From an uncultured Verrucomicrobiae bacterium (GTDB lineage: Bacteria; Verrucomicrobiota; Verrucomicrobiia; Limisphaerales; Palsa-1400): a stretch of 64,000 bases of DNA. The stretch lies in assembly GCA_963759415.1 (NCBI GenBank), contig CAVWZG010000001.1:111585-175584 (forward strand), written 5' to 3'. Made by a program: the position numbers and the translations under genes. Shown in pieces: positions 1 through 64,000 of this stretch (within the stretch, counting starts at the first letter, position 1; each line of letters starts with the position of its first letter). A model generated the notes under the pieces. It was given only the letters and a program-made list of their open reading frames with translations, made no database searches and had not been told where the DNA came from.

Positions 1-430
1 ACCGGGGTTGTCGCGCATCAAAGCGGCCGCATTATCTGCCGCACCGACGGCGGGGGGATCTATAGGAGCGACAACCAGGGCACTTTGTGGACGTACCTGA
101 GCAGCAACATGGTGACGGTGGCGCCATTGACCGTTCAGGGAATCGCGGTGCCGCAGACAGCCAGTTCCAGTTCCAACCTGATCCTGCAGGCGGCCGGCTA
201 TTCGAGCGGAACCAGCGACCCCGGGCGCGGAGTCTGGAAATCGACCGACGGCGGCGCGACCTGGACTCAAACTTTGAGCGGGGTGAATTTTTTGGGGAAT
301 GGCAATGAACGGGAGGGGGGCGAGTGCATCATATTCAATCCGGCAAATGACTCCGAAGCATGGGTGGGGACCGACAACAGCGGAGTATGGGTTTCCGAGA
401 ATGCCGGAAGCTCCTGGAACCCAGGACACC
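1..430 (+). pseudogene. 5' part of a BNR/Asp-box repeat protein in reading frame 1, open from the window edge. The sensible frame is lost near 420-440 and continues in frame 2 (see 299..3052). This is a frameshifted gene or a sequencing error.
   Basis: Frame-1 translation from nt 1 carries Asp-box-like motifs (GGIYRSDNQGTLW, VWKSTDGGATW, VWVSENAGSSW). Beyond about nt 430 the frame-1 product (rest of ORF 85..786) becomes R/H/Q-rich and uninformative, while frame 2 carries on the same repeat type. Confidence 0.45.
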
Positions 431-3052
431 ACCGCGCCAGCCATGACGAATTCCTCCATGTATATCAGTCCCTGGCATACCAACCAGCTTTTCGCGGGGG
501 GCGATGGGGGCTTATGGGTAAGGACCAACAGTGGCGCCACCTGGACTCACCTCAACACTTACAGCCTGGTCTATCGTGTGACAGGCGGGCCCGATGGGAC
601 GATCTATTACAGCGGGATGAACGGATCGAGCAAACTGATCCAAAAGATCACCTCCACGAATTGGAGCAATACGGCCAGTTACGTTGTCACCGATCTGCAC
701 TCGGCCTACACCAGCGGCATCGGCGACAACGGCCAGGCGCTCATTACCACAACGGTCTTGCAGGATGGCCGGCTGATCGTGAGTGATAACGAGAATTACA
801 CCCGGATCAGCGCCAACCAAGGTTCAACCTTTTCGACGATGACCTTCACTTACGCGCCCGGCATTCCTGTGCCGCAATGGGCCTCGTATCCCAATTTCGC
901 CTGGCGGTGTACTTCTCTGGTGCAGGACCCGGTCCACACCAACAACTGGTACAGGGGCGCCGGCTATGGCCCGCTCTGCACCACGAACAGCGGCACCAAC
1001 TGGCAATACATCCCCAATGGCATCGGCGAGGTCGTCACTTACAAAATTGGCTTTCATCCCACGGATTCCAACCGGGTTTACATCCCCTGCGCCGATCTGG
1101 GCGGCGCCGTGGTCACCGACGGCGGAGTCAGCGGCAACACCGTGTCCATGCTCCATCAGTTTTTCACCTCAGATGTCATTCAGTGTTCGCATCGTGGCTT
1201 GTCATGCAAGACCAACGGCTACAACCGCGTCATTTTCGCCGGCTGGGAGGAACTGAACAGCAGGCCGCGAGTCTATGCGACCATTAACGACGGGACGAGT
1301 TGGTACAATCCAGGCGCGGCCGGCTTGCCAACCGGCAGCAACAACATGAAAATCATTGATGCGATGGATTCCCGGGATAACCCGGACGATTTCATAGTGA
1401 TCTGCGGGAGCAGTTCCGGCACGAACATGGGCGGCGTGTATCGGACAGTTAATGCCGGCACCAATTTCACCCAATGCAACTGGTATCCTGCCACCAGCGT
1501 GAACTTGACTTCTTATACGGACATGTTTCTGGATCGCGACGCCACCAACGCCAACATCCGCTATATGTTTTCCACGGTGGCGTACCCTTCGGGAACTGCC
1601 GGTGTCAATAGCGGCGGCGGATTGTTTATTTCCTATGATCGCGGACAGAACTGGACGCAACTGAGCGGGTATACCGGGGGGCTGATAGCGAATGACTGGA
1701 GCGACTGGATTGGCAAGATGGCGGCCGATCACGGCGTCAGCGGCCATGTTTGGGTGGCGCTTTCGACCTCTGCCAGCTCGTGTTGTCACAACGGCCTGGC
1801 TTATAGCGCCAACTACGGCACCAATTTTAGCGCGGTGGGAGGCTTTACCAACGCCCTGACGGTGGACGCGTTGAGCAACAACGTCGTCGTCTTCGGCCAG
1901 ATGGCCGGCGACACCTATTGCAAGATTTATTACTCCTCCAATAACGGCGCGATCTGGAACGAAATCACGAGAACCAACTATGAATTCGGCAGTTGCCTAT
2001 ACCTGGCCCTGAATCCGTACCGGCCCGGGCAGGTCTGGATCAGCACCCAGGAGCGTTCCGTGGGCATCTTCACTCCGGGCGCGGCCTTCTCCATCTCGGG
2101 CCAGCCGCAAAGTCAGCCGGCCACCTACGGGTCAAACGTGACGATGAGCGTTACTGCGGCAGGGGGAACGGCGCCATATAGCTATCAATGGTACTTTACC
2201 AACTCGCCCCTGGCGCAGGCCACCAACGCAAGTTTGACGCTGACCAACATCCATGCCACCAACGCCGGTTCCTACAACGTTGTCGTCAGCAGCCCGTTTT
2301 TTGGCTCGCTCGCCAGTTCCAACGCCACGCTGACGTTCGCAAAGGCCGTCCCTGTGTTGACTTGGACCAATCCCGCCTCAATCACCTACGGCACGGCTTT
2401 AAGCTCCGTTCAGTTGAACGCCACAGCCAGTGTGCAGGGCGCGTTTGTGTACAATCCGCTGGCGAGCTACGTCCTGGCTGCCGGCAACAACCAAAACCTC
2501 TCAGTCACGTTCACGCCCGCCGACATGACCGACTACTCCAACGCCACGGCCACGGTGAGCATCAACGTGCAGCCGGCAACGCCCGTGATTACCTGGACGA
2601 ATCCCGCCCCGATCACCTCCGGCACAGCCCTTGATTCCGGCCAACTCAATGCCACCGCCAATACGCCCGGCGCGTTTGCCTACATTCCGCCGACGGCCAC
2701 CGTGCTGGCCGCCGGCAACAACCAAACCCTCTCGACCACGTTCACGCCCACCGACACAACCAATTACACCAGCGCCACCGCCGCGGTGACAATCAACGTG
2801 CAGCAGCCGCCGCCGTCCATTGGCAGCGTGAGCCTGTCGGGCACCAACCTTGTGATCAATGGCGCCAACTTAACTGGCGACTCGAATTCCCACTACATTA
2901 TACTGTCTTCGCCGGACATGGCGCTGCCCGTGGCGCAGTGGACGCCTGTCGCCACCAACGGGTTCAATGCCGACGGAACATTCTCGTTCACCAACGGCAT
3001 CACGGCCTTGCAGCCGGCCATGTATTACACCTTCATTGTCACGAACAATTGA
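299..3052 (+). CDS. Secreted BNR/Asp-box beta-propeller repeat protein with a C-terminal Ig-like domain and tandem MBG-like domains. The true N-terminus lies upstream in another frame.
   Basis: 917-aa ORF with many S/T-x-D/N-x-G-x-T/S-W/F motifs (VRTNSGATW, ISANQGSTF, CTTNSGTNW, ATINDGTSW, RTVNAGTNF, ISYDRGQNW, SSNNGAIW). It has an Ig-like segment (APYSYQWYF...NAGSYNVVV) and two 77-aa repeats near the C-terminus. Codons 299..~430 of the listed ORF are probably not translated in this frame. Confidence 0.8.
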   Translation: MAMNGRGASASYSIRQMTPKHGWGPTTAEYGFPRMPEAPGTQDTTAPAMTNSSMYISPWHTNQLFAGGDGGLWVRTNSGATWTHLNTYSLVYRVTGGPDGTIYYSGMNGSSKLIQKITSTNWSNTASYVVTDLHSAYTSGIGDNGQALITTTVLQDGRLIVSDNENYTRISANQGSTFSTMTFTYAPGIPVPQWASYPNFAWRCTSLVQDPVHTNNWYRGAGYGPLCTTNSGTNWQYIPNGIGEVVTYKIGFHPTDSNRVYIPCADLGGAVVTDGGVSGNTVSMLHQFFTSDVIQCSHRGLSCKTNGYNRVIFAGWEELNSRPRVYATINDGTSWYNPGAAGLPTGSNNMKIIDAMDSRDNPDDFIVICGSSSGTNMGGVYRTVNAGTNFTQCNWYPATSVNLTSYTDMFLDRDATNANIRYMFSTVAYPSGTAGVNSGGGLFISYDRGQNWTQLSGYTGGLIANDWSDWIGKMAADHGVSGHVWVALSTSASSCCHNGLAYSANYGTNFSAVGGFTNALTVDALSNNVVVFGQMAGDTYCKIYYSSNNGAIWNEITRTNYEFGSCLYLALNPYRPGQVWISTQERSVGIFTPGAAFSISGQPQSQPATYGSNVTMSVTAAGGTAPYSYQWYFTNSPLAQATNASLTLTNIHATNAGSYNVVVSSPFFGSLASSNATLTFAKAVPVLTWTNPASITYGTALSSVQLNATASVQGAFVYNPLASYVLAAGNNQNLSVTFTPADMTDYSNATATVSINVQPATPVITWTNPAPITSGTALDSGQLNATANTPGAFAYIPPTATVLAAGNNQTLSTTFTPTDTTNYTSATAAVTINVQQPPPSIGSVSLSGTNLVINGANLTGDSNSHYIILSSPDMALPVAQWTPVATNGFNADGTFSFTNGITALQPAMYYTFIVTNN
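2351..2812 (+). repeat. Two back-to-back 231-nt (77-codon) in-frame coding repeats (MBG/adhesin-like domain duplication)
   Basis: PV(L/I)TWTNPA.IT.GTAL.S.QLNATA...GAF.Y.P....LAAGNNQ.LS.TFTP.D.T.Y...TA.V.INVQ occurs at 2351..2581 and again at 2582..2812. Confidence 0.85.
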
Positions 3053-3559
3053 CCGGCCGCCGGCGTGGTCTTTGCGGTTGGCGTCCGCCCCCTCCGCGAC
3101 GGGGAACAACCTGTCAGCAACTTTTCATAACTTGCTCGTGACAGGCTTCGACGGGCCTGCCAAAAGGAGGCGTGAAGACGGACCTAGCGAGTGCGGCGTC
3201 ACAAGGACAGGCCCAAACCGCCGCCCAGAAACCCAGGCCAGGACACAGCACAACCGCGCCGGCAAGCAAGATGTTGCTTGCCGTTGAAATGGCGTGGCAA
3301 CTCAATCGATTGGATTCCGTCCCGGACGGCGCGAGGAAAGCCGAAATGTGGCGCGAGCTACTCGGCAACCTCGTTCTGCTGCGAAGGGCCGCCTCCAATG
3401 CGAATGGATTGTCATGGAACGGAAAATGCTCCAAGGCGAACGGTCTCAAAAAAGGTAAAACAAAGGGTCATAAACTTAATCACTAAACCACATTTTTAGA
3501 TTGAAATCCGCGAGGCACGCCCTAATCTCAGCGGAGATTGAGCTAACCAGGCCTTATAG

Positions 3560-5539
3560 ATGGATTTTCAGAATACCGTGCTGGACCCGAATGCTCCGGC
3601 GTCAAGCAAATCGCCGGAGTCCTTTCTGCCACGGTGCTGGCTGGAAGGCGGGGCGGCGGTTTTGGACACTGCGGGCCTGATGCTCGCCGTCAACGAGCCG
3701 CTCTGCATCTGGCTGGAAAAACCGGCCCAAAGCCTGGTGGGAATCTCCTTTTGGGAAACGCTGGGCGAGCTTTCTCTCGACTGGCAACATGCTTTGGCCC
3801 GCCTCCGCGATAGTTCGGCGCCCTTCGAACGGATTAATCTCAAACTGGAGGCCGAGGGCGCGCATTCGTTGCAATGGTTCACCCTGGAAATTGGGCGCGG
3901 CCCGCAGAATGGGTATGCGCGGCTCAGTTCCATGCTGCCGCCGCTGGCAGACTTGGAGGAGGGCATTTGGGACGAGTATTTGCGCAACGACGCCGCGCGG
4001 CGCGAGATGTTTGTGCGCCTGCTGCAGGCTGAAGCGCGCCTGGAAGGGCTGACACGCCGCTGGCCATGCGTCATTTTCACCCAGCGCCCCGATTTCAGCC
4101 TGCAATTTGCCAGCCCGAATATCCGGGAATTGACCGGCATGGACGCCGTCGATTGGTCCAGTCACAAGGGGCGTTTCTGGGATTTGGTGCATGAGTCGGA
4201 TGCGGCGGAGTTGCAGCTACAATTCAAACGGGCGGTGCAAACCCGCTCGGCCGTCACCAATACCTATCGCATCCGCCATGCGGTGACGGGCCGCGTGGCC
4301 TACGTCCTGGAGCATCGCCAGCCGGCCATTTCCAAGGGCGGGCTTTTGCTCGGTTACGAAGTCGTGTGGTTGGACGTGACCCGGCAAACCATCGCCGAAA
4401 AACGGCTGTCCACCGCCGCCTGGAAGGAAACCCTGGCCGTGCTGACGCTGGGCATGGCGCACGATTTCACCAACATCATCGCCGGCATCCATTCGTTGAG
4501 CGAATCATTTTTAAGCTCGCTGGAGCCGGCGCATCCGTTTTACGAGGGCTTGTCCTTGATCAAGAAAAGTTCATTGCAAGCCAGCCAACTGGTCCAGCGC
4601 ATGATCAATCTTCACCTCGGCCAGGCCGGGGAGCGCAACTACCACAACCTCAATGACATTGCCAAAGATTTGGTCGAATTGATCACCCAAATCCTGTCGC
4701 GGCGCATCATGGTCAGCACGGAACTGGCCTCGACCCCGCTGGCCGTCTATCTGGATGTGGTGGAATTCCGCCAGGTGGTCATCAATTTGATGCTCAACGC
4801 GGCGGACGCCATGCCGCAAGGAGGACGCCTGACCTTGCGCACGACGCGGCACGAGGCCTTGCCGGCGTTGGATAACGCCAAGGGCGTCCTGCCGCGCCTG
4901 CCATGCGTCTGCCTGACCATCCAGGACAGCGGCACGGGCATCAAACAGCGCCACCTGGCCTCGATCTTCGATCCCTTCTTTACCACCAAAGCCAAAGGCT
5001 CCGGCCTGGGGTTGTACAATGCGCGCATCGCCATGGAAAAACACCAGGGCGCCATCTCCGTCATTTCCAAGGAGGGCGCGGGCACCAGTTTTCAATTGTG
5101 GTTGCCCGAGGCCGATTTTTCCGAATCGGCCCGCGTGGAAGCCGAAGGCAAGCGGACGAGGCGGGCGCGGCGCAGCTTGCTCCTGCTCGGACAGGCGGGC
5201 GAAGTTTTGGACAAGACGGCCGAGATGCTCCGCTCGCACAATTACCACATTGTCGTAGCGGCTGGCGCAGACACCTTGGGCGACCTGCTGCAAACCAGCG
5301 ATTACCAATTTACCGGCGTCCTGCTCCTGGCCGAGCCTAACGACCCAGCCCTCCCCTCCCTGGCCGCGGAACTCCGGCAGCAGAAGAAAGACCTCAAAGT
5401 GGTGCTCAAACTGGCTGGTTGCCACCAGGACGAACTGGACGGCCAATTCCTCAAGGAAATCGATTTGTTGCTCACCGCCGATTTATCCGAAGCCGACACG
5501 CTGCTCAAGCTTAAATCGTTTTTTGATCAAATGGCCTAA
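3560..5539 (+). CDS. PAS-domain sensor histidine kinase with a degenerate C-terminal receiver-like domain
   Basis: 659-aa ORF with H-box HDFTNIIAGIHSLSE, N-box NLMLNAADAM, G1 DSGTGI and G2 GSGLGL. The C-terminal ~120 aa (LLLLGQAG...GVLLLAEPND) look receiver-like but lack the acidic pocket. Confidence 0.85.
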   Translation: MDFQNTVLDPNAPASSKSPESFLPRCWLEGGAAVLDTAGLMLAVNEPLCIWLEKPAQSLVGISFWETLGELSLDWQHALARLRDSSAPFERINLKLEAEGAHSLQWFTLEIGRGPQNGYARLSSMLPPLADLEEGIWDEYLRNDAARREMFVRLLQAEARLEGLTRRWPCVIFTQRPDFSLQFASPNIRELTGMDAVDWSSHKGRFWDLVHESDAAELQLQFKRAVQTRSAVTNTYRIRHAVTGRVAYVLEHRQPAISKGGLLLGYEVVWLDVTRQTIAEKRLSTAAWKETLAVLTLGMAHDFTNIIAGIHSLSESFLSSLEPAHPFYEGLSLIKKSSLQASQLVQRMINLHLGQAGERNYHNLNDIAKDLVELITQILSRRIMVSTELASTPLAVYLDVVEFRQVVINLMLNAADAMPQGGRLTLRTTRHEALPALDNAKGVLPRLPCVCLTIQDSGTGIKQRHLASIFDPFFTTKAKGSGLGLYNARIAMEKHQGAISVISKEGAGTSFQLWLPEADFSESARVEAEGKRTRRARRSLLLLGQAGEVLDKTAEMLRSHNYHIVVAAGADTLGDLLQTSDYQFTGVLLLAEPNDPALPSLAAELRQQKKDLKVVLKLAGCHQDELDGQFLKEIDLLLTADLSEADTLLKLKSFFDQMA

Positions 5540-5546
5540 CAACACC

Positions 5547-6827
5547 ATGAGTTTAAATATCCCCGTGGACAAAGAGAACGCCCCTCCCATTCTTATCGTG
5601 GACGACGAGGAGATCGTGCTGGTGGCCCTCCGCGACACCTTGTTGCGCGAGGGTTACAACGTGGTCGCCTCGCCTCACGCCGTCCATGCCTTGAGCGTGC
5701 TCAAGCAGCAGAATTTTGCGGTCGTCATCACCGATCAGCAGATGCCGATGGTCTCGGGCCTGGAATTCCTGGCCCAGGTGCGCGAGATCCAGCCCGATGC
5801 CACCCGCATCCTCATCACCGCCGTTCTGAGCCTGAGCACGGTCATCGACGCCATTAACAAGGGGGAAATTTACCGGTTCATTGTCAAGCCGTGGTTGCGC
5901 GAGGAATTGCTGGCCACCGTCAAAAATGCCGTGCAGCGGCACGATTTGATTACCAGGAACGCCCGCTTGCAAGCCGCCACCCAGTCCATGAACCTGCAAC
6001 TCAAGGAGTTGAATGGCGCCTTGGAGGCCCAGGTGGCGCGCGTGGCCGAGCAAAACGCGCAACTGTTGGAATTCGCCCGCAGCCAGGAGGAAAACCTGCG
6101 CCACTCCGTTGAATTGTGCGTCCAAACCATGCGCACTTTCTATCCCACCATCGGCAACCAGGCCCGGCGGGTGGCCGCCCTGTGCCAATCCATGGCCGCC
6201 GGCTCCGAGTTGTCCCCCACCCAAAAGCAAACTCTCGAAATCAGCGGTTGCATCTACGACATCGGCCTGGTCGGCGTGCCGCGGCGATTGATCAAGCGAT
6301 GGCAGGAGACACCCGACGAATTAAGCGAGGCGGAATGGACGTTGATCCATCAGCATCCCCTATTGGGCCAGGAACTGGCGGCCTTCGTCCGCGACCTCAA
6401 AGCCGTCGGGCCGACCATTCGCGGACACCACGAACGTTTTGACGGCACGGGCTATCCCGACCGGCTGCACGGGGAGGACATCCCGTGGCTGGCGCGATTG
6501 CTGGCCGTGGCGGTGGCCTACGCGGAAAGCAACCTGGAGCCTAAAGCGGCGACCCAGATGATCAGCCAGGGCAGCGCCACGGCGTTTGATCCTGAAGCCG
6601 TGCGGATCTTTCTGCGCACGGTGCCCAAGGCGGTGGTTCCGGGCAAACAGCGGGTAGTGCCGCTGTCGGACTTGCGTCCGGGCATGATCCTGGCCGAAGG
6701 CATCTACAGCGAGAACGGGATGCTCCTGATCCCCGACGGCCAGCGTTTGACGGCCACCTATATCGACAAGCTGCTCAACTACAATCGCATCAATCCCATT
6801 TCGCAATCGCTCCTGGTGTATTGTTAG
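5547..6827 (+). CDS. Response regulator with HD-GYP output domain (RpfG-type c-di-GMP phosphodiesterase)
   Basis: Receiver motifs ILIVDDEE...VVITDQQMPMVSG...FIVKPW, and the HD-GYP signature HHERFDGTGYPDRL. I chose the ATG at 5547, 8 nt after the kinase stop. The listed ORF starts at a TTG at 5523 that overlaps the kinase. Confidence 0.85.
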   Translation: MSLNIPVDKENAPPILIVDDEEIVLVALRDTLLREGYNVVASPHAVHALSVLKQQNFAVVITDQQMPMVSGLEFLAQVREIQPDATRILITAVLSLSTVIDAINKGEIYRFIVKPWLREELLATVKNAVQRHDLITRNARLQAATQSMNLQLKELNGALEAQVARVAEQNAQLLEFARSQEENLRHSVELCVQTMRTFYPTIGNQARRVAALCQSMAAGSELSPTQKQTLEISGCIYDIGLVGVPRRLIKRWQETPDELSEAEWTLIHQHPLLGQELAAFVRDLKAVGPTIRGHHERFDGTGYPDRLHGEDIPWLARLLAVAVAYAESNLEPKAATQMISQGSATAFDPEAVRIFLRTVPKAVVPGKQRVVPLSDLRPGMILAEGIYSENGMLLIPDGQRLTATYIDKLLNYNRINPISQSLLVYC

Positions 6828-6870
6828 ATTCTTACCATTGAAATCCCGTCGGATTATCTCTCAGATTTCT

Positions 6871-6901
6871 CATCTGTGTTAATCTGTGTCCATCTGTGGC
6901 T
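6871..6901. repeat. Dispersed intergenic motif with three ATCTGTG cores spaced 10 nt apart (copy 1 of 2)
   Basis: catctgtgttaatctgtgtccatctgtggct here, versus aatctgtgttaatctgtgtcaatctgtggct at 54507..54537. Confidence 0.8.
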
Positions 6902-6989
6902 AAAATTTCAAATATCTTTGGCTAGGCCTCATTTTCCGGGTTGACGTTTGACTCGGCTCGCCGCAAGGTCTTATCGCTTTGTCGTAGAG

Positions 6990-9158
6990 ATGAAAACCGT
7001 TTTATTCGTTTGCACCGGGAATATTTGCCGCAGCCCGATGGCCGAGGGTCTCTTCCGCCACGCCACGCGTGGACGGACGGATTGCCGGGTCATGTCGGCG
7101 GGGGTCGGCGCACTGGAAGGGCAGCCGCCCAGCCCCCATGCCGTGCGCGCCCTCAAAGAATTGGGCATCGATATTTCCCAGCAGCGCAGCCGCATGCTCA
7201 CCTCCGAATTGGTGGATGAAGCCGATTACATCTTCGGCATGACCCACAGCCACGTCGATTCGGTCAACCTGCTTTTTCCGCAGGCGGCGGAGAAGATGTT
7301 TCTACTGCGCGAGTTTGACGAAACGTTGGACGAATTCGAGAAGGACATCAGCGATCCCATTGGCGGCTCTTACGAGACCTACGCTTATTGCCGGGACCAG
7401 ATCGAACAAGGCATTTTTTCCATGCTTAACTTCATTGAACAAACATCCGAAGGCCAGTCGGCCCCCGAAACGGCGGCCAAGTGCCGCCTCGCCCTGGGCA
7501 GCGATCACGCCGGGTTCCAACTCAAGGAAACACTCAAGAATTATTTGGAGGGCGCCCATGCCGCGGTGACGGACTTGGGGAGCAACTCGGCCGAGATGTG
7601 CGATTACACGGATTACGCCCAGGCGGTGGGCGAGGCGGTGACGGCGGGCCGCGCTGATTTTGGCCTGTTGATTTGCGCCACGGGCGTTGGCATGAGCATG
7701 GCGGCCAACAAGGTGGCCGGCATCCGCGCCGCCCTGGCACGGGACGAACACACAGCCGCCCTGTCGCGCCAGCATAACAACGCCAACGTGCTCTGTTTGG
7801 GCGCCGCCAGCACCCCGCCCGAAGAGGCCAAGAAGATTCTGGACGCTTTTCTCGCCGCCCAATTTGAAGGCGGACGCCACGCGCAGCGTGTCAGCAAAAT
7901 GGAACCGCCCTCAACGCCTCTCTCCCGGCGGCTGCAAACGGTTGATCCGGAAATCGCCGGCGCCATCTTCCTGGAACGGCAGCGGCAGCAGGAAAACATC
8001 GAGCTGATTGCCAGCGAAAATTTTGTCAGCGCGGCCGTGATGGAGGCGCAAGGGTCAGTGCTGACCAACAAATACGCCGAAGGGTATCCGGGCAAACGTT
8101 GGTACGGCGGCTGTGAAAACGTGGACGCCGCCGAACGTCTGGCCATTGAGCGGGCGAAGAAGATTTTCGGCGCCGAACACGCCAACGTTCAGCCCCATTC
8201 CGGCAGCCAGGCCAACATGGCCGTCTATTTTGCGGTCCTCAAACCCGGCGAAAAGATGCTGACCATGGACCTCACCCACGGCGGCCATCTCACGCACGGC
8301 TACAAGGTCAATTTTTCCGGCCGTTTTTTCGAGATCGTCCATTACGGCGTCAGCAAAGAGGACGAAAGAATTGACTACGACCAGTTGCAGAAACTGGCCG
8401 AGGAGCACCGCCCGCGCATGATCACCGTGGGCGCCAGCGCCTATCCGCGCATCATTGATTTTGAGCGCATGGGCCAGATCGCCCGCTCGGTGGGCGCTTA
8501 TTTGCTGGCCGACATCGCCCACATCGCGGGGTTGGTCGCCGCCGGCCTGCATCCCAGCCCGGTGCCGGACGCGGATTTTGTGACCACCACCACGCACAAG
8601 ACCTTGCGCGGGCCGCGCGGCGGATTGATCCTGTGCAAGGAGAAATACGCCAAGGAAATCGATTCGCAGGTCTTTCCGGGCATCCAAGGCGGCCCGTTGA
8701 TGCATGTCATCGCGGCCAAGGCGGTTTGTTTCCACGAAGCGTTGCAACCGTCCTTCCTGGCCTATCAACAGCAGATTATCAACAACGCCAAGGCCCTGGC
8801 CGAGGGCATGATTCGCAATCATTTCCGGCTGGTCAGCGGCGGCACGGACAACCACCTGATGCTGGTGGACGTGGGCGGACGTGGATTGACCGGCAAGGAA
8901 TGCCAGGGAGCCCTGGACGAGGCCGGAATTACAGTCAATAAGAACACCATTCCCTTCGAAACCCGCTCCCCCTTCCAGGCCAGCGGCATCCGCCTCGGCA
9001 CCCCGGCCGTCACCACCCGTGGCATGAAAGAAGCCGAAATGGCCGCCATTGCCGACATGATTAGCGAAGTTCTGTTGGACATTAAGAACCTTGACGCGGC
9101 GCACAAGGTCAGACATCGTGTCCGGGAATTAACGGCAAAATATCCTTTGCCGCAGTAA
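6990..9158 (+). CDS. Single ORF fusing LMW protein (Tyr/Arg) phosphatase, ribose-5-phosphate isomerase B and serine hydroxymethyltransferase
   Basis: No in-frame stop across three recognisable modules. (1) P-loop [17 protein letters not shown] plus DISDPIGG. (2) [12 protein letters not shown]...[22 protein letters not shown]...NANVLCLGA...[10 protein letters not shown]. (3) [30 protein letters not shown]...HSGSQAN...[14 protein letters not shown]. The start is taken at ATG 6990 (MKTVLFVC). There is an internal ATG at 7899, just before the SHMT module. Confidence 0.85.
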
Positions 9159-9278
9159 CATTAAGGTTGGGCAATCCCCCGCGTTGGCGCCGGTTTGAAT
9201 GTATTCAAATCGTTCGCATTCAATGAATCCGTGGCGCGGAGACTTGCCCAATCCTCGATTAGAATTTACATATTGCCT

Positions 9279-10748
9279 ATGCCAAAGCCCGCTGCCAAGA
9301 AAGCCCCCCGCAAAAGCGCCCGGAGCGCCGCGCCCAAGCCTGTCCCCATCGCCCCGGCGGAAGCCCCGGAAACGCTTTCCGTGCCCCAAGCCCCGCCCCC
9401 GCCCGTGGAAATGAAGCTGGAGCCGCCGACCTGCGCCGTCGAAGCGCGCGAGGAAGCCGGGCCGCCCCGCGTTTCCACCGTGCCTTCCGGCAAGCCGGTC
9501 AACATCGCCGCTCTGCAAGCCATCGCCATGCCCGAACTCAATCAGATGGCCCGGGGCATGGGCATCGAGAACTTCGGCACCATGCGCAAGCACGAGCTGA
9601 TCTTCCAAATCCTGCAAAAGAACGCCGAACGGGCCGGGGTGCTCTTTTCCGAAGGGGTGCTGGAAATCCTGCCCGAGGGCTTCGGTTTCCTGCGCTCGCG
9701 CAGCTTCAATTACCTGCCCTGCCCGGAGGACATTTACGTCTCCCCCTCGCAAATCCGCCGTTTCGACCTGCAAACCGGCAACCTGATCGCCGGCCAGATT
9801 CGCCCGCCCAAGGACAAGGAACGCTTCTTCGCCCTGCTCAAAGTCGAGGGGGTCGATACGGAAGACCCGGACAAGGCCAAGGACAAGACGCATTTCGACA
9901 ATCTGACGCCGCTCTTTCCGACCAAACGCTACCTGCTGGAGACGACGCCCGATGAATTATCCACGCGGGTGCTGGACCTGGTCTGCCCCATCGGCAAAGG
10001 CACGCGCGGCCTGATCGTGGCCCCGCCGCGCACGGGCAAGACGGTCCTGATGCAGAAGCTGGCCAACGCCATTCTCAAGAACAATCCCGAGGCTTACCTG
10101 TTCATCCTGCTCATCGACGAGCGCCCGGAGGAAGTCACCGACATGGAACGCTCCTGCCGCGGGGCCGAGGTCATCAGTTCCACCTTTGACGAGCCGCCGG
10201 AACGGCACGTGCAGGTGGCCGAGATGGTCATTGAAAAAGCCAAGCGCATGATCGAGCACAAGCGCGACGCGGTCATCCTGCTGGACTCGATCACCCGCCT
10301 GGCGCGGGCCTACAACACCGTCCAGCCGCATTCGGGCAAAATCCTCTCCGGGGGCGTGGACGCCAACGCCCTGCACAAGCCCAAGCGATTTTTTGGCGCG
10401 GCCCGCAACATCGAGGAAGGCGGTTCGCTGACCATCATCGCCACCGCCTTGATTGACACCGGCTCGCGCATGGACGAGGTGATCTTCGAGGAATTCAAAG
10501 GCACCGGCAACATGGAGGTAAACCTGGACCGGCACCTGGTGGACCGGCGCATCTTCCCCTCCATCAACGTGGAGCTATCGGGCACGCGCAAGGAGGAATT
10601 GCTCTACCATCCCGACGAGTACAACAAAGTAGTCCTGTTGCGCCGTGCATTGACAGGCGTGCCGCCAGTGGAGGCGATGGAACTGCTGCTGGGCAAACTA
10701 AAGAAAACAGGCAGCAACATCGAGTTCCTCCTCGGCATGGCGGTGTAA
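9279..10748 (+). CDS. rho: Transcription termination factor Rho with a ~73-aa Pro/Ala/Lys-rich N-terminal extension
   Basis: Rho_N-like [29 protein letters not shown], the RNA-binding segment [15 protein letters not shown], and Walker [18 protein letters not shown] with [10 protein letters not shown]. The start is chosen at ATG 9279. The listed ORF starts at a TTG at 9195. Confidence 0.92.
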
Positions 10749-10757
10749 CTGATCCGT

Positions 10758-11450
10758 TTACCGCTTGGCCGCAAAGCGCCGGCACAGCGCGAAGAGGACC
10801 GCTCCAACGCCCGTCAAAGCGAGTGGACCGGGTTCAGGAACAACCACCGTCGTTGAAAATGAAATATCGTCAATGACCCAGTTGTTCAGTCCGGTAGAAG
10901 ATTCGCAGGCCGCGAATGCTAATTGCTCCGTTTGACCAGCCCACGCCGAAATATTGGCACCGTACAGTGTATAGTTAGGGCCTATTCCGACCGCGACAAA
11001 CGGAACGATTTGAGTTCCCAAAAGAACGTCCAGTGCTCCCGATCCAGAGTGGGCTTCAAAGAGCAGGGATTTCGTGCCGGCAGGTATCGTGCCAGTTTGG
11101 CTAATTGAAGGAATGGATGCAGGGAAACTGCCCTGCAACAAGACACTGTAGCTTCCATCAATTGGAGGGATAATACCAGAACCTAGGCCAGGACCTGCAA
11201 GCACGACCCAAGGATATCCAATAGATGGATCGTTTTCCGTAATTTGTGTCTGTTGGACTCCGCCTATAGTAACCGTCCAATAAGGCAGGGCGCTTGCTGT
11301 GGTGACAGAGTAGGGATAGTACGAACCTCCAACAACGATGACCGGGTTTGCCTGTTCAAAATCCAGGTTTTGAAAGGTGCCTTGAGCGCTTGTTGAAGAA
11401 GCAAGAACGCCTAAGCCCAACGCAACAATTGACAACTTGAATGTATTCAT
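10758..11450 (-). CDS. PEP-CTERM sorting-domain secreted protein
   Basis: N-terminal signal peptide (MNTFKLSIVALGLGVLASSTSAQG) and a C-terminal VPEPGPLALTGVGAVLFALCRRFAAKR (PEP motif, TM helix, basic tail). Confidence 0.85.
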   Translation of the reverse strand: MNTFKLSIVALGLGVLASSTSAQGTFQNLDFEQANPVIVVGGSYYPYSVTTASALPYWTVTIGGVQQTQITENDPSIGYPWVVLAGPGLGSGIIPPIDGSYSVLLQGSFPASIPSISQTGTIPAGTKSLLFEAHSGSGALDVLLGTQIVPFVAVGIGPNYTLYGANISAWAGQTEQLAFAACESSTGLNNWVIDDISFSTTVVVPEPGPLALTGVGAVLFALCRRFAAKR

Positions 11451-11523
11451 AGGCGATGCAGTCGTTGGTTTCCGCCTGTTCCATTCATGTAAATGCTGGT
11501 AACAAACGGCGGGCGGACCTTGG

Positions 11524-13581
11524 TTAATTCGAGGCGGGTTTGGGGGCGGCGGCGGCAGGGGCGGGTTCCAATGGCAGGGAGATGCGGACCAGGCCGGGGA
11601 GGCCGCTGCGCGGAGGGGGGATCTCCAGCTTGCCGGCGTGGGTCTGGATGATCTTGCTGGTGACCGCCAGGCCCAGACCTAATCCGACTTTGCGCGTGGT
11701 GTAAAATGGCTCGGCGGCTTTGCCGGCGGCCTCGGCGCTGAAACCGGAGCCGCTGTCCTGCACTTCGATGCGCGCCCAACGCGAGCCGCTGGCATCGGTT
11801 TCGGTGCGCGCGCGCACCTGCACCTGCACTTGACATGTGGCGTCGCCAGCCTGCAGGGCGTTGAGAATGATTTCGGCGAAGGCATGCTGAAGTCCCTGGC
11901 GGTCGCAGGTCACGCTCAACGGTTCGCCGGAGGATTCGTATTGCAACAGGACGGTGGTGGAGGGGTGATAGGCGCGGGCTTCGCGAAAGGCCTCCTCGAT
12001 GAGATGTTTGACAGGAACGGATTCCACGTGGCTGAGGCGGTCGCGGGCCAGGAAACGCATTTGATCGACGAGGCGGCTGACGCGTTTAACGCCCTCATCG
12101 AGGGCCGTGGCCAGGGAGGCCTGGAAGTCCGGGTCGGCGCCCCGTTCGCGCAGGAGCTGCTGATGGGTGGAGAGGGGCACGACGGCGTTGCCGATTTCGT
12201 GCGCCAGGCGCTCGGCCATTTGCTGGACCAGGCGCAGATTGGCGGTCTCGATTTCCAACTGGCGAAGGCGGTCGGCGGCGGTGCAATCCTCCACCACCAG
12301 CAGGGCCGCCGTCGGCAATTGCGATTGCTGCTTGCGGAAAGGGGTGATGGAAACATGGTAGCGCAGTCCGGGAGCCGAGGCGGGCTGGTATTTGTAGTTG
12401 ACCAGGGGCTGGCCCGTTTTGAGCACTTCAAAAACTTTGCCGCCGATGACCTGCGGCAGGTCGTTGAAATCGAAGGCGTCGGCGGCGCGGTTGGGGCGCG
12501 GGAAGAAGGACCGGGCGACGGCATTGGCGTGGAGGACGTTCAACTCGCGCCCGATGACGACGCAGCCGGATTTGATGTTGTGGAGGATGTCAAACATCAT
12601 TTCGTGGCGGGCGGAAACCTGTTCGTGCCACCAGATATTCTTGATGGCCAGGCCCAATTGTTCGAGCAGGTGGAAAATCAGGGCCAGCTCGTCGCTGCTC
12701 ATCATTTCGCCGGTGATGCGCTCATCAAGCATCGCCACGCCGATGAGCGATTCGCGGTCCAGGACCGGGATGGCGACGCGCACGCCCAGCAAATCGAATT
12801 CGCGCGCCATGGACGAGTCGCGCTCGACCTCCGCGCTGTCGCGCCGCAGAACACGGCCGGTGCGGAAGATGTAACCGCCAATGCCATCGTCCAGCGACAA
12901 GGCAAAATGTTCCAGCACGCTGGAGGAAAGGCCCAGAGCGCAGGCCGATGTCATCTGATGCGAACCGCCGGGCGCATCCGGCATGCCCGCCACGCGAGGG
13001 GGTGCGCGGAGAAAAATGGCGGCGCGGTTGATGCCGAGGATTTCACGCAACACGAGCAGGAACTGCTTGAGCAGCGATTCGGCGTCCAGGCTATGGCAAA
13101 GGATGGAGGAGGAATTGCGCAGCCATTCGAGCATTTTTCCGGGCATGGGCGAGGCCTCGGCGGCGCGTTTGTTCTCCAGCCGCGCCGGCGGGGCCGGGGC
13201 GGGGCGATCCTCGGCAGGCGTCCTGGTTTCAAAAACGCGATCCAGCAAAGAGTTGAGCAAGCGCCCGCGGACGGGTTTGCTCAAGACGTGGCTGACGCCG
13301 AGCAGGTAAGCCTCCTCCTCCCAACGCCAATGGGAATCCGAGGCATAAAGAATGACCGGACATTGGGGAAGGAAGCGCCGGAGGCGCTCGATGTGCCGCA
13401 TAGGCTCGACGGAGGTGAGGTCGGCGTCGAACACGCACACGCCGATGGAGGGGCCGGTGAGGCGCAATTCATCCTCGCGGAAGTCGGCGTGCTCGATGAC
13501 ACGGTAAACGGAGCCATCCAGAGCCGCGCGCACGGCTGCGGCCAGGTGGTTGTTTGGGGAGATGACCAGCAATGTTCTCAT
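11524..13581 (-). CDS. Sensor histidine kinase with an atypical N-terminal receiver-like domain, GAF and PAS
   Basis: 685-aa ORF with H-box HEIGNAVVPLSTHQQLL, and the ATPase motifs VQDSGSGF and KVGLGLGLAVTSKI. The N-terminus reads LLVISPNN...VCVFDADL...LSKP, where the acidic pair is replaced by SP. Confidence 0.85.
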   Translation of the reverse strand: MRTLLVISPNNHLAAAVRAALDGSVYRVIEHADFREDELRLTGPSIGVCVFDADLTSVEPMRHIERLRRFLPQCPVILYASDSHWRWEEEAYLLGVSHVLSKPVRGRLLNSLLDRVFETRTPAEDRPAPAPPARLENKRAAEASPMPGKMLEWLRNSSSILCHSLDAESLLKQFLLVLREILGINRAAIFLRAPPRVAGMPDAPGGSHQMTSACALGLSSSVLEHFALSLDDGIGGYIFRTGRVLRRDSAEVERDSSMAREFDLLGVRVAIPVLDRESLIGVAMLDERITGEMMSSDELALIFHLLEQLGLAIKNIWWHEQVSARHEMMFDILHNIKSGCVVIGRELNVLHANAVARSFFPRPNRAADAFDFNDLPQVIGGKVFEVLKTGQPLVNYKYQPASAPGLRYHVSITPFRKQQSQLPTAALLVVEDCTAADRLRQLEIETANLRLVQQMAERLAHEIGNAVVPLSTHQQLLRERGADPDFQASLATALDEGVKRVSRLVDQMRFLARDRLSHVESVPVKHLIEEAFREARAYHPSTTVLLQYESSGEPLSVTCDRQGLQHAFAEIILNALQAGDATCQVQVQVRARTETDASGSRWARIEVQDSGSGFSAEAAGKAAEPFYTTRKVGLGLGLAVTSKIIQTHAGKLEIPPPRSGLPGLVRISLPLEPAPAAAAPKPASN

Positions 13582-15761
13582 GCTGGCACCATATTCAACC
13601 GCGCACTTGGCGGCGAGAGGCTCTGGCTGTTCAAGCGGGCAGGCAAATCGACATGCACGGTGGTGCCACTCTTCTCCTTGCTGGTGATGCTAAGGTTGCC
13701 GCCGTGAAGATGCACAATCTTGCGGGCGATGGCCAGTCCGAGGCCAAAGCCGCGCTTGCCATCCCCGGTGTTCTTGGTCGTGAAGTAGGGTGTGAAGACG
13801 CGCTCCAAGTTTTCGGGGCTGATGCCCTCGCCGTGATCGATGATCCGGAGCCGGCGCCAGTCCCGGTCGGGTTCAATTTTGGGCAAGGGGGCCAGGAACA
13901 CCTCCACGCTGGCGCCGGCGGGAGAGGCGTCAATGGCGTTGGAGAGCAGATTGCAAACCAGGCGCTTGATGAGCACGGCGTCCATCTCCATTTCAACTTC
14001 GGCAGGGCCGGCAAAGGAGACCAAGACGTGCTTGGATTCAGCGTAGGGCTTCACCAGGGCGACGGCTTCGCCCACCATTTGATCCAGCAGGCCCTGTTTG
14101 CCGTTCAATTGGGCCGAGCGGGAGAAAAAGAGGGCTTCGTTGACGTAGGAGCGGACGGTTTCCAGGTTGCGCAGGGACATCGGCAGCAATTCGTCGATGG
14201 TTTCCTGGTTGAGGTGGGATTCGCGGCACAACTGCAACAAGGTTTGCACTGGTGTCAATAAATTGTTTAAATCATGGGCCAACCCGCGCGACATGCGGCC
14301 CAGGAGATCCTGTTCATGGACCACCTGCAATTGCTGGCGCAGGCGGATCTGGTTCAAGACCAGTCCCAGGCTGGAGGACAACTCGGTCATGAGCCGGACG
14401 TCGTGCGGGGTAAAAAGCTCTTCACTGGCCTTGGCGCCGAGCAGGAGCAACCCGATTAGCTCGTGGCCCACAACGAAAGGAAAACAAAATTCCGGTGCAA
14501 ACGGCAGCAACTGCTGGCAGGCCTCCTGATGCAACGTGGCTTCATGCTGGGTGGCGTGGATGACATTGCAGGAGAGCCATTTGGCCCTCGTCTGCTGGAA
14601 AAACTGGAAGACCGGCGAGTCCACTTGCAGGTCCGGCGCCGCGGCCTGGTTCTCCGGGGCGTGGGAATGAAAGAGCTTGAACCCGCGCGTGGTGTCATCG
14701 AGGAGGATGATATGGAAACTGCGCACCTTCATCGTCACGGCCAGCAAGTCCTCCAATTCCTGCATGAGCAATTGGGGGTCGGGGAAGGAGCGCATTAATT
14801 GGATGAGGTTCTGCACCTGGGCGTGATACTCGAAACGGTCGCCCAGAATTTGCCGTTCCAACTTGTCGCTCCCTTTGCCAAAAAACTGGGGGAAGAAAAC
14901 CGACGCGACCAGGGCGCTGACCAACAGGACGACCAGCGCCGCGCTGAAGGAGAAGATGTTGAAAGTGTGTTCCGGCGCGAGTTCGGAAATGACCAGCAGC
15001 AAGAGGAAACCGACGACCATCATGAAGGTCAGGCGCACGATCTGCGCGGCCGAGCGGCTCAAAGTCACGTGAATATCGAGCAACCGGTGCTGCAAGATGC
15101 TATAGCCGATGACCCAGGCGTAGAACACCGCGGCCACGCTGCCGAGGGGGAAAAACTGGATGCTCGTGAAGGGATAGACGTCACGGCCCAGGATCGGCAT
15201 CATATCGTTGGTGCCAAAGACCACCAACCCAAGCACGGCCGAGAGCAAGGCCAGCAGACGCTTGCGCTGCATGGGCAGAGCCTTTTTCTGTTTTCGATAC
15301 AAAAAGACCAGCGAGTAGGCGACCATGGCCGAATAAACGCTGCCAAAAGCGTAAAAGCCAGGGCCGGGAACGGACCAATAACCCACCGGCAAAAGCCGGA
15401 CGCCAATAATATATTTATTGAAGAACAGGCTGATGGCGAATCCAACATGGATCAAATACAGGGCCGGCACCAGCCAGCGCGAGCGGGATTCCGCGATGAC
15501 CATGCAGATATGAAAGAGGGTCAGGGGAATGAACAGGACGCCCAATTGCAGCACCTTGGCCCAATGAAAAGCCTCGTCTGGGCCGATGTTTTGGCTCAAA
15601 TGGAAAACTCCCAGGTTCCACAGAGTCACGGCAACACCCCAACCGAGGCAAATCCGGTGCAGTTTGGAGCGAAAATCCCGCCCCAGCACCATGACGGCCA
15701 GGACGACGTTGCATAAGATGGCCGCCAACGCCGTGATTTGGATGATATCCAGGCGGTTCAT
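13578..15761 (-). CDS. Membrane sensor histidine kinase (N-terminal ~7-TM domain, GAF, HisKA, HATPase)
   Basis: 727-aa ORF in which the first ~290 aa are a series of hydrophobic helices. H-box LAHDLNNLLTPVQTLLQL, plus IIDHGEGI and GFGLGLAIARKIVHLHGG. Its stop overlaps the downstream kinase start by 4 nt. Confidence 0.85.
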   Translation of the reverse strand: MNRLDIIQITALAAILCNVVLAVMVLGRDFRSKLHRICLGWGVAVTLWNLGVFHLSQNIGPDEAFHWAKVLQLGVLFIPLTLFHICMVIAESRSRWLVPALYLIHVGFAISLFFNKYIIGVRLLPVGYWSVPGPGFYAFGSVYSAMVAYSLVFLYRKQKKALPMQRKRLLALLSAVLGLVVFGTNDMMPILGRDVYPFTSIQFFPLGSVAAVFYAWVIGYSILQHRLLDIHVTLSRSAAQIVRLTFMMVVGFLLLLVISELAPEHTFNIFSFSAALVVLLVSALVASVFFPQFFGKGSDKLERQILGDRFEYHAQVQNLIQLMRSFPDPQLLMQELEDLLAVTMKVRSFHIILLDDTTRGFKLFHSHAPENQAAAPDLQVDSPVFQFFQQTRAKWLSCNVIHATQHEATLHQEACQQLLPFAPEFCFPFVVGHELIGLLLLGAKASEELFTPHDVRLMTELSSSLGLVLNQIRLRQQLQVVHEQDLLGRMSRGLAHDLNNLLTPVQTLLQLCRESHLNQETIDELLPMSLRNLETVRSYVNEALFFSRSAQLNGKQGLLDQMVGEAVALVKPYAESKHVLVSFAGPAEVEMEMDAVLIKRLVCNLLSNAIDASPAGASVEVFLAPLPKIEPDRDWRRLRIIDHGEGISPENLERVFTPYFTTKNTGDGKRGFGLGLAIARKIVHLHGGNLSITSKEKSGTTVHVDLPARLNSQSLSPPSARLNMVPA

Positions 15762-15767
15762 GCTGGC

Positions 15768-17021
15768 TCAGAATTTCTTTAACGCCAGGCAGGCGTAGCG
15801 CCCGCCGAACCCCGCGCTCAAATTTAATGCCACCTTCACCGGGAAGGAGCGCGCCTCTCCGGCCACGTAATCCAGGTCGCAGCCAGGATCCGGTTCGTGC
15901 AAATTAATCGTCGGGGGAATCTCCTGATGCCAGATCGAGAGGGCGCAGATCATGGTTTCGATTGAGCCAGAGGCCCCCATGAGATGGCCGGTGATCGGCT
16001 TGGTGGCGCTGATGGCCAGACGCCGGGCGTGATCGCGGAAGACGTTTTTGATGGCCTTGGTTTCCACCGGATCATTCAACGGCGTGGCGGAGCCGTGGGC
16101 ATTGATGTAGTCCACTTCGTTGGGAGCGAGGCGGGCGTGACGCATGGCCTTCTTCAGGGCTTGAGCGTAACCCATGCCGTCGGGATGAGGGTCCGTGACG
16201 TGGTAGGCTTCGCAACTTTGTCCGTGCCCGGCCAATTCGGCGTAGATGCGCGCCCCGCGGCCCAGCGCGTGCGACAATTCCTCCAGCACAAAGAAAGCCG
16301 CGCCTTCCCCCAGCACAAATCCGTCGCGAGTGCGGTCGAACGGGCGCATGGCCTGGGCCGGATTGCCGGTTTGCTCGCTCATGGCCCGCAAGCGGCAGAA
16401 TCCTATATGCACCATCGCCATCGCCCCTTCCGCCCCGCCCGCTACGGCCACGTCAATGTCGTCGCTTTCGATCATGCGGGCGGCGTGGCCAATGGCATCG
16501 GTGCCGGAAGCGCAACCGGAACAATAGGTGATGGCGTGGCCTTGATTGCCCAGGTGCAGGCTGATCATGCTGCTGCCCTCTCCGCAGTAAATGGCCACCA
16601 GGTTGTAGGGATGAAGCGCGCGGAAATTGCCGTCATGGGCCATGTAGGCGTCGCGCGTTTTGACGATGCTCTCCATGCCGCTCATGGTGGTTCCCTCCAC
16701 CACCCCTACCCGGTCAGGATCCAACGCGGTCAACTCCAACCCCGAATCCTGGACGGCCAGGGTGGCGGCCGAGACGCCGTATTGAATGGTCATATCAAAA
16801 CGGCCCGGTTTGCGGCTCTTGATGTATTGATTGACGTCGAAATCCTTGACCTCAGCCGCGATTTTGACCGGCAGCTTGCTGGTGTCAAAGCGGGTGACGG
16901 TGGCGGCGGCGCTGATACCGCCGCGCACGTTGCTCCAAAGCGTGGTCAGATCGTTGCCGCTGGGGGAAATGACTCCCATGCCCGTGATAACGACGCGGCG
17001 TTTGGGGAAGTTGGTGTTCAT
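15768..17021 (-). CDS. fabF: Beta-ketoacyl-ACP synthase II
   Basis: RRVVITGMGVISPSGN, active-site region YCSGCASGTDAIGHA, and the His motifs INAHGSATPLND and ITGHLMGASG. Confidence 0.9.
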   Translation of the reverse strand: MNTNFPKRRVVITGMGVISPSGNDLTTLWSNVRGGISAAATVTRFDTSKLPVKIAAEVKDFDVNQYIKSRKPGRFDMTIQYGVSAATLAVQDSGLELTALDPDRVGVVEGTTMSGMESIVKTRDAYMAHDGNFRALHPYNLVAIYCGEGSSMISLHLGNQGHAITYCSGCASGTDAIGHAARMIESDDIDVAVAGGAEGAMAMVHIGFCRLRAMSEQTGNPAQAMRPFDRTRDGFVLGEGAAFFVLEELSHALGRGARIYAELAGHGQSCEAYHVTDPHPDGMGYAQALKKAMRHARLAPNEVDYINAHGSATPLNDPVETKAIKNVFRDHARRLAISATKPITGHLMGASGSIETMICALSIWHQEIPPTINLHEPDPGCDLDYVAGEARSFPVKVALNLSAGFGGRYACLALKKF

Positions 17022-17366
17022 TGCAGGTTGAATCGCTGGCGATCAGTCGTGTCCGCGACTTGCCAAAGGCGCGTGGCGCGGGCGCGGTCTTGCACCAGGT
17101 TTTCTGCTGCGATCCCAGCACCCTGGTCTCCCGCTTCCACCTGGCAGAACCTCTCTTTTGCGAACGATCGGCAAAGAGCCAATTAAGGTCATTACCCTTG
17201 TGTAACCGATTACGCGGCGGCGTTCAATAGGAATCGCGCTCTTGACTTGATTTTTTCGTGTCATGCGACCATCCATTTTTTGCTCTGTTGGGGCAAAAAT
17301 CCGGTTAGGGAGGCCTTTGATGCGCAAAAATGATGTTGGTGGCTGCGTTTGGCAGCAGGTGGGCGA

Positions 17367-17564
17367 GGCAAGAGAATCACTGGCAGGGGAATAAGTGGCA
17401 GAGGAATGGGAAGAAGAATTTGAACGTCCTATTCCTCTGCCACCCATTCCTCTGCCAAATCTTCTCAGGAATGAATGAGTTTCTGCTGTTGCAGCACAGG
17501 GAATGCCGCAGAACAAAATCTTTACGTCTTCGGCAGGGCGGCAGCTCTGCCATCTACCGGGAAG
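17367..17564. repeat. Composite REP-like intergenic element (long form), related to 19551..19622
   Basis: It shares three modules with the downstream copy: ggcaaGaGaatcactgGcag, ggcagaggaatggga and ggcagctctgcc(a/c)...taccgggaag. It also contains a perfect 15-bp inverted repeat, tggcagaggaatggg (17396..17410) / cccattcctctgcca (17443..17457), and a 14/15 duplicate of the right arm at 17428..17442. Confidence 0.75.
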
Positions 17565-17644
17565 TCTATTAGCAATTGCATTGACGAGCATCAGATTACC
17601 TGTTTTTTTCTTGCCATTGTGGCGCGATGGGTGTAATCTTCGCC

Positions 17645-17739
17645 AGCGGTGGGCATGATGCCAAGCGGTGGGCATGATGCCAAGCGGTGGGCATGATGCC
17701 AAGCGGTGGGCATGATGCCAAGCGGAGTGTATGATTGCA
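17645..17739. repeat. 19-bp tandem repeat, four perfect copies plus one degenerate copy, each containing the inverted repeat GGCAT-N-ATGCC
   Basis: The unit agcggtgggcatgatgcca occurs at 17645, 17664, 17683 and 17702. The degenerate fifth unit, agcggagtgtatgattgca (17721..17739), contains the ATG (17731) of the downstream gene. Confidence 0.95.
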
Positions 17740-19545
17740 CCATGTCAATCGGCGAATGAGGAACAACGCCTGGAAGCCCTCCACCAGTATAAACTGCTGG
17801 ATACGCTGCCGGAGGAGGGGCTGGATTGTCTTACCGAGCTGGCGGCGCATATTTGTGACGCGCCCATTTCCCTCATCTCGTTGGTTGATGAAGATCGGCA
17901 ATGGTTCAAGTCCAAGTTCGGGTTGTCCGCCAGTGAGACAGCCCGCAACATCTCCTTTTGTGGACACGCCATTCTCCAGCCGGAATTGTTCATCGTTCCG
18001 GACGCGGCGAAGGATCGCCGCTTCGCCGATAATCCACTTGTCACTCGCGAACCGAACATCCGGTTTTACGCGGGCGCGCCGCTCATCACGGCGGAAGGCC
18101 ATGCGCTCGGCGTGTTGTGCGTCATTGACCATGAACCGCGCCAGTTGAATGCGTCACAAGAGGAGGCTTTGCGGGCGTTGAGCCGGCACGTGATGACGCA
18201 ATTGGAGTTGCGCCGTCGGACGCGTGAATTGATCGAGAGCGACGAGCGGCTGCAAATGACGCTGGACGCCGCCCGCATGGGCACTTTTGATTGCGACGTG
18301 TCGAAGAACCGCATCACCTGGTCTCGCGGGCATGAGGCATTGTGGGGCTTCAAGCTTGGCGAATTCGACGGAACTTACGAGACGCTGGGCCGGCGCATTC
18401 ATCCCGATGATTTACCGGGGGTGAGCGCCGAAATGATCCGCTGCATGGCTGCGGGCCAGGAGTTCGCGCACGAATTCCGCATCGTCCGGCCCGATGGCAG
18501 TATTCGCTGGCTGCAGGGTCTGGGCGAGTTCGACTTCGGGGCGAGCGGCCAGCCTGTGCGGATGCGGGGCGTGGTGTTGGAGATAACCGAGCGCAAGCGA
18601 GCGCAAGAGCGCATCCAGAACGTGAACCGCATGTATGCCCTGGTGAGCGACCTCAACCACGCCATCGCGCGCGAGAAGAATCCGCAGGCGTTGCTCGAAA
18701 GCGCCTGCCGGATCGCGGTGGAGAAGGGCTTGTTTCGGATGGCTTGGATTGGCTTGCTGGATTCGAATATCAACCAGATCAATGTCGCCACCGAGGCAGG
18801 TGAAATCGGCGACTATTTGGAGAAGATGAACATCATATTGGGCGATGAGGCGCGAGGGCGCGGGCCGGTGGCCGAAGCCCTGCGCACCGGCAGCGCTGTG
18901 GTATGCAACGACATCGAGCACGATTCGCGCATGGCGCCCTGGCGGGAAGACGCTTCCCGGATGGGTTTCCGCGCCTGCGCCTCGTTCCCGCTCAAGGTCG
19001 AGGACAAGACCATTGGCACCTTCACTTTATACGCAGGGACGAGCGGCGATTTCGAAACGGAAGAACTGCGGGCGCTCAGCCAACTGGCTTTGGATATTTC
19101 CTTCGCGCTGGCCAACTTGCAGCGCGAAACGGAACATCGGAAGGCCGAAGAGAAATTGCGCTTGAGAGCGTCTGTCTTTGAAGCCCAAGCGGACCGCAGC
19201 GCGGATGGTATTTTGGTCGTGGATAGTCAAGAAAATACAATATTCCAGAACCGGCGCTTGAGGGAGCTGTTCAAAATCCCCGCGCATCTGGACGAAAATG
19301 AGGACCATGCCGGGCAGCTTCGATTCATCGCCGGCAGGACGAAGAATCCCCAGAAGTTTATGGACAGGGTTCTGGATATTTATGCCCATGCCGACAAGGT
19401 TAGCTGGGATATCATTGAGTTGGCGGATGGAACAGTTTTGGACCGATGCTCCTCGCCGGTGCTGGACAAGACCGGAAGTTATTACGGCCGACTCTGGGCT
19501 TTTCGCGACATGACGCCGATACTGTGCAAAGGGGGTAGTTTTTGA
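17731..19545 (+). CDS. GAF-PAS-GAF-PAS signalling protein with no recognisable output domain
   Basis: 604-aa ORF. N-terminal GAF (EEQRLEALHQYKLLDT...FYAGAPLITAEGHALGVLCVIDHEPR) and PAS (IHPDDL...EFRIVRPDGSIRWL...VLEITERKRAQE), followed by a second GAF and a second PAS ending GRLWAFRDMTP. The protein stops 10 codons later. Confidence 0.8.
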   Translation: MIAPCQSANEEQRLEALHQYKLLDTLPEEGLDCLTELAAHICDAPISLISLVDEDRQWFKSKFGLSASETARNISFCGHAILQPELFIVPDAAKDRRFADNPLVTREPNIRFYAGAPLITAEGHALGVLCVIDHEPRQLNASQEEALRALSRHVMTQLELRRRTRELIESDERLQMTLDAARMGTFDCDVSKNRITWSRGHEALWGFKLGEFDGTYETLGRRIHPDDLPGVSAEMIRCMAAGQEFAHEFRIVRPDGSIRWLQGLGEFDFGASGQPVRMRGVVLEITERKRAQERIQNVNRMYALVSDLNHAIAREKNPQALLESACRIAVEKGLFRMAWIGLLDSNINQINVATEAGEIGDYLEKMNIILGDEARGRGPVAEALRTGSAVVCNDIEHDSRMAPWREDASRMGFRACASFPLKVEDKTIGTFTLYAGTSGDFETEELRALSQLALDISFALANLQRETEHRKAEEKLRLRASVFEAQADRSADGILVVDSQENTIFQNRRLRELFKIPAHLDENEDHAGQLRFIAGRTKNPQKFMDRVLDIYAHADKVSWDIIELADGTVLDRCSSPVLDKTGSYYGRLWAFRDMTPILCKGGSF

Positions 19546-19550
19546 GACAA

Positions 19551-19622
19551 GGCAAAGGGATCACTGACAGAGGAATGGGAGGATGATTCAGGGCAGAGCG
19601 GCAGCTCTGCCCTACCGGGAAG
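19551..19622. repeat. REP-like intergenic element (short form), related to 17367..17564
   Basis: ggcaaagggatcactgacagaggaatgggagga...gggcagagcggcagctctgccctaccgggaagg. It includes an 8-bp-stem hairpin, gggcagag/ctctgccc, at 19591..19612. Confidence 0.75.
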
Positions 19623-19707
19623 GACACGGTTTTCGCGAGGCATTTGCAATATGGCCGGGACGGGATAGGGTAAGGTGCCGTTGTGTAGCGGCGAAATCGT
19701 TGTTTTT

Positions 19708-20247
19708 ATGAATTGGTTCACATTTGCGTTGATGACGGTTGTTTCGTGGGGGCTTTATGGGATTTTTTTGCATAGCGGCCAGGTGGCCATGAAAGACCAG
19801 GCCAACGGCCTGTTTAAAGCGTTCCTCTTTGTCGGCTTGGCCTATTTTCTAACGGCCGTGCTGGCGCCGCTGGCGATGCTGGCCACGCGCAAGGCGGACT
19901 GGACTTTCCCCGCCGCCGGGATGCAATGGTCCCTGCTGGCCGGAGTCGTGGGCGCGGCGGGCGCTTTTTGCGTGCTGCTGGCCTTCGGCGCCAAAGGCAC
20001 GCCGGGCGTGGTCATGTCCATTGTTTTTGCCGGAGCGCCCATCGTCAACGCGATCGTGGCCATGACTTTGAATCCGCCCCAAGGCGGCTGGGGCGCGGTG
20101 CGATGGCCGTTTTACCTGGGTATCGTGCTGGCCGCGACAGGCGGGTGCCTGGTGACGTTTTTTAAACCGCCGCCCGCCCGACTGCACGCGTCGGCCCCGC
20201 AAGCGGCACCCCCGGTCGTCGCCGTCCAGGCAGCGCAGCCACAATGA
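19708..20247 (+). CDS. Small integral membrane protein (about 5 TM helices, EamA/DMT-like guess)
   Basis: The ORF has alternating hydrophobic helices (FALMTVVSWGLYGIFL, FLFVGLAYFLTAVLAPLAML, WSLLAGVVGAAGAFCVLLAF, VVMSIVFAGAPIVNAIVAM, FYLGIVLAATGGCLVTFF). The start is chosen at ATG 19708. Its stop overlaps the next gene's start (ATGA). Confidence 0.6.
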   Translation: MNWFTFALMTVVSWGLYGIFLHSGQVAMKDQANGLFKAFLFVGLAYFLTAVLAPLAMLATRKADWTFPAAGMQWSLLAGVVGAAGAFCVLLAFGAKGTPGVVMSIVFAGAPIVNAIVAMTLNPPQGGWGAVRWPFYLGIVLAATGGCLVTFFKPPPARLHASAPQAAPPVVAVQAAQPQ

Positions 20248-21521
20248 CCGTCGATTTCCCCACAAACGAGTCGCTGGCGGCGCATCAACTGGCGCAATTG
20301 CGCCGGTTGCTCGGGGACATCCTGCCGGCCAACGCGTTTTATCGAAATAAACTGGCCGGGATCGATCCGGCCATTGCCAGCCTGGAGGATTTTTCGGCGC
20401 GGTTTCCGTTCACCACGAAACAGGAATTGGTGGAAGACCAGCGCCGCCATCCGCCCTTCGGCTCCAATCTGACTTACCCGGTGACAAGTTACACGCGGTA
20501 TCATCAAACCAGCGGCACGACCAGCGCGCCCTTGCGCTGGCTGGACACGCCGGAAAGCTGGGATTGGATGGTGCAAAGTTGGAAGGAAATTTACCAGGCG
20601 GCAGGCGTGGGCGGCGGAGACCGGGTTTATTTTGCATTTTCCTTCGGGCCGTTCATCGGATTCTGGATGGCCTTTGACGCGGCGCAACGCCTGGGCTGCC
20701 TGTGCATCCCCGGCGGCGGCGCGAGCACGCAAGGACGGCTGCGCGCCCTGACGGAAAACCGGGCCACGGTCTTGTGCTGCACGCCCAGTTACGCCGCCCA
20801 TCTGGCGGAAGTGGCGACGCACGAAAATGTCGATCTCAAAACCGCCGCCGTGCGAGTGATCATTGTGGCCGGGGAACCCGGCGGCAGTATTCCGGCCACT
20901 CGCCGGCGCTTGGAGGAACTTTGGCCGGGGGCGAAGATTTTCGACCATCATGGCATGACGGAAACGGGGCCGGTGTCGCACGAATGCCCCGCCCAACCGG
21001 GCACCTTGCACGTTTTGGACCGCGCCTACCTGGCGGAAGTCATCGACGTGGAGGGAAAGGCGGCGCGGGCGGGGGAGGGGGGAGAATTGGTCTTGACTGT
21101 TCTGGGGCGGACCGGCTCGCCCCTGCTGCGCTATCGCACGGGTGATCTGGCGCGGGCGGGGCAAAGGTGCGCCTGCGGACGGCCAGGCGCGGCGCTGCCG
21201 GGCGGCCTGCTGGGGCGGACGGACGAGATGGTCATCGTGCGCGGGGTCAATGTTTATCCAACGGCGGTGGAGGACGTGTTGCGCGGTTTTTCCGAGATTG
21301 CCGAATACCAGGTGGTGGTGGACCGTTCCCACAATCTGATGGAGTTGAGCGCGCGCATCGAGCCTGCGGCGCATTGCGCGGCGGCGGTGGCGGTGGCGCT
21401 GGCGGGCCGGGTGCAACATGCGTTGCACGGCGTCTTCAATTTGCGCGTGCCGGTGGAACTGGCGCCGGCGGGAAGCCTGCCGCGTTTCGAGATGAAGGCC
21501 AAGCGGTGGAAATTCATTTGA
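20244..21521 (+). CDS. Phenylacetate-CoA ligase-like (PaaK / coenzyme F390 synthetase family) adenylate-forming enzyme
   Basis: FPFTTKQELVEDQ, YHQTSGTTSAPLRW, GMTETGPV and the C-terminal VIVRGVNVYPTAVEDVL, which is the pattern typical of the PaaK family. Confidence 0.75.
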   Translation: MTVDFPTNESLAAHQLAQLRRLLGDILPANAFYRNKLAGIDPAIASLEDFSARFPFTTKQELVEDQRRHPPFGSNLTYPVTSYTRYHQTSGTTSAPLRWLDTPESWDWMVQSWKEIYQAAGVGGGDRVYFAFSFGPFIGFWMAFDAAQRLGCLCIPGGGASTQGRLRALTENRATVLCCTPSYAAHLAEVATHENVDLKTAAVRVIIVAGEPGGSIPATRRRLEELWPGAKIFDHHGMTETGPVSHECPAQPGTLHVLDRAYLAEVIDVEGKAARAGEGGELVLTVLGRTGSPLLRYRTGDLARAGQRCACGRPGAALPGGLLGRTDEMVIVRGVNVYPTAVEDVLRGFSEIAEYQVVVDRSHNLMELSARIEPAAHCAAAVAVALAGRVQHALHGVFNLRVPVELAPAGSLPRFEMKAKRWKFI

Positions 21522-21555
21522 TGTTGGCCGCGCCCCCGGCTAGGCTGCGGACATC

Positions 21556-22398
21556 ATGAGAATCGGCATTAATACCTTCTTGTTCATTTCGCCTTTCACC
21601 ACGCAGAGCGCCAAACTGTTTTCCAAATTCAAGAAATGGGGCTTTGACACCGTCGAAATCGCCGTCGAAGACCCCGCGCATATCGATCCGCGCAAGGTCA
21701 AACGGGAGCTGGACAAAACTGGGCTGGTCTGCGGCACGCTGTGCGGTTGCTTTGGGCCGGATCGGGACCTGCGCGGCAGCACGCGCCAACAACAAACGGC
21801 GCTGAAATACATCAGGGCCGTCATCGATCAGATGGTGGAACTGGATTGTCCTTCCTTGATCGGGCCGGTTTATTCCGAAACCGGACGCGCCGATGCCGTG
21901 CCGGCGGGCGAATATCGGCAGCAATGGCGCACGGTGGTCAAGAATCTCAAAACGCTGTGCGCTTACGCGGGCGATAAAGGGAAGAAGGTCTGCATGGAGC
22001 CGCTGAACCGTTTTGAAACCGATTTCATCAACACTTGCGACCAGGCCCTGAACATGGTGGCCGATGTCGGCAGCCCGAATTTGCTGCTCCACTTCGATAC
22101 CTTCCATGCCAACATCGAGGAAAAGAGCCAGGCGGCGGCCATCCGCAAAGTGGGGAAACGGCTGGGCCACGTCCATGCCTGCGGCAGCGACCGCGGCACG
22201 CCTGGCAACGACCACATTGATTGGAAAGGCATCGCCGCCGCGCTGAAGCAAATCGGATACGACAAGGATGTCGTGATCGAGTCGTTCACCACCGATGTCA
22301 AAGTAATCGCGCGCGCCGCCGCCATCTGGCGCCGAATCGAGCCGACGCGGGACGAGATCGCGGTCAAGGGTTTGAAATTTTTGCGGAGCGTTCTATGA
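21556..22398 (+). CDS. Sugar phosphate isomerase/epimerase (xylose isomerase-like TIM barrel)
   Basis: 280-aa ORF with FDTVEI, MEPLNRFETDFINT, LLLHFDTFHANIEE, HVHACGSDRGTPG and VIESF, the metal-ligand pattern of the AP-endonuclease-2 / tagatose-epimerase-like family. Confidence 0.75.
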   Translation: MRIGINTFLFISPFTTQSAKLFSKFKKWGFDTVEIAVEDPAHIDPRKVKRELDKTGLVCGTLCGCFGPDRDLRGSTRQQQTALKYIRAVIDQMVELDCPSLIGPVYSETGRADAVPAGEYRQQWRTVVKNLKTLCAYAGDKGKKVCMEPLNRFETDFINTCDQALNMVADVGSPNLLLHFDTFHANIEEKSQAAAIRKVGKRLGHVHACGSDRGTPGNDHIDWKGIAAALKQIGYDKDVVIESFTTDVKVIARAAAIWRRIEPTRDEIAVKGLKFLRSVL

Positions 22399-23291
22399 AA
22401 AGCTTGTTGACTGCGCTTTGCGCGCTGGGCCTGCTGGTTTCCGCCGGCTGGTCCACGGCCGGTGAACCAACCGCGAAGAAGATCGTTTTCGTCGCCGGCA
22501 AGCCCAGCCACGGTCCGGGCGAACACGAGTACCGCGCCGGCTGCCTGCTCTTGCAGAAATGTCTGCGCGGCGTGCCCGGCCTCCAAACGGTGGTCTGTTC
22601 CAACGGCTGGCCGGCGGAAGCGGGCGCCTTTGACGGCGCGGACGCCATCGTCCTGTCCATGGACGGCGGGGCGGGCAACGCCGCCTTGCAGGGCGGCCAC
22701 CTGCAACAACTCGGCCGGCTGATGGACAAGGGGGTGGGATTAGCCTGCATTCATTGGACCGTCGAGGTGACCAAGGACAAGGGCGAAGCGGAGTTTCTCC
22801 AATGGCTGGGCGGAGCCTACGAAGTCAATTGGTCGGTCAATCCAATATGGCTGGCGGATTTTGTCACCTTGCCGGATCACCCAATCGCGCGCGGCGTGAA
22901 ACCGTTTCAACTCCGTGACGAATGGTATTTTCATTTGCGATTTCCGCCGGGCCTGAAGGGAATCACGCCCATTCTGGCGGCAAAGGCCCCGGCCAGCACC
23001 ATGAGCCGGCCCGACGGCCCGCATTCCGGAAACCCGGCGGTGCGCGAGGCGGTGGCGCGTGGCGAACCGCAAATCGTGGCCTGGGCCTGCGCACGGCCCG
23101 ATGGCGGGCGCGGATTTGGATTTACCGGCGGGCACTATCAAAAGAATTGGGGCGACGACAATTTCCGCAAGACGGTCTTGAACGGCCTGCTGTGGGTGGC
23201 GAAAGCCGAAGTGCCGGCCAACGGCGTGGAGAGCACCGTTTCAGAGCTGGATTTGCAGGCGAACCTGGACCTCAAAGCGGCCAGGAAATGA
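22395..23291 (+). CDS. ThuA-domain protein (secreted)
   Basis: The ATG at 22395 overlaps the upstream stop (ATGA). Signal peptide MKSLLTALCALGLLVSAGWS, then KKIVFVAGKPSHGPGEHEY...ADAIVLSMDGG...GGHYQKNW...LNGLLWVA, typical of ThuA-like proteins. Confidence 0.7.
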   Translation: MKSLLTALCALGLLVSAGWSTAGEPTAKKIVFVAGKPSHGPGEHEYRAGCLLLQKCLRGVPGLQTVVCSNGWPAEAGAFDGADAIVLSMDGGAGNAALQGGHLQQLGRLMDKGVGLACIHWTVEVTKDKGEAEFLQWLGGAYEVNWSVNPIWLADFVTLPDHPIARGVKPFQLRDEWYFHLRFPPGLKGITPILAAKAPASTMSRPDGPHSGNPAVREAVARGEPQIVAWACARPDGGRGFGFTGGHYQKNWGDDNFRKTVLNGLLWVAKAEVPANGVESTVSELDLQANLDLKAARK

Positions 23292-23392
23292 CCAGTGGTC
23301 GGACTCGTCCGCGCCGGCATGACAAGAGTAATCGCCAAACGGCCCTGACTTGGATATTGCCAAGCCCTGGCCAATGCCCCACTGTCGTAGGA

Positions 23393-24073
23393 ATGACCGA
23401 TTCCGCCCCCAGTTACACTGTGCAATGGGCCGATCCCCTGCCCCATCTATCCGCCGATTGGGATGACCCGGCCTGGAAGGCCGCCGAGACGGCCGAGTTG
23501 CAAAGTTTCCGCCCGGAAAGCAGCGCACACCATCCGCGCACGAGGCTTCGGCTGCTTCACGGCGCAGGAGGCCTGCGCGGCCTGTTCCAAGTCCGCGACC
23601 AATTCGTGCGCTCCATCCGAACGCGCTACATGGACGAAGTTTGGAAGGACAGTTGCGTCGAAATCTTTCTTCAACCCAGGCCTGACGCCGGCTATTTCAA
23701 CCTGGAAATGAACGCGGGCGGCGCGCATCTGTGCAGTTATATCCAGGATCCGGAGCGCGTGCCGGGCGGATTCAAACGATTCACTCGCCTGCCGGCTGAG
23801 ATGGGCGAAAGGATTGAAGTGCGGTCTTCCTTGCCCAGAGTCGTTGACCCGGAGATCGCGGAGCCGGTGACGTGGCAATTGAATTTTTACGCGCCGTGGG
23901 AAGTCCTGGGACATTATTCCGGGTCGCTTGGCCAGGTGCGCGGCCAGCGCTGGCGCGGCAATTTTTACAAATGCGCGGACGAAAGCTCGCATCCGCACTG
24001 GGTTTCCTGGGCGCCGATCGATCTTTTAAATTTCCATATCCCGCGTTGTTTTGGCACACTCTGCTTTCAATGA
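23393..24073 (+). CDS. Carbohydrate-binding family 9-like (DOMON-type) domain protein
   Basis: 226-aa product from ATG 23393 with WDDPAWKAAE...LLHGAGGLRGLFQVRD...EVWKDSCVEIFLQP...YFNLEMNAGG. The part of listed ORF 22922..24073 upstream of 23393 overlaps the ThuA gene and is rejected. Confidence 0.6.
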   Translation: MTDSAPSYTVQWADPLPHLSADWDDPAWKAAETAELQSFRPESSAHHPRTRLRLLHGAGGLRGLFQVRDQFVRSIRTRYMDEVWKDSCVEIFLQPRPDAGYFNLEMNAGGAHLCSYIQDPERVPGGFKRFTRLPAEMGERIEVRSSLPRVVDPEIAEPVTWQLNFYAPWEVLGHYSGSLGQVRGQRWRGNFYKCADESSHPHWVSWAPIDLLNFHIPRCFGTLCFQ

Positions 24074-25164
24074 AGACACGCACACATCTGATTTGGTTTC
24101 TGACCCTGGTCTGCCTTTGCCTGTTGCCGCTGCCCGGGCGCGCCGCCGAACCGACGCTGGATATTTATTGGATTGATGTCGAAGGCGGCGGCGGCACTTT
24201 GATCATCACCCCGGCCGGGGAATCCATTCTTATTGACACCGGCTGGCCCGGGGCTTCCAGCGCGGCCCGCATCCACGAGGCCGCCACCAATGCCGGGGTG
24301 AGCCGGATTGATTACCTGATCCTGACCCACTTTCATCTTGACCATTTCGGCGGCGCGGCCCCGCTGGCCAAGCTGATGCCCATTGGGACGGTCCTGGACA
24401 ACGGCATCCCCGAGCATGACCCGGACGGCAGGAACGACGAGCGGTTTCTCGCCTCGATCAAACCTTACCGGGAATTCCCGGCAAAGCGGCGCATGTTGAT
24501 CCAACCCGGCGAGACGCTGCCTTTGAAACAAGGCGGCTCGGCCATACCGTTGAGCCTCCGGTTCATGGGCACGCGCAGGCATTTCGCGCATCCGCCAGGC
24601 CTGGGTGGCCTGAACGCCCTCTGCGCCGGCGCGACGCAAAAGCAGCCGGACACGAGCGATAACGCCAACAGCGCGGTTTTGCTGGTGCAATTGGGATCGT
24701 TCAAATTCTACGATGGGGCCGACTTGACCTGGAACATGGAAGGCGAAATGGTCTGCCCGACCAATTCCATCGGGCAGGTGGATGTCTATCAAGTCGATCA
24801 CCACGGCGTGGACGTGAGCAATAATCCCCTGCTCATTCGCAGCCTGGCGCCCACCGTCAGCGTCATGAACAACGGCGCGCGCAAAGGCGGCGCCAAGGCG
24901 ACCCTGGCCACCTTGCGCAGTGTCTCTTCCATCCAAACGATGTATCAAATCCATCGCGACCCGCGCGGCGGAGCGGAGTTCAACACCGACGACCAATACA
25001 TCGCCAACCTGGAGGAAAAATGCGAGGGCCACTACATCAAATGCTCAGTGGACTCTTCCGGCAAGAGCTACACCATCAGCATTCCGGCCAAAGGCTTTGC
25101 CAAGACCTACCAAACCCGCACGGCGGAAGCGGGGAAAACAATGGCTAGTGGCCAGCAAAAGTGA
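24070..25164 (+). CDS. Secreted MBL-fold metallo-hydrolase
   Basis: The ATG at 24070 overlaps the upstream stop (ATGA). Signal peptide MKTRTHLIWFLTLVCLCLLPLPGRA and metal motif DYLILTHFHLDHFGG, with QVDHHG later. Confidence 0.8.
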   Translation: MKTRTHLIWFLTLVCLCLLPLPGRAAEPTLDIYWIDVEGGGGTLIITPAGESILIDTGWPGASSAARIHEAATNAGVSRIDYLILTHFHLDHFGGAAPLAKLMPIGTVLDNGIPEHDPDGRNDERFLASIKPYREFPAKRRMLIQPGETLPLKQGGSAIPLSLRFMGTRRHFAHPPGLGGLNALCAGATQKQPDTSDNANSAVLLVQLGSFKFYDGADLTWNMEGEMVCPTNSIGQVDVYQVDHHGVDVSNNPLLIRSLAPTVSVMNNGARKGGAKATLATLRSVSSIQTMYQIHRDPRGGAEFNTDDQYIANLEEKCEGHYIKCSVDSSGKSYTISIPAKGFAKTYQTRTAEAGKTMASGQQK

Positions 25165-25194
25165 GTGGCCAGGGGGAGCCAGGCAACCCGCAGT

Positions 25195-26115
25195 TCACGC
25201 GCGAGGATGGGCTTTTTGGTAGGCGCGCTTCAGACGCTCGGTGGTGATGTGGGTGTAAACCTGCGTCGTGGCCAGGTGCGCGTGGCCCAGCAATTCCTGC
25301 ACGCTGCGCAAATCCGCCCCCGCATCCAGCATGTGCGTGGCGAAGCTGTGCCGCAGTTTGTGCGGCGTCATGTGCGGGTCCAGGCCCGCCGAACGAAGGT
25401 ATTTCTTCAATCGCAACTGCACCGTGCGCGGGGAGAGCGGATGGATGTTTTTCGCGCTGGCCCAAAAGACCGGCATGTCGGAGGCGGGCGCGTAGCCGGC
25501 GCGCTGCCAATAGTCCTTGATCGCGTCCAGAGCGGGCATGCCAACGGGAACCAGCCGCTCCTTCTTGCCTTTGCCGCGCACGCGCACCATTTGCTCGGGC
25601 CAATCCAGGTCGCCGGCGCGTAACTGGCAAAGTTCGCTCACGCGCAGACCGCAGGAATAAATGACCTCCAGAATGGCGGCATCGCGAAAATAAGGGGCGG
25701 CGTCGAAATCCTCAGCCTTGGAAGCGGCCGCCATTTCCTTGGAGGGCGCGGCGGCGAGGGCCTCAAATTGCTGGACAGTCAAGAACATGGGATTGCGTTT
25801 TTCCAGCTTGGGCAGTGAGAGATTCCTGACCGGCGAGGCGCTGACGACGCCTTCCCGGATGAGAAACCCGTAAAACGAGCGCAACGCGGAAAAGCGAAGC
25901 TGGATGGCCGCGCGGCTCAATTTGCCCCGACCCAGGAAGCGCAGGAAATAACGGAAATCATCCCGCTGCAAAGCCGCCCAATCCGGGGCGCCGCCGCGCT
26001 GCGCCTTGAACCACGCGCTGAATTGGACGAGGGCCTGCCGGTAATTCCGTTCAGTGTAGGCGGAGCAACCGCGGGAAGCGAGGCTATGCAAAAATTTGTC
26101 GGCCAACAGGTCCAC
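25195..26115 (-). CDS. Tyrosine site-specific recombinase, XerC/XerD family
   Basis: 306-aa ORF with a GTG start, an N-terminal SAM-like domain (YTERNYRQALVQFSAWF) and catalytic motifs GLRVSEL, HKLRHSFATHML and LGHAHLATTQVYTH. Confidence 0.9.
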   Translation of the reverse strand: MDLLADKFLHSLASRGCSAYTERNYRQALVQFSAWFKAQRGGAPDWAALQRDDFRYFLRFLGRGKLSRAAIQLRFSALRSFYGFLIREGVVSASPVRNLSLPKLEKRNPMFLTVQQFEALAAAPSKEMAAASKAEDFDAAPYFRDAAILEVIYSCGLRVSELCQLRAGDLDWPEQMVRVRGKGKKERLVPVGMPALDAIKDYWQRAGYAPASDMPVFWASAKNIHPLSPRTVQLRLKKYLRSAGLDPHMTPHKLRHSFATHMLDAGADLRSVQELLGHAHLATTQVYTHITTERLKRAYQKAHPRA

Positions 26116-26121
26116 GGGACT

Positions 26122-26152
26122 AAGGCTAAAGGCTGAAGGCTGAAGGCTAAAG
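26122..26152. repeat. 7-nt microsatellite AAGGCTR, about 4.4 copies
   Basis: aaggcta aaggctg aaggctg aaggcta aag, in the divergent intergenic region between the recombinase and the ATPase gene. A 2.3-copy version lies at 39629..39644. Confidence 0.9.
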
Positions 26153-26223
26153 TTAATTATTGAATATGGAATTCGATATGGCTTAATGCGACCTCGTTAG
26201 GTTCGGCGGTCGTTTGAGCCAAC

Positions 26224-27504
26224 ATGGAAAAATTAAGCATTAACAATTTCGGGGGCCTCAAGTCGGTTGAATTGGAGATACGCCCTGTGACCGGCTTCAT
26301 CGGCCCGGAGGGATCCGGCAAGAGTGTCATCGCCAAGCTGTTGTATTTTTTCCGCCAAATTGCCTCGCGTTTGCCAACCGCAATCCGTTATCAGGAAAGT
26401 CCCCAGTATAAGGTGGAATGTCGCAAGCGTTTTAACCGATACTTCCCAATTGAAAATACCGGCATTGGTGATTTCGAAATCACGTACTCGAACAATAAGG
26501 AATGGGTTCGCGTTACTTTTGCCGCTCGGAAGGACGCTGGAATGCCAAGCCTTGATTTGGAGTGGAGCAGCATCTATGACATGATGTTGGAGAAAATTGC
26601 CCACCCGAGAGATAAGATGCCGGCTCTTGGGGACAACGTGACCGAACTCACCACCAGAATCCTTGCGTTTCGTGAAGAAGTCGAACCTGACATGGTGCGA
26701 GCGTTGGGGACTAGGGCAATTTTCGATCAGATTTTTATCCCGGCAGGACGTGCCTTTTTCTCACAGGTTCAGAACACTGTCTTTACGCAGTTTGCGGAAG
26801 GGGAAAGCCCTGAGCCTTTCATGGCCGAGTTTGGTGCATTGCTTGAACAAAGCAAGTCCATTCTGGATTCAGTCGGACTCTTCAACGTAACCTCCGGCGA
26901 AATGTCAGTGCCTCATGCTTTAGGGCCTAGTTTTGACGAAATACTACACGCACGGTTGTTGCGAATTAGGAATCAAGATTTCCTCGAATTTGCAGACGGT
27001 CGTCGCGTCAAGCTCGCGCAAGCGTCCTCCGGCCAACAGGAAGCTTTGCCATTGCTCCTTTTGTTGGCATCGTTGATGTTGCCTGGAAATTGGCGTGGCC
27101 GCGTTTTGTATATCGAAGAGCCAGAGGCACATCTTTTTCCATCCACGCAGAAACTCATCATGGAATCGATGGTTAAGTTTTTTAGGGCGTGGGGTGGGAG
27201 AATGGGCCTTGTGCTGACAACCCATAGCCCTTACATCCTCACGTCTATCAACAACCTACTTCAAGCCGGGAAACTTTACGCCGCTGCGACAAAGAAAGAG
27301 GCTGACAGGCTTGCCCGGATCATTCCCGTCACGCGTACATTTAACCCGGATGAGGTCGGTTTCTACGCACTTGAGAATGGGAATGCCAAGTCGATCATGG
27401 ATCCACAAATGGGGCTGATAGATGCCGATATCATTGACCAAGTTTCAAACGATATCGCCATCCAGTTCGATCAATTGCTCTCGGAGGGGAATGAAAAGTC
27501 CTGA
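26224..27504 (+). CDS. ABC/SMC-like ATPase of the AAA_21/AAA_15 type, with no fused nuclease domain
   Basis: 426-aa ORF with Walker A GPEGSGKS (aa 27-34), signature-like ASSGQQ (267-272), Walker B plus the EEPEAHL motif VLYIEEPEAHLFP (294-306), and H-loop TTHSPY (332-337). It is AT-rich relative to its flanks. Confidence 0.8.
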   Translation: MEKLSINNFGGLKSVELEIRPVTGFIGPEGSGKSVIAKLLYFFRQIASRLPTAIRYQESPQYKVECRKRFNRYFPIENTGIGDFEITYSNNKEWVRVTFAARKDAGMPSLDLEWSSIYDMMLEKIAHPRDKMPALGDNVTELTTRILAFREEVEPDMVRALGTRAIFDQIFIPAGRAFFSQVQNTVFTQFAEGESPEPFMAEFGALLEQSKSILDSVGLFNVTSGEMSVPHALGPSFDEILHARLLRIRNQDFLEFADGRRVKLAQASSGQQEALPLLLLLASLMLPGNWRGRVLYIEEPEAHLFPSTQKLIMESMVKFFRAWGGRMGLVLTTHSPYILTSINNLLQAGKLYAAATKKEADRLARIIPVTRTFNPDEVGFYALENGNAKSIMDPQMGLIDADIIDQVSNDIAIQFDQLLSEGNEKS

Positions 27505-27922
27505 CGGCCGGGAGTGCAGCGACTTCCATCGGCACAAGAAGATTGCCCTCAGCGGCAAGAAAACCACAAAGCTTTACCTCCTCAATCCCACGGAACGCCG
27601 GGTGGAGCAGATTGTGGTGGATGGTTGTGCGATCATGGAAGGAAGACGTTGTGATTGGCTTGTCCGAGTGGACGACGCAATGTCCAAGGAAGAAATTTAC
27701 GTGGAACTGAAAGCTTCGAAGGTTGACTACGCGGTCGAACAATTGCGGGCAACCATTGAAAAGCTCTCCGCCGACCACGCGAGCTTGCTCAAACGATGCT
27801 TCGTTGTCTTTAACCGGAACCCGATGACCGGAACGGATACCCAGAAATACAAACTCCAATTCCGTCAAACGTTCAACTCCGGTTTCCGGCTGGTCAAAGA
27901 CAAGACAGAGGTTCGGCTTTAA
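27491..27922 (+). CDS. 143-aa hypothetical protein, putative PD-(D/E)xK-fold nuclease
   Basis: The ATG at 27491 lies 14 nt inside the ATPase 3' end and is preceded by GGAGGGG. The motif arrangement is D55 (RCDWLVRV)-x16-E72-x-K74 (IYVELKASKVDYAVEQLRATI). The alternative upstream ATG at 27422 would overlap the ATPase by 83 nt. Confidence 0.5.
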   Translation: MKSPDGRECSDFHRHKKIALSGKKTTKLYLLNPTERRVEQIVVDGCAIMEGRRCDWLVRVDDAMSKEEIYVELKASKVDYAVEQLRATIEKLSADHASLLKRCFVVFNRNPMTGTDTQKYKLQFRQTFNSGFRLVKDKTEVRL

Positions 27923-29049
27923 GCCTTCCCCAATTCGCCCAGCACAAGGCGCAGGAAGGCGACGTTGTCGATTTGCACGTAGTTCATCGCGCCGCCCATG
28001 CGGGAGTAGCTCTTGCAAAAACGCAGATAATAGGCCGGATTGTCCCTGGGCGGCTCGCCCCGCGTCCAATCCCAATGCCCGCCGTCCTGCAAATCCACCA
28101 CGTAAAAGCTGTGCCCTTTGACAATGGGCCGGCCGGCTTGCAATCTGAAATTGTTGATGCAACTGAGGCTCTTTTCGAAAACCTGCGGCCCCATGATGGC
28201 CGAACCGACCGACAGCACGACCCCGCCATCCAGGTTCTCCACCGCGCCGCCAAAGATCCGAAAATCCATTTCCCCCGCCCGGCCAATGGCAGCGCCGTTG
28301 AACATGGGATGATTGGTGATAATGTCGTAGCCGATGCCGGGATGGATGGTCATCGGCACGTTCAAGCTGAAACTTTGCGCCAGCACGCAGGTGGCTTTGT
28401 GCGGATGCGCCACGGTGTGGCGTCCGGCGGCCAGATGATGCACGCGCATGGCCTGCAAAAGCTCGGCCCGCGCCGGCGAGAGCGGGTTGGAAGGCGCGCT
28501 TCGCAACGCCGCTTCAAGCGATTCCACCGACGGCAAAGTGACGCCATCCTGGGCGACAAATTTTCCGAGGGCGCGGCCAAAGCCGTCCCCTTCCAACGCG
28601 CCGGCCAGCAACGCCAGTTGAAAGTTTCGCCCCGTTTCCTCCCAGCTTCCGAAAGTGCCGGTGGCGACGTTTTCTTTGACGCTTTCAGTCGAGATGCCCT
28701 GGTAGGCTAATTCCCAGTCATGAATCGAGCCGGCGCCGTTGGTGGCCAGATGGGTCACCCAATTCTTTTGCATCAAGCGAATGAGGAGCGTGGCCCCGCC
28801 GTTCTTGATCAGATGCGCGCCGTAAATAAGCATGACCGAGGCTTTTTTGGCGCGAGCCTGCGCGATGTCGCGGGCGCATTGCCGGACCAGGGAAAGATTC
28901 GGCTCCTGGCAGGGCGGAGGCGGAGAGTTGGGGTCGGCCAAAATGTCCTCCAACCGCGCCAGGCTATGGCGTTGGGCCAGCGGCAGGACTTTCAGCTTGG
29001 TCATATCGATGCGTGATGGCATATCAAATTTAAAAAAGCAAACTCGCAA
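27919..29049 (-). CDS. Deoxyhypusine synthase-like (DHS-like NAD-binding fold) protein, tentative
   Basis: 376-aa ORF. The segment MLIYGAHLIKNGGATLLIRLMQKNWVTHLATNGAGSIHDWE resembles the DHS-family nucleotide-binding core as I remember it. More likely starts are ATG 29022 or 29004. Confidence 0.4.
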   Translation of the reverse strand: MRVCFFKFDMPSRIDMTKLKVLPLAQRHSLARLEDILADPNSPPPPCQEPNLSLVRQCARDIAQARAKKASVMLIYGAHLIKNGGATLLIRLMQKNWVTHLATNGAGSIHDWELAYQGISTESVKENVATGTFGSWEETGRNFQLALLAGALEGDGFGRALGKFVAQDGVTLPSVESLEAALRSAPSNPLSPARAELLQAMRVHHLAAGRHTVAHPHKATCVLAQSFSLNVPMTIHPGIGYDIITNHPMFNGAAIGRAGEMDFRIFGGAVENLDGGVVLSVGSAIMGPQVFEKSLSCINNFRLQAGRPIVKGHSFYVVDLQDGGHWDWTRGEPPRDNPAYYLRFCKSYSRMGGAMNYVQIDNVAFLRLVLGELGKA

Positions 29050-29082
29050 AGATTTTGCCGTGAGTAAAGCTGTTTTGCGGGA

Positions 29083-30333
29083 TTAGGAGGAGCACGCAAC
29101 ATCTCCATGCACCCATTGACCATCTATCATTGAGGCGGCCACGGGACCGGTGTGATGAACCACCGCAGCCCACGCATCCTCCGCTTTGCCCTGGAATGGG
29201 ATCGCGATTAAATCAGCCAACCCTTGCTCGAAGAGGGCGCCAACTTGCTTTTCCCGGCCCAGCGCGCGCGCGCCTTGCTGCGTGGCCATGCGCGCGATCG
29301 TTTCGGGGGGAACGTCGGGGTGCGCGGCGGCGAAGGAGCGCATTTCGGTGAACATGTTCAATTGGGGTTTGGCGCGGCCATTCACTATCACGCTGGCCAG
29401 GCTGTCGGTGCCCAAACAAATGTTGACGCCGGCGTCGCGCAGTTTCTGGAAGGGAAACGGGGCGTGTCCGAAATAGGCGTGGCTTCGCGGGCAATGCACG
29501 ACGCTGGAGCCGGAATCGGCCAGGGCGGCGATGTCGCCGCCATCGAGATAGTTGGCGTGAACGGCCAGAAAATCCCGTCCCAGCAAGTGGCAGTGGCGCG
29601 CTTGTTGCACGGGTGACAGGCCCCGGCAATCCGACATGTCGCGCTGGCCCTTGAGCCAGTCAAACATAGAACCGTTCCGCCCGTCGTACATCTCCCACTC
29701 GGAGCGTGACTCGGCCAGGTGCGTGGTGACGCGCCAGTTGCGCTGGCGGGCGAGAGCCGCTGTTTGGCGGATCAGGGACGGCGTCGTGGAGTAAAGCGCG
29801 TGCGGAGATAGGCCAACGGAGCCGCGTTCGGAATGAAGGCTTTTGATCTTGGCCACAGCCTCGCGCAGGATGTCCGCCGGCTTGCGGCCGCTGTTGACGC
29901 CGGTCATTTCCAGGAACGAGAAGACGCGCAAGGGAGTCGCCGACCAGAGGTCGGGCAGCAATTCCGGCACGGCTTCTATATCCGCCACCGTGGTGGTGCC
30001 GGTACGGAGGAGCATCTTGGCGCCCCGCAGCCAGGCTTCGGCGTAGTCGGTGTAACTAGCCGCCGCCTTGAGCGCCAGCAAGCCCTTGATCCAATCGGGG
30101 AACTCTTTTTGCGGCGGCAGGCCGGCCATGTCGGTGTAATCGAGATGACAATGGGCATTGACCAGACCTGGCAGCAAAATCACCGGTCCCAGATCGACGG
30201 TCGGAACATGGGCGCGGGCAGCCAAATCCCGCCAGGAACCGACAGCCAGGACGCGATTCGCGGAAAGCAAGACAGCCCCGTTTTCGACGGGGGGCGCGGA
30301 GACAGGCAACAAAATACGGGCGCGCAAAAGCAT
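29083..30333 (-). CDS. Amidohydrolase-superfamily deaminase (MTA/SAH or aminofutalosine deaminase-like, chlorohydrolase family)
   Basis: ILLPGLVNAHCHLDYT (HxH), THLAES, AVHANYL, VVHCP and CLGTDS, the metal-ligand pattern of amidohydrolase_1. Confidence 0.75.
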   Translation of the reverse strand: MLLRARILLPVSAPPVENGAVLLSANRVLAVGSWRDLAARAHVPTVDLGPVILLPGLVNAHCHLDYTDMAGLPPQKEFPDWIKGLLALKAAASYTDYAEAWLRGAKMLLRTGTTTVADIEAVPELLPDLWSATPLRVFSFLEMTGVNSGRKPADILREAVAKIKSLHSERGSVGLSPHALYSTTPSLIRQTAALARQRNWRVTTHLAESRSEWEMYDGRNGSMFDWLKGQRDMSDCRGLSPVQQARHCHLLGRDFLAVHANYLDGGDIAALADSGSSVVHCPRSHAYFGHAPFPFQKLRDAGVNICLGTDSLASVIVNGRAKPQLNMFTEMRSFAAAHPDVPPETIARMATQQGARALGREKQVGALFEQGLADLIAIPFQGKAEDAWAAVVHHTGPVAASMIDGQWVHGDVACSS

Positions 30334-30376
30334 GAGAGAAGGCTGGTCAACCTTCCGCCGTCCAAACCCATCGTCA

Positions 30377-30727
30377 TTATTCGGCGGTTTGGCGGGACTC
30401 TTTAACTCGGGAGCCTACGGTATGTTTGCGCGCTTTGTATTTGTTATGGCGCTTGCGCAATTGCTGTTCGATCTTCTTCGTCACCAGGTCGATGGCCGCG
30501 TACAAATCCTCCTTGCGATCCACCGCGTAGAGATCCGGGCCGGGCACGGCCAGCCGCATGGCGCAGGTGAACTGGCGTTCCGGCCGTTTGAGATGGTCAT
30601 GTTCGAGGCTGACGCGGGCGCTGGTGCAATAGCGGTCCAGATGCTCTAATTTTTCGAGTCGGGAAAGGATATGGTCTTCGATGGATTTGGTTAAGGTGAC
30701 ATTGTGGGTCGTCAGAATAAACTTCAT
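30377..30727 (-). CDS. hpf: Ribosome hibernation promoting factor (S30AE / RaiA family)
   Basis: MKFILTTHNVTLTKSIEDHILSRLEKLEHL...DLYAAIDLVTKKIEQQLRKRHNK. The start is chosen at the MKF ATG (30727). Confidence 0.8.
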   Translation of the reverse strand: MKFILTTHNVTLTKSIEDHILSRLEKLEHLDRYCTSARVSLEHDHLKRPERQFTCAMRLAVPGPDLYAVDRKEDLYAAIDLVTKKIEQQLRKRHNKYKARKHTVGSRVKESRQTAE

Positions 30728-30803
30728 ACGCATCAACTTGCTTCAAGTCGCGCGCAAAATCCAGTTTTTTGCATGATGCAAATTTCTTTGCCCAAGCGCC
30801 AAA

Positions 30804-31598
30804 ATGGGTTTTAATCCGCTCGTGCCGACCAAAATCATATCCGTGGCCAATCAAAAAGGGGGGGTGGGAAAAACAACCACCGCCATCAATCTTGCCGCCT
30901 GCATGGCCCAATTGGGGCGGCGGGTTCTGTTGCTGGACCTGGACCCGCAAGCCAACGCCACCAGCGGCCTGGGCCTGGAAAAAACCGAGGGCGCCAGCGC
31001 CTACCGGCCTTTGCTGGGCGAAGGGACATTGCTGGAAAAAATCCGGCCCACGGCCTTCGAGCGCCTCGAAATCATCCCGAGCGAAGTGGATATGTGCGGG
31101 GCGGAGGTGGAAATCGCCCGGGCGGAGAACCACCTGCACCGGCTCTCGGGCCTGCTGCGACCGCTGGCGGAGAGCGGGCGGTATGATATAATTTTGATTG
31201 ACTGTCCGCCGTCGCTGGGCATTTTGACCCTCAACGCCTTCGCGGCCTCGGATGGCCTGATTATTCCCCTGCAATGCGAATATTACGCCCTGGAAGGCAT
31301 TTCCATGAGCCATAAGGTGTTGAGCCAGGTGCGGGGATCGGGCATCAACGCGCGCTTGGAGTTGTTGGGGGTGGTGATGACGATGTTTGACGTGCGCACG
31401 CGGCTTTCGGCGCAGGTTGTGGGGGAAGTGCGGGAGCATTTTGGCCCGCTGGTCTTTGAGACGGTCATCCCGCGCGCCACGCGCCTGGCCGAGGCCCCCA
31501 GTTTCGGCAAGCCCATCATTCATTACGACAAATCCAGCGCCGGCGCGGTGGCCTACGAGGCGCTGACCGTGGAAGTGCTCAAGAAAATTGAGTCTTAG
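30804..31598 (+). CDS. parA: ParA/Soj-family partition ATPase
   Basis: Deviant Walker A IISVANQKGGVGKTTTAINLAA, plus LLLDLDPQANAT, IILIDCPPSLG and PRATRLAEAPSFGKPI. Confidence 0.9.
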   Translation: MGFNPLVPTKIISVANQKGGVGKTTTAINLAACMAQLGRRVLLLDLDPQANATSGLGLEKTEGASAYRPLLGEGTLLEKIRPTAFERLEIIPSEVDMCGAEVEIARAENHLHRLSGLLRPLAESGRYDIILIDCPPSLGILTLNAFAASDGLIIPLQCEYYALEGISMSHKVLSQVRGSGINARLELLGVVMTMFDVRTRLSAQVVGEVREHFGPLVFETVIPRATRLAEAPSFGKPIIHYDKSSAGAVAYEALTVEVLKKIES

Positions 31599-32700
31599 GA
31601 CTACTATCCAGACAGTCCAGCGCGGCCACCACCACTTGCTCCGTCTCGATGCCGCGCAGGCAGCGCAGGTCAATCGGACACTCGCGCCGGAAACAGGGGG
31701 CGCATGGGGCATGGCATCGCACCACTCGCGCCCGCGCGGAAAAAACCGGCCCGGTCAACTCCGGCGAGGTGCTGCCAAAAATAGCCGCCACCGGCGCGCC
31801 CACCGCCGCCGCCAGGTGCATGGGCCCGGTGTCGTTAGTCAACACTAGATCGCATATTTTCAACGCCGCCGCCAACTCGCGCAGGCTCGTTTGGCCCGCC
31901 AGGTTCAGCGGCGCTTCCCCGCTGGCGCGAGCCAGATCCCTGGCAATCCCCTGCGCCAAAGCCCGATCCTTCGCGCCCCCAAACACGATCCAATGGCACT
32001 GGGTTTTCTGCCGCAAGGCCCAGGCTGCCGCCACAAAACGCTCCGCCGGCCAGCGCTTGGCCGAACCGTATTCAGCTCCCGGATTCAATCCGAACCAGGG
32101 CCGCCCGGATGAGCGCACCAATCCAAATTTCACGCAGACTTCCTCCATTTCGCTTTCGCTGACCTCAATCCGAGGCGCCATCGGCTCCGGCGATGCTCCC
32201 AGCGCGGCGGCCAGGTGCAAGTATTGATGGGCATGGTGGGCTATCGGCGGATAAAGGGTCGTAGGCGCGTTCGATTGGATGCGCCACTGAATCTGTGCCG
32301 CGGGCAATTTGTGCATCTCCACCGCGCCCGCGCGAGGAAGCACCGCTTTCGTCAAGAATAGCGAACGCCCCCGGCGCGCGAGGCCGACACGCTGGGGTAT
32401 GCCGGCCAGCCACAGCTCCAGCGCGGAACGGATGGAATTGGGCAATGCCAGGCCGATGTCGAATCTTTTTTCGCGCAGCCGCCGGCCCACCTGCCAGAGG
32501 TTTTCCCATGGGGCGAATGTCAACAATTCGTCCACGAAAGACTGCCCCTGCCAAAGGCCGGCCAGTTTTTCCGGCGCGAGCATCGTGATGCGCGCCCCGG
32601 GCCGCGCCTGCCGCAAGCGAAGCAACGCCGGCGTGCTCATGACCGCGTCGCCCAGCCAATTGACGCTCCGCACCAGAATTGTTTCCGTCGCCGCAGGCAT
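31579..32700 (-). CDS. waaF: Glycosyltransferase family 9, ADP-heptose:LPS heptosyltransferase II-like
   Basis: 373-aa product from ATG 32700 with ILVRSVNWLGDAVMSTPALLRL and LVLTNDTGPMHLAAAVGAPVAAIFGSTSP. The 277 extra N-terminal codons of listed ORF 31579..33531 overlap lpxK and are rejected. Confidence 0.75.
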   Translation of the reverse strand: MPAATETILVRSVNWLGDAVMSTPALLRLRQARPGARITMLAPEKLAGLWQGQSFVDELLTFAPWENLWQVGRRLREKRFDIGLALPNSIRSALELWLAGIPQRVGLARRGRSLFLTKAVLPRAGAVEMHKLPAAQIQWRIQSNAPTTLYPPIAHHAHQYLHLAAALGASPEPMAPRIEVSESEMEEVCVKFGLVRSSGRPWFGLNPGAEYGSAKRWPAERFVAAAWALRQKTQCHWIVFGGAKDRALAQGIARDLARASGEAPLNLAGQTSLRELAAALKICDLVLTNDTGPMHLAAAVGAPVAAIFGSTSPELTGPVFSARARVVRCHAPCAPCFRRECPIDLRCLRGIETEQVVVAALDCLDSSPKTQFS

Positions 32701-32702
32701 AA

Positions 32703-33875
32703 TTATCTGAGGCAGATTTTGCGCACGCAATCGTCGAAGTCCTCTGCCCCGCTGAGGATTTTGATTTCCACGCGCATAAAGTAAATCGGCAAATCGCGGC
32801 GGTCCAGCTTGGGAAAGCGAACCGCGTCCTTTTGCGTGGTGATGATGACTTCGGCCTGGCGCTTTTTGCTGCGGTTGATGGCGTTGAGGATTTCCTGCTG
32901 CGAGAAACGGTGGTGGTCGGCGAAACGTTTGGAATAGACCAGCTCGCGGCAGAGCTTGACCAGGCTTTGCTCGAAACTTTCCGGCTGCGCGATCCCACTC
33001 AGGCTGGCCAGGCGCAAACCGCGGACAAAATCCAGCCCCTTGCGTTCGCCGGTGAAAACGTCCTCGAAATAGAGCGGCGCGTGAATGCACTCGATGATGC
33101 CGGCGCCCGGATTGTAGAGATTGATGCGGTCGCGCAAAGCGGCGGTATTGCCGTCGCTCTTGGTGATGAAAATGACGTTGGCCCGCGCGAGGTGCGAGGG
33201 CGGTTCGCGCAATGTCCCGCGCGGGAACAAATGCTCGTTGCCAAAGGGCTGTTGGCAATCCACCAGCACCACGTCCTGCCGCCGCCCGGCCAGGCGCCAA
33301 TACTGGAAACCGTCGTCCAGCAGCAAGGTGTCGCAGCCGTAATGCTCGATGGCGTAACGCCCGCTCTTGACGCGGTTTTTGTCCACCAGAATGACGACAT
33401 CCTTGAGGTTGGAAGCGAGCATGAAAGGCTCGTCGCCTGCCGCGTCGGAATCGAGCAACAAATTCTTGCCGTCCGAGACCACCCTGGGCGGGGTGCTGTC
33501 TTCGCGCAGGAGCAATTTGTTCAGGAACCATTCACCCAGCGGCTGCGGGCGGGAACGGTAGCCGCGGGAAAGAATGGCCACGGTGCGGCCCTGGCGTTGC
33601 AATTCGCGCGCGAATTTCTCGACAACCGGCGTTTTGCCGGTGCCGCCAAAAGTCAGGTTGCCGATGGCAATGACCTGGATGCCCAGGGTGGAGTCGCGAA
33701 TCAGCCGCGCCTGGATGCAAAAGCGGTGAATCTTGATGATAAATTGATAAATCTTGGACAGGCCAAACAAAAAGGAGCGGATCAGCGCCGCGCGTTTGCC
33801 GCGGCGCTGTTCAAAGATAATTTCCAGGAACGGCGTTTCAATCGCCTCCGTCCATGCTCGAAGTGTCTGGCGCAC
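32703..33875 (-). CDS. lpxK: Tetraacyldisaccharide 4'-kinase
   Basis: P-loop [34 protein letters not shown]. The length and the position 2 nt upstream of the heptosyltransferase gene fit an LPS core operon. The start is GTG. Confidence 0.85.
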
Positions 33876-34027
33876 TAAGCCCCAAGTCTGCCCATTCCAC
33901 CCCGCCCCCGCAAGGTTAGGCGCGATTTTTTTGTTTAATCCAATCTTAATTCTTGAGACAGGGGCCTTGTTGTGCGTCTATGGTGGCAGCGGTTTCTTTC
34001 GGGGCATCCCGAATCCGCGCTTGTTGC

Positions 34028-34447
34028 GTGAAACTTTCAGTCAAAAGCGATTATGCGGTCCGCGCCGTGCTCTGGCTCTGTCAACATTACCAGGAGGGCG
34101 TCGTGCATACCGTGGAGGAAATGGCCTCCGCCCAGGACATCCCTCCCAATTACCTGGTGCAAATCCTCATCGAACTCAAATCGGCCCAGATTGTCAAAAG
34201 CCAGCGCGGCAAGGCCGGCGGCTACGTGCTGGCCCGGCCGCCGGCCGAGATCACCTTTGGCGATGTCCTGCGCTGCATCCACGGCGAAATCTTCGATTCA
34301 TCCGGGCTGACCCGTCCGCAAAGCCCGGCCGCCCTGCGCGCGGCCTGGCAGAAATTGCGCGAAGCCGTCAACTCCGCCGCCGACGCCATCACTTTCCAAC
34401 AATTGCTCGAATCCGCCGACGAGAAGGAGAAGATGTATTATATTTGA
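34028..34447 (+). CDS. Rrf2-family transcriptional regulator (no Cys cluster visible)
   Basis: VKLSVKSDYAVRAVLWL...HTVEEMASAQDIPPNYLVQILIELKSAQIVKSQRGKAGGYVLARP. The GTG at 34028 gives the canonical MKLS-type N-terminus. The listed ORF begins at a TTG at 33953. Confidence 0.8.
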   Translation: MKLSVKSDYAVRAVLWLCQHYQEGVVHTVEEMASAQDIPPNYLVQILIELKSAQIVKSQRGKAGGYVLARPPAEITFGDVLRCIHGEIFDSSGLTRPQSPAALRAAWQKLREAVNSAADAITFQQLLESADEKEKMYYI

Positions 34448-34572
34448 CGGAAGCGGCGGGCTGTCCCCGGATGGCCGTGGCGCTCTGGCTGATCCGATGG
34501 GGCTGTCCTCGGCTGGCTGCCGAATCAGGCGCCCGGGGTGCATTTCGTTTTTTTGGGTTGAGCTCTCTTGAT

Positions 34573-34642
34573 CTTAATCCTAATCCTAATCTTAATCTCA
34601 ACCATACGGGCCGAGGCGGCAGAGATTATGATTACGATTAAG
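34573..34642. repeat. Hexamer-repeat inverted repeat (CTAATC-type arms)
   Basis: The left arm cttaatcctaatcctaatc (34573..34591) pairs 17/19 with the right arm gattatgattacgattaag (34624..34642). Both arms are themselves 6-nt tandem repeats. Confidence 0.8.
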
Positions 34643-34738
34643 AGGGAAACCCAAGAAAGTGAAATGCACCCGGCGCCCGCAGGCTTGTTTTCTTTGGTTG
34701 AAGTGCGCCGGGTTTTTGGATAAACTGCGTAAGTTCTT

Positions 34739-35299
34739 ATGAACTTTCGCTTTAATCTTAGCAAGGCGACCGAAGCTGCGTGCCTGTTTCTGGAACGCGA
34801 AGGCGGGCAGATGAATATTATGAAGCTGGTCAAGCTCATGTATCTTCTGGACAGGCTTTCGCTCGACCGGCGCAACTCGCCTGTCTGCGGCGGGGATTAT
34901 CTCTCCATGCGCAATGGTCCGGTGACGAGTGAAGTGCTTGACCTCCTCAACGCCGGCAGGCTAATCGGTGAATCCGACCAGCGATGGGAGCAGTGCGTCA
35001 GCAACCGGACCAATCACGAGGTGAAACTGGAAAGAATGCCAGCCCGCGAAAACCTCGCCGACGCCGAGGTGTCGTTGCTGGACGAAATTTGGAAGGAACA
35101 CGGCCAGAAAGATCATTGGCAACTGGTGGATTGGTGTCACCGTCACTGCAAGGAATGGGTCCCCGTGACAAATGGCTGCGCACCCATCGCCGTCGAGCAG
35201 GTGGGAATCGCGTTAGGTAAAAGCCCGGAGCAGGTCAACCGCCTTCGCCAGGAGGCCGTCGAGTTGAATCAACTCGATGAAATCTTCGCCGAGGCATGA
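34739..35299 (+). CDS. Panacea / SocA-like (DUF4065) antitoxin-domain protein
   Basis: 186-aa ORF. IMKLVKLMYLLDRLSL...GGDYLSMRNGPVTSEVLDLL fits the N-terminal pattern of DUF4065 proteins as I remember it. GC is lower than in the flanks. Confidence 0.65.
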   Translation: MNFRFNLSKATEAACLFLEREGGQMNIMKLVKLMYLLDRLSLDRRNSPVCGGDYLSMRNGPVTSEVLDLLNAGRLIGESDQRWEQCVSNRTNHEVKLERMPARENLADAEVSLLDEIWKEHGQKDHWQLVDWCHRHCKEWVPVTNGCAPIAVEQVGIALGKSPEQVNRLRQEAVELNQLDEIFAEA

Positions 35300-35664
35300 T
35301 CCGGCTTGGTATGGCTTTGAAAAGCCAGGAGCCGCCGTTCCACCGCTGCCTTGTTATTTCCAACCCGCAGGCCAACGGGGGACAAGTCGTTCTGGTGCGC
35401 GTGACCACCGATGACGGAACTTGGCCTGACCGCGATTGCATTCTCACGCCAGCCGATTGGAGTGAGTTGGAGCATGATTCCACGGTTGCTTTTTCCACCT
35501 GCAAGTTTGGCCCGGCAGTCCAAGCGTTGGAAGCCGCAATTCAACGCGGATTATTTCAAGAAATCTCATCCCCGCCGCTTGCGGTGCTACGGAAGGTCAT
35601 CCTGGCAGGCCACTCATCGCGATGCCTGGCGCCAAGGGCAAAGAATCTGCTAGGCCAAATTTGA
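35296..35664 (+). CDS. 122-aa hypothetical protein, translationally coupled to the Panacea-domain gene (candidate toxin)
   Basis: Its ATG overlaps the upstream stop (ATGA at 35296..35299). I can name no family for it. Confidence 0.55.
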   Translation: MIRLGMALKSQEPPFHRCLVISNPQANGGQVVLVRVTTDDGTWPDRDCILTPADWSELEHDSTVAFSTCKFGPAVQALEAAIQRGLFQEISSPPLAVLRKVILAGHSSRCLAPRAKNLLGQI

Positions 35665-35746
35665 TTTTTCGGCTGCGCCGCGGCTGAATTAATCAACGCT
35701 TTATTTCTTCTTGGCATACTGGTCGCGAGTGCTATATCTGCTGACC

Positions 35747-38050
35747 ATGAACACGCTGAACTTTCTTCCCGCCTGGGCGCTCTCTGGTTGCTTGCTTTCC
35801 ATCTTGCCGTTTACGGCGCGGGGGGTTGACCAAACACAGAACCAATCCAATAATCCCCCGGTCGTCATCACCGCCGGACCGGACTGGATTCCCTTGCGGC
35901 CCGCGCTCGACATCGAGCCTGGGTCCGCGCTGGATTTTTCCAATCTTGGTCTTTCGGACGCGCCGGCGGGCAAACATGGGTGGGTAATGGCCGGCGCCAA
36001 TGGCCAATTCGCGTTCGAGGATTCGCCCAAAGTGCCGCGCCGGTTTTATGGAGTGAACCTCTGTTTCAGCTCGCAGTACCTCGACAAATCCCAAGCCGAC
36101 GCTCTGGCGGAACGCTTGGCGCGATTGGGCTACAACGCCGTGCGCCTTCACCACTACGAACGCGAACTTACGCAGGGTCAGCCCGAAAGCACGACCCTGA
36201 ACCCCAAAAAGGTGGACCAATTCGATTACCTGCTCTCGGCTTTGATTCACCGTGGCCTTTATCTGACAACGGACCTGTATGTGTCGCGTCCGGTGCCCTG
36301 GCGCGAAATCGGCGTGGACAAGGAGGGGTTGATCCCCATGGACACCTTCAAAATTCTGGTGCCGGTGCATCCAGGGGCGTTTGAAAACTGGAAGAAATTC
36401 GCCCGCTCGCTCCTGGAGCACGAGAACCCCTACACGCACCGACGCTACGCGAATGAACCGGCGCTGGCCTGGCTGGCGATGATCAATGAGGGCAATTTCG
36501 GAAATTTCTACAAAACCATGCAGACCTTTCCCGAGTGGACCAACTCCTGGAATCATTGGCTGGGACAGCGTTACCAGAACCGGCAGAAACTGGCCGCGGC
36601 CTGGGGGCCGGAACTGAAAGAAACGGAAAATCCGGCTGACCGCACTGTCGCGTTGCCGGAAAAACTCTACGGCGAGGGTTTGCGCGCGCGCGATTGTATC
36701 GCCTTCCTGTCGGATACGGAACATTCCATGGTCATCCGCATGAAGAAGTTTTTGCGGGACGACTTGCATTGCCGCGCCTTGATCAGCAACTCCAGTTCCT
36801 GGACCCGCTTCACCACGGACCAGGCGTCCCGCATGGCCTATGATTATGTGGATGACCATTTTTACGTGGACCACCCGCAATTTCTCCAAGGCGCCTGGCG
36901 GTTGCCCAGCCATTGCGCCAACGCCAGCCCGATTGCCGAGGGTGCGCCGGGCGGGCGCACGCTCGCCTTCACGAGGTTGTTTGACAAGCCGTTTACCGTC
37001 ACGGAATACAATTACGCCGGCCCGGGAAAATTCCGCGGCATCGGCGGCATTCTAACGGGAGCGCTCGGCGCGTTGCAGGGCTGGGGCGGCTTATGGCGGT
37101 TTGATTATAGCAGCAGCCGGGAAGCCGAGTTCGCGCCGTCGCCGATGGGGTATTTCGACATGGTTTGCGATCCGTTGAGCCAGGCGGCCGAACGCGCCTC
37201 GCTCTGCCTGTTTCTGCGCGGCGACCTTCAACCCGCGCCCCATAGTGTGGCCCTGGTTATGACCGAAGCCGACCTCGCCAATCCGGCGGCGAAAATTCCC
37301 ACTCTCGCCCCCCAATGGCATTGGCTGGCCTGGGTGACACGCGTCGGCACGCAAGTCCTGCCCTCGGCGCAACAGCCTCTTTCGGAAACCGCCGTGCTGC
37401 CCCTGGCTTGGTCAACCCCGGCCGCCGCTTATCGCAGCCAGGCCGTGTTGCCGCTGGCTCCTTATGCAGTTGATAACGCCCAACTCCTGACCGCGCTCCA
37501 GGCGCGCAAAACTTTCAAGTTGGACCCGGCACTCGACCCGGCCCGGAAATTTTTCCGCAGCGAGACAGGCGAAATCACGATTGACGCTCCCCGCGGCCAA
37601 CTGGTGTTGGATACCACCCGCACCGCCGGCGGTTATGCGTCGGCCGGTGAGACCATCGACGCGCCCAAAGGCGGAGTGCGGATTTCGATGGCTGGCAGCG
37701 ATGCGACCGTGTGGGTCAGCGCCTTGGACCACAACCCCATCAGCCGCAGCCATCGCCTGCTGGTCACGCATTTGACGGACCTCCAGAACACGAATATCCG
37801 CTACGCCGAGGCGGCGCGCCAAACTTTGTTGGACTGGGGCCGGATGCCGTACCTGGTCCGCGCAGGCAAGGCAGAAGTTAGTATCCGCTTGCAAAAGCCG
37901 GGCGCCTATCAGGTCTGGGCCTTGGGGCCGGGTGGCAAGCGTCTGGCCAAAGTTCCCTGTCAATCGGAAAGCGGAACGCTCCATTTCGTCGCCGACGTGG
38001 CCGGCGACACCGCCGCCGGAGCGAGGATGCTCTACGAGATCGCAAATTAG
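35747..38050 (+). CDS. Secreted glycoside hydrolase-like protein (TIM-barrel, GH5-like N-terminal half), tentative
   Basis: Signal peptide MNTLNFLPAWALSGCLLSILPFTARG, then RRFYGVNLCFSSQYL...LARLGYNAVRLHHYE...GLYLTTDLYV...AWLAMINEGN, a cellulase-like pattern. Confidence 0.5.
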   Translation: MNTLNFLPAWALSGCLLSILPFTARGVDQTQNQSNNPPVVITAGPDWIPLRPALDIEPGSALDFSNLGLSDAPAGKHGWVMAGANGQFAFEDSPKVPRRFYGVNLCFSSQYLDKSQADALAERLARLGYNAVRLHHYERELTQGQPESTTLNPKKVDQFDYLLSALIHRGLYLTTDLYVSRPVPWREIGVDKEGLIPMDTFKILVPVHPGAFENWKKFARSLLEHENPYTHRRYANEPALAWLAMINEGNFGNFYKTMQTFPEWTNSWNHWLGQRYQNRQKLAAAWGPELKETENPADRTVALPEKLYGEGLRARDCIAFLSDTEHSMVIRMKKFLRDDLHCRALISNSSSWTRFTTDQASRMAYDYVDDHFYVDHPQFLQGAWRLPSHCANASPIAEGAPGGRTLAFTRLFDKPFTVTEYNYAGPGKFRGIGGILTGALGALQGWGGLWRFDYSSSREAEFAPSPMGYFDMVCDPLSQAAERASLCLFLRGDLQPAPHSVALVMTEADLANPAAKIPTLAPQWHWLAWVTRVGTQVLPSAQQPLSETAVLPLAWSTPAAAYRSQAVLPLAPYAVDNAQLLTALQARKTFKLDPALDPARKFFRSETGEITIDAPRGQLVLDTTRTAGGYASAGETIDAPKGGVRISMAGSDATVWVSALDHNPISRSHRLLVTHLTDLQNTNIRYAEAARQTLLDWGRMPYLVRAGKAEVSIRLQKPGAYQVWALGPGGKRLAKVPCQSESGTLHFVADVAGDTAAGARMLYEIAN

Positions 38051-38112
38051 CGAGTCACGTATTTTCGTTTCAATATACCAAACAGTTAACGATGGGCATG
38101 GAATCTGCTGAC

Positions 38113-38148
38113 ACCAACAAAATGTCCCAGGTGGGACATATTGTTGGT
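38113..38148. repeat. Inverted repeat with 17-nt arms (one mismatch) and a 2-nt spacer
   Basis: accaacaaaatgtccca gg tgggacatattgttggt, 63 nt downstream of the hydrolase stop and 107 nt upstream of cca. No U-tract follows. Confidence 0.85.
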
Positions 38149-38254
38149 ACGCTTGGCTTGGTGGTGGAGGTGAACATTCTTTGACGTGTTGCACGCGCGC
38201 GCACGGGGCTTTATGCTTCCGGGCGATGAAAATCGCGACAGACCTCGCCTTGGC

Positions 38255-39643
38255 ATGAATTTCGTGCCGTCAGAATTGGAGGAGATTCTCCGACTTACGC
38301 CTGCGTTGCAGCGGGCCTTTCTGGTCGGCGGGTGCGTGCGCGATGGGCTGGCGGGTCTGCCACTGGGGAAAGATTTTGATGTCGAGGTCTTTGGTCTCGA
38401 TTACGAACAACTCATTGCGGCGCTGGCGCGCTGGGGAAGGACCGATTTGGTGGGGCGCTCTTTTGGAGTGGTGAAACTTTCCACCCGGAGCGGACACAGC
38501 TACGATTTCACGCTGCCCCGCAAGGACTCCAAGGTTGGCCCCGGCCATAAGGGATTCGACGTGGCGTTCGATCCGGCCATTTCGCTGCCCGAGGCGGCGG
38601 CGCGAAGGGATTTTACCATCAACTCCGTCATGTACGATCCCCGCGCGCACCAGGTGCTCGATTTTTTCGGCGGCGTGGCGGATATGAAGGCCGGGATTCT
38701 GCGGCACACCAGCGCGGCGTTCAGCGAAGACCCGTTGCGGGTGCTGCGCGGGATGCAGTTCGCGGGGCGTTTCGAGTTGCGCGCGGCGCCGGAAACGGTG
38801 GCCTTGGCGCGCGGCATGAAGGGCAGCTACACGCAATTGGCCGTCGAACGCGTGCGTGAGGAATGGTTCAAATGGGCGCAACGCAGCCGCCTGCCTTCGG
38901 CCGGCCTGCGCTTTTTGGCCGAGACGGAATGGATCGATCATTTCCCGGAAATCAAGGCGCTGATGGGCACGCCGCAGGAACCGGACTGGCACCCGGAAGG
39001 GGACGTTTTCACGCACACCGGCCACTGTTGCGACGCACTGACGCGCCTGCACGCCTGGCGTGACGCGGACGCGGAGTCCAAAATAGCGTACATGCTGGCT
39101 GTGTTGGCGCACGACTTTGGCAAACCAGCCACCACGCATCGCGCCATCAAGGATGGCCGGGAGCGCATCATCTCGCCCGGACACGAAGGGGCCGGAGTGG
39201 AACCAACGCGAGTTTTTTTGGAGCGGCTGCGCACCCCGCTGGCCATCGCGCAACGGGTCATTCCGCTGGTGCAAAACCATCTGTTTCATCTGGAAACCAT
39301 CTCCGACCGCGCCGTGCGGCGTCTGGCCCGGCGTCTGGCGCCGGAGAACATCGAGGGCCTTTGCCTGGTGATGACGGCCGACAGCATGGGCCGTCCGCCG
39401 CGTCCGGCGGAGGTGCCGGAGAACGTCAAGACACTTTTGGCGCGGGCGCACGAACTGGCGGTCCGGCGAAAGCCGCCATCCCCGCTGTTGCAAGGCCGGC
39501 ATTTGCTGCAAATAGGCGTGGCGCCCGGCCCGCGCATGGGAGACATACTTGCCAAGGCCTACGAGGCGCAATTGGAAGGCGTCTTCGGCGACTTGGAAGG
39601 CGCATTGCGTTGGGCCACCGAAGAGGTTAAGGCTAAAGGCTAA
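38255..39643 (+). CDS. cca: CCA-adding tRNA nucleotidyltransferase with HD domain
   Basis: AFLVGGCVRDGLAGLPLGKDFDVEVFG, RRDFTINSVMYD and the HD region LAHDFGKP. The start is chosen at ATG 38255. Confidence 0.85.
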   Translation: MNFVPSELEEILRLTPALQRAFLVGGCVRDGLAGLPLGKDFDVEVFGLDYEQLIAALARWGRTDLVGRSFGVVKLSTRSGHSYDFTLPRKDSKVGPGHKGFDVAFDPAISLPEAAARRDFTINSVMYDPRAHQVLDFFGGVADMKAGILRHTSAAFSEDPLRVLRGMQFAGRFELRAAPETVALARGMKGSYTQLAVERVREEWFKWAQRSRLPSAGLRFLAETEWIDHFPEIKALMGTPQEPDWHPEGDVFTHTGHCCDALTRLHAWRDADAESKIAYMLAVLAHDFGKPATTHRAIKDGRERIISPGHEGAGVEPTRVFLERLRTPLAIAQRVIPLVQNHLFHLETISDRAVRRLARRLAPENIEGLCLVMTADSMGRPPRPAEVPENVKTLLARAHELAVRRKPPSPLLQGRHLLQIGVAPGPRMGDILAKAYEAQLEGVFGDLEGALRWATEEVKAKG

Positions 39644-39645
39644 AC

Positions 39646-41277
39646 ATGAAGCGGTTTATATGGCAGGCAATGGTCATCGGTTTGCTGGCTCTCCGTCTGC
39701 CGGCCCAAACTTCGTTGGAGTTCTTTACCAATCAGGCCAATGCGCTCTTGCAACCGGCCTTCGGTTTCGGAGTCGCGAGTATCCCGGTGTATTCGGTCAC
39801 CAATTCTTCCATCGCCTACAACGCGTCTCTTCATTTCCTGCTGCAATCGGCGGCGAATGCTTACGACACGACGACCCCGGCCACCGATCCCCCGTCCGTT
39901 TTCCGGCCCCTCTTCGGCTGGTCGGGCAATACTCTTTTGATTGTCGGTTACACGAATGTGACGACGGATTTCTACACGCAAATCGGACAGGGATTCAAAA
40001 TGCTGACGGATCCGACGATTTGTTCCAACGACAACGTTTGGGGCATTCCGTGGGTGGTGGGAGCCAAGAACAATCCGCCCGCGTTCAACGAGTACTGCTA
40101 TTCCACCGCCGTGCTCGCTGAACGCAAGCTGCTGTTCATTCGCGCGACAGGTTCCAACGGGCAACCCGACGTCAACCGGCCGCCAGCTTACACGAACCAG
40201 TTTCTTGAGATGTCGATTTCCAATCAGTTTGGAGTCGAGGCTTGGAATTTCGCGCGGTCGAACTATACGAACGGCATGACCATCGTCGCCTCGAATCAGG
40301 TCTCGATCACGATCACCAACAACTACGGTTTTGGGACAAACTACGTGTTCAACGACAGTACTAATTGGATCCTGAATTCATGGCCAGGTTGGACGGGGCG
40401 GGCTTTCGACCGCAGTTTTCTTATCCCTATATTTACCAACGTCGTTTCATTGCCGCCATCATATTGGTCCGAGTCCACTGGACGGTTCGTTGGCTTTAGC
40501 TCCGGAATCATCACCTCAAATCCATTTTTGGCGAGCGACATGACACAGAGGGGATGGCCGGAGCACAATTGGATCTTAAATATCACCAATTACGTCATGT
40601 ACGGCCTTATCGATAACAACAGTGGAGCGGTTTTGGACTTTGTTAATTTGGGCGGCTTTGGCAGTTCTCTCCACATCACACAACTGCTTACCAACCAACC
40701 AGGACTTTTTGGGGCGACAAATTACAATCCTGCATGGGCAACCAACGGCGCCACCGATGCGCCAAATTCTCCCATGTCGTCCGGCGTCCTCTATCAGATC
40801 GCGACCGGGAAGCAAACAAATCAAACTTTCTCCAATGATCTCAATGGACTCCAGCCGGGCACGCTGGGTTCGACTTTCGGCGCTCCCTACGCTGCAACGA
40901 GTGAAATCGTGCAGAACTGCGCGTGGCAAACTGTCAATCCCTTGGTGCATTACACAGTGGAAGACCTGCCTGGAACGGAGAACGAAGTGTTCCTCTCTTT
41001 GCATGGCGCCCCCATTTCAATTGCCAGTCTTGGAAGAATCAATGAGGACTACAATTCCGGCGCGGTCCAAAAACTTGGCTTGGGATGGAGTGCGGGAACT
41101 CCTCAATTGAATTTCTCCGGCGTTAACGATTTGCCTTACACGATCTGGGCTTCGGCGGACTTGCTAAACTGGAGCCAGATCGGCATCGCTTCTCAACCAG
41201 AGGCCGGGTCTTTTCAGTTCAACGACCTGCCCGCAACGAACTATCCCGCGCGCTTTTATCAAGTGCGCCTGCCATAG
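39646..41277 (+). CDS. Secreted hypothetical protein
   Basis: 543-aa ORF with signal peptide MKRFIWQAMVIGLLALRLPAQT. It is N/S/T-rich, AT-richer than its neighbours in sampled lines, and ends in the motif YPARFYQVRLP. I recognise no family. Confidence 0.6.
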   Translation: MKRFIWQAMVIGLLALRLPAQTSLEFFTNQANALLQPAFGFGVASIPVYSVTNSSIAYNASLHFLLQSAANAYDTTTPATDPPSVFRPLFGWSGNTLLIVGYTNVTTDFYTQIGQGFKMLTDPTICSNDNVWGIPWVVGAKNNPPAFNEYCYSTAVLAERKLLFIRATGSNGQPDVNRPPAYTNQFLEMSISNQFGVEAWNFARSNYTNGMTIVASNQVSITITNNYGFGTNYVFNDSTNWILNSWPGWTGRAFDRSFLIPIFTNVVSLPPSYWSESTGRFVGFSSGIITSNPFLASDMTQRGWPEHNWILNITNYVMYGLIDNNSGAVLDFVNLGGFGSSLHITQLLTNQPGLFGATNYNPAWATNGATDAPNSPMSSGVLYQIATGKQTNQTFSNDLNGLQPGTLGSTFGAPYAATSEIVQNCAWQTVNPLVHYTVEDLPGTENEVFLSLHGAPISIASLGRINEDYNSGAVQKLGLGWSAGTPQLNFSGVNDLPYTIWASADLLNWSQIGIASQPEAGSFQFNDLPATNYPARFYQVRLP

Positions 41278-41281
41278 ACGC

Positions 41282-43285
41282 TCACTTCTTGCTTTGCTCC
41301 AGCGCTTGAAGCTGCGCCGCCAGGCTTTCGGCCAGGGAGGTTTCGCCGGCGGAGCGGGCCAGTTGCAGCGCGTGGGTGGCGATGGGGATGGCGCGGTCGG
41401 CACGACCGGCGCGGGCGTAGGCGGCGGCGAGCTTGCCCAGCATGAAATGAGCGCCGGCCAGTCGCGGGCGCAGTTGCGTTACTTTTTCGCATTGATCTAA
41501 TGCCTCATCCAATTGGCCGGCGGCCAGCAGGAGGCCGGCCAGGTTGTAGCGGGCTTCGACAAATTCCGGCGCCAGCGCGACCGCGCGCTCGAAATGAAAC
41601 CGGGCCTGGTTGGTGTCGCCCAACCGCAGGAGGATGCTGCCAAGGTCGCTGTGGGCCAGCGAAAAGTTCGGCTCCAAGGCGATGGATTTTTCATAGTTCG
41701 TGATCGCGGCGGGGATGCGGCCGGTTTGCAACAGGGCGTAGCCAAGGTTGCAATAGGCGCTGGCGAAGTCCGGCAGCAGACGGACCGTCGCTTGAAAATT
41801 GGTAATCGCGTCCTCGTACCGCCGCTGTTTCAAGGCGGCGCGCCCGAGGTTGTAATGGGGGTAGGGATTGCCCGGCTGGACGGCAATGGCGCGTTGGAAA
41901 TGCGCGATCGAATCATCCACCTGGTTCTGTTCCAACAAAGCAAAGCCGAGATTATTCTGCGCGACAGGGTCGTCGGGATGCCCGGCCAGAACATCCCGAG
42001 AAAGCACCATGGATTCGTCGAATTGTTTTTTGTCCAACAGCGCTTGGGAGAGATTGTTGCGGGCCATGGTGGAGGCGGGAGTGGCTTTGAGCGTGGCGCG
42101 CCAGAGCGTTTCGCTGTCAATATAATGTGCGGACTGGCGCCAGGTCAGCAGGCCCAGCAGTATGACCAAAGACGCGGAAAGCAAGACCTTCGCCCCGGCG
42201 AAGCGCCTGAGCAATTTGTCCATGGCCACCGCTGCCAGCGCCAGGGGACCGATGCTGGCCATATATTGGTAATGGTCGGCCACGAAGGTGTAGCGAAATG
42301 TATATTCGGAGATGAACCCCAACAGCGGCGAAAGCATCGCCACATAAAATAAAACCGCCACTTTAACGCCGCGACCGGCGGCCCAAAAGACCGCGCCCGC
42401 GATGACGCAAGCGGCCAGCCAGAGGTAGGGCCAGGGTTGCGCGGGATCGATGTGCCAGCGCGCATAGCTGAACGACAATCCCACGGGCCATATCAGCTTG
42501 GCCAGGTAGAACCAGAGCGCCCGGCTGGCGATGAGCAGACGGCTCATCCAGCCCATGGCGAAAACGTCTCCGACCGTGAATTGATGGTAGTGTTCCCACC
42601 AGACGCTGACCAATCCCATGATCAGCCCCATGGCGAAAAAAGGAACGATCTGCCACGCGCGCCGCCAGTTAATGGGTTTTCCTTGCAGCCAGAGAATCAG
42701 CAGCAACGCCACCGGCCAGGTGCAGGCGGTGGTTTTGGCAAAGAGCGCCAGCGCCTGAAAAAACAACGCTCCGGCGTAAAAGCGCCATGCGCCGGGCCGC
42801 TCTTCGGAAAATTCCACCCAGGCCCAAGCCGTCAGGAGGCAGAAAAAGAGCGAAAGCACGTTTTTCAATTCCGAGACCCACGCCACCGATTCGACCTGGA
42901 CGGGATGAAGGGCAAAGAAAGCCGCCGCCAGCCACGCCGCCGGCAGGCGCAGCCGGCGCAGCAACTGCCACAGCACCAGCGCATTGGCGGCGTGCAGCAG
43001 AATATTGACCCAATGATAGCCGCTGGACGCCAATCCCCACGCGGCCCGCTCCATTCGCAAAACCGTATAGGACATGGGAAAATACTGCGAAGGCGAATCC
43101 AGTGAGAACCATATCCGTTTCAAGCCGTCCGGGGCCGTGAGCAAGCGATTGTTGGTCACGTACATATCGTCGTCCCAGATAAATCCGGCATGCCAGGCCG
43201 GTTGATAGGCCAGGATGACAGCGGCGGCCAGGATGAGCGCCTGGAACCACAATCGGGAGGGGTGGACGGGTCGTTCAGGGGCCAT
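41282..43285 (-). CDS. TMTC-like protein: multi-TM GT-C (PMT-like) domain fused to C-terminal TPR repeats (most divergent paralogue)
   Basis: 667-aa ORF with the acidic loop motif GFIWDDDMYVTNN, WVNILLHAANALVLW, about 10 hydrophobic helices, and then repeated TPR motifs (AYCNLGYALLQTG, ARYNLAGLLLAAG, and others). Confidence 0.75.
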   Translation of the reverse strand: MAPERPVHPSRLWFQALILAAAVILAYQPAWHAGFIWDDDMYVTNNRLLTAPDGLKRIWFSLDSPSQYFPMSYTVLRMERAAWGLASSGYHWVNILLHAANALVLWQLLRRLRLPAAWLAAAFFALHPVQVESVAWVSELKNVLSLFFCLLTAWAWVEFSEERPGAWRFYAGALFFQALALFAKTTACTWPVALLLILWLQGKPINWRRAWQIVPFFAMGLIMGLVSVWWEHYHQFTVGDVFAMGWMSRLLIASRALWFYLAKLIWPVGLSFSYARWHIDPAQPWPYLWLAACVIAGAVFWAAGRGVKVAVLFYVAMLSPLLGFISEYTFRYTFVADHYQYMASIGPLALAAVAMDKLLRRFAGAKVLLSASLVILLGLLTWRQSAHYIDSETLWRATLKATPASTMARNNLSQALLDKKQFDESMVLSRDVLAGHPDDPVAQNNLGFALLEQNQVDDSIAHFQRAIAVQPGNPYPHYNLGRAALKQRRYEDAITNFQATVRLLPDFASAYCNLGYALLQTGRIPAAITNYEKSIALEPNFSLAHSDLGSILLRLGDTNQARFHFERAVALAPEFVEARYNLAGLLLAAGQLDEALDQCEKVTQLRPRLAGAHFMLGKLAAAYARAGRADRAIPIATHALQLARSAGETSLAESLAAQLQALEQSKK

Positions 43286-45203
43286 GATTCCTGTTCCTGG
43301 CGGCGATCAAATCGGCCAGACGTTGGCGGGCGGCGGCGAGGTCGGGTTGACTATCCACCGCCTTTTGGCAGTGAGCGATGGCCTCGTCCAGACGTCCGCG
43401 ATAAGCCAGAATACCAGCCAGATTGTAATGGGCTTCGGCAAAGGTGGGCGAGAGTTGGACGGCGCGCTGAAACTGTTCCATGGCTTCGTCCATGCGCCTT
43501 TGGTGCAGGAGGATGTTACCCAAATCATTATGCGTCAGAGCGGCATCGGGATTTAACTCCAGCGACCGTTGATAAGCCGCGGTGGCATCTGCAACCTGGC
43601 CCATTTGCAGCAAGGCGTAGCCCAGATTGCACCACGCTTCAGCGGCCGAGGGCTTGATATGGATCGCTTCGCGGCACGAGGCGGCGGCGGCGGCGAAATC
43701 ACCCTTTTTCAAATAAGCACGGGCCAGGGTCTGGCGGTTCCCCTCGCTGTGCGGTTGAGCATTGATGGAGCGCAAGGCCTCGGCGATGGCTTCATCCACC
43801 TTGCCTTGATGCAATAGAATGCCGGACAGTTCATCGTGGGCCTCGGGATCGCTGGGCAAAACGGCGAGGGCAGCGCGGCAATAAGCAACGGCTTCATCCC
43901 ATTGCTCATGTTCGACCAGCCATTTGCTCAGGTTGTTTAGAGCCGGCAGACAATTGGGGTAATGGCGCAAGGTGGCTCTCCACAACGTGCCGCTATCCTT
44001 GTAAACCGCCGTTTGACGCCAAGCCAGCAAGGCGAAAAGAACCGCCGCCACAGCCGCGACCGCGGTCAAGGCCTGGCGAAGCAGCGGGCGTCTGGAGGCC
44101 AGGTCATACAATCCCCAGACCGTCATGATCCACAAACCGATGCAGGGCAAGTAGCTGTATCGGTCGGCCATGGACTGCGCCCCGACCTGCACCACGCCAA
44201 TCGTCGGAATCAACATGCCCGCAAACCAAAACCAGCCCACCGCCAGCCAAGGTTCCGAACGCGCCCGCCAAAGCGCCAGCGCGGTGACTCCGGCCAGCAA
44301 CACCACCGCGCCGATGATTTCGGACGTCCGCCAGCCGGTGTATGGGTAAAACGCCGCCAAATCCGCCGGCCAAAAGTTTTTTGTCAAGTACCGCGTGTAA
44401 GCGATGGGAATGTTCGCCAGACGGACAGAGACAGGGAAGCGGGCCAGGGAAGCCACGGCGCCCGTTCGCTCCTGCACCAGGAAAGTCACGAGGCTGGAGC
44501 CGGCGGCCAGGACAAAGAACGGAATCTTTTCCAGAACGGGCCGCCAGGCAAAATTGGGGCCAGGCTCCAACCGCCGCAGCGGCCAGTAATCCAGCAACAG
44601 CAGCACAAAGGGCAGCGTCACCACCATCGGCTTGGACATCAGCCCCAGCGCGAAAAACAACAGGCTCAATCCGTAAAAAATCCCTGTCCTCCGTAGCCTT
44701 GGCGAAGGAGGATTCACGTAGCGAAGGTAGGCGCCAACCGCGAGCATCCAGAAAAACGCGCTCAACAAGTCTTTCCGCTCGGAAATCCACGCGACCGACT
44801 CCACGCGCAGAGGATGGAGCGCGAACATCACGGCCACCAAGGCGCTCCGCCACAACGCGCCGGTCAGGCGGTTAAGCAGCAGAAAAAGCAAAACCGCGTT
44901 GGCCGCGTGCAGCATAAGACTGGTCAAGTGATGCCCCATTGGCTGCAATCCATATATTTGACCGTCGAGAATATGCGACAGCCACGTCAGCGGATGCCAA
45001 TTGCTGGCCGCGTCGGTGGTAAATGCCCACCGCACACTCTCCCAGGTTAAACCGTGCTGGACGTGCCAATTCTGCGTGACGTAATCGTAATCGTCAAAAT
45101 TGACAAAGCCGTCGCGCAGCGCCGGCCAAAAGACGGCCAGCACCGCCGCGCCGAGCAGGACGCTCACCAGGCACTTTTGCCGCCGCGTTGGTGTCAACGT
45201 CAT
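43275..45203 (-). CDS. TMTC-like GT-C/TPR membrane protein (paralogue 2)
   Basis: 642-aa ORF with GFVNFDDYDYVTQN, NWHPLTWLSHILD, GHHLTSLMLHAANAVLLFLLL and a C-terminal TPR array. It overlaps the downstream paralogue by 11 nt. Confidence 0.8.
   Translation of the reverse strand: MTLTPTRRQKCLVSVLLGAAVLAVFWPALRDGFVNFDDYDYVTQNWHVQHGLTWESVRWAFTTDAASNWHPLTWLSHILDGQIYGLQPMGHHLTSLMLHAANAVLLFLLLNRLTGALWRSALVAVMFALHPLRVESVAWISERKDLLSAFFWMLAVGAYLRYVNPPSPRLRRTGIFYGLSLLFFALGLMSKPMVVTLPFVLLLLDYWPLRRLEPGPNFAWRPVLEKIPFFVLAAGSSLVTFLVQERTGAVASLARFPVSVRLANIPIAYTRYLTKNFWPADLAAFYPYTGWRTSEIIGAVVLLAGVTALALWRARSEPWLAVGWFWFAGMLIPTIGVVQVGAQSMADRYSYLPCIGLWIMTVWGLYDLASRRPLLRQALTAVAAVAAVLFALLAWRQTAVYKDSGTLWRATLRHYPNCLPALNNLSKWLVEHEQWDEAVAYCRAALAVLPSDPEAHDELSGILLHQGKVDEAIAEALRSINAQPHSEGNRQTLARAYLKKGDFAAAAASCREAIHIKPSAAEAWCNLGYALLQMGQVADATAAYQRSLELNPDAALTHNDLGNILLHQRRMDEAMEQFQRAVQLSPTFAEAHYNLAGILAYRGRLDEAIAHCQKAVDSQPDLAAARQRLADLIAARNRNHGP
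44687..44712. repeat. 26-nt hairpin motif (6-bp stem, 14-nt loop) embedded in frame in paralogue 2
   Basis: tcctcc gtagccttggcgaa ggagga. The minus strand encodes PPSPRLRR. Confidence 0.8.
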
Positions 45204-46954
45204 GGAGGAACGCCTCCATTGCCGAGTTGGTATTGGCGCGCCTGCAATTCCAGGGCGCCGGCCAGCGCGCGGTTGTTCCGGGCCAGGGCGATTTGACGCG
45301 CCCGTTGGGCCGTGGCCGCGGCCTGGCGAAAATTTCCAGATGCCGCGTAGGCGGAGGCGAGGGCGCCCATAACGGCCGGATTCTGATCCAGGGCCAAGGC
45401 GTGTTGAAAGCTTTCGACCGCCACGTCGGGCTGGCGATTACTGAGGAAGGCGCGGCCCATGTTGTAGTAGGCCTGGGGAAAAGCCGGTTGCAGCAGCAGG
45501 GCGCTTTCAAAATTGGAAATCGAATTGGGAATACGCCCCTGCTCCAGAAGCACGCAACCAAGATTGTTTTCAGCCCGGGCCAGGAACGAAGGCGGAGCGT
45601 CCTTGCCGGCGACTTTGAGCGCCCGTTCAAAACATCTGGCGGCGCGGGGAAGGTTGCCCTGTTGCATCACCTGGCACCCGACATTGTAACAAGTCATGTA
45701 GTCTTGATCGGAAACGTCGGCCGCGTGCGAGAAGAGCGCGACCGGATTTTTCCAAAAAGAGATTTGCCGGACCGTCAACATCGCGCACGCGGCCAAGGCC
45801 AGCGCCCCGGCCATGGCGACGGCTTTGAGCAGCAGTGCATGGCGCGCGGCCAAACCGGACAGTCCCCAAGCCACCATGAGCAGGATGCCCACGCTGGGCA
45901 GGTAGCTGTAACGATCGGCCATTGACTGATGGCCCACTTGCACCAAGCCGATGGTGGGAACGAGCATGCCCAGGAACCAAAACCAGCCCACCGCCAAGTA
46001 GGGCCGCGCCCGCATTTGCCAAACCGCCCACGCCGTAATCAATCCCAAAAGTAGAACCGCGCCCGCCACCTGGTAAAAGCGCCAGCGCTCATAGCCGTAA
46101 AACACCGCCAATCCGAACGGCCAAAAAATCTTCCCCAAATAGCGCGCGTAAGACACGACGGCATTGGACAGCCGGGCGCTCAGAAGAAGTTTCGAGAACG
46201 ACGTCACCACCCCGGAACGGTGCTGCACGAGGAACGTGGCGGCGCTGGAACCGGCGGCCAGGAGCAGAAAGGGAATTTTCTCCGCCATCAGCCGCCAGGA
46301 AAAGCGCGCTCCAAATTCCAGGCGGCGCAGCGGCCAGTAATCCAGCAACAGCAGCACAAAGGGCAGCGTCACCACCATCGGCTTGGACATCAAACCCAGC
46401 GCAAAAAACAACAGGCTCAATCCGTAAAAAACCCCTGTCCTCCGTAGCCTTGGCGAAGGAGGATTCACGTAGCGGACGTAGGCCCCGGCCGCCAGCATCC
46501 AGAAAAACGTGCTCAACACGTCCTTGCGCTCCGCCACCCACACCACCGACTCGGCCCGGAGCGGATGGAGCGCGAAGAGAGCCGCGACCCACGCGCTGGC
46601 CCAGAGCGCGCCCGTCATGCGGTTGAGCAAAAGGAAGAGCAAAACGGCATTGGCCGCGTGCAAAAGCAGGCTGGTCAGGTGATGGCCGGTCGGGTTCAGC
46701 CCGTAAAGCTGGCAATCCAGGCAGTGCGACATCCAGGTGACCGGATGCCAATTGGCCGCGCAGTCGGTGGTCAAAGCCCATTGGATGCTCTCCCAGGTTA
46801 AGCCGCGCTGGACGTTCGGATTACGCGTGACGTAATCGCCATCGTCAAAGTTGACAAACTCGCATCGCAGCGCCTGCCCATAGACGACCAGCACGGCTGC
46901 GGCCAACAAGACGCACAGCAGCCACTTCTGCCGCCGATTTCCTGGCTCCGTCAT
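45200..46954 (-). CDS. TMTC-like GT-C/TPR membrane protein (paralogue 3)
   Basis: 584-aa ORF with EFVNFDDGDYVTRN, NWHPVTWMSHCLD, GHHLTSLLLHAANAVLLFLLL and a C-terminal TPR array. It has 4-nt overlaps with both neighbours. Confidence 0.8.
   Translation of the reverse strand: MTEPGNRRQKWLLCVLLAAAVLVVYGQALRCEFVNFDDGDYVTRNPNVQRGLTWESIQWALTTDCAANWHPVTWMSHCLDCQLYGLNPTGHHLTSLLLHAANAVLLFLLLNRMTGALWASAWVAALFALHPLRAESVVWVAERKDVLSTFFWMLAAGAYVRYVNPPSPRLRRTGVFYGLSLLFFALGLMSKPMVVTLPFVLLLLDYWPLRRLEFGARFSWRLMAEKIPFLLLAAGSSAATFLVQHRSGVVTSFSKLLLSARLSNAVVSYARYLGKIFWPFGLAVFYGYERWRFYQVAGAVLLLGLITAWAVWQMRARPYLAVGWFWFLGMLVPTIGLVQVGHQSMADRYSYLPSVGILLMVAWGLSGLAARHALLLKAVAMAGALALAACAMLTVRQISFWKNPVALFSHAADVSDQDYMTCYNVGCQVMQQGNLPRAARCFERALKVAGKDAPPSFLARAENNLGCVLLEQGRIPNSISNFESALLLQPAFPQAYYNMGRAFLSNRQPDVAVESFQHALALDQNPAVMGALASAYAASGNFRQAAATAQRARQIALARNNRALAGALELQARQYQLGNGGVPP
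46438..46463. repeat. The same 26-nt hairpin motif embedded in paralogue 3
   Basis: Sequence identical to 44687..44712. Confidence 0.8.
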
Positions 46955-48639
46955 GGGTGAGAACCTCCCTTTTCAGCCTGCAACCGCCTCAATTCGGATG
47001 CCGCATCCGCCAGCTTGCGGCGGATTTCAGCCACGCCTGGATCCAGGGCCAGCGCGCGTTGGAAGCAATCCACCGCCACATCGGGTTGGTGGTTGGCCAG
47101 GAACGCGCGGCCGAGATTGTAATAGGCCTCCGGATACTTTGGTTCTATTTCAAGGGCCTTCTCGAAGTTGGCCACGGCGTTGGAGATTTGCCCCTCGTGC
47201 AAGTAAGCGTAGCCCAAATTATTGTGCGCGCGGGCGTGGCTGATCCAGAGCGCGTCATCCTTTTCCGTGCTCAGGGCCTGTGTGAAATACATAATTGCCT
47301 CGCGATAATCTCCCTGATCCCTGGCGTAGCAGCCCAGATTGTAGCAGGCCAGATAATTCTGATCCGTGACATGCATGGCCCGCATGAAGAGAGTTCGGGA
47401 ATCCCGCCAAAAGGTCACTTGCCGGGAAGTCAAAATCACGCACGCGATGAGCGCCGCGCCTCCCGCCAGCGCCGCCAGGGCGCGCGGAAACGGGCGCCCG
47501 CCGGCCCACTCCCGCACCCACCATGCCACCATGATCCAAAGGCCGACGCTGGGAACGTAACTGTAACGGTCAGCCATCGCCTGGAAGCCCACTTGCACCA
47601 CGCCGATGGTGGGGACAAGCATGCCCAAAAACCAAAACCAGCCGACGGCCAGATACGGTTGCGCCCGCCAGCGCCGCGCCGCCAGCACGCTGACCGCCGC
47701 CAACAGGCAAGCCGTCCCGCCGACTTCCAGAAAACCCAGCGGCCGATGCGGATAAAACACAGCCAAGCCGGACGGCCAAAAACTCTTGCCGATGTAGCGC
47801 CCGTAAACGACCGGAATGTTTGCCAGGCGGATACCGAGAGGAAATTGGTCCAAAGAAGCCATCGCGCCGGTGCGATTCTGCACCAGGTACGTCACCACGC
47901 AGGAGCCGGCCGCCAAAACAAAAAATGGAATCTTCTCCGCCACCGGCCGCCACGAGAATTTCGGGCCGAATTCCAATCGCCGCAAGGGCCAAAAATCCAG
48001 CAGCAGCAAGACAAACGGCAGTGTCACCAACATCGGCTTGGACATCAGCCCCAGCGCAAAAAACAACAGGCTCAATCCGTAAAAAATCCCTGTCCTCCGT
48101 AGCCTTGGCGAAGGAGGATTCACGTAGCGGACATAGGCTCCGACCGCCAGCATCCAGAAAAACGTGCTCAATACATCTTTGCGCTCGGCCACCCACACCA
48201 CCGACTCGACTCTCATCGGATGGAGGGCAAAGACCGCCGCCACCCACGCGCTGGCCCAAAGCACCCCAGTCAGGCGATTGAGGAGCAGGAAGAGCAGGAC
48301 GACGTTGACCAGGTGCAAGAGCAGGCTGGTCAGATGGTGCCCGGCCGGGTTCAGCCCGTAAAGCTGGCAATCAAGGCTATGTGAGAGCCATGTCAGCGGA
48401 TGCCAATTGGAGGCCTCGCCGGTGGTCAAGGCCCATTTGAGGCCGTGCCAGCTCAAGCCCTGTTGCACGTGAGTGTTCGAGCCGACATAGACCGGGTCGT
48501 CGTAATAAACGAAGCCGCAGCGAAGGGCCGGCCAAAACGTGGCCAGCACGGCCACGGCCAGCATGAGGCAAACGAGGCCTTCCCGCCATCGGCTTCCAGA
48601 ATCTGTCATCGCCGTTGATCTTAGCCGCAACGCCGCCAC
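46951..48639 (-). CDS. TMTC-like GT-C/TPR membrane protein (paralogue 4)
   Basis: 562-aa ORF with GFVYYDDPVYVGSN, NWHPLTWLSHSLD, GHHLTSLLLHLVNVVLLFLLL and a C-terminal TPR array. Confidence 0.8.
   Translation of the reverse strand: MAALRLRSTAMTDSGSRWREGLVCLMLAVAVLATFWPALRCGFVYYDDPVYVGSNTHVQQGLSWHGLKWALTTGEASNWHPLTWLSHSLDCQLYGLNPAGHHLTSLLLHLVNVVLLFLLLNRLTGVLWASAWVAAVFALHPMRVESVVWVAERKDVLSTFFWMLAVGAYVRYVNPPSPRLRRTGIFYGLSLLFFALGLMSKPMLVTLPFVLLLLDFWPLRRLEFGPKFSWRPVAEKIPFFVLAAGSCVVTYLVQNRTGAMASLDQFPLGIRLANIPVVYGRYIGKSFWPSGLAVFYPHRPLGFLEVGGTACLLAAVSVLAARRWRAQPYLAVGWFWFLGMLVPTIGVVQVGFQAMADRYSYVPSVGLWIMVAWWVREWAGGRPFPRALAALAGGAALIACVILTSRQVTFWRDSRTLFMRAMHVTDQNYLACYNLGCYARDQGDYREAIMYFTQALSTEKDDALWISHARAHNNLGYAYLHEGQISNAVANFEKALEIEPKYPEAYYNLGRAFLANHQPDVAVDCFQRALALDPGVAEIRRKLADAASELRRLQAEKGGSHP
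48093..48118. repeat. The same 26-nt hairpin motif embedded in paralogue 4
   Basis: Sequence identical to 44687..44712. Confidence 0.8.
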
Positions 48640-48649
48640 AACTGAAACT

Positions 48650-50011
48650 TCAATTTCTGCGCCGGGGCAGCGAACAGGTGACCGTGACGCCCCTCGGCTT
48701 GCAGGCCCGCAAACTGAGGGTGGCCCCGATCATGCGCGCCCGGTGTTGCATCACCCGCAATCCCATGCCCTTGCCCTTGGGGGCCGTGGGCGAAAATCCC
48801 GAGCCATTGTCCTTAATCTTCAAGATCAGGCGAGATTTGTCAGACCTGAGACTCAGGAGAATATAGCTGGCCTGGCCGTGTTTGATGGCGTTGGTGGCCG
48901 CTTCCTGCGCGATGCGATACAGATGGACCGCGACGGCATTGTCGCTGATTTTGATATCCGGCTCGCATTGCAACTCGCAGGAGACGGAAAAGATCGCGCG
49001 CAAATTCTCCGCCAATTGTCCCAACGCGGTTTCGATGTCGTTGGAATCCAGCACCACCGGGCAGAGTCCTCGGGAAAGGTGGCGCGTCTGCCCCAACGCC
49101 TCATTGATGAGAGACGCGATGTGACCGGCGGCCTCCGCTTCTTCCGCATGTTTGGCCTGGAGTCTTTGTTGCAGGACCTTGGCCAGAAACGCGATGCCAG
49201 TCATCGCCTGGCCCAAACCATCGTGCAAATCCTGGCCCAAACGCCGCTGTTCCCGTTCGCTGATTTCCTGGATTTCGCCTTCCAAGGCGCGGCGATCGGT
49301 CACATCGCGCAAGATGCTCAAATTCAAATCCGGCGCCAGTTGGGCGGAGGAAAATTCGATGAAACAACGTTCGCCGGTGGGTTTGGTAAAGGAAAGCTCG
49401 CCCAGATCCTCGGAGCGCTTTGGGCCTTGCTCATTGAGCGCCCGGGCAGGCAAATCGCTCCATTTTTTTTGCAGCAATTCTTCCCGGCTCATTCCCAGCA
49501 AGCGGCAGGCCGCGCCGTTGACTTCCATAAAGTTGCCCCCGTCGTCAGAAATCAGGATCGCATCCAGGCTGCGCTCGAAGAGCAGGCGAAAGTGTTCGTG
49601 GCTTTTTTGCAGCGCCTGCAGTGTCGCCGCGTGCTGCACCGAATAGCGGATGACCCGTTCCAGCATGACGAAGTCCAAATTGTCCTTGAGCAAATAGTCC
49701 GCCGCCCCCAACTCCGTCGCCTCCAGATCCACTTTGGGGTCCTCCGACCCGGTAAGCATGATGATCGGAATTTGGATCCCCTCCGCGATGGCTTCGCGCA
49801 GCAAGTCCAGCCCCGAGCGCGGGCCCAGGTGGTAATCCATCAGGCAGGCGTCGTGCCGCCTTTCCCGCAGCGCCGCCAGTCCCTCGTCATAACTGGCCAC
49901 CCAATCCGTGACGAATTTTTTGTCACGGACTTTACTTAACAGGCGGCGCAGGATGAAAACGAAGTTTTCTTCGTCATCCACCAACAATACGCGTACAGGT
50001 GCAACAACCAT
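48650..50011 (-). CDS. Receiver-PAS-histidine kinase (HisKA_3 / NarX-DegS type)
   Basis: VRVLLVDDEENF...ACLMDYHLGPRSGLDL (receiver), a PAS segment, H-box LGQDLHDGLGQAMTGIAFL, and the ATPase motifs IKDNGSGF and GMGLRVMQHRARMIGA. The start is chosen at ATG 50011. Confidence 0.85.
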   Translation of the reverse strand: MVVAPVRVLLVDDEENFVFILRRLLSKVRDKKFVTDWVASYDEGLAALRERRHDACLMDYHLGPRSGLDLLREAIAEGIQIPIIMLTGSEDPKVDLEATELGAADYLLKDNLDFVMLERVIRYSVQHAATLQALQKSHEHFRLLFERSLDAILISDDGGNFMEVNGAACRLLGMSREELLQKKWSDLPARALNEQGPKRSEDLGELSFTKPTGERCFIEFSSAQLAPDLNLSILRDVTDRRALEGEIQEISEREQRRLGQDLHDGLGQAMTGIAFLAKVLQQRLQAKHAEEAEAAGHIASLINEALGQTRHLSRGLCPVVLDSNDIETALGQLAENLRAIFSVSCELQCEPDIKISDNAVAVHLYRIAQEAATNAIKHGQASYILLSLRSDKSRLILKIKDNGSGFSPTAPKGKGMGLRVMQHRARMIGATLSLRACKPRGVTVTCSLPRRRN

Positions 50012-50108
50012 ATTCAACGCTGATCCCAATCATACTCTAATCCCCGGCGGCGAACCAGACAAAGATTAGCCTCAAAACAAACGCGCGGCGATGCGCCCCA
50101 AAGGCACT

Positions 50109-52970
50109 TCAATTGGCGAGGGCATAAGTATTCTCTCGTTTGCTTTGATGCACCGCCGAGGGACAGCAGCGAGCCAGGGCCTCGCGCAGGTCGCGCAGTT
50201 TTGGCGGCTTGCTCAACATCCGGTCCACGTGCGGCGGAACATCTCCCTCCGCCAGAAGCCGCTGGCCCCAGCCAGTCAGCATAATCACCGGAGTGGATGG
50301 CGACGCCGCCTTCACCGCGCTGGCCACTTTGCGGCCATCGACATGAGGCATGCCCAAATCCGTTATCACCACCGCAAAGGGTTCACTGCCGTCTCGCGAC
50401 CGGCGAAAGGCGTCTATGCCCTCCTGGCCGCCGTTGGCCGTGACAATGATATGGCCGTCGGATTCCAGCGTGTCGCGCATGGATTTTACCAGAAGGGGAT
50501 CGTCATCCACCACCAAGATGCGCAGACGCGAAGGCGCCGCTTCGACATCCGATAACGGGACGGCGTCGGCCAGGGCGCTGCCAGGAACGGCAAAACTGAG
50601 GCGCACGGTTGTGCCCTTGCCGGGCGCGCTTTCAATCTCAATCTCCGCGCCGTGCCGTTGCACGATGCCAAAAACCATGGCCAAACCGAGTCCGGTGCCG
50701 CGTTCGCCTTTGGTGGTGAAGAACGGCTCCATGCAGCGGCGCCGAGTCTCTTCGTCCATGCCAGCGCCCGAATCAATCACTTCCAGGCAAACACGCCCCG
50801 TGCCGGTGGTTTTCCCTGAGCCAGGCGCGTGCTCTTCGGTTACAGTCCGCAATGTCAGAGTTCCACCGTCGGACATGGCATCGACGGCATTGAAGACAAG
50901 ATTGATGAGGGCTTCGCGGATTTCACTTTCCACCCCCATGATGGCCGCGCCTTCGGCCTCCAATACGGTCAGCATCTTGATCACGGCCCCCCGTTGCTGC
51001 GGCTCGTCCCGCCAGCGCGCGCGCGTCAGGTCCACCACTTGTTGCACCAGGGGATTCAGAGCCACGCGCCGGAGTGTCAATTGCGGTTCGCGTTGCCGGT
51101 AAAACTCGCGCATCCGCGCCACCGTCTCGGCCACGTCGCGGTTGGCTTGGCGAATGGTTTGCAGGTAATCACGGGCGCGCGCGCTCAAGTTCGGCTCGGT
51201 TTCGAGCAAGGATTCGGTGTAAAGCGCCGCGGGCGAAATGGCGTTGTTGATGTCATGGGCGATGCCGCTGGCCATTTGCCCCAGCGCGCGCAAGCGCTCC
51301 TGCTGCATGACGGCTTGCTGGGTCTGACGCAGGTCATCATAAGCCTGTTGCAAGGCCTCGTAGAGCTGCGATTGCTGCGAAGCCAGCGCGACGTGTTCGC
51401 TCAGTTGTTTCAAAAACTCGCACTCGCCGCTGACGAAACTCTCCGCTTGCCGCCGCCCTGCCAGCAACACGCCAAAGACTGTGCTCTCCACCAATAAGGG
51501 CGCCATGACCAACGAACGAAGGCCGCTGCGCGCCAGTTGTTGCGCAAATGGAAACGGCACCTGGTTGATGTCCGGTTCGTAAACCAAATGCCCATGCACG
51601 CAACGGGTCAGTCCGTTTTCATCAATGGGAATGAGCGCGTGCTCCGACATGCCCAGTTCCCTGGCGATTGGCTCGCTCTTGAGGCCGACGCAGACCAGTT
51701 TGAATTCATTGGCAGGCTGGTCATAAACCCCCACGCAACTGAAATCAATCGGCAGATAATCTTCCAGACTGCGGATGACAACCTGAAAGATGCTGCGCAA
51801 ATCCTGGCGTTCGCCAATGGCGCGGGTAATTTGGTGCAGCAAGTTCAACCGCTCCAACTGCGCCTGCTTTCGTTCCTCGCTTTCACGCAACGCCTTTTCC
51901 GCCTGCCGGCGCACCGTGATGTCGCGCGCCACTTTCGAGGCCCCGATGATCTTGCCCGTCGAATCCTTGATGGGAGAAACCGTGACCGAGATGGCCACCG
52001 CGCTCCCGTCCTTGCGCATCATCTCCGTGTCCAACTGATTGATGCTCTCGCCGCGCTGGATGCGGTCCAGGACGTCTCTTTCCTCCTGCTGGCGCCCGGG
52101 CAGGTTGAGCCGCGTAACCGGCTGGCCGATCATCTCCTGGGCCGCGTAGCCAAGAAGCCGTTCCGCCCCGGCATTCCAACTGGTCACGACCCCTTGCAGA
52201 TTCTTGCCGATGATGGCGTCTTCCGAGAATTCCACGATGGCGCTCAGTTGGGACGCGGCCTCCTCGGCTCGTTTGCGATCGGTGATGTCGGCGCGGATGG
52301 CCACGTATTGCCGCGGCTTTCCGTTCTGGTCCAGGAACGGCACAATAGTAGTGTCCACCCAGTAGAACGAACCGTCCTTGGCCTTGTTCTTAAGCTCGCC
52401 ATGCCACACCTTGCCCCGCGCAATCGTGCTCCAAAGATCGCGGATGAATTCCTTGGGATGATATCCTGAGTTGATGAGGCGGTGGTCCTGCCCCAACAAT
52501 TCCTGCCGGGCATATTTGGAAATCACGCAAAACTTGTCATTGACGTAGGTGATCTTGCCGCGTGGATCGGTGATGGCCACAATGGCGTGCTCATCAAGCG
52601 CCGCCTTCAAATCGCCGATTTCCTGGTGCGAAACTTTCAGTTCATGTTCTGCGCGGGCCTGTTCGCCGCCGGTTTTGGGGAAAAAGAACCCCCACCCCAG
52701 CAGCGTCAGGCCGAGCAGCGACACCGCCAGCGCCAGGCCGCACAACAACGTTGTCGCCGCCGCGTTCGCCTTCATGGCCGCCAAACCGGGCAGGACGCTT
52801 TGCAGCGCGGGAATGTCGAAGTTCCACCCCACCAGCACAGACGCGCCAAGGAACACCCCCAGCCCCCCGCCAGCAACGCCAGCTTGCGCGGCGTCATATT
52901 GGCCTGTGGCGCGGCAGTCATGGCCTCCCTCCGCTGTGGTTCCCGCGCCCGGCGCCCGAGCCTGCGGCAA
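50109..52970 (-). CDS. Hybrid sensor histidine kinase / response regulator (TM, multiple PAS, GAF, HisKA, HATPase, REC)
   Basis: 953-aa ORF with H-box [32 protein letters not shown]...[21 protein letters not shown], and a C-terminal receiver [12 protein letters not shown]...[13 protein letters not shown]...MLTGWG. The start codon is uncertain (TTG at 52970). Confidence 0.85.
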
Positions 52971-53303
52971 TTTCGCCCGCCCCCCTCAAGGAAATTAAAT
53001 ATGGAAATTTTTGCAAAACGCTAACCTCACGTCTTATTCATCACATAACGTGGCATAATTGTCAAAATCTATTCCGCGCGCAACGCCGCGCCGCCTCTCT
53101 CTTCTTAAATGCAGCGCGGACGCATCCAAATTCCGAGTGGTTGGAGCAAACAGGCATGGTTCCAGCTTGCGTTGAGTCGTTTGCGCGGCGACGAAGGAAA
53201 GCCAAGTTCTAAGCGGCGAAGCCGGGGCGGGGCTTTGATCTCCCCGGAAGCAGACGATCAGAGCTTTCGATGCGTCTGCCCTGCGGGGCGCAAAAAGATT
53301 ACG

Positions 53304-53903
53304 TCAGCATGCCGAACCCTTGCGACGCAACCACAGCAGACCGGCAATTCCCCCCACCCCAATGAGGGAGAGTGAGTTTGGCTCGGGAACCGCCTCCACG
53401 GTAATATTGTCAACAATGTATGACAAATGCGTGTCATTCAGTTGCGAGGAAAGACTCAAAACCTCAGTCGAATCAGTGGCGGTGAAAGGAACGCAGAAGC
53501 TTTGCCAGACGGGAAGCGCCGGTTCCGCCGTTTCAAAAACGTAAAGGCCGCCTATCGACACCCCAAAACTTGGGTCAGTGGCATCGACGTCGCCGTATGG
53601 GGCGGAAAAGACATAGTTGCCGGAAATGGTATAGGTGCCACCTGGGACTAATCCGTCGATGGTCTGACTGATCGTCGGATAAAGTGACGGCGAAGGTGTT
53701 GCGTCCAGCCGAAACGCGCCTCCCGGATCGCCTTTCCCATACCAACCCCCATTGATACCAACATCCGTCATTATCCACCCCGTCGCGCTGATATCAAATT
53801 CGCCATTAACGACCAGATTCCCTTGGGCCGTGGCCGATTCCAAGGAACCCAACAACGTTACAGTTGCAACACCCAGAGATATTCTTAGTTTCATTTGTTT
53901 CAT
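53304..53903 (-). CDS. PEP-CTERM sorting-domain secreted protein
   Basis: Signal peptide MKQMKLRISLGVATVTLLGSLESATAQG and a C-terminal VPEPNSLSLIGVGGIAGLLWLRRKGSAC. The start is chosen at ATG 53903. Confidence 0.85.
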   Translation of the reverse strand: MKQMKLRISLGVATVTLLGSLESATAQGNLVVNGEFDISATGWIMTDVGINGGWYGKGDPGGAFRLDATPSPSLYPTISQTIDGLVPGGTYTISGNYVFSAPYGDVDATDPSFGVSIGGLYVFETAEPALPVWQSFCVPFTATDSTEVLSLSSQLNDTHLSYIVDNITVEAVPEPNSLSLIGVGGIAGLLWLRRKGSAC

Positions 53904-54344
53904 GGCTGTTTGCCTTTGGCTTGGTTGAGCTGAAAATACAGCGCGCGTACTGATTCGGGTGAAAGCTGCATCTGTGGCGAGTTTCCAGCCGGCACGGCCA
54001 GGGGGCTGCCGTCGTGGAACTGGAAAACATATCGTCCTCATTATCCGTTAACCATTAGCGATAGTAACGGCAGGCGCGGTGGCGTCATCAATTAAATTGA
54101 TATTTAATTCCTCTGCAGGGGGGGGATGGCATGGGTGATGCTTGACGCATGGTGTGCGAATGGCCGCAGAGATGGGAACAAGAATCTTTGAATAATTTAC
54201 GTTGCATTCCCATCTAATGATGGTATAGTGCGGCGGTGTGGCGCTCACGCGCCTGCTCTTTGACATTTTGCGAAGCTCAAAACCGCCGAGGTGAAAAAGC
54301 GGGAACAAATCACGCGGCAAGTCCAAAAGCGGCAAATTTTGCCG

Positions 54345-54479
54345 GTCAAACCCAGCCTGCCCGCCGTAGGCCTTGCGAAGGCGGGTCGCACCAGTCGCAC
54401 CAGTCGCACCAGTCAAACCCAGTCAAACCCAGTCAAACCCAGCCTGCCCGCCGTAGGCCTTGCGGAGGCGGGTCGCACC
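54345..54479. repeat. Composite intergenic repeat: two 48-nt hairpin-bearing units separated by 9-nt and 10-nt microsatellites
   Basis: The unit gtcaaacccagcctgcccgccgtaggccttgcg(a/g)aggcgggtcgcacc occurs at 54345..54392 and 54432..54479, with hairpins cccgcc-N14-ggcggg at 54360..54385 and 54447..54472. Between them lie cagtcgcac (x2-3) and cagtcaaacc (x3). Confidence 0.9.
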
Positions 54480-54506
54480 CAGTCAAACCGCACCCCGGCC
54501 AGTCCC

Positions 54507-54537
54507 AATCTGTGTTAATCTGTGTCAATCTGTGGCT
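54507..54537. repeat. Dispersed ATCTGTG-triplet motif (copy 2 of 2)
   Basis: aatctgtgttaatctgtgtcaatctgtggct, near-identical to 6871..6901. Confidence 0.8.
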
Positions 54538-54614
54538 TAGTAGCCCGCATTTAAATGCGTTTGCCCTGTTTTTAGATGGCGGTCGGGGGACTCCTGCCGA
54601 TAATCTTCATCGCT

Positions 54615-57395
54615 ATGTCAATGTCGCGTCGTACATTCTTTGGAGCGGCCACGGCCGCTTCCGCCACCTTCGCCCTCAAATCGTCGCCGTCCCAAGCGGC
54701 GCCGCCGCCGCCGGTCGATGACCTCATCCGCCACGGGTTGCGCGGCGCGGAGGGCGCGGTCGCGATACCCTCCAGCATGGGGATGGGTTCCGGCGCGCCC
54801 CTCGGCGGCATCGGCACCGGCTTCCTCGAACTCCGGCCCGATGGCTGCTTTTACGAGTGGCAGATCCTCAATTCAGGACCGTGGGCGGGCGGCCGCCGCG
54901 GGACGGGACCAGCATTTCCGGCGGCCGTGCCGCCTAACCTCCGTTTTCTGTTGAGGACGGGCAAACCGGGCGGCGTGCCGCAACTGCGCCGTCTTTACCT
55001 CCGCTCCACCGAAAACGACCTCTATTCCCTGGGCTATGTGCAGGATGTTGAAGCCATTGATTACGAAGCCTGGTTTCCGATGACCTCGCTCCACTACCGC
55101 GACGGCTCGCTGCCGGTGCGGGTCAGCGCCACCGCCTTTTCTCCTTTCATGCCCGGCAAAACCCGCGCTTCCGCCACCCCCGGTTTTCATCTCGTTTTCA
55201 CCCTGGAAAACACCTCCAAGGAATCGGCGCAGGTTTCCTTGCTTTCGGTCCTGGACAATCCGGTGGTTTCGAGCCTGGAAAATCGCCAGCTTAAAAATAC
55301 TCTGCGCCACGATGGTTCCTCCTCCAGCCTCCTCATGCGCACCGAGACGCAGGAGCAAAAGAAATCCGACTTCGGCAGCCTTTGTTTGAGCGTCAACGGC
55401 GGCGACCATTCCTGGATCAGCGGCACCTTCCGGCAGTTCGCCCTGCCGGGAATGTTCCAGTGGACCACGCCCCGGGTCCAATCCATGTGGCTGGATTTGA
55501 TGCAGGATTTTTACAAGACCGGCCGCCTGCCCAACACCGGGGCCGAGAGCGATCCAGCCCAGGAGTTCAAGCTCACAGCAGCGGAAATTGACGCTCTTTC
55601 CGGCGACCAGGCCAAAACTTTCATCCAACAACTTTCCGGCGACGCCTTGTTCAATCGCGTCATTACCGAAACCCGCGCCGCCGATCCCAAGGCAGCCGGC
55701 ACCGGCGAGCACAACAAAATGTTGCTCAACGAAATTGCCCGCAACCTCTCCGGCTCCCTGGCCGGCGGCGAACGCCATGCTTCCACCTGGGGCACGGGCG
55801 CGCTGGCCTCCAGCGTCACTCTGGCGCCGGGGCAGCGCGTGGAAATCCGCTTCACTCTGGCGTGGTTCTTTCCCAATCACGCCCCGAACGGCCGGGAGAT
55901 CGGCCACGTGTACGCCAACTGGTTCAAGGATGCCGCCGGCGTCAACGCCTTTCTCTCCGCCAACTACGACGCCCATCGCCAGGAGACGGAGAAATTCGCC
56001 CGCACCCTGGCCGACACTTCGCTGGGACAACCCCTCTCCTTTGTCTGGTCCAGCCAATTGGGCACGCTTGTCAAAAACACCTGGTGGAGCAAGGAAGGCC
56101 AATACTCGATTTGGGAAGGTTTGGGCTGTTGCGGCCAGAGCACCACGGACGTGGATTTCGACGGCAGTTCCTCCGTGGTCGCCCTGTTTCCCGAGCTTAA
56201 GCTCAGTCAGATGAAGCACTTCGGCGCGTTTCAAAACGAGCTTGGACAGGTGCCCCATAAATACACCGACCGCTTCGATCTCGTGGACAGCGACGGCTTT
56301 AGCCGCGTCGATATGAACCCGCAGTGGGTCATGATGGTCTGCCGCGATTATCTTTGGACCGGCAACATGGAATACCTTAAATCCATGTGGCCCGGAGTGC
56401 TCAAGGCCATGCAATTCACCGCTTCCCTCGACACCGACGGCGACGGCCTGCCGGACAAGGATACCCGTGTCCAGACCTATGACCAGTGGGGCTTGCGCGG
56501 CGTTCCCTCCTACATCGCATCGCTCTGGATAGGGGCCTTGCGCGCGGCCATCCGCCTGGCCCGCGATTTGGAAAAGCCCGATGATGCCCGGCGCTTTCAA
56601 GATCTTCTCGACAAAGCATCCGCCAGCTTCGACCGCCTTCTTTTTAATGGCGATTACTACAGCCTTTGGGTGGACGGCGACCTGCGCGATGAAATTTGCA
56701 TGAGCGACCAGATCAGCGGCGAGTGGTTCAGCCATTTGATGGGACTGCCCACCACCATCTCCGAAAAGAACCTCAACCGCGCCGTGGACAACATTTGGAA
56801 ATATAACTACAGCCCCGAAGTCGGGCTGCATAACGCCACCGCCCCGAGAGGCGGCAAGGATGGCCCAACCATGAACAATCTCCAGGCCGGCGGCGTCTGG
56901 TCCGGCATCGAGTTTGCCTTCGCCTCATTCCTGATGGATCACGGACGCTATGCCGACGGGGTCCGACTGGTGGAAGCGGTCCACCGCCGCTATCTTCGCG
57001 CCGGAATGCCGTGGAACCACGTTGAATGCGGACACCACTACACGCGCGCCATGAGCAGTTGGACTACGTTGCTGGCCGCCACCGGCTTCAAACCGGATTG
57101 GCCGGCCCAATCGCTGGCCGTTCTTCCTGGCGTGCCGGGCGACTTCCATGCCCCCTGGGTCACCGCCTCCGGTTTCGGCCGCATCAGCCGCAAAGGTGGC
57201 GCCCTCAGCCTGGAATGCCAATCCGGCAGCCTGAGCTTCAAGAAACTCGAGGTCAACCTGCCCGCAACCCGTCTGGCCGTGCGTGTCGCCGGACATTCCG
57301 TAGCCGCCCGAACCACGCGCCAAGGGTCGAACGTCACGTTCGAATTTCCGCAACCCATGACCCTCCAGGCCGGCCAGACCTGCACGGTCGGGTAA
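54615..57395 (+). CDS. Glycoside hydrolase family 116-like (GBA2-type beta-glucosidase) with a Tat signal
   Basis: Tat-like MSMSRRTFFGAATAASATFA. The N-domain motif APLGGIGTGFLELRPDGCFYEWQILN is typical of the GH116 N-terminal domain. The C-terminal (alpha/alpha)6-like region is YDQWGLRGVPSYIASLWIGALRAAIRLA. Confidence 0.7.
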   Translation: MSMSRRTFFGAATAASATFALKSSPSQAAPPPPVDDLIRHGLRGAEGAVAIPSSMGMGSGAPLGGIGTGFLELRPDGCFYEWQILNSGPWAGGRRGTGPAFPAAVPPNLRFLLRTGKPGGVPQLRRLYLRSTENDLYSLGYVQDVEAIDYEAWFPMTSLHYRDGSLPVRVSATAFSPFMPGKTRASATPGFHLVFTLENTSKESAQVSLLSVLDNPVVSSLENRQLKNTLRHDGSSSSLLMRTETQEQKKSDFGSLCLSVNGGDHSWISGTFRQFALPGMFQWTTPRVQSMWLDLMQDFYKTGRLPNTGAESDPAQEFKLTAAEIDALSGDQAKTFIQQLSGDALFNRVITETRAADPKAAGTGEHNKMLLNEIARNLSGSLAGGERHASTWGTGALASSVTLAPGQRVEIRFTLAWFFPNHAPNGREIGHVYANWFKDAAGVNAFLSANYDAHRQETEKFARTLADTSLGQPLSFVWSSQLGTLVKNTWWSKEGQYSIWEGLGCCGQSTTDVDFDGSSSVVALFPELKLSQMKHFGAFQNELGQVPHKYTDRFDLVDSDGFSRVDMNPQWVMMVCRDYLWTGNMEYLKSMWPGVLKAMQFTASLDTDGDGLPDKDTRVQTYDQWGLRGVPSYIASLWIGALRAAIRLARDLEKPDDARRFQDLLDKASASFDRLLFNGDYYSLWVDGDLRDEICMSDQISGEWFSHLMGLPTTISEKNLNRAVDNIWKYNYSPEVGLHNATAPRGGKDGPTMNNLQAGGVWSGIEFAFASFLMDHGRYADGVRLVEAVHRRYLRAGMPWNHVECGHHYTRAMSSWTTLLAATGFKPDWPAQSLAVLPGVPGDFHAPWVTASGFGRISRKGGALSLECQSGSLSFKKLEVNLPATRLAVRVAGHSVAARTTRQGSNVTFEFPQPMTLQAGQTCTVG

Positions 57396-57480
57396 GTTTG
57401 GCGAACGGTTGCAAGATTCATTCCCGGGCTCCGTATAGGACTTAGATGATTATGGCGAGACACGCCAAATCGGAGGAATT

Positions 57481-58266
57481 ATGAAAATGAAAAATCGTCC
57501 GTCAGTAATTCGGATGGCCATTGCCACCACCACGGTCACGGCAATTTGTTTCGGTGCTCCATGGAGCATCCACGCCCAAAACACTTTCACCAGCGCGCCG
57601 CCGCCGGCCGGCGTCGTTCAGGCCAACCCCAACGGCATATTTCCGGGGTCGCTCTCGACCACATACGCCCCAAGGCCTGGCGCCCCGGCCCCTGCCCTGC
57701 CCTATGGCGTGGGCGAAGTGGTCAAGATGTATCAGGGCGGCATCAATAAAGAAATCATCCTCAATTACATCTACAACACCGCGCTGCCGTATCACCTGAC
57801 CGCTGATGGCATCATCTATATGCAGACTTTGGGCATACCGCAGGAAATCACCAAAGCCATGATGATGCGCGACGGCCAGTTGCAACAGCAACAACAAGCC
57901 AATCAGCAGCAGTACCAGCTACAGCAGTACCAGCAGCAATACCAACAGCAGCCAATGCAAATGGCCCCGCCGCCTGCAAGTGGCCCCATGGAAACCCAAT
58001 CACCTGTGCAGATCGTGACTCCCCCAACGCCAGCGCCTGCCGTGACTGTGATTGGTTCAGATTATCCGGTTTATAATTACGGATACCCTTACGGCTATGC
58101 CGGGCCTTATTGCTATGGGGCGCCACTGGTCGTCGGAGGCTGGGGCTGGGGATGGGGTTGGGGACATGGTGGCTTTCGCGGAGGTTTTGGCGGTGGGTTT
58201 CGCGGTGGGTTTCATGAAGGCTTTCGGGGTGGCTTTGGCGGCGGGCACGGTGGCCATCACCGATGA
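57481..58266 (+). CDS. Secreted low-complexity protein: small conserved domain, Q-rich tract, aromatic/Gly tract and (G)GFRGGF repeats
   Basis: Signal peptide, then GVGEVVKMYQGGINKEIILNYIYNTALPYHLTADGIIYMQTLGIPQEITKAMMMRD, then QLQQQQQANQQQYQLQQYQQQYQQQ, and finally GGWGWGWGWGHGGFRGGFGGGFRGGFHEGFRGGFGGGHGGHHR. Confidence 0.7.
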   Translation: MKMKNRPSVIRMAIATTTVTAICFGAPWSIHAQNTFTSAPPPAGVVQANPNGIFPGSLSTTYAPRPGAPAPALPYGVGEVVKMYQGGINKEIILNYIYNTALPYHLTADGIIYMQTLGIPQEITKAMMMRDGQLQQQQQANQQQYQLQQYQQQYQQQPMQMAPPPASGPMETQSPVQIVTPPTPAPAVTVIGSDYPVYNYGYPYGYAGPYCYGAPLVVGGWGWGWGWGHGGFRGGFGGGFRGGFHEGFRGGFGGGHGGHHR

Positions 58267-58300
58267 ACCTCAGCCTTTTAGAATCAACCGCTGACGAATC

Positions 58301-59062
58301 TCAGGAGAATAGTTCCAGCCAGACGGGGGCGGAAAGCGCCATCCGGACCACGTCGCGCCATTTGTTCTGGATCATGGCTTCTTCCAGGAAGAGGCCCTCC
58401 AACTCGAAGCCGAACTTGCGGTTGAGGTTCAGGTTGCGGATGTTGATGTCGAGTGAGTGGAGATAGACCTTTCTGAATTTGCGGATCACGAAAGAGTCGT
58501 AGAGAAAAAGGAAGGTCGCCCGCTTGCCAAGGCCCTTGCCGCGCATGGCGGCCTCGCCAACCAGTTTGCGCATTTCGAGACGGGCGGACTTGGCCTCGAT
58601 ATTCTCGGCGCCGATAATTCCCACGAAGTCATTCTCGTGAAAGATGGAAAAGTACTCGCGCGCGGGAGATTGAAAATACGCCGTCAACTCCGCTTCGGAC
58701 TCGGGGAACCTGGGATAGAAACTCTCGCAAATCGCGGGCACGCGCAGCCAGGCGCCGATTTTTGGAATCAGCGCCAGGTCGATCGGGGCGATGCTGACTT
58801 TGTGGAGGCTCAGACGTTTCGAGGCGGCCCATTCGTCGTGGACATCCTTAATGGTGAAGAGCCGGTTGTAATAGTCCGTCTGTTTGTTGGCGAAACCGCC
58901 CTTCTGCATGACGTTGTCCAAAAGATGACCCGCGACGTTGAGGATGTCGGTCTTGTCCACGCCGTAATTGATCAGCTCGTTGTAAAACCCCTTGGCCACG
59001 AGCTTGAGCATCTGCTCCCGGTACTTCCGCATCGCGTTTCCAAGTTCCGCATCTTCTGTCAT
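58301..59062 (-). CDS. GNAT-family N-acetyltransferase with a ~110-aa N-terminal extension
   Basis: The C-terminal half reads FVGIIGAENI...LEMRKLVGEAAMRGKGLGKRATFLFL...NLNLNRKFGFELEG (acetyl-CoA motif R-x-x-G-x-G). Confidence 0.7.
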   Translation of the reverse strand: MTEDAELGNAMRKYREQMLKLVAKGFYNELINYGVDKTDILNVAGHLLDNVMQKGGFANKQTDYYNRLFTIKDVHDEWAASKRLSLHKVSIAPIDLALIPKIGAWLRVPAICESFYPRFPESEAELTAYFQSPAREYFSIFHENDFVGIIGAENIEAKSARLEMRKLVGEAAMRGKGLGKRATFLFLYDSFVIRKFRKVYLHSLDINIRNLNLNRKFGFELEGLFLEEAMIQNKWRDVVRMALSAPVWLELFS

Positions 59063-59124
59063 ACTTTCAACGGTGAATCAGCCTTGAATTAAGCCAGCCA
59101 AAGGGCGCAAAGTCAACGTTCGAT

Positions 59125-60339
59125 TCATTGCGACGCGCCCAATGGCGGACTCGCTCCGAATTGCGCGGCCCGACGTTCCGGGCCGCACATGATCACGATG
59201 GCCCCGACGAAGAAGACCGCCAGCGCCATCATGCCCATCGTTGCGGAATAACCCGCGTTTTTGGCTAATTGGCTCTGAAAATGCGCGGAATTGGCCGCCA
59301 GAAGCACTCCGCATTGGTAAGCAAAGCCCGGCAGGAACCCGCGCACCGCGTCAGGCGAAAGCTCCGTAATGTGAGCCGGTATCACGCCCCAACTGCCCTG
59401 CACCATGAATTGCATGAAAAAGGCGCCGATGGCCAGCATGGCCGTGGTTGATCCGGATGCCCAAAGCGGGACGAGGACAGCCGCGAAAATGAAGGCCAAA
59501 ACCATTCCGCGACGACGACCCAGCCGATCGGACAGGAAACCAAAAGCCACCCCGCCGAGTATCGCCCCTATATTATAAAGAATCGCGATATCGGCCACCT
59601 GGCTCTTGCCCAAATGGCGCTCTTTCTCCAGAAAAGTGGGATAAAGGTCCTGCGTTCCGTGCGACGCGAAATTCATAAGCGTCATAAGAAGTGTCACATA
59701 AAGGAACATTTTCCAGTTCTTCATGATCGCCCGGCCCAGGCTGGCCCAGCTTTCCTGCCGGGTGCTTTGCCAGGCGGCCGATTCCTTCACGCGGTAAAGG
59801 AGAAAAACGGCCAACAAGGTGGGGAATGCGCCAATGAAGAAAAGGGTCCGCCAACTCCAGTCCGGTGGTATCATCCGAAAACAACACGCCGCCAACAGAT
59901 AGCCGAACGGGTATCCTTGTTGCAGGATGCCTGAGACGACTCCGCGAAACCGCGGCGGGACCTTCTCCATCGCCAGAGCGGCGCCCAAGCCCCATTCCCC
60001 ACCCATGCCCACGCCGAAGAGACACCGGCAAATCATGAAACTTGTATAGGTCGGCGCCAAGCCGGACAACACCTCCATGACGCTGAAGAAGACCAGATTC
60101 CACATCATGGGCACCCTCCGTCCATAACGATCGGCCAGCGAGCCAAACAGGAGCGCGCCTATGGGGCGAAAGGCCAGAGTCGCGGTAATGGCGAGCGTCA
60201 TTTTCTCCAACGACACATCAAAGTCCTTCGCCGCCTTGGAGAGCACAAAGACCAGGACAAAAAAGTCAAATGCATCAAAAGCCCAACCCAGAAAGCTGGC
60301 CAGCACTGCGTTGAACGCGTCCGAATTAGGCCGTTTCAT
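59125..60339 (-). CDS. MFS transporter
   Basis: About 12 hydrophobic helices, with the MFS motif-A-like GALLFGSLADRYGRRVPM and a second copy GFLSDRLGRRRGM. The ATG at 60339 is preceded by AGGAGA. Confidence 0.85.
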   Translation of the reverse strand: MKRPNSDAFNAVLASFLGWAFDAFDFFVLVFVLSKAAKDFDVSLEKMTLAITATLAFRPIGALLFGSLADRYGRRVPMMWNLVFFSVMEVLSGLAPTYTSFMICRCLFGVGMGGEWGLGAALAMEKVPPRFRGVVSGILQQGYPFGYLLAACCFRMIPPDWSWRTLFFIGAFPTLLAVFLLYRVKESAAWQSTRQESWASLGRAIMKNWKMFLYVTLLMTLMNFASHGTQDLYPTFLEKERHLGKSQVADIAILYNIGAILGGVAFGFLSDRLGRRRGMVLAFIFAAVLVPLWASGSTTAMLAIGAFFMQFMVQGSWGVIPAHITELSPDAVRGFLPGFAYQCGVLLAANSAHFQSQLAKNAGYSATMGMMALAVFFVGAIVIMCGPERRAAQFGASPPLGASQ

Positions 60340-60437
60340 CTGTCTCTCCTGTGTGATCATCTGCAAAGGTATAGAAATAATTCCTCTCCATCGCAACTTT
60401 CTTGTCGAATGGCCGTTCCGGCCATAGCCTGCGGCAC

Positions 60438-62015
60438 ATGATGATCCGATGGCTTTTTATTGTCTTGCTGGGCGGACTGCCCTGTTTGCATGCGGCCCCC
60501 TCTGCGCAATCGGCCCCGGAGTTGTGGAAACTGGCCCAACGGTCTGCCAAGAGCCATCGCTTCTCCACCCTTTTTACCGCCCAGGACGTTCGTGATTCTT
60601 TGTCCTCTGAGGCCGCGAGTGACGAAGCCATCCGCTGGTGCAAGGCTTCGGCGGTGACCAGGGTTTATTTGGAGACATTCCGCAATGGCTACCAAGCCGA
60701 CCGCGCCACGCTGGCGCGGGCGCGGGATCGTTTCCGCGCGGAAGGTTTCCTCGTTTCCGGCTGCGTGACAACGACTCGCGTGGGAAAACCCTCCGATCAT
60801 TGGTCCACCGAGATCTCCTGTTACACGGACCCCGCTGGCCAGGACCATCTCCAGTCCATCTTCCAGTACGCCGCCGGCTTGTTCGACGAGATTATGATTG
60901 ACGATTTCTGGTTCACCGATTGCACCTGTTCCAACTGCGACGCGGCGCGGCGCAGCCAGGCCGTTTCCATCGGCTCGCGCGCCTATCCTGTCAACGGCGA
61001 CACTTGGTCGGATTATCGCCGCGAACTGATGCTCCGCCTGTCCGAGGACCGCTTGCTGGCCGCGGCCAAAAGCGTGAACCCAAAAGTCCGTCTGATTGTT
61101 AAATATCCCAAATGGTACGACACCTTCCAGGATCGAGGCTATGACGTGGCACGGGAGACCGCCGTCTTCGATCGCACTTGGGTCGGCACCGAAACCCGCG
61201 ACTACACCAATGCCCGCTGGGGCGGCACCCCGCAGTACGAGGGCTATTTTCTGATGCGCTGGCTGGGCGGCATCGGCGGCCCCAAGTGCGGCGGCGGGTG
61301 GTACGACTGGCTTGGCACGACGGAGCACACTTACGTGGAACAAGCCCGGCAGACAGTGCTGGCTGGCGCCCGCGAATCCATGCTCTTCTGCTTCGGCGGG
61401 CTTCATCGTGACACCGGGCCGGCTGACGTCCAGGCCTTGCAAAAAAACATCCCCGAATTGCTGGCCGTGGCCCGTGAAGTCCAACGCCGCGAGCCGGTGG
61501 GAATCGCCGCCTACAAACCGCCCAACAGCAGCGCGCAGGATGAATCGCGCGTCTTCGATTTCGCCGGCATGATCGGTCTGCCCCTCGCGCCGTGTCACCA
61601 ATTTCCCACCAATGCCCCGGCGGCGTTCCTTTCCGTTCACGCTTTGGCGGACTCCAACCTGCCGTCGGAGCTGGGCCACTTTATCCGCTCGGGCAGGCCT
61701 GTACTATTGACTGACGGTTTGGCGCGGCGCCTCGGGAACCAGGTCAACCTCACCGCGACCAACGTTTATGTCCTGGAGGTCAAGGCGCATCCTGATTCCC
61801 TGCTGGCGCTGGGGCAGGCGCGGCTGGATGAGCTTCGCGCGCCGTTGCTCAAGGCGCTGCACACGGATTTTCAAGCCCCGAACCGCGTGGCGCTGTATTT
61901 GTTCTCGCATGGCGGGCGGGTGGTGGAAAATTTCAACGATGCGCCCGTTGACGTGGTGCTCAATGGCCGGTCGATTCGCGTGCAGGCGCGCGGCTGGAAT
62001 TACACTTGGAATTAG
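60438..62015 (+). CDS. Secreted hypothetical protein (possible glycoside-hydrolase-like TIM barrel, weak)
   Basis: Signal peptide MMIRWLFIVLLGGLPCLHAAPSA. The ORF is long with normal composition. I recognise no firm motif. Confidence 0.55.
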   Translation: MMIRWLFIVLLGGLPCLHAAPSAQSAPELWKLAQRSAKSHRFSTLFTAQDVRDSLSSEAASDEAIRWCKASAVTRVYLETFRNGYQADRATLARARDRFRAEGFLVSGCVTTTRVGKPSDHWSTEISCYTDPAGQDHLQSIFQYAAGLFDEIMIDDFWFTDCTCSNCDAARRSQAVSIGSRAYPVNGDTWSDYRRELMLRLSEDRLLAAAKSVNPKVRLIVKYPKWYDTFQDRGYDVARETAVFDRTWVGTETRDYTNARWGGTPQYEGYFLMRWLGGIGGPKCGGGWYDWLGTTEHTYVEQARQTVLAGARESMLFCFGGLHRDTGPADVQALQKNIPELLAVAREVQRREPVGIAAYKPPNSSAQDESRVFDFAGMIGLPLAPCHQFPTNAPAAFLSVHALADSNLPSELGHFIRSGRPVLLTDGLARRLGNQVNLTATNVYVLEVKAHPDSLLALGQARLDELRAPLLKALHTDFQAPNRVALYLFSHGGRVVENFNDAPVDVVLNGRSIRVQARGWNYTWN

Positions 62016-62059
62016 GAAATCTTTTTTGAACTTCGCGCCAGGATGTGGCTAATTGAGAG

Positions 62060-62518
62060 ATGACGACGAACGCCATTCGAGGACGACAGCCGGACGCGGT
62101 GACGCAGTTTTCCGTCTTTACCGCCAACCGCATGGGACGGTTGCATGACCTGATCCACCTTCTCGGCGCCAATTCCGTCCATGTTTTGGCGGTCACGGTT
62201 TTGGACACCACGGAGACGGCCATCATCCGGCTGGTGGTGGACGATCCGCAGGCGGCGCGGCGCCTGCTGCAGGACAACAACTTTGCCTTTACCGAATGCC
62301 AAATCCTCGTGGTGGAACTCGATGGCGCCACTCAATTGCCCGAATTGATGTCCGCCTTTCTGGAAGCGGAAGTCAATGTCAATTATATGTATTGCTTCAT
62401 CCCCCATCCCCAAGGCAAGGCGATGATGGGCGTGAGCATGGAGGACAATGAGATCGGCGAAAAAATCCTGGCCCGGCACGGTTTCCGGATCTTGCGGCAA
62501 TCCGACGTTTCCCGTTAG
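62060..62518 (+). CDS. ACT-domain (amino-acid-binding) protein
   Basis: 152-aa ORF with two ACT-like beta-alpha-beta-beta-alpha-beta units (QFSVFTANRMGRLHDLIHLL...AIIRLVV and ILVVELDGATQLPELMSAFLEAEVNVNYMY). Confidence 0.65.
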   Translation: MTTNAIRGRQPDAVTQFSVFTANRMGRLHDLIHLLGANSVHVLAVTVLDTTETAIIRLVVDDPQAARRLLQDNNFAFTECQILVVELDGATQLPELMSAFLEAEVNVNYMYCFIPHPQGKAMMGVSMEDNEIGEKILARHGFRILRQSDVSR

Positions 62519-62527
62519 CCGGGCGCC

Positions 62528-64000
62528 ATGAGCAAAATCGTCGGCATTGACTTGGGCACCACCAATTCGCTGGTCGCCACGGTGGATTCCGGCATTCCCT
62601 ACGTCATCGCCGATGCCCAAGGCCGGCGGCTGACTCCCTCAGTGGTCCATTTTCCAGACGGCGGCGCCCCACCCGTGGTCGGCGAGCAGGCCAACCGCAT
62701 CCGCGCGCTCAAACCGGCCGAGACGGTGTATTCCATCAAACGTTTCATGGGCCGGCGGGCCTCGGAAATCTCCCGCGAGGAAGTGGTGGTCCATTACCCC
62801 GTTGCGGGCCAAGGCGCCGGGCCGGTCACGGTCGCCCTGCCGGGCCGATCCTGGACGCCGGAGGAAATCTCGGCCGAAATCCTCAAAAAACTCAAGCGCG
62901 ACGCCGAAGCGGCCCTGGGCGAGCCGGTGGCCCGCGCCGTCATTACCGTGCCGGCCTACTTCAACGACGCCCAGCGCAACGCCACCAAAAAGGCCGGCGA
63001 ATTGGCCGGCTTCACCGTTGAACGCATTGTCAACGAGCCGACGGCGGCGGCCCTGGCCTACGGCTTGGACAAATTGCGGGAAAAATCCAAAATCGCCGTT
63101 TATGACCTGGGCGGCGGCACCTTCGATCTTTCCATCCTGGAAATGCACGAAGGCGTCTTCCAGGTCCTGGCCACCAACGGCAACACCCGCCTGGGCGGGG
63201 ACGATCTGGACCAGCGCCTGGTCGAATTCCTTATTGACAAGATCAAGGCCGCCGGAGGGCCGGACCTTTCCGCGGACCCGCCCGCGCTGGCGCGCGCGAG
63301 AGAGGCGGTCGAGCAGGCCAAAATCCGCCTTTCCACCCAGGAGCGGGCCGACATCGCCCTGCCCTTCCTCGCGCCGGATTTTCATTTTAATTACACGCTG
63401 CCACGCGCCGAATTGGAAGGCCTGACCCGCGACATCGTCCTGCGCACCCGGCCGCACTGCCTGCGTTCCCTGGCTGATGCCAGAATGGAACCCAAGGACC
63501 TCGATCAAGTCATCCTCGTCGGCGGCCAGACCCGCATGCCAATGGTGCGGCGGATCGCGGCGGATATTTTCGGCTGCGCGGAATTTGACGAGGCGCGCGG
63601 GGACCTCCGTCTCGGCCAGAGCCACCACAAGGCATCCGGCCCGCGCCTGAACACCTCGCAACATCCCGACGAAGCCGTCGCGCTGGGTGCGGCCATCCAG
63701 GCGGAAATACTGTGCGGCGGCTTCAAGAATGTTCTTTTGCTTGACGTCACGCCGCTCTCGCTGGGCTTGGAGACTTTTGGCGGGCTGATGAACGTCATTA
63801 TCCCGCGCAACTCGACCATTCCCATCAAAGCCGGCGAGATGTTCACCACCGCCGTCGATCAGCAGCGCCAGATTCTCATCCATGTCCTGCAAGGCGAACG
63901 CGAGCGGGCGGCGGACAATTGGAGTCTGGGCCGGTTCACCCTTGATTTTGAACCCGCTCCCAAAGGCGTCCCCCGGCTCGGCGTCCAATTCGAAATCGAC
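62528..64000 (+). CDS. Hsp70-family chaperone (DnaK/HscA-like), 3'-partial at the window edge
   Basis: This ORF is not in the ORF track because it runs off the end. My own translation from ATG 62528 gives MSKIVGIDLGTTNSLVATV...ITVPAYFNDAQRNATKKAGELAGF...RIVNEPTAAALAYG...VYDLGGGTFDLSIL...LGGDDLD...VILVGGQTRMP, and it is open to nt 64000. Confidence 0.9.
   Translation, partial: MSKIVGIDLGTTNSLVATVDSGIPYVIADAQGRRLTPSVVHFPDGGAPPVVGEQANRIRALKPAETVYSIKRFMGRRASEISREEVVVHYPVAGQGAGPVTVALPGRSWTPEEISAEILKKLKRDAEAALGEPVARAVITVPAYFNDAQRNATKKAGELAGFTVERIVNEPTAAALAYGLDKLREKSKIAVYDLGGGTFDLSILEMHEGVFQVLATNGNTRLGGDDLDQRLVEFLIDKIKAAGGPDLSADPPALARAREAVEQAKIRLSTQERADIALPFLAPDFHFNYTLPRAELEGLTRDIVLRTRPHCLRSLADARMEPKDLDQVILVGGQTRMPMVRRIAADIFGCAEFDEARGDLRLGQSHHKASGPRLNTSQHPDEAVALGAAIQAEILCGGFKNVLLLDVTPLSLGLETFGGLMNVIIPRNSTIPIKAGEMFTTAVDQQRQILIHVLQGERERAADNWSLGRFTLDFEPAPKGVPRLGVQFEID

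Follow-up and report, generated by a model that had tools for sequence, protein, structure and literature searches.

A probable WonAB-family two-gene anti-phage operon in a Verrucomicrobiota chromosome

Introduction

What is the GC-poor pair of genes flanked by a Xer-type recombinase gene and a GSU2086-family gene in this Verrucomicrobiota chromosome, and does it belong to a defence system that already has a name? A sequence-only reading of the window (the whole 64-kb stretch of DNA that was analysed) proposed that an ABC/OLD-type ATPase and a PD-(D/E)xK-like nuclease form a two-gene defence or abortive-infection module of foreign composition, and that this module could not be assigned to any known system. 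Our analysis supports the functional part of this proposal and reverses the part on novelty. We estimate a probability of roughly 0.8 that the two genes form an anti-phage (abortive-infection) operon of the WonAB family. A pair of this family would add a member to a known system instead of founding a new kind of defence.

WonAB, from the WASA-1 prophage of V. cholerae, has been validated by experiment as an abortive-infection system (Nat Microbiol 2025, PMC12137116). It defends its host against ICP1 and against the BASEL phages of the Vequintavirinae. The two genes wonA and wonB are both needed for defence and together suffice for it, and defence is lost in WonA K34, R182, E300 and H333 mutants and in a WonB K71 mutant (PMC12137116). 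Upon activation translation stops and the genomic DNA stays intact. An excess of WonB over WonA is toxic, Lon degrades WonB, and inactivation of the WonA ATPase leads to loss of WonB; the criterion given for the system is a WonA dimer with WonB bound on its dimerised C-terminal extensions (PMC12137116).

Locus and operon layout

The pair is the global GC minimum among 1700-nt windows of the 64-kb window (mean 0.595, s.d. 0.023), with a GC content of 0.504 against 0.596 for the window as a whole, in agreement with the earlier description of an AT-rich segment. In 300-nt windows, GC is 0.48–0.54 inside 26150..27950 and 0.57–0.66 in the flanks, and GC3 is 0.56 and 0.64 in the pair as compared with 0.77 and 0.74 in the two neighbouring genes. 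The features of the segment are as follows.

26122..26152, no strand: AAGGCTR heptanucleotide tandem repeat, 4.4 copies (Tandem Repeats Finder score 48)
26150..26223, plus strand: upstream leader of about 75 nt (alignment of upstream regions from 11 Verrucomicrobiota loci)
26224..27504, plus strand: wonA-like gene (ORF1), OLD/PtuA-type ABC ATPase, 426 aa (Pfam, PADLOC, AlphaFold2, Foldseek, BLASTP)
27483..27504, plus strand: translational coupling region (read directly from the sequence)
27491..27922, plus strand: wonB-like gene (ORF2), predicted PD-(D/E)xK-variant nuclease, 143 aa (PADLOC, AlphaFold2, Foldseek, conservation, BLASTP, hhalign)

The ORF coordinates agree with the reading of two same-strand ORFs that overlap by 14 nt, from the ORF2 ATG at 27491-27493 to the ORF1 stop TGA at 27502-27504, and a Shine-Dalgarno-like GGAGGGG run lies at 27483-27489. 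The same 14-nt overlap is present in other Verrucomicrobiota loci, and the junction ranges from an 8-nt overlap to a 19-nt gap in intact cyanobacterial, planctomycete and Bacteroidota loci. The start that yields a 143-aa ORF2 is confirmed by its homologues, since nearly all full-length ones have 141-150 aa and most have exactly 143.

The edges of the segment are as first described: ORF2 and the convergent gene end in a common TTAA at 27919..27922, which holds both stops, the divergent intergenic region between the recombinase gene and ORF1 spans 108 nt, and both the 7-nt repeat and a possible promoter, TTGAAT-N16-CTTAAT at 26160..26187, are present. The AAGGCTR repeat occupies the left edge, with the xerC start on one side and the cassette leader on the other, and is missing at the orthologous junction of a related locus, L074; it probably lies outside the module. 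A second copy of this repeat, with two units, is found at 39629..39642. No tRNA genes or Rfam families were found in the region.

Alignment of the 11 Verrucomicrobiota loci revealed a conserved leader with a conserved TTTGAGCCAAC immediately 5' of the ORF1 ATG and a positionally conserved -10-like element (GGCTTAAT, GACTAGAT or GGCTAAAT), and by this alignment the leader of about 75 nt travels with the cassette. A generic sigma-70 scan made no call at the TTGAAT-N16-CTTAAT string, so the promoter stays putative, and the sigma-70 and terminator scans performed no better than on shuffled sequence.

The ATPase and the predicted nuclease

ORF1 was originally described as carrying a full ABC/SMC motif set with no attached effector, and both halves of this description hold. 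Its Pfam matches are AAA_15 (2.5e-26) and AAA_21 (9e-20) and nothing else, with no effector domain and no TOPRIM. The motifs comprise a Walker A GPEGSGKS (K33), a Q-loop-like IPAGR (R176), a signature ASSGQQ at 267-272, a Walker B/D-loop IEEPEAHLF (E299) and an H-loop TTHSPY (H334), with key residues that do not vary among 32 homologues. The catalytic Walker B glutamate, earlier numbered E298, is E299, the equivalent of WonA E300 in the BLASTP alignment. Beyond the ATPase core lies a conserved C-terminal extension (approximately residues 345-426), which is modelled by AlphaFold2 as helix and beta-strand, and the stretch 343-419 holds many residues that are invariant in the same 32 homologues. 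The model (pLDDT 83.7) has no long coiled coil, and its top Foldseek matches are PtuA, Rad50, SMC head and GajA structures (best E 1.9e-10), with RecN heads found too.

The D55/E72/K74 motif proposed for ORF2 is present and nearly invariant across the family. Among 138 diverged cluster representatives, D44, E72 and K74 are conserved in all and D55 and Q84 in 137 each, and these five residues form the predicted active site. The AlphaFold2 model (pLDDT 85.5, pTM 0.84) gave only weak Foldseek matches (best E 0.015-0.026, TM 0.3-0.4), none of them at E <= 1e-3 in the PDB or BFVD. Most are restriction-endonuclease-like folds, as the earlier reading anticipated, mixed with unrelated proteins such as clamp-loader subunits. 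Since the structural matches are weak, the assignment of ORF2 as a predicted PD-(D/E)xK-variant protein with a restriction-endonuclease-like fold rests mainly on motif conservation and homology to WonB. ORF2 falls in no Pfam or NCBIfam family. In a PDB-sequence profile search with a diverse ORF2 alignment the sole match was Rai1, a decapping nuclease with a PD-(D/E)xK fold; the match aligns on D..ELK..Q, and with a non-significant E of 0.47 it is suggestive only.

ORF2 also has a cysteine triad, C9, C46 and C54, that adjoins the catalytic aspartates. It is common in the family: among 138 WonB-family representatives, C9 is kept in 98%, C46 in 96% and C54 in 100%. V. cholerae WonB, the one family member characterised so far, is unlike ORF2 without the first two of these cysteines (C9 and C46).

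Homology to WonAB

Supplementary Table 4 of PMC12137116 supplied the WonA and WonB sequences. BLASTP aligned ORF1 with V. cholerae WonA over 420 columns at 30% identity (E 1e-48) and ORF2 with V. cholerae WonB at E 4e-15, and hhalign of the ORF2 family profile against WonB gave a probability of 99.7% (E 9.7e-26, 133 columns). The WonB proteins of E. coli E24377A (35% identity, E 2e-20) and Geobacillus (34%, E 6e-13), listed in the same table, are likewise similar to ORF2. Similarity confined to generic ABC motifs was considered as an explanation, and the full-length alignments argue against it. Every residue mutated in WonAB is kept here: K34, R182, E300 and H333 of WonA align with K33, R176, E299 and H334 of ORF1, and WonB K71 aligns with ORF2 K74.

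A check of both proteins against PADLOC and Pfam placed PDC-M29A and PDC-M29B on adjacent genes, in addition to AAA_15/AAA_21 on ORF1. With the PADLOC per-model cut-offs set aside, ORF1 matches the PDC-M29A HMM at 8.6e-31, its C-terminal extension included, and ORF2 matches PDC-M29B at 5.1e-7, a modest 28 bits. PDC-M29B is the best PADLOC match of both ORF2 and V. cholerae WonB and is matched by 40 of 45 diverse ORF2 relatives; PDC-M29A is the top match of ORF1 and the second for WonA. The idea of a new, unnamed defence module unlike any catalogued system draws on the fact that ORF2 is without a Pfam or NCBIfam family and without a structure match at E <= 1e-3. However, PDC-M29A and PDC-M29B match both proteins, and these have full-length homology to WonA and WonB, which makes such novelty highly improbable. 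The sequence-only reading had itself named a match of both proteins to a named system as grounds for rejecting its proposal, and such a match is what we observe.

Distribution and neighbourhood

Whether the two genes occur as a pair elsewhere has a clear answer: in 69 of 69 other loci, the gene directly upstream of the ORF2 homologue, on the same strand, encodes an ORF1 homologue. These loci cover six phyla, the Verrucomicrobiota, Cyanobacteria, Planctomycetota, Acidobacteriota, Bacteroidota and Firmicutes, and from locus to locus the divergence of ORF1 correlates with that of ORF2 (Spearman 0.51, p 4e-4). In 64 of 67 loci the GC content of the pair is below that of its flanks, with a mean gap of 9.4 points. 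The presence/absence polymorphism suggested for close relatives was found as a patchy distribution, with the pair at 3 of the 46 GSU2086 loci whose downstream sequence extends for 2 kb or more. Gene order around GSU2086 is generally not well conserved, and a clean empty site, with xerC directly beside GSU2086 and no pair, was not encountered among 85 related loci. Genomic position varies and decayed copies exist, frameshifts included. Most neighbourhoods consist of housekeeping genes, and the few defence neighbours seen were RhuM/PDC-S05, PDC-S23, MADS components and AbiL; we therefore dropped the expectation, raised by the sequence-only reading, that the pair would reside in defence islands. 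One weak match to the cassette was found among 72,556 plasmids and one among 50,697 phage records, and IMG/VR held no close relatives of ORF2 and no match to the wonB qPCR primer sequence.

The first description gave weight to the neighbouring tyrosine recombinase, an emphasis that the other loci do not bear out. The pair could be cargo of a mobile element moved by this XerC/D-type enzyme, whose gene is divergent and only 108 nt away, and the order xerC-pair-GSU2086 recurs in the relative L074. However, in none of the 69 other loci is there a XerC-like gene within 8-10 kb of the pair, and the relative L073 has the pair next to this GSU2086 gene but without xerC and with a DUF1501 gene on the other side. 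The recombinase itself scores best as XerC (299.6 bits) and has a host-like GC3 of 0.77. Its L074 counterpart is 83% identical, in line with the flanking genes, as against only 61-68% for the pair, and no direct or inverted repeats of note flank the cassette. Transport by this enzyme is accordingly very unlikely; the recombinase is a coincidental host neighbour.

A housekeeping role in DNA repair or chromosome maintenance, with a Rad50/SbcC/RecN-like ATPase and a nuclease partner, would fit the Foldseek matches to Rad50, SMC and RecN heads for ORF1 and to Mus81, XPF and NucS for ORF2. Set against it are an ORF1 predicted structure without a long coiled coil, the absence of the pair from most close relatives, its atypical GC in almost every host, its variable genomic position and frameshifted copies, and a homologue, WonAB, that is a proven defence system (PMC12137116). 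We regard a housekeeping function as extremely unlikely.

The distribution also bears on whether the cassette is a selfish, toxin-antitoxin-like addiction element, with ORF2 as the toxin and ORF1 as its neutraliser, that persists by post-segregational killing and brings no real anti-phage benefit. In favour of this reading, the cassette is small and GC-poor, has a patchy distribution and mostly stands alone between housekeeping genes; the Pfam description of AAA_21 reads "putative AbiEii toxin, Type IV TA system"; and V. cholerae WonB is unstable as well as toxic in excess of WonA (PMC12137116). The near absence of the cassette from plasmids and phages (1/72,556 and 1/50,697, with none in IMG/VR) speaks against addiction, as does the finding that the homologous WonAB protects against ICP1 and BASEL Vequintavirinae and needs both genes to do so (PMC12137116). 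Pure addiction is thus improbable, and toxin-antitoxin behaviour and abortive infection are mutually compatible.

Discussion

Altogether these results turn a candidate that could not be assigned into a confidently annotated WonAB-type abortive-infection system. By analogy with WonAB, we envision a scenario in which the ORF1 ABC ATPase dimerises and its C-terminal extensions hold the ORF2 nuclease inactive and stabilised. Infection would then be sensed and the ATPase cycle would license or release the nuclease, which could shut down host translation, probably by cutting rRNA or tRNA, and so abort the infection. Neither the XerC-like recombinase nor the GSU2086-family gene would be a component of this pathway; both would be host neighbours.

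The cysteine triad invites a more tentative, and on present evidence doubtful, proposal: it might form a metal or redox site through which the nuclease is stabilised or gated. The triad would then represent a regulatory or structural layer of the common form of the family, beyond what the V. cholerae work describes, and the common triad-bearing form could respond to a different trigger or act on a different substrate.

The locus extends the validated WonAB family to Verrucomicrobiota from soil and peat metagenomes; one part of the supplementary workbook of PMC12137116 contains no term starting "Verrucomicrobi". It also connects WonAB with the "OLD-ABC ATPase + novel REase" operon and with PADLOC PDC-M29, three entities that go under separate names. 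The family traits that emerge are strict pairing, a GC content about 9 points below that of the host almost everywhere, a usually solitary position among housekeeping genes and frequent decay. By itself the locus opens no new question. Diverse members such as this one are useful material in the search for the substrate of the WonAB nuclease and for the infection signal.

Comparison with known systems

Septu and retron PtuAB follow a common logic with the pair, an ABC ATPase that serves as scaffold or sensor and a small nuclease as a protein of its own, and among solved structures PtuA comes closest to ORF1 (8eea, E 1.9e-10), albeit with a TM-score of only about 0.4. PtuB is an HNH nuclease. 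No PtuB or HNH match to ORF2 was found in PADLOC or Pfam at E <= 1, and with a predicted restriction-endonuclease-like fold instead, ORF2 does not place the pair in Septu. Like ORF1, the ATPases of PARIS, Gabija and OLD are OLD-family ABC enzymes whose Walker B/D-loop and H-loop show similar variants, and the AriA and GajA PADLOC models match ORF1; the AriA profiles concerned, of 373 and 304 positions, correspond in length to the generic models AAA_15 and AAA_21 of Pfam (374 and 304). In these systems, however, a TOPRIM domain acts as the effector, on its own in AriB and fused to the ATPase in GajA and OLD, and it is absent from both ORF1 and ORF2. Membership in PARIS was rejected, ORF2 having no AriB, TOPRIM or DUF4435 match in PADLOC or Pfam.

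PD-T4-4 and HEC-02, which combine an ABC ATPase with a NERD PD-(D/E)xK protein, have an operon organisation similar to that of the pair; HEC-02 is validated as defence, and PD-T4-4 has been named as a system related to WonAB (PMC12137116). The inserts and C-terminal extensions of their ATPases differ from those of ORF1, and ORF2 matches neither HEC-02B nor PD-T4-4_B in PADLOC at E <= 1, so neither assignment was retained. For V. cholerae WonB the PD-T4-4_B match is only faint (0.006).

Two further entities have the same architecture and protein families as the pair. PDC-M29 is a candidate of Payne et al. (bioRxiv 10.1101/2024.01.29.577857), an untested in silico definition that corresponds to cassette CAS_00123 (FAM_00005>>FAM_02872, the row with number 110) in the supplement of that paper; a search of paper texts for the name "PDC-M29" gave nothing beyond this supplement row. 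The "OLD-ABC ATPase + novel REase" operon comes from a 2020 survey of ABC ATPases and, as far as it is described in a paper that cites the survey (PMC12137116), is likewise defined in silico.

Set beside V. cholerae WonAB itself, the pair is only 28-30% identical, and at this distance from the characterised proteins its trigger and nuclease substrate may differ. Unlike the prophage-borne WonAB, this copy is chromosomal and lies between housekeeping genes in a member of the Verrucomicrobiota, and its genes overlap by 14 nt. As in WonAB, the pair forms a two-gene operon in which an OLD-type ABC ATPase of about 430 aa precedes a predicted PD-(D/E)xK-variant protein of about 140 aa; like WonA, ORF1 has a C-terminal extension and no fused nuclease; and the alignment to WonAB covers the full length of both proteins.

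Composition and boundaries of the gene pair

Between a divergent tyrosine recombinase gene (xerC) and a convergent GSU2086-family gene lies a cassette of two genes, encoding a wonA-like ABC ATPase (ORF1) and a putative small wonB-like nuclease (ORF2). The gene order in the window is xylose-isomerase-like, ThuA, CBM9, MBL-fold, xerC, pair, GSU2086, amidohydrolase, HPF, ParA. The two reading frames and the 14-nt overlap proposed by the sequence-only reading were confirmed.

Features of the cassette and its 108-nt left intergenic region
26122..26152, left intergenic region: 7-nt repeat, 4.4 copies
26150..26223, 5' of the ORF1 ATG: leader of ~75 nt, from alignment of upstream regions
26160..26187, left intergenic region: TTGAAT-N16-CTTAAT
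26224..27504, + strand: ORF1, 426 aa
27483-27489, + strand: GGAGGGG run 5' of the ORF2 ATG
27491..27922, + strand: ORF2, 143 aa
27491-27493, + strand: ORF2 ATG, within the 3' end of ORF1
27502-27504, + strand: ORF1 stop TGA, giving the 14-nt overlap with ORF2

The start of the 143-aa ORF2 is right, since full-length homologues almost all measure 141-150 aa and most are exactly 143. The compositional anomaly and the flush right edge claimed from sequence are also real. GC is 0.504 in the pair against 0.596 in the window, making the pair the minimum of all 1700-nt windows in the 64 kb (mean 0.595, s.d. 0.023), and GC3 is 0.56 and 0.64 in the pair against 0.77 in xerC and 0.74 in the GSU2086 gene. 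TTAA at 27919..27922 is common to the stops of ORF2 and the convergent gene, and the C-terminus of the latter is intact by comparison with relatives that lack the pair.

On the left, the upstream alignment shows that the ~75 nt before the ATG travel with the cassette; a -10-like element lies in this stretch, as does leader TTTGAGCCAAC. The ~75-nt leader is kept 5' of wonA-like genes in Verrucomicrobiota (window 26150..26223 and loci L005, L009-L011, L073 and L074): (A/G)GTTGCGC and a TAnnnT-like box, ~17 nt apart, are followed by TTTGAGCCAAC ahead of the ATG. The mobile unit has its left boundary at this leader. The alignment lends some comparative support to a promoter guessed earlier at 26160..26187, although a generic sigma-70 scan made no call.

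A second low-GC stretch occupies 39646..41277 (+), where 300-nt windows have a GC of 0.48-0.57 against ~0.64 in the flanks. It holds a 543-aa ORF with a hydrophobic, signal-peptide-like N-terminus and no Pfam match. Directly 5' of this ORF, AAGGCTAAAGGCTA (39629..39642) makes up the final codons of a PolyA_pol/HD-domain gene (38186..39643), possibly encoding a CCA-adding enzyme, and contains the heptamer of the microsatellite beside the cassette; the chance expectation for such a match at one mismatch is 0.06 per window.

Acquisition of the pair

To place the cassette in its lineage we compared 85 loci carrying GSU2086 orthologues (64-83% identity). The pair lies near GSU2086 in three (L073, L074 and L077) of the 46 loci with at least 2 kb of downstream sequence, and is absent from the closest relatives (L070-L072 and L076). 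The order in L074, ThuA-CBM9-xerC / ATPase-nuclease / GSU2086, matches that of the window, and the acquisition is therefore older than the split of these two lineages. Between them the flanking proteins are 80-83% identical and the pair 61-68%, and the GC deficit of ~9 points persists in L073, L074 and L077. In the CBM9-xerC interval, where the window has an MBL-fold gene (23872..25164), L074 retains only the first 59 codons of that gene (9847-10023). Because no clean empty site was found in the 85 loci, whose synteny is generally poor, the view that the pair is an insertion draws its support from composition and patchy presence rather than from an empty allele.

The weight that the sequence-only reading placed on the neighbouring recombinase was misplaced. 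We rejected this gene as a component of the module: a XerC-like gene is missing from the surrounding 8-10 kb in all 69 other loci, and in L073 the pair adjoins GSU2086 with no xerC. The recombinase gene scores best as XerC and has host-like codon GC, and no repeats flanking the pair were found.

Pairing and distribution

Metagenomes and 61 named genomes or MAGs yielded relatives of ORF2, spanning Verrucomicrobiota/Limisphaerales, Cyanobacteria (many Microcoleus, plus Moorena, Anabaena and Halomicronema), Planctomycetaceae, Acidobacteriota, Bacteroidota (Hymenobacter, Alistipes and Bacteroidales) and Lachnospiraceae. An ORF1 homologue lies directly upstream on the same strand in 69/69 loci. The junction is always tight: the genes overlap by 14 nt in Verrucomicrobiota loci, and the remaining intact loci range between an 8-nt overlap and a 19-nt gap. 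Across loci, the identity of one protein to its window copy correlates with that of the other (Spearman 0.51, p 4e-4). GC of the pair is below that of its flanks in 64 of 67 loci (mean deficit 9.4 points), and the hosts themselves span 36% to 68% GC.

Most neighbours of the pair are housekeeping genes (for example methylmalonyl-CoA mutase, AcrB, GidA, catalase and Hsp70), with only occasional defence genes (RhuM/PDC-S05, PDC-S23, MADS components and AbiL). Methylmalonyl-CoA mutase subunits make up 6 of the 60 scanned neighbour proteins and, judging by large upstream ORFs, come from Hymenobacter loci L058, L064 and L069, upstream of the pair, so the cassette may occupy a fixed chromosomal position in this genus; the GC deficit in these loci is 12-19 points. 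Plasmids, phage records and IMG/VR contain hardly any copies of the module. The sole mobile-element records with an ORF2 relative are an 18.8-kb mobilizable plasmid of Muribaculaceae (CP061010.1, 6702-7058; 27.7% identity, E 8e-4) and an unverified 4.7-kb 'Bacteriophage sp.' scaffold from human faeces (MT838931.1, 3171-3536, locus L155; 33% identity, E 1e-14).

Several copies have decayed. The ATPase gene is split into a two-piece match in L001/L011 (~6706-8014), L010 (8717-10008) and L048 (7887-9165) and is 5'-truncated to its last 119 codons in L077 (11765-12121). In each the nuclease gene is intact, a notable state given the toxicity of WonB on its own in V. cholerae.

The ATPase and the nuclease

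ORF1 matches only AAA_15 and AAA_21 in Pfam. Its AlphaFold2 model (pLDDT 83.7) resembles PtuA of Septu and of retrons, Rad50, SMC heads and GajA (best match 8eea, E 1.9e-10, TM ~0.4), and contains neither a long coiled coil nor a fused nuclease. A C-terminal extension (residues 345-426) has many residues invariant in 32 homologues of 33-70% identity. The catalytic glutamate, earlier put at E298, is E299.

No Pfam or NCBIfam family was found for ORF2. Among 1.84 billion cluster representatives, a profile search matched 1758 clusters at E <= 1e-3; among the matches listed, nearly all relatives are stand-alone proteins of ~130-170 aa, and shorter ones look fragmentary. Across 138 representatives (25-47% identity to ORF2), D44, C54, E72 and K74 are present in all 138, D55 and Q84 in 137, N32 in 136, C9 in 135 and C46 in 133. 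In the AlphaFold2 model (pLDDT 85.5, pTM 0.84), D55 lies just before a strand, E72-x-K74 ends the next strand and Q84 is on the helix that follows, a predicted layout that is the one expected of a PD-(D/E)xK core. Foldseek returned weak matches only (best E 0.015-0.026, TM 0.3-0.4). Most have the restriction-endonuclease fold (Mus81, FokI, BamHI, HamA, NucS, XPF and Can2, and further a T7 endonuclease I-like protein, ERCC4, UL24 and Rpb5-N), with unrelated proteins such as clamp-loader subunits interspersed.

Three cysteines, C9, C46 and C54 (window ~27515-27517, 27626-27628 and 27650-27652; 98%, 96% and 100% conserved in the 138 representatives), might form a metal or redox site. C54 adjoins the catalytic D55. 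No fourth conserved ligand is evident in this set (C103 57%, H80 56%), and V. cholerae WonB, unlike ORF2, lacks equivalents of the first two cysteines.

Relationship to WonAB and other defence systems

WonAB, from the V. cholerae WASA-1 prophage, consists of an OLD-type ABC ATPase and a small PD-(D/E)xK-variant protein (PMC12137116). Using the sequences in Supplementary Table 4 of that paper, we found ORF1 to be 30% identical to WonA (420 columns, E 1e-48) and ORF2 28% identical to WonB (123 columns, E 4e-15); hhalign of the ORF2 family profile with WonB gave a probability of 99.7% (E 9.7e-26, 133 columns). ORF2 is 35% and 34% identical to the WonB hits of E. coli E24377A and Geobacillus. The defence-abolishing residues WonA K34, R182, E300 and H333 align exactly with ORF1 K33, R176, E299 and H334, and WonB K71 with ORF2 K74. 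In PADLOC-DB, ORF1 matches PDC-M29A best (8.6e-31, including the family-specific C-terminal part) and ORF2 matches PDC-M29B (5.1e-7), as do 40 of 45 diverse ORF2 relatives. PDC-M29B is also the best match of V. cholerae WonB, and PDC-M29A the second-best of WonA. On the homology, aligned residues and common PADLOC models, WonAB, PDC-M29 and the window pair are one family.

PDC-M29 belongs to a set of 145 untested 'phage defence candidates', derived by looking for genes that sit inside BREX, DISARM and type I RM loci; its cassette is CAS_00123 (FAM_00005>>FAM_02872; row carrying number 110) (bioRxiv 10.1101/2024.01.29.577857). The WonAB paper counts the system among 'OLD-ABC ATPase + novel REase' operons, a type that it credits to an earlier in silico survey and puts at 0.96% of genomes (PMC12137116).

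In V. cholerae, wonA and wonB are both required, and sufficient, for defence, which is lost in WonA ATPase-motif mutants and in a WonB nuclease-lysine mutant. WonB is toxic only in excess over WonA; it is degraded by Lon and vanishes once the WonA ATPase is inactivated. Activation halts translation and leaves genomic DNA intact, the authors suggesting rRNA or tRNA as the target, and the dimerised C-terminal extensions of WonA are the predicted binding site of WonB (PMC12137116). At the window locus, homology, conserved catalytic residues, obligate pairing, tight coupling, the conserved ATPase C-terminal extension and foreign composition are established. By analogy, an ORF1 dimer would sequester and stabilise ORF2, and an infection cue would act via the ATPase cycle to license the nuclease, which would then shut down translation and abort infection.

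The sequence-only reading was right to see an ATPase-nuclease defence module and wrong to call it unassignable and possibly new. The pair lacks the defining HNH PtuB partner of Septu, the TOPRIM domain of PARIS, Gabija and OLD nucleases, the NERD-type partner of HEC-02 and the PD-T4-4_B partner of PD-T4-4. It has every feature of WonAB / PDC-M29 that can be tested in sequence, and on these grounds we assign it to a known, experimentally validated system, WonAB.
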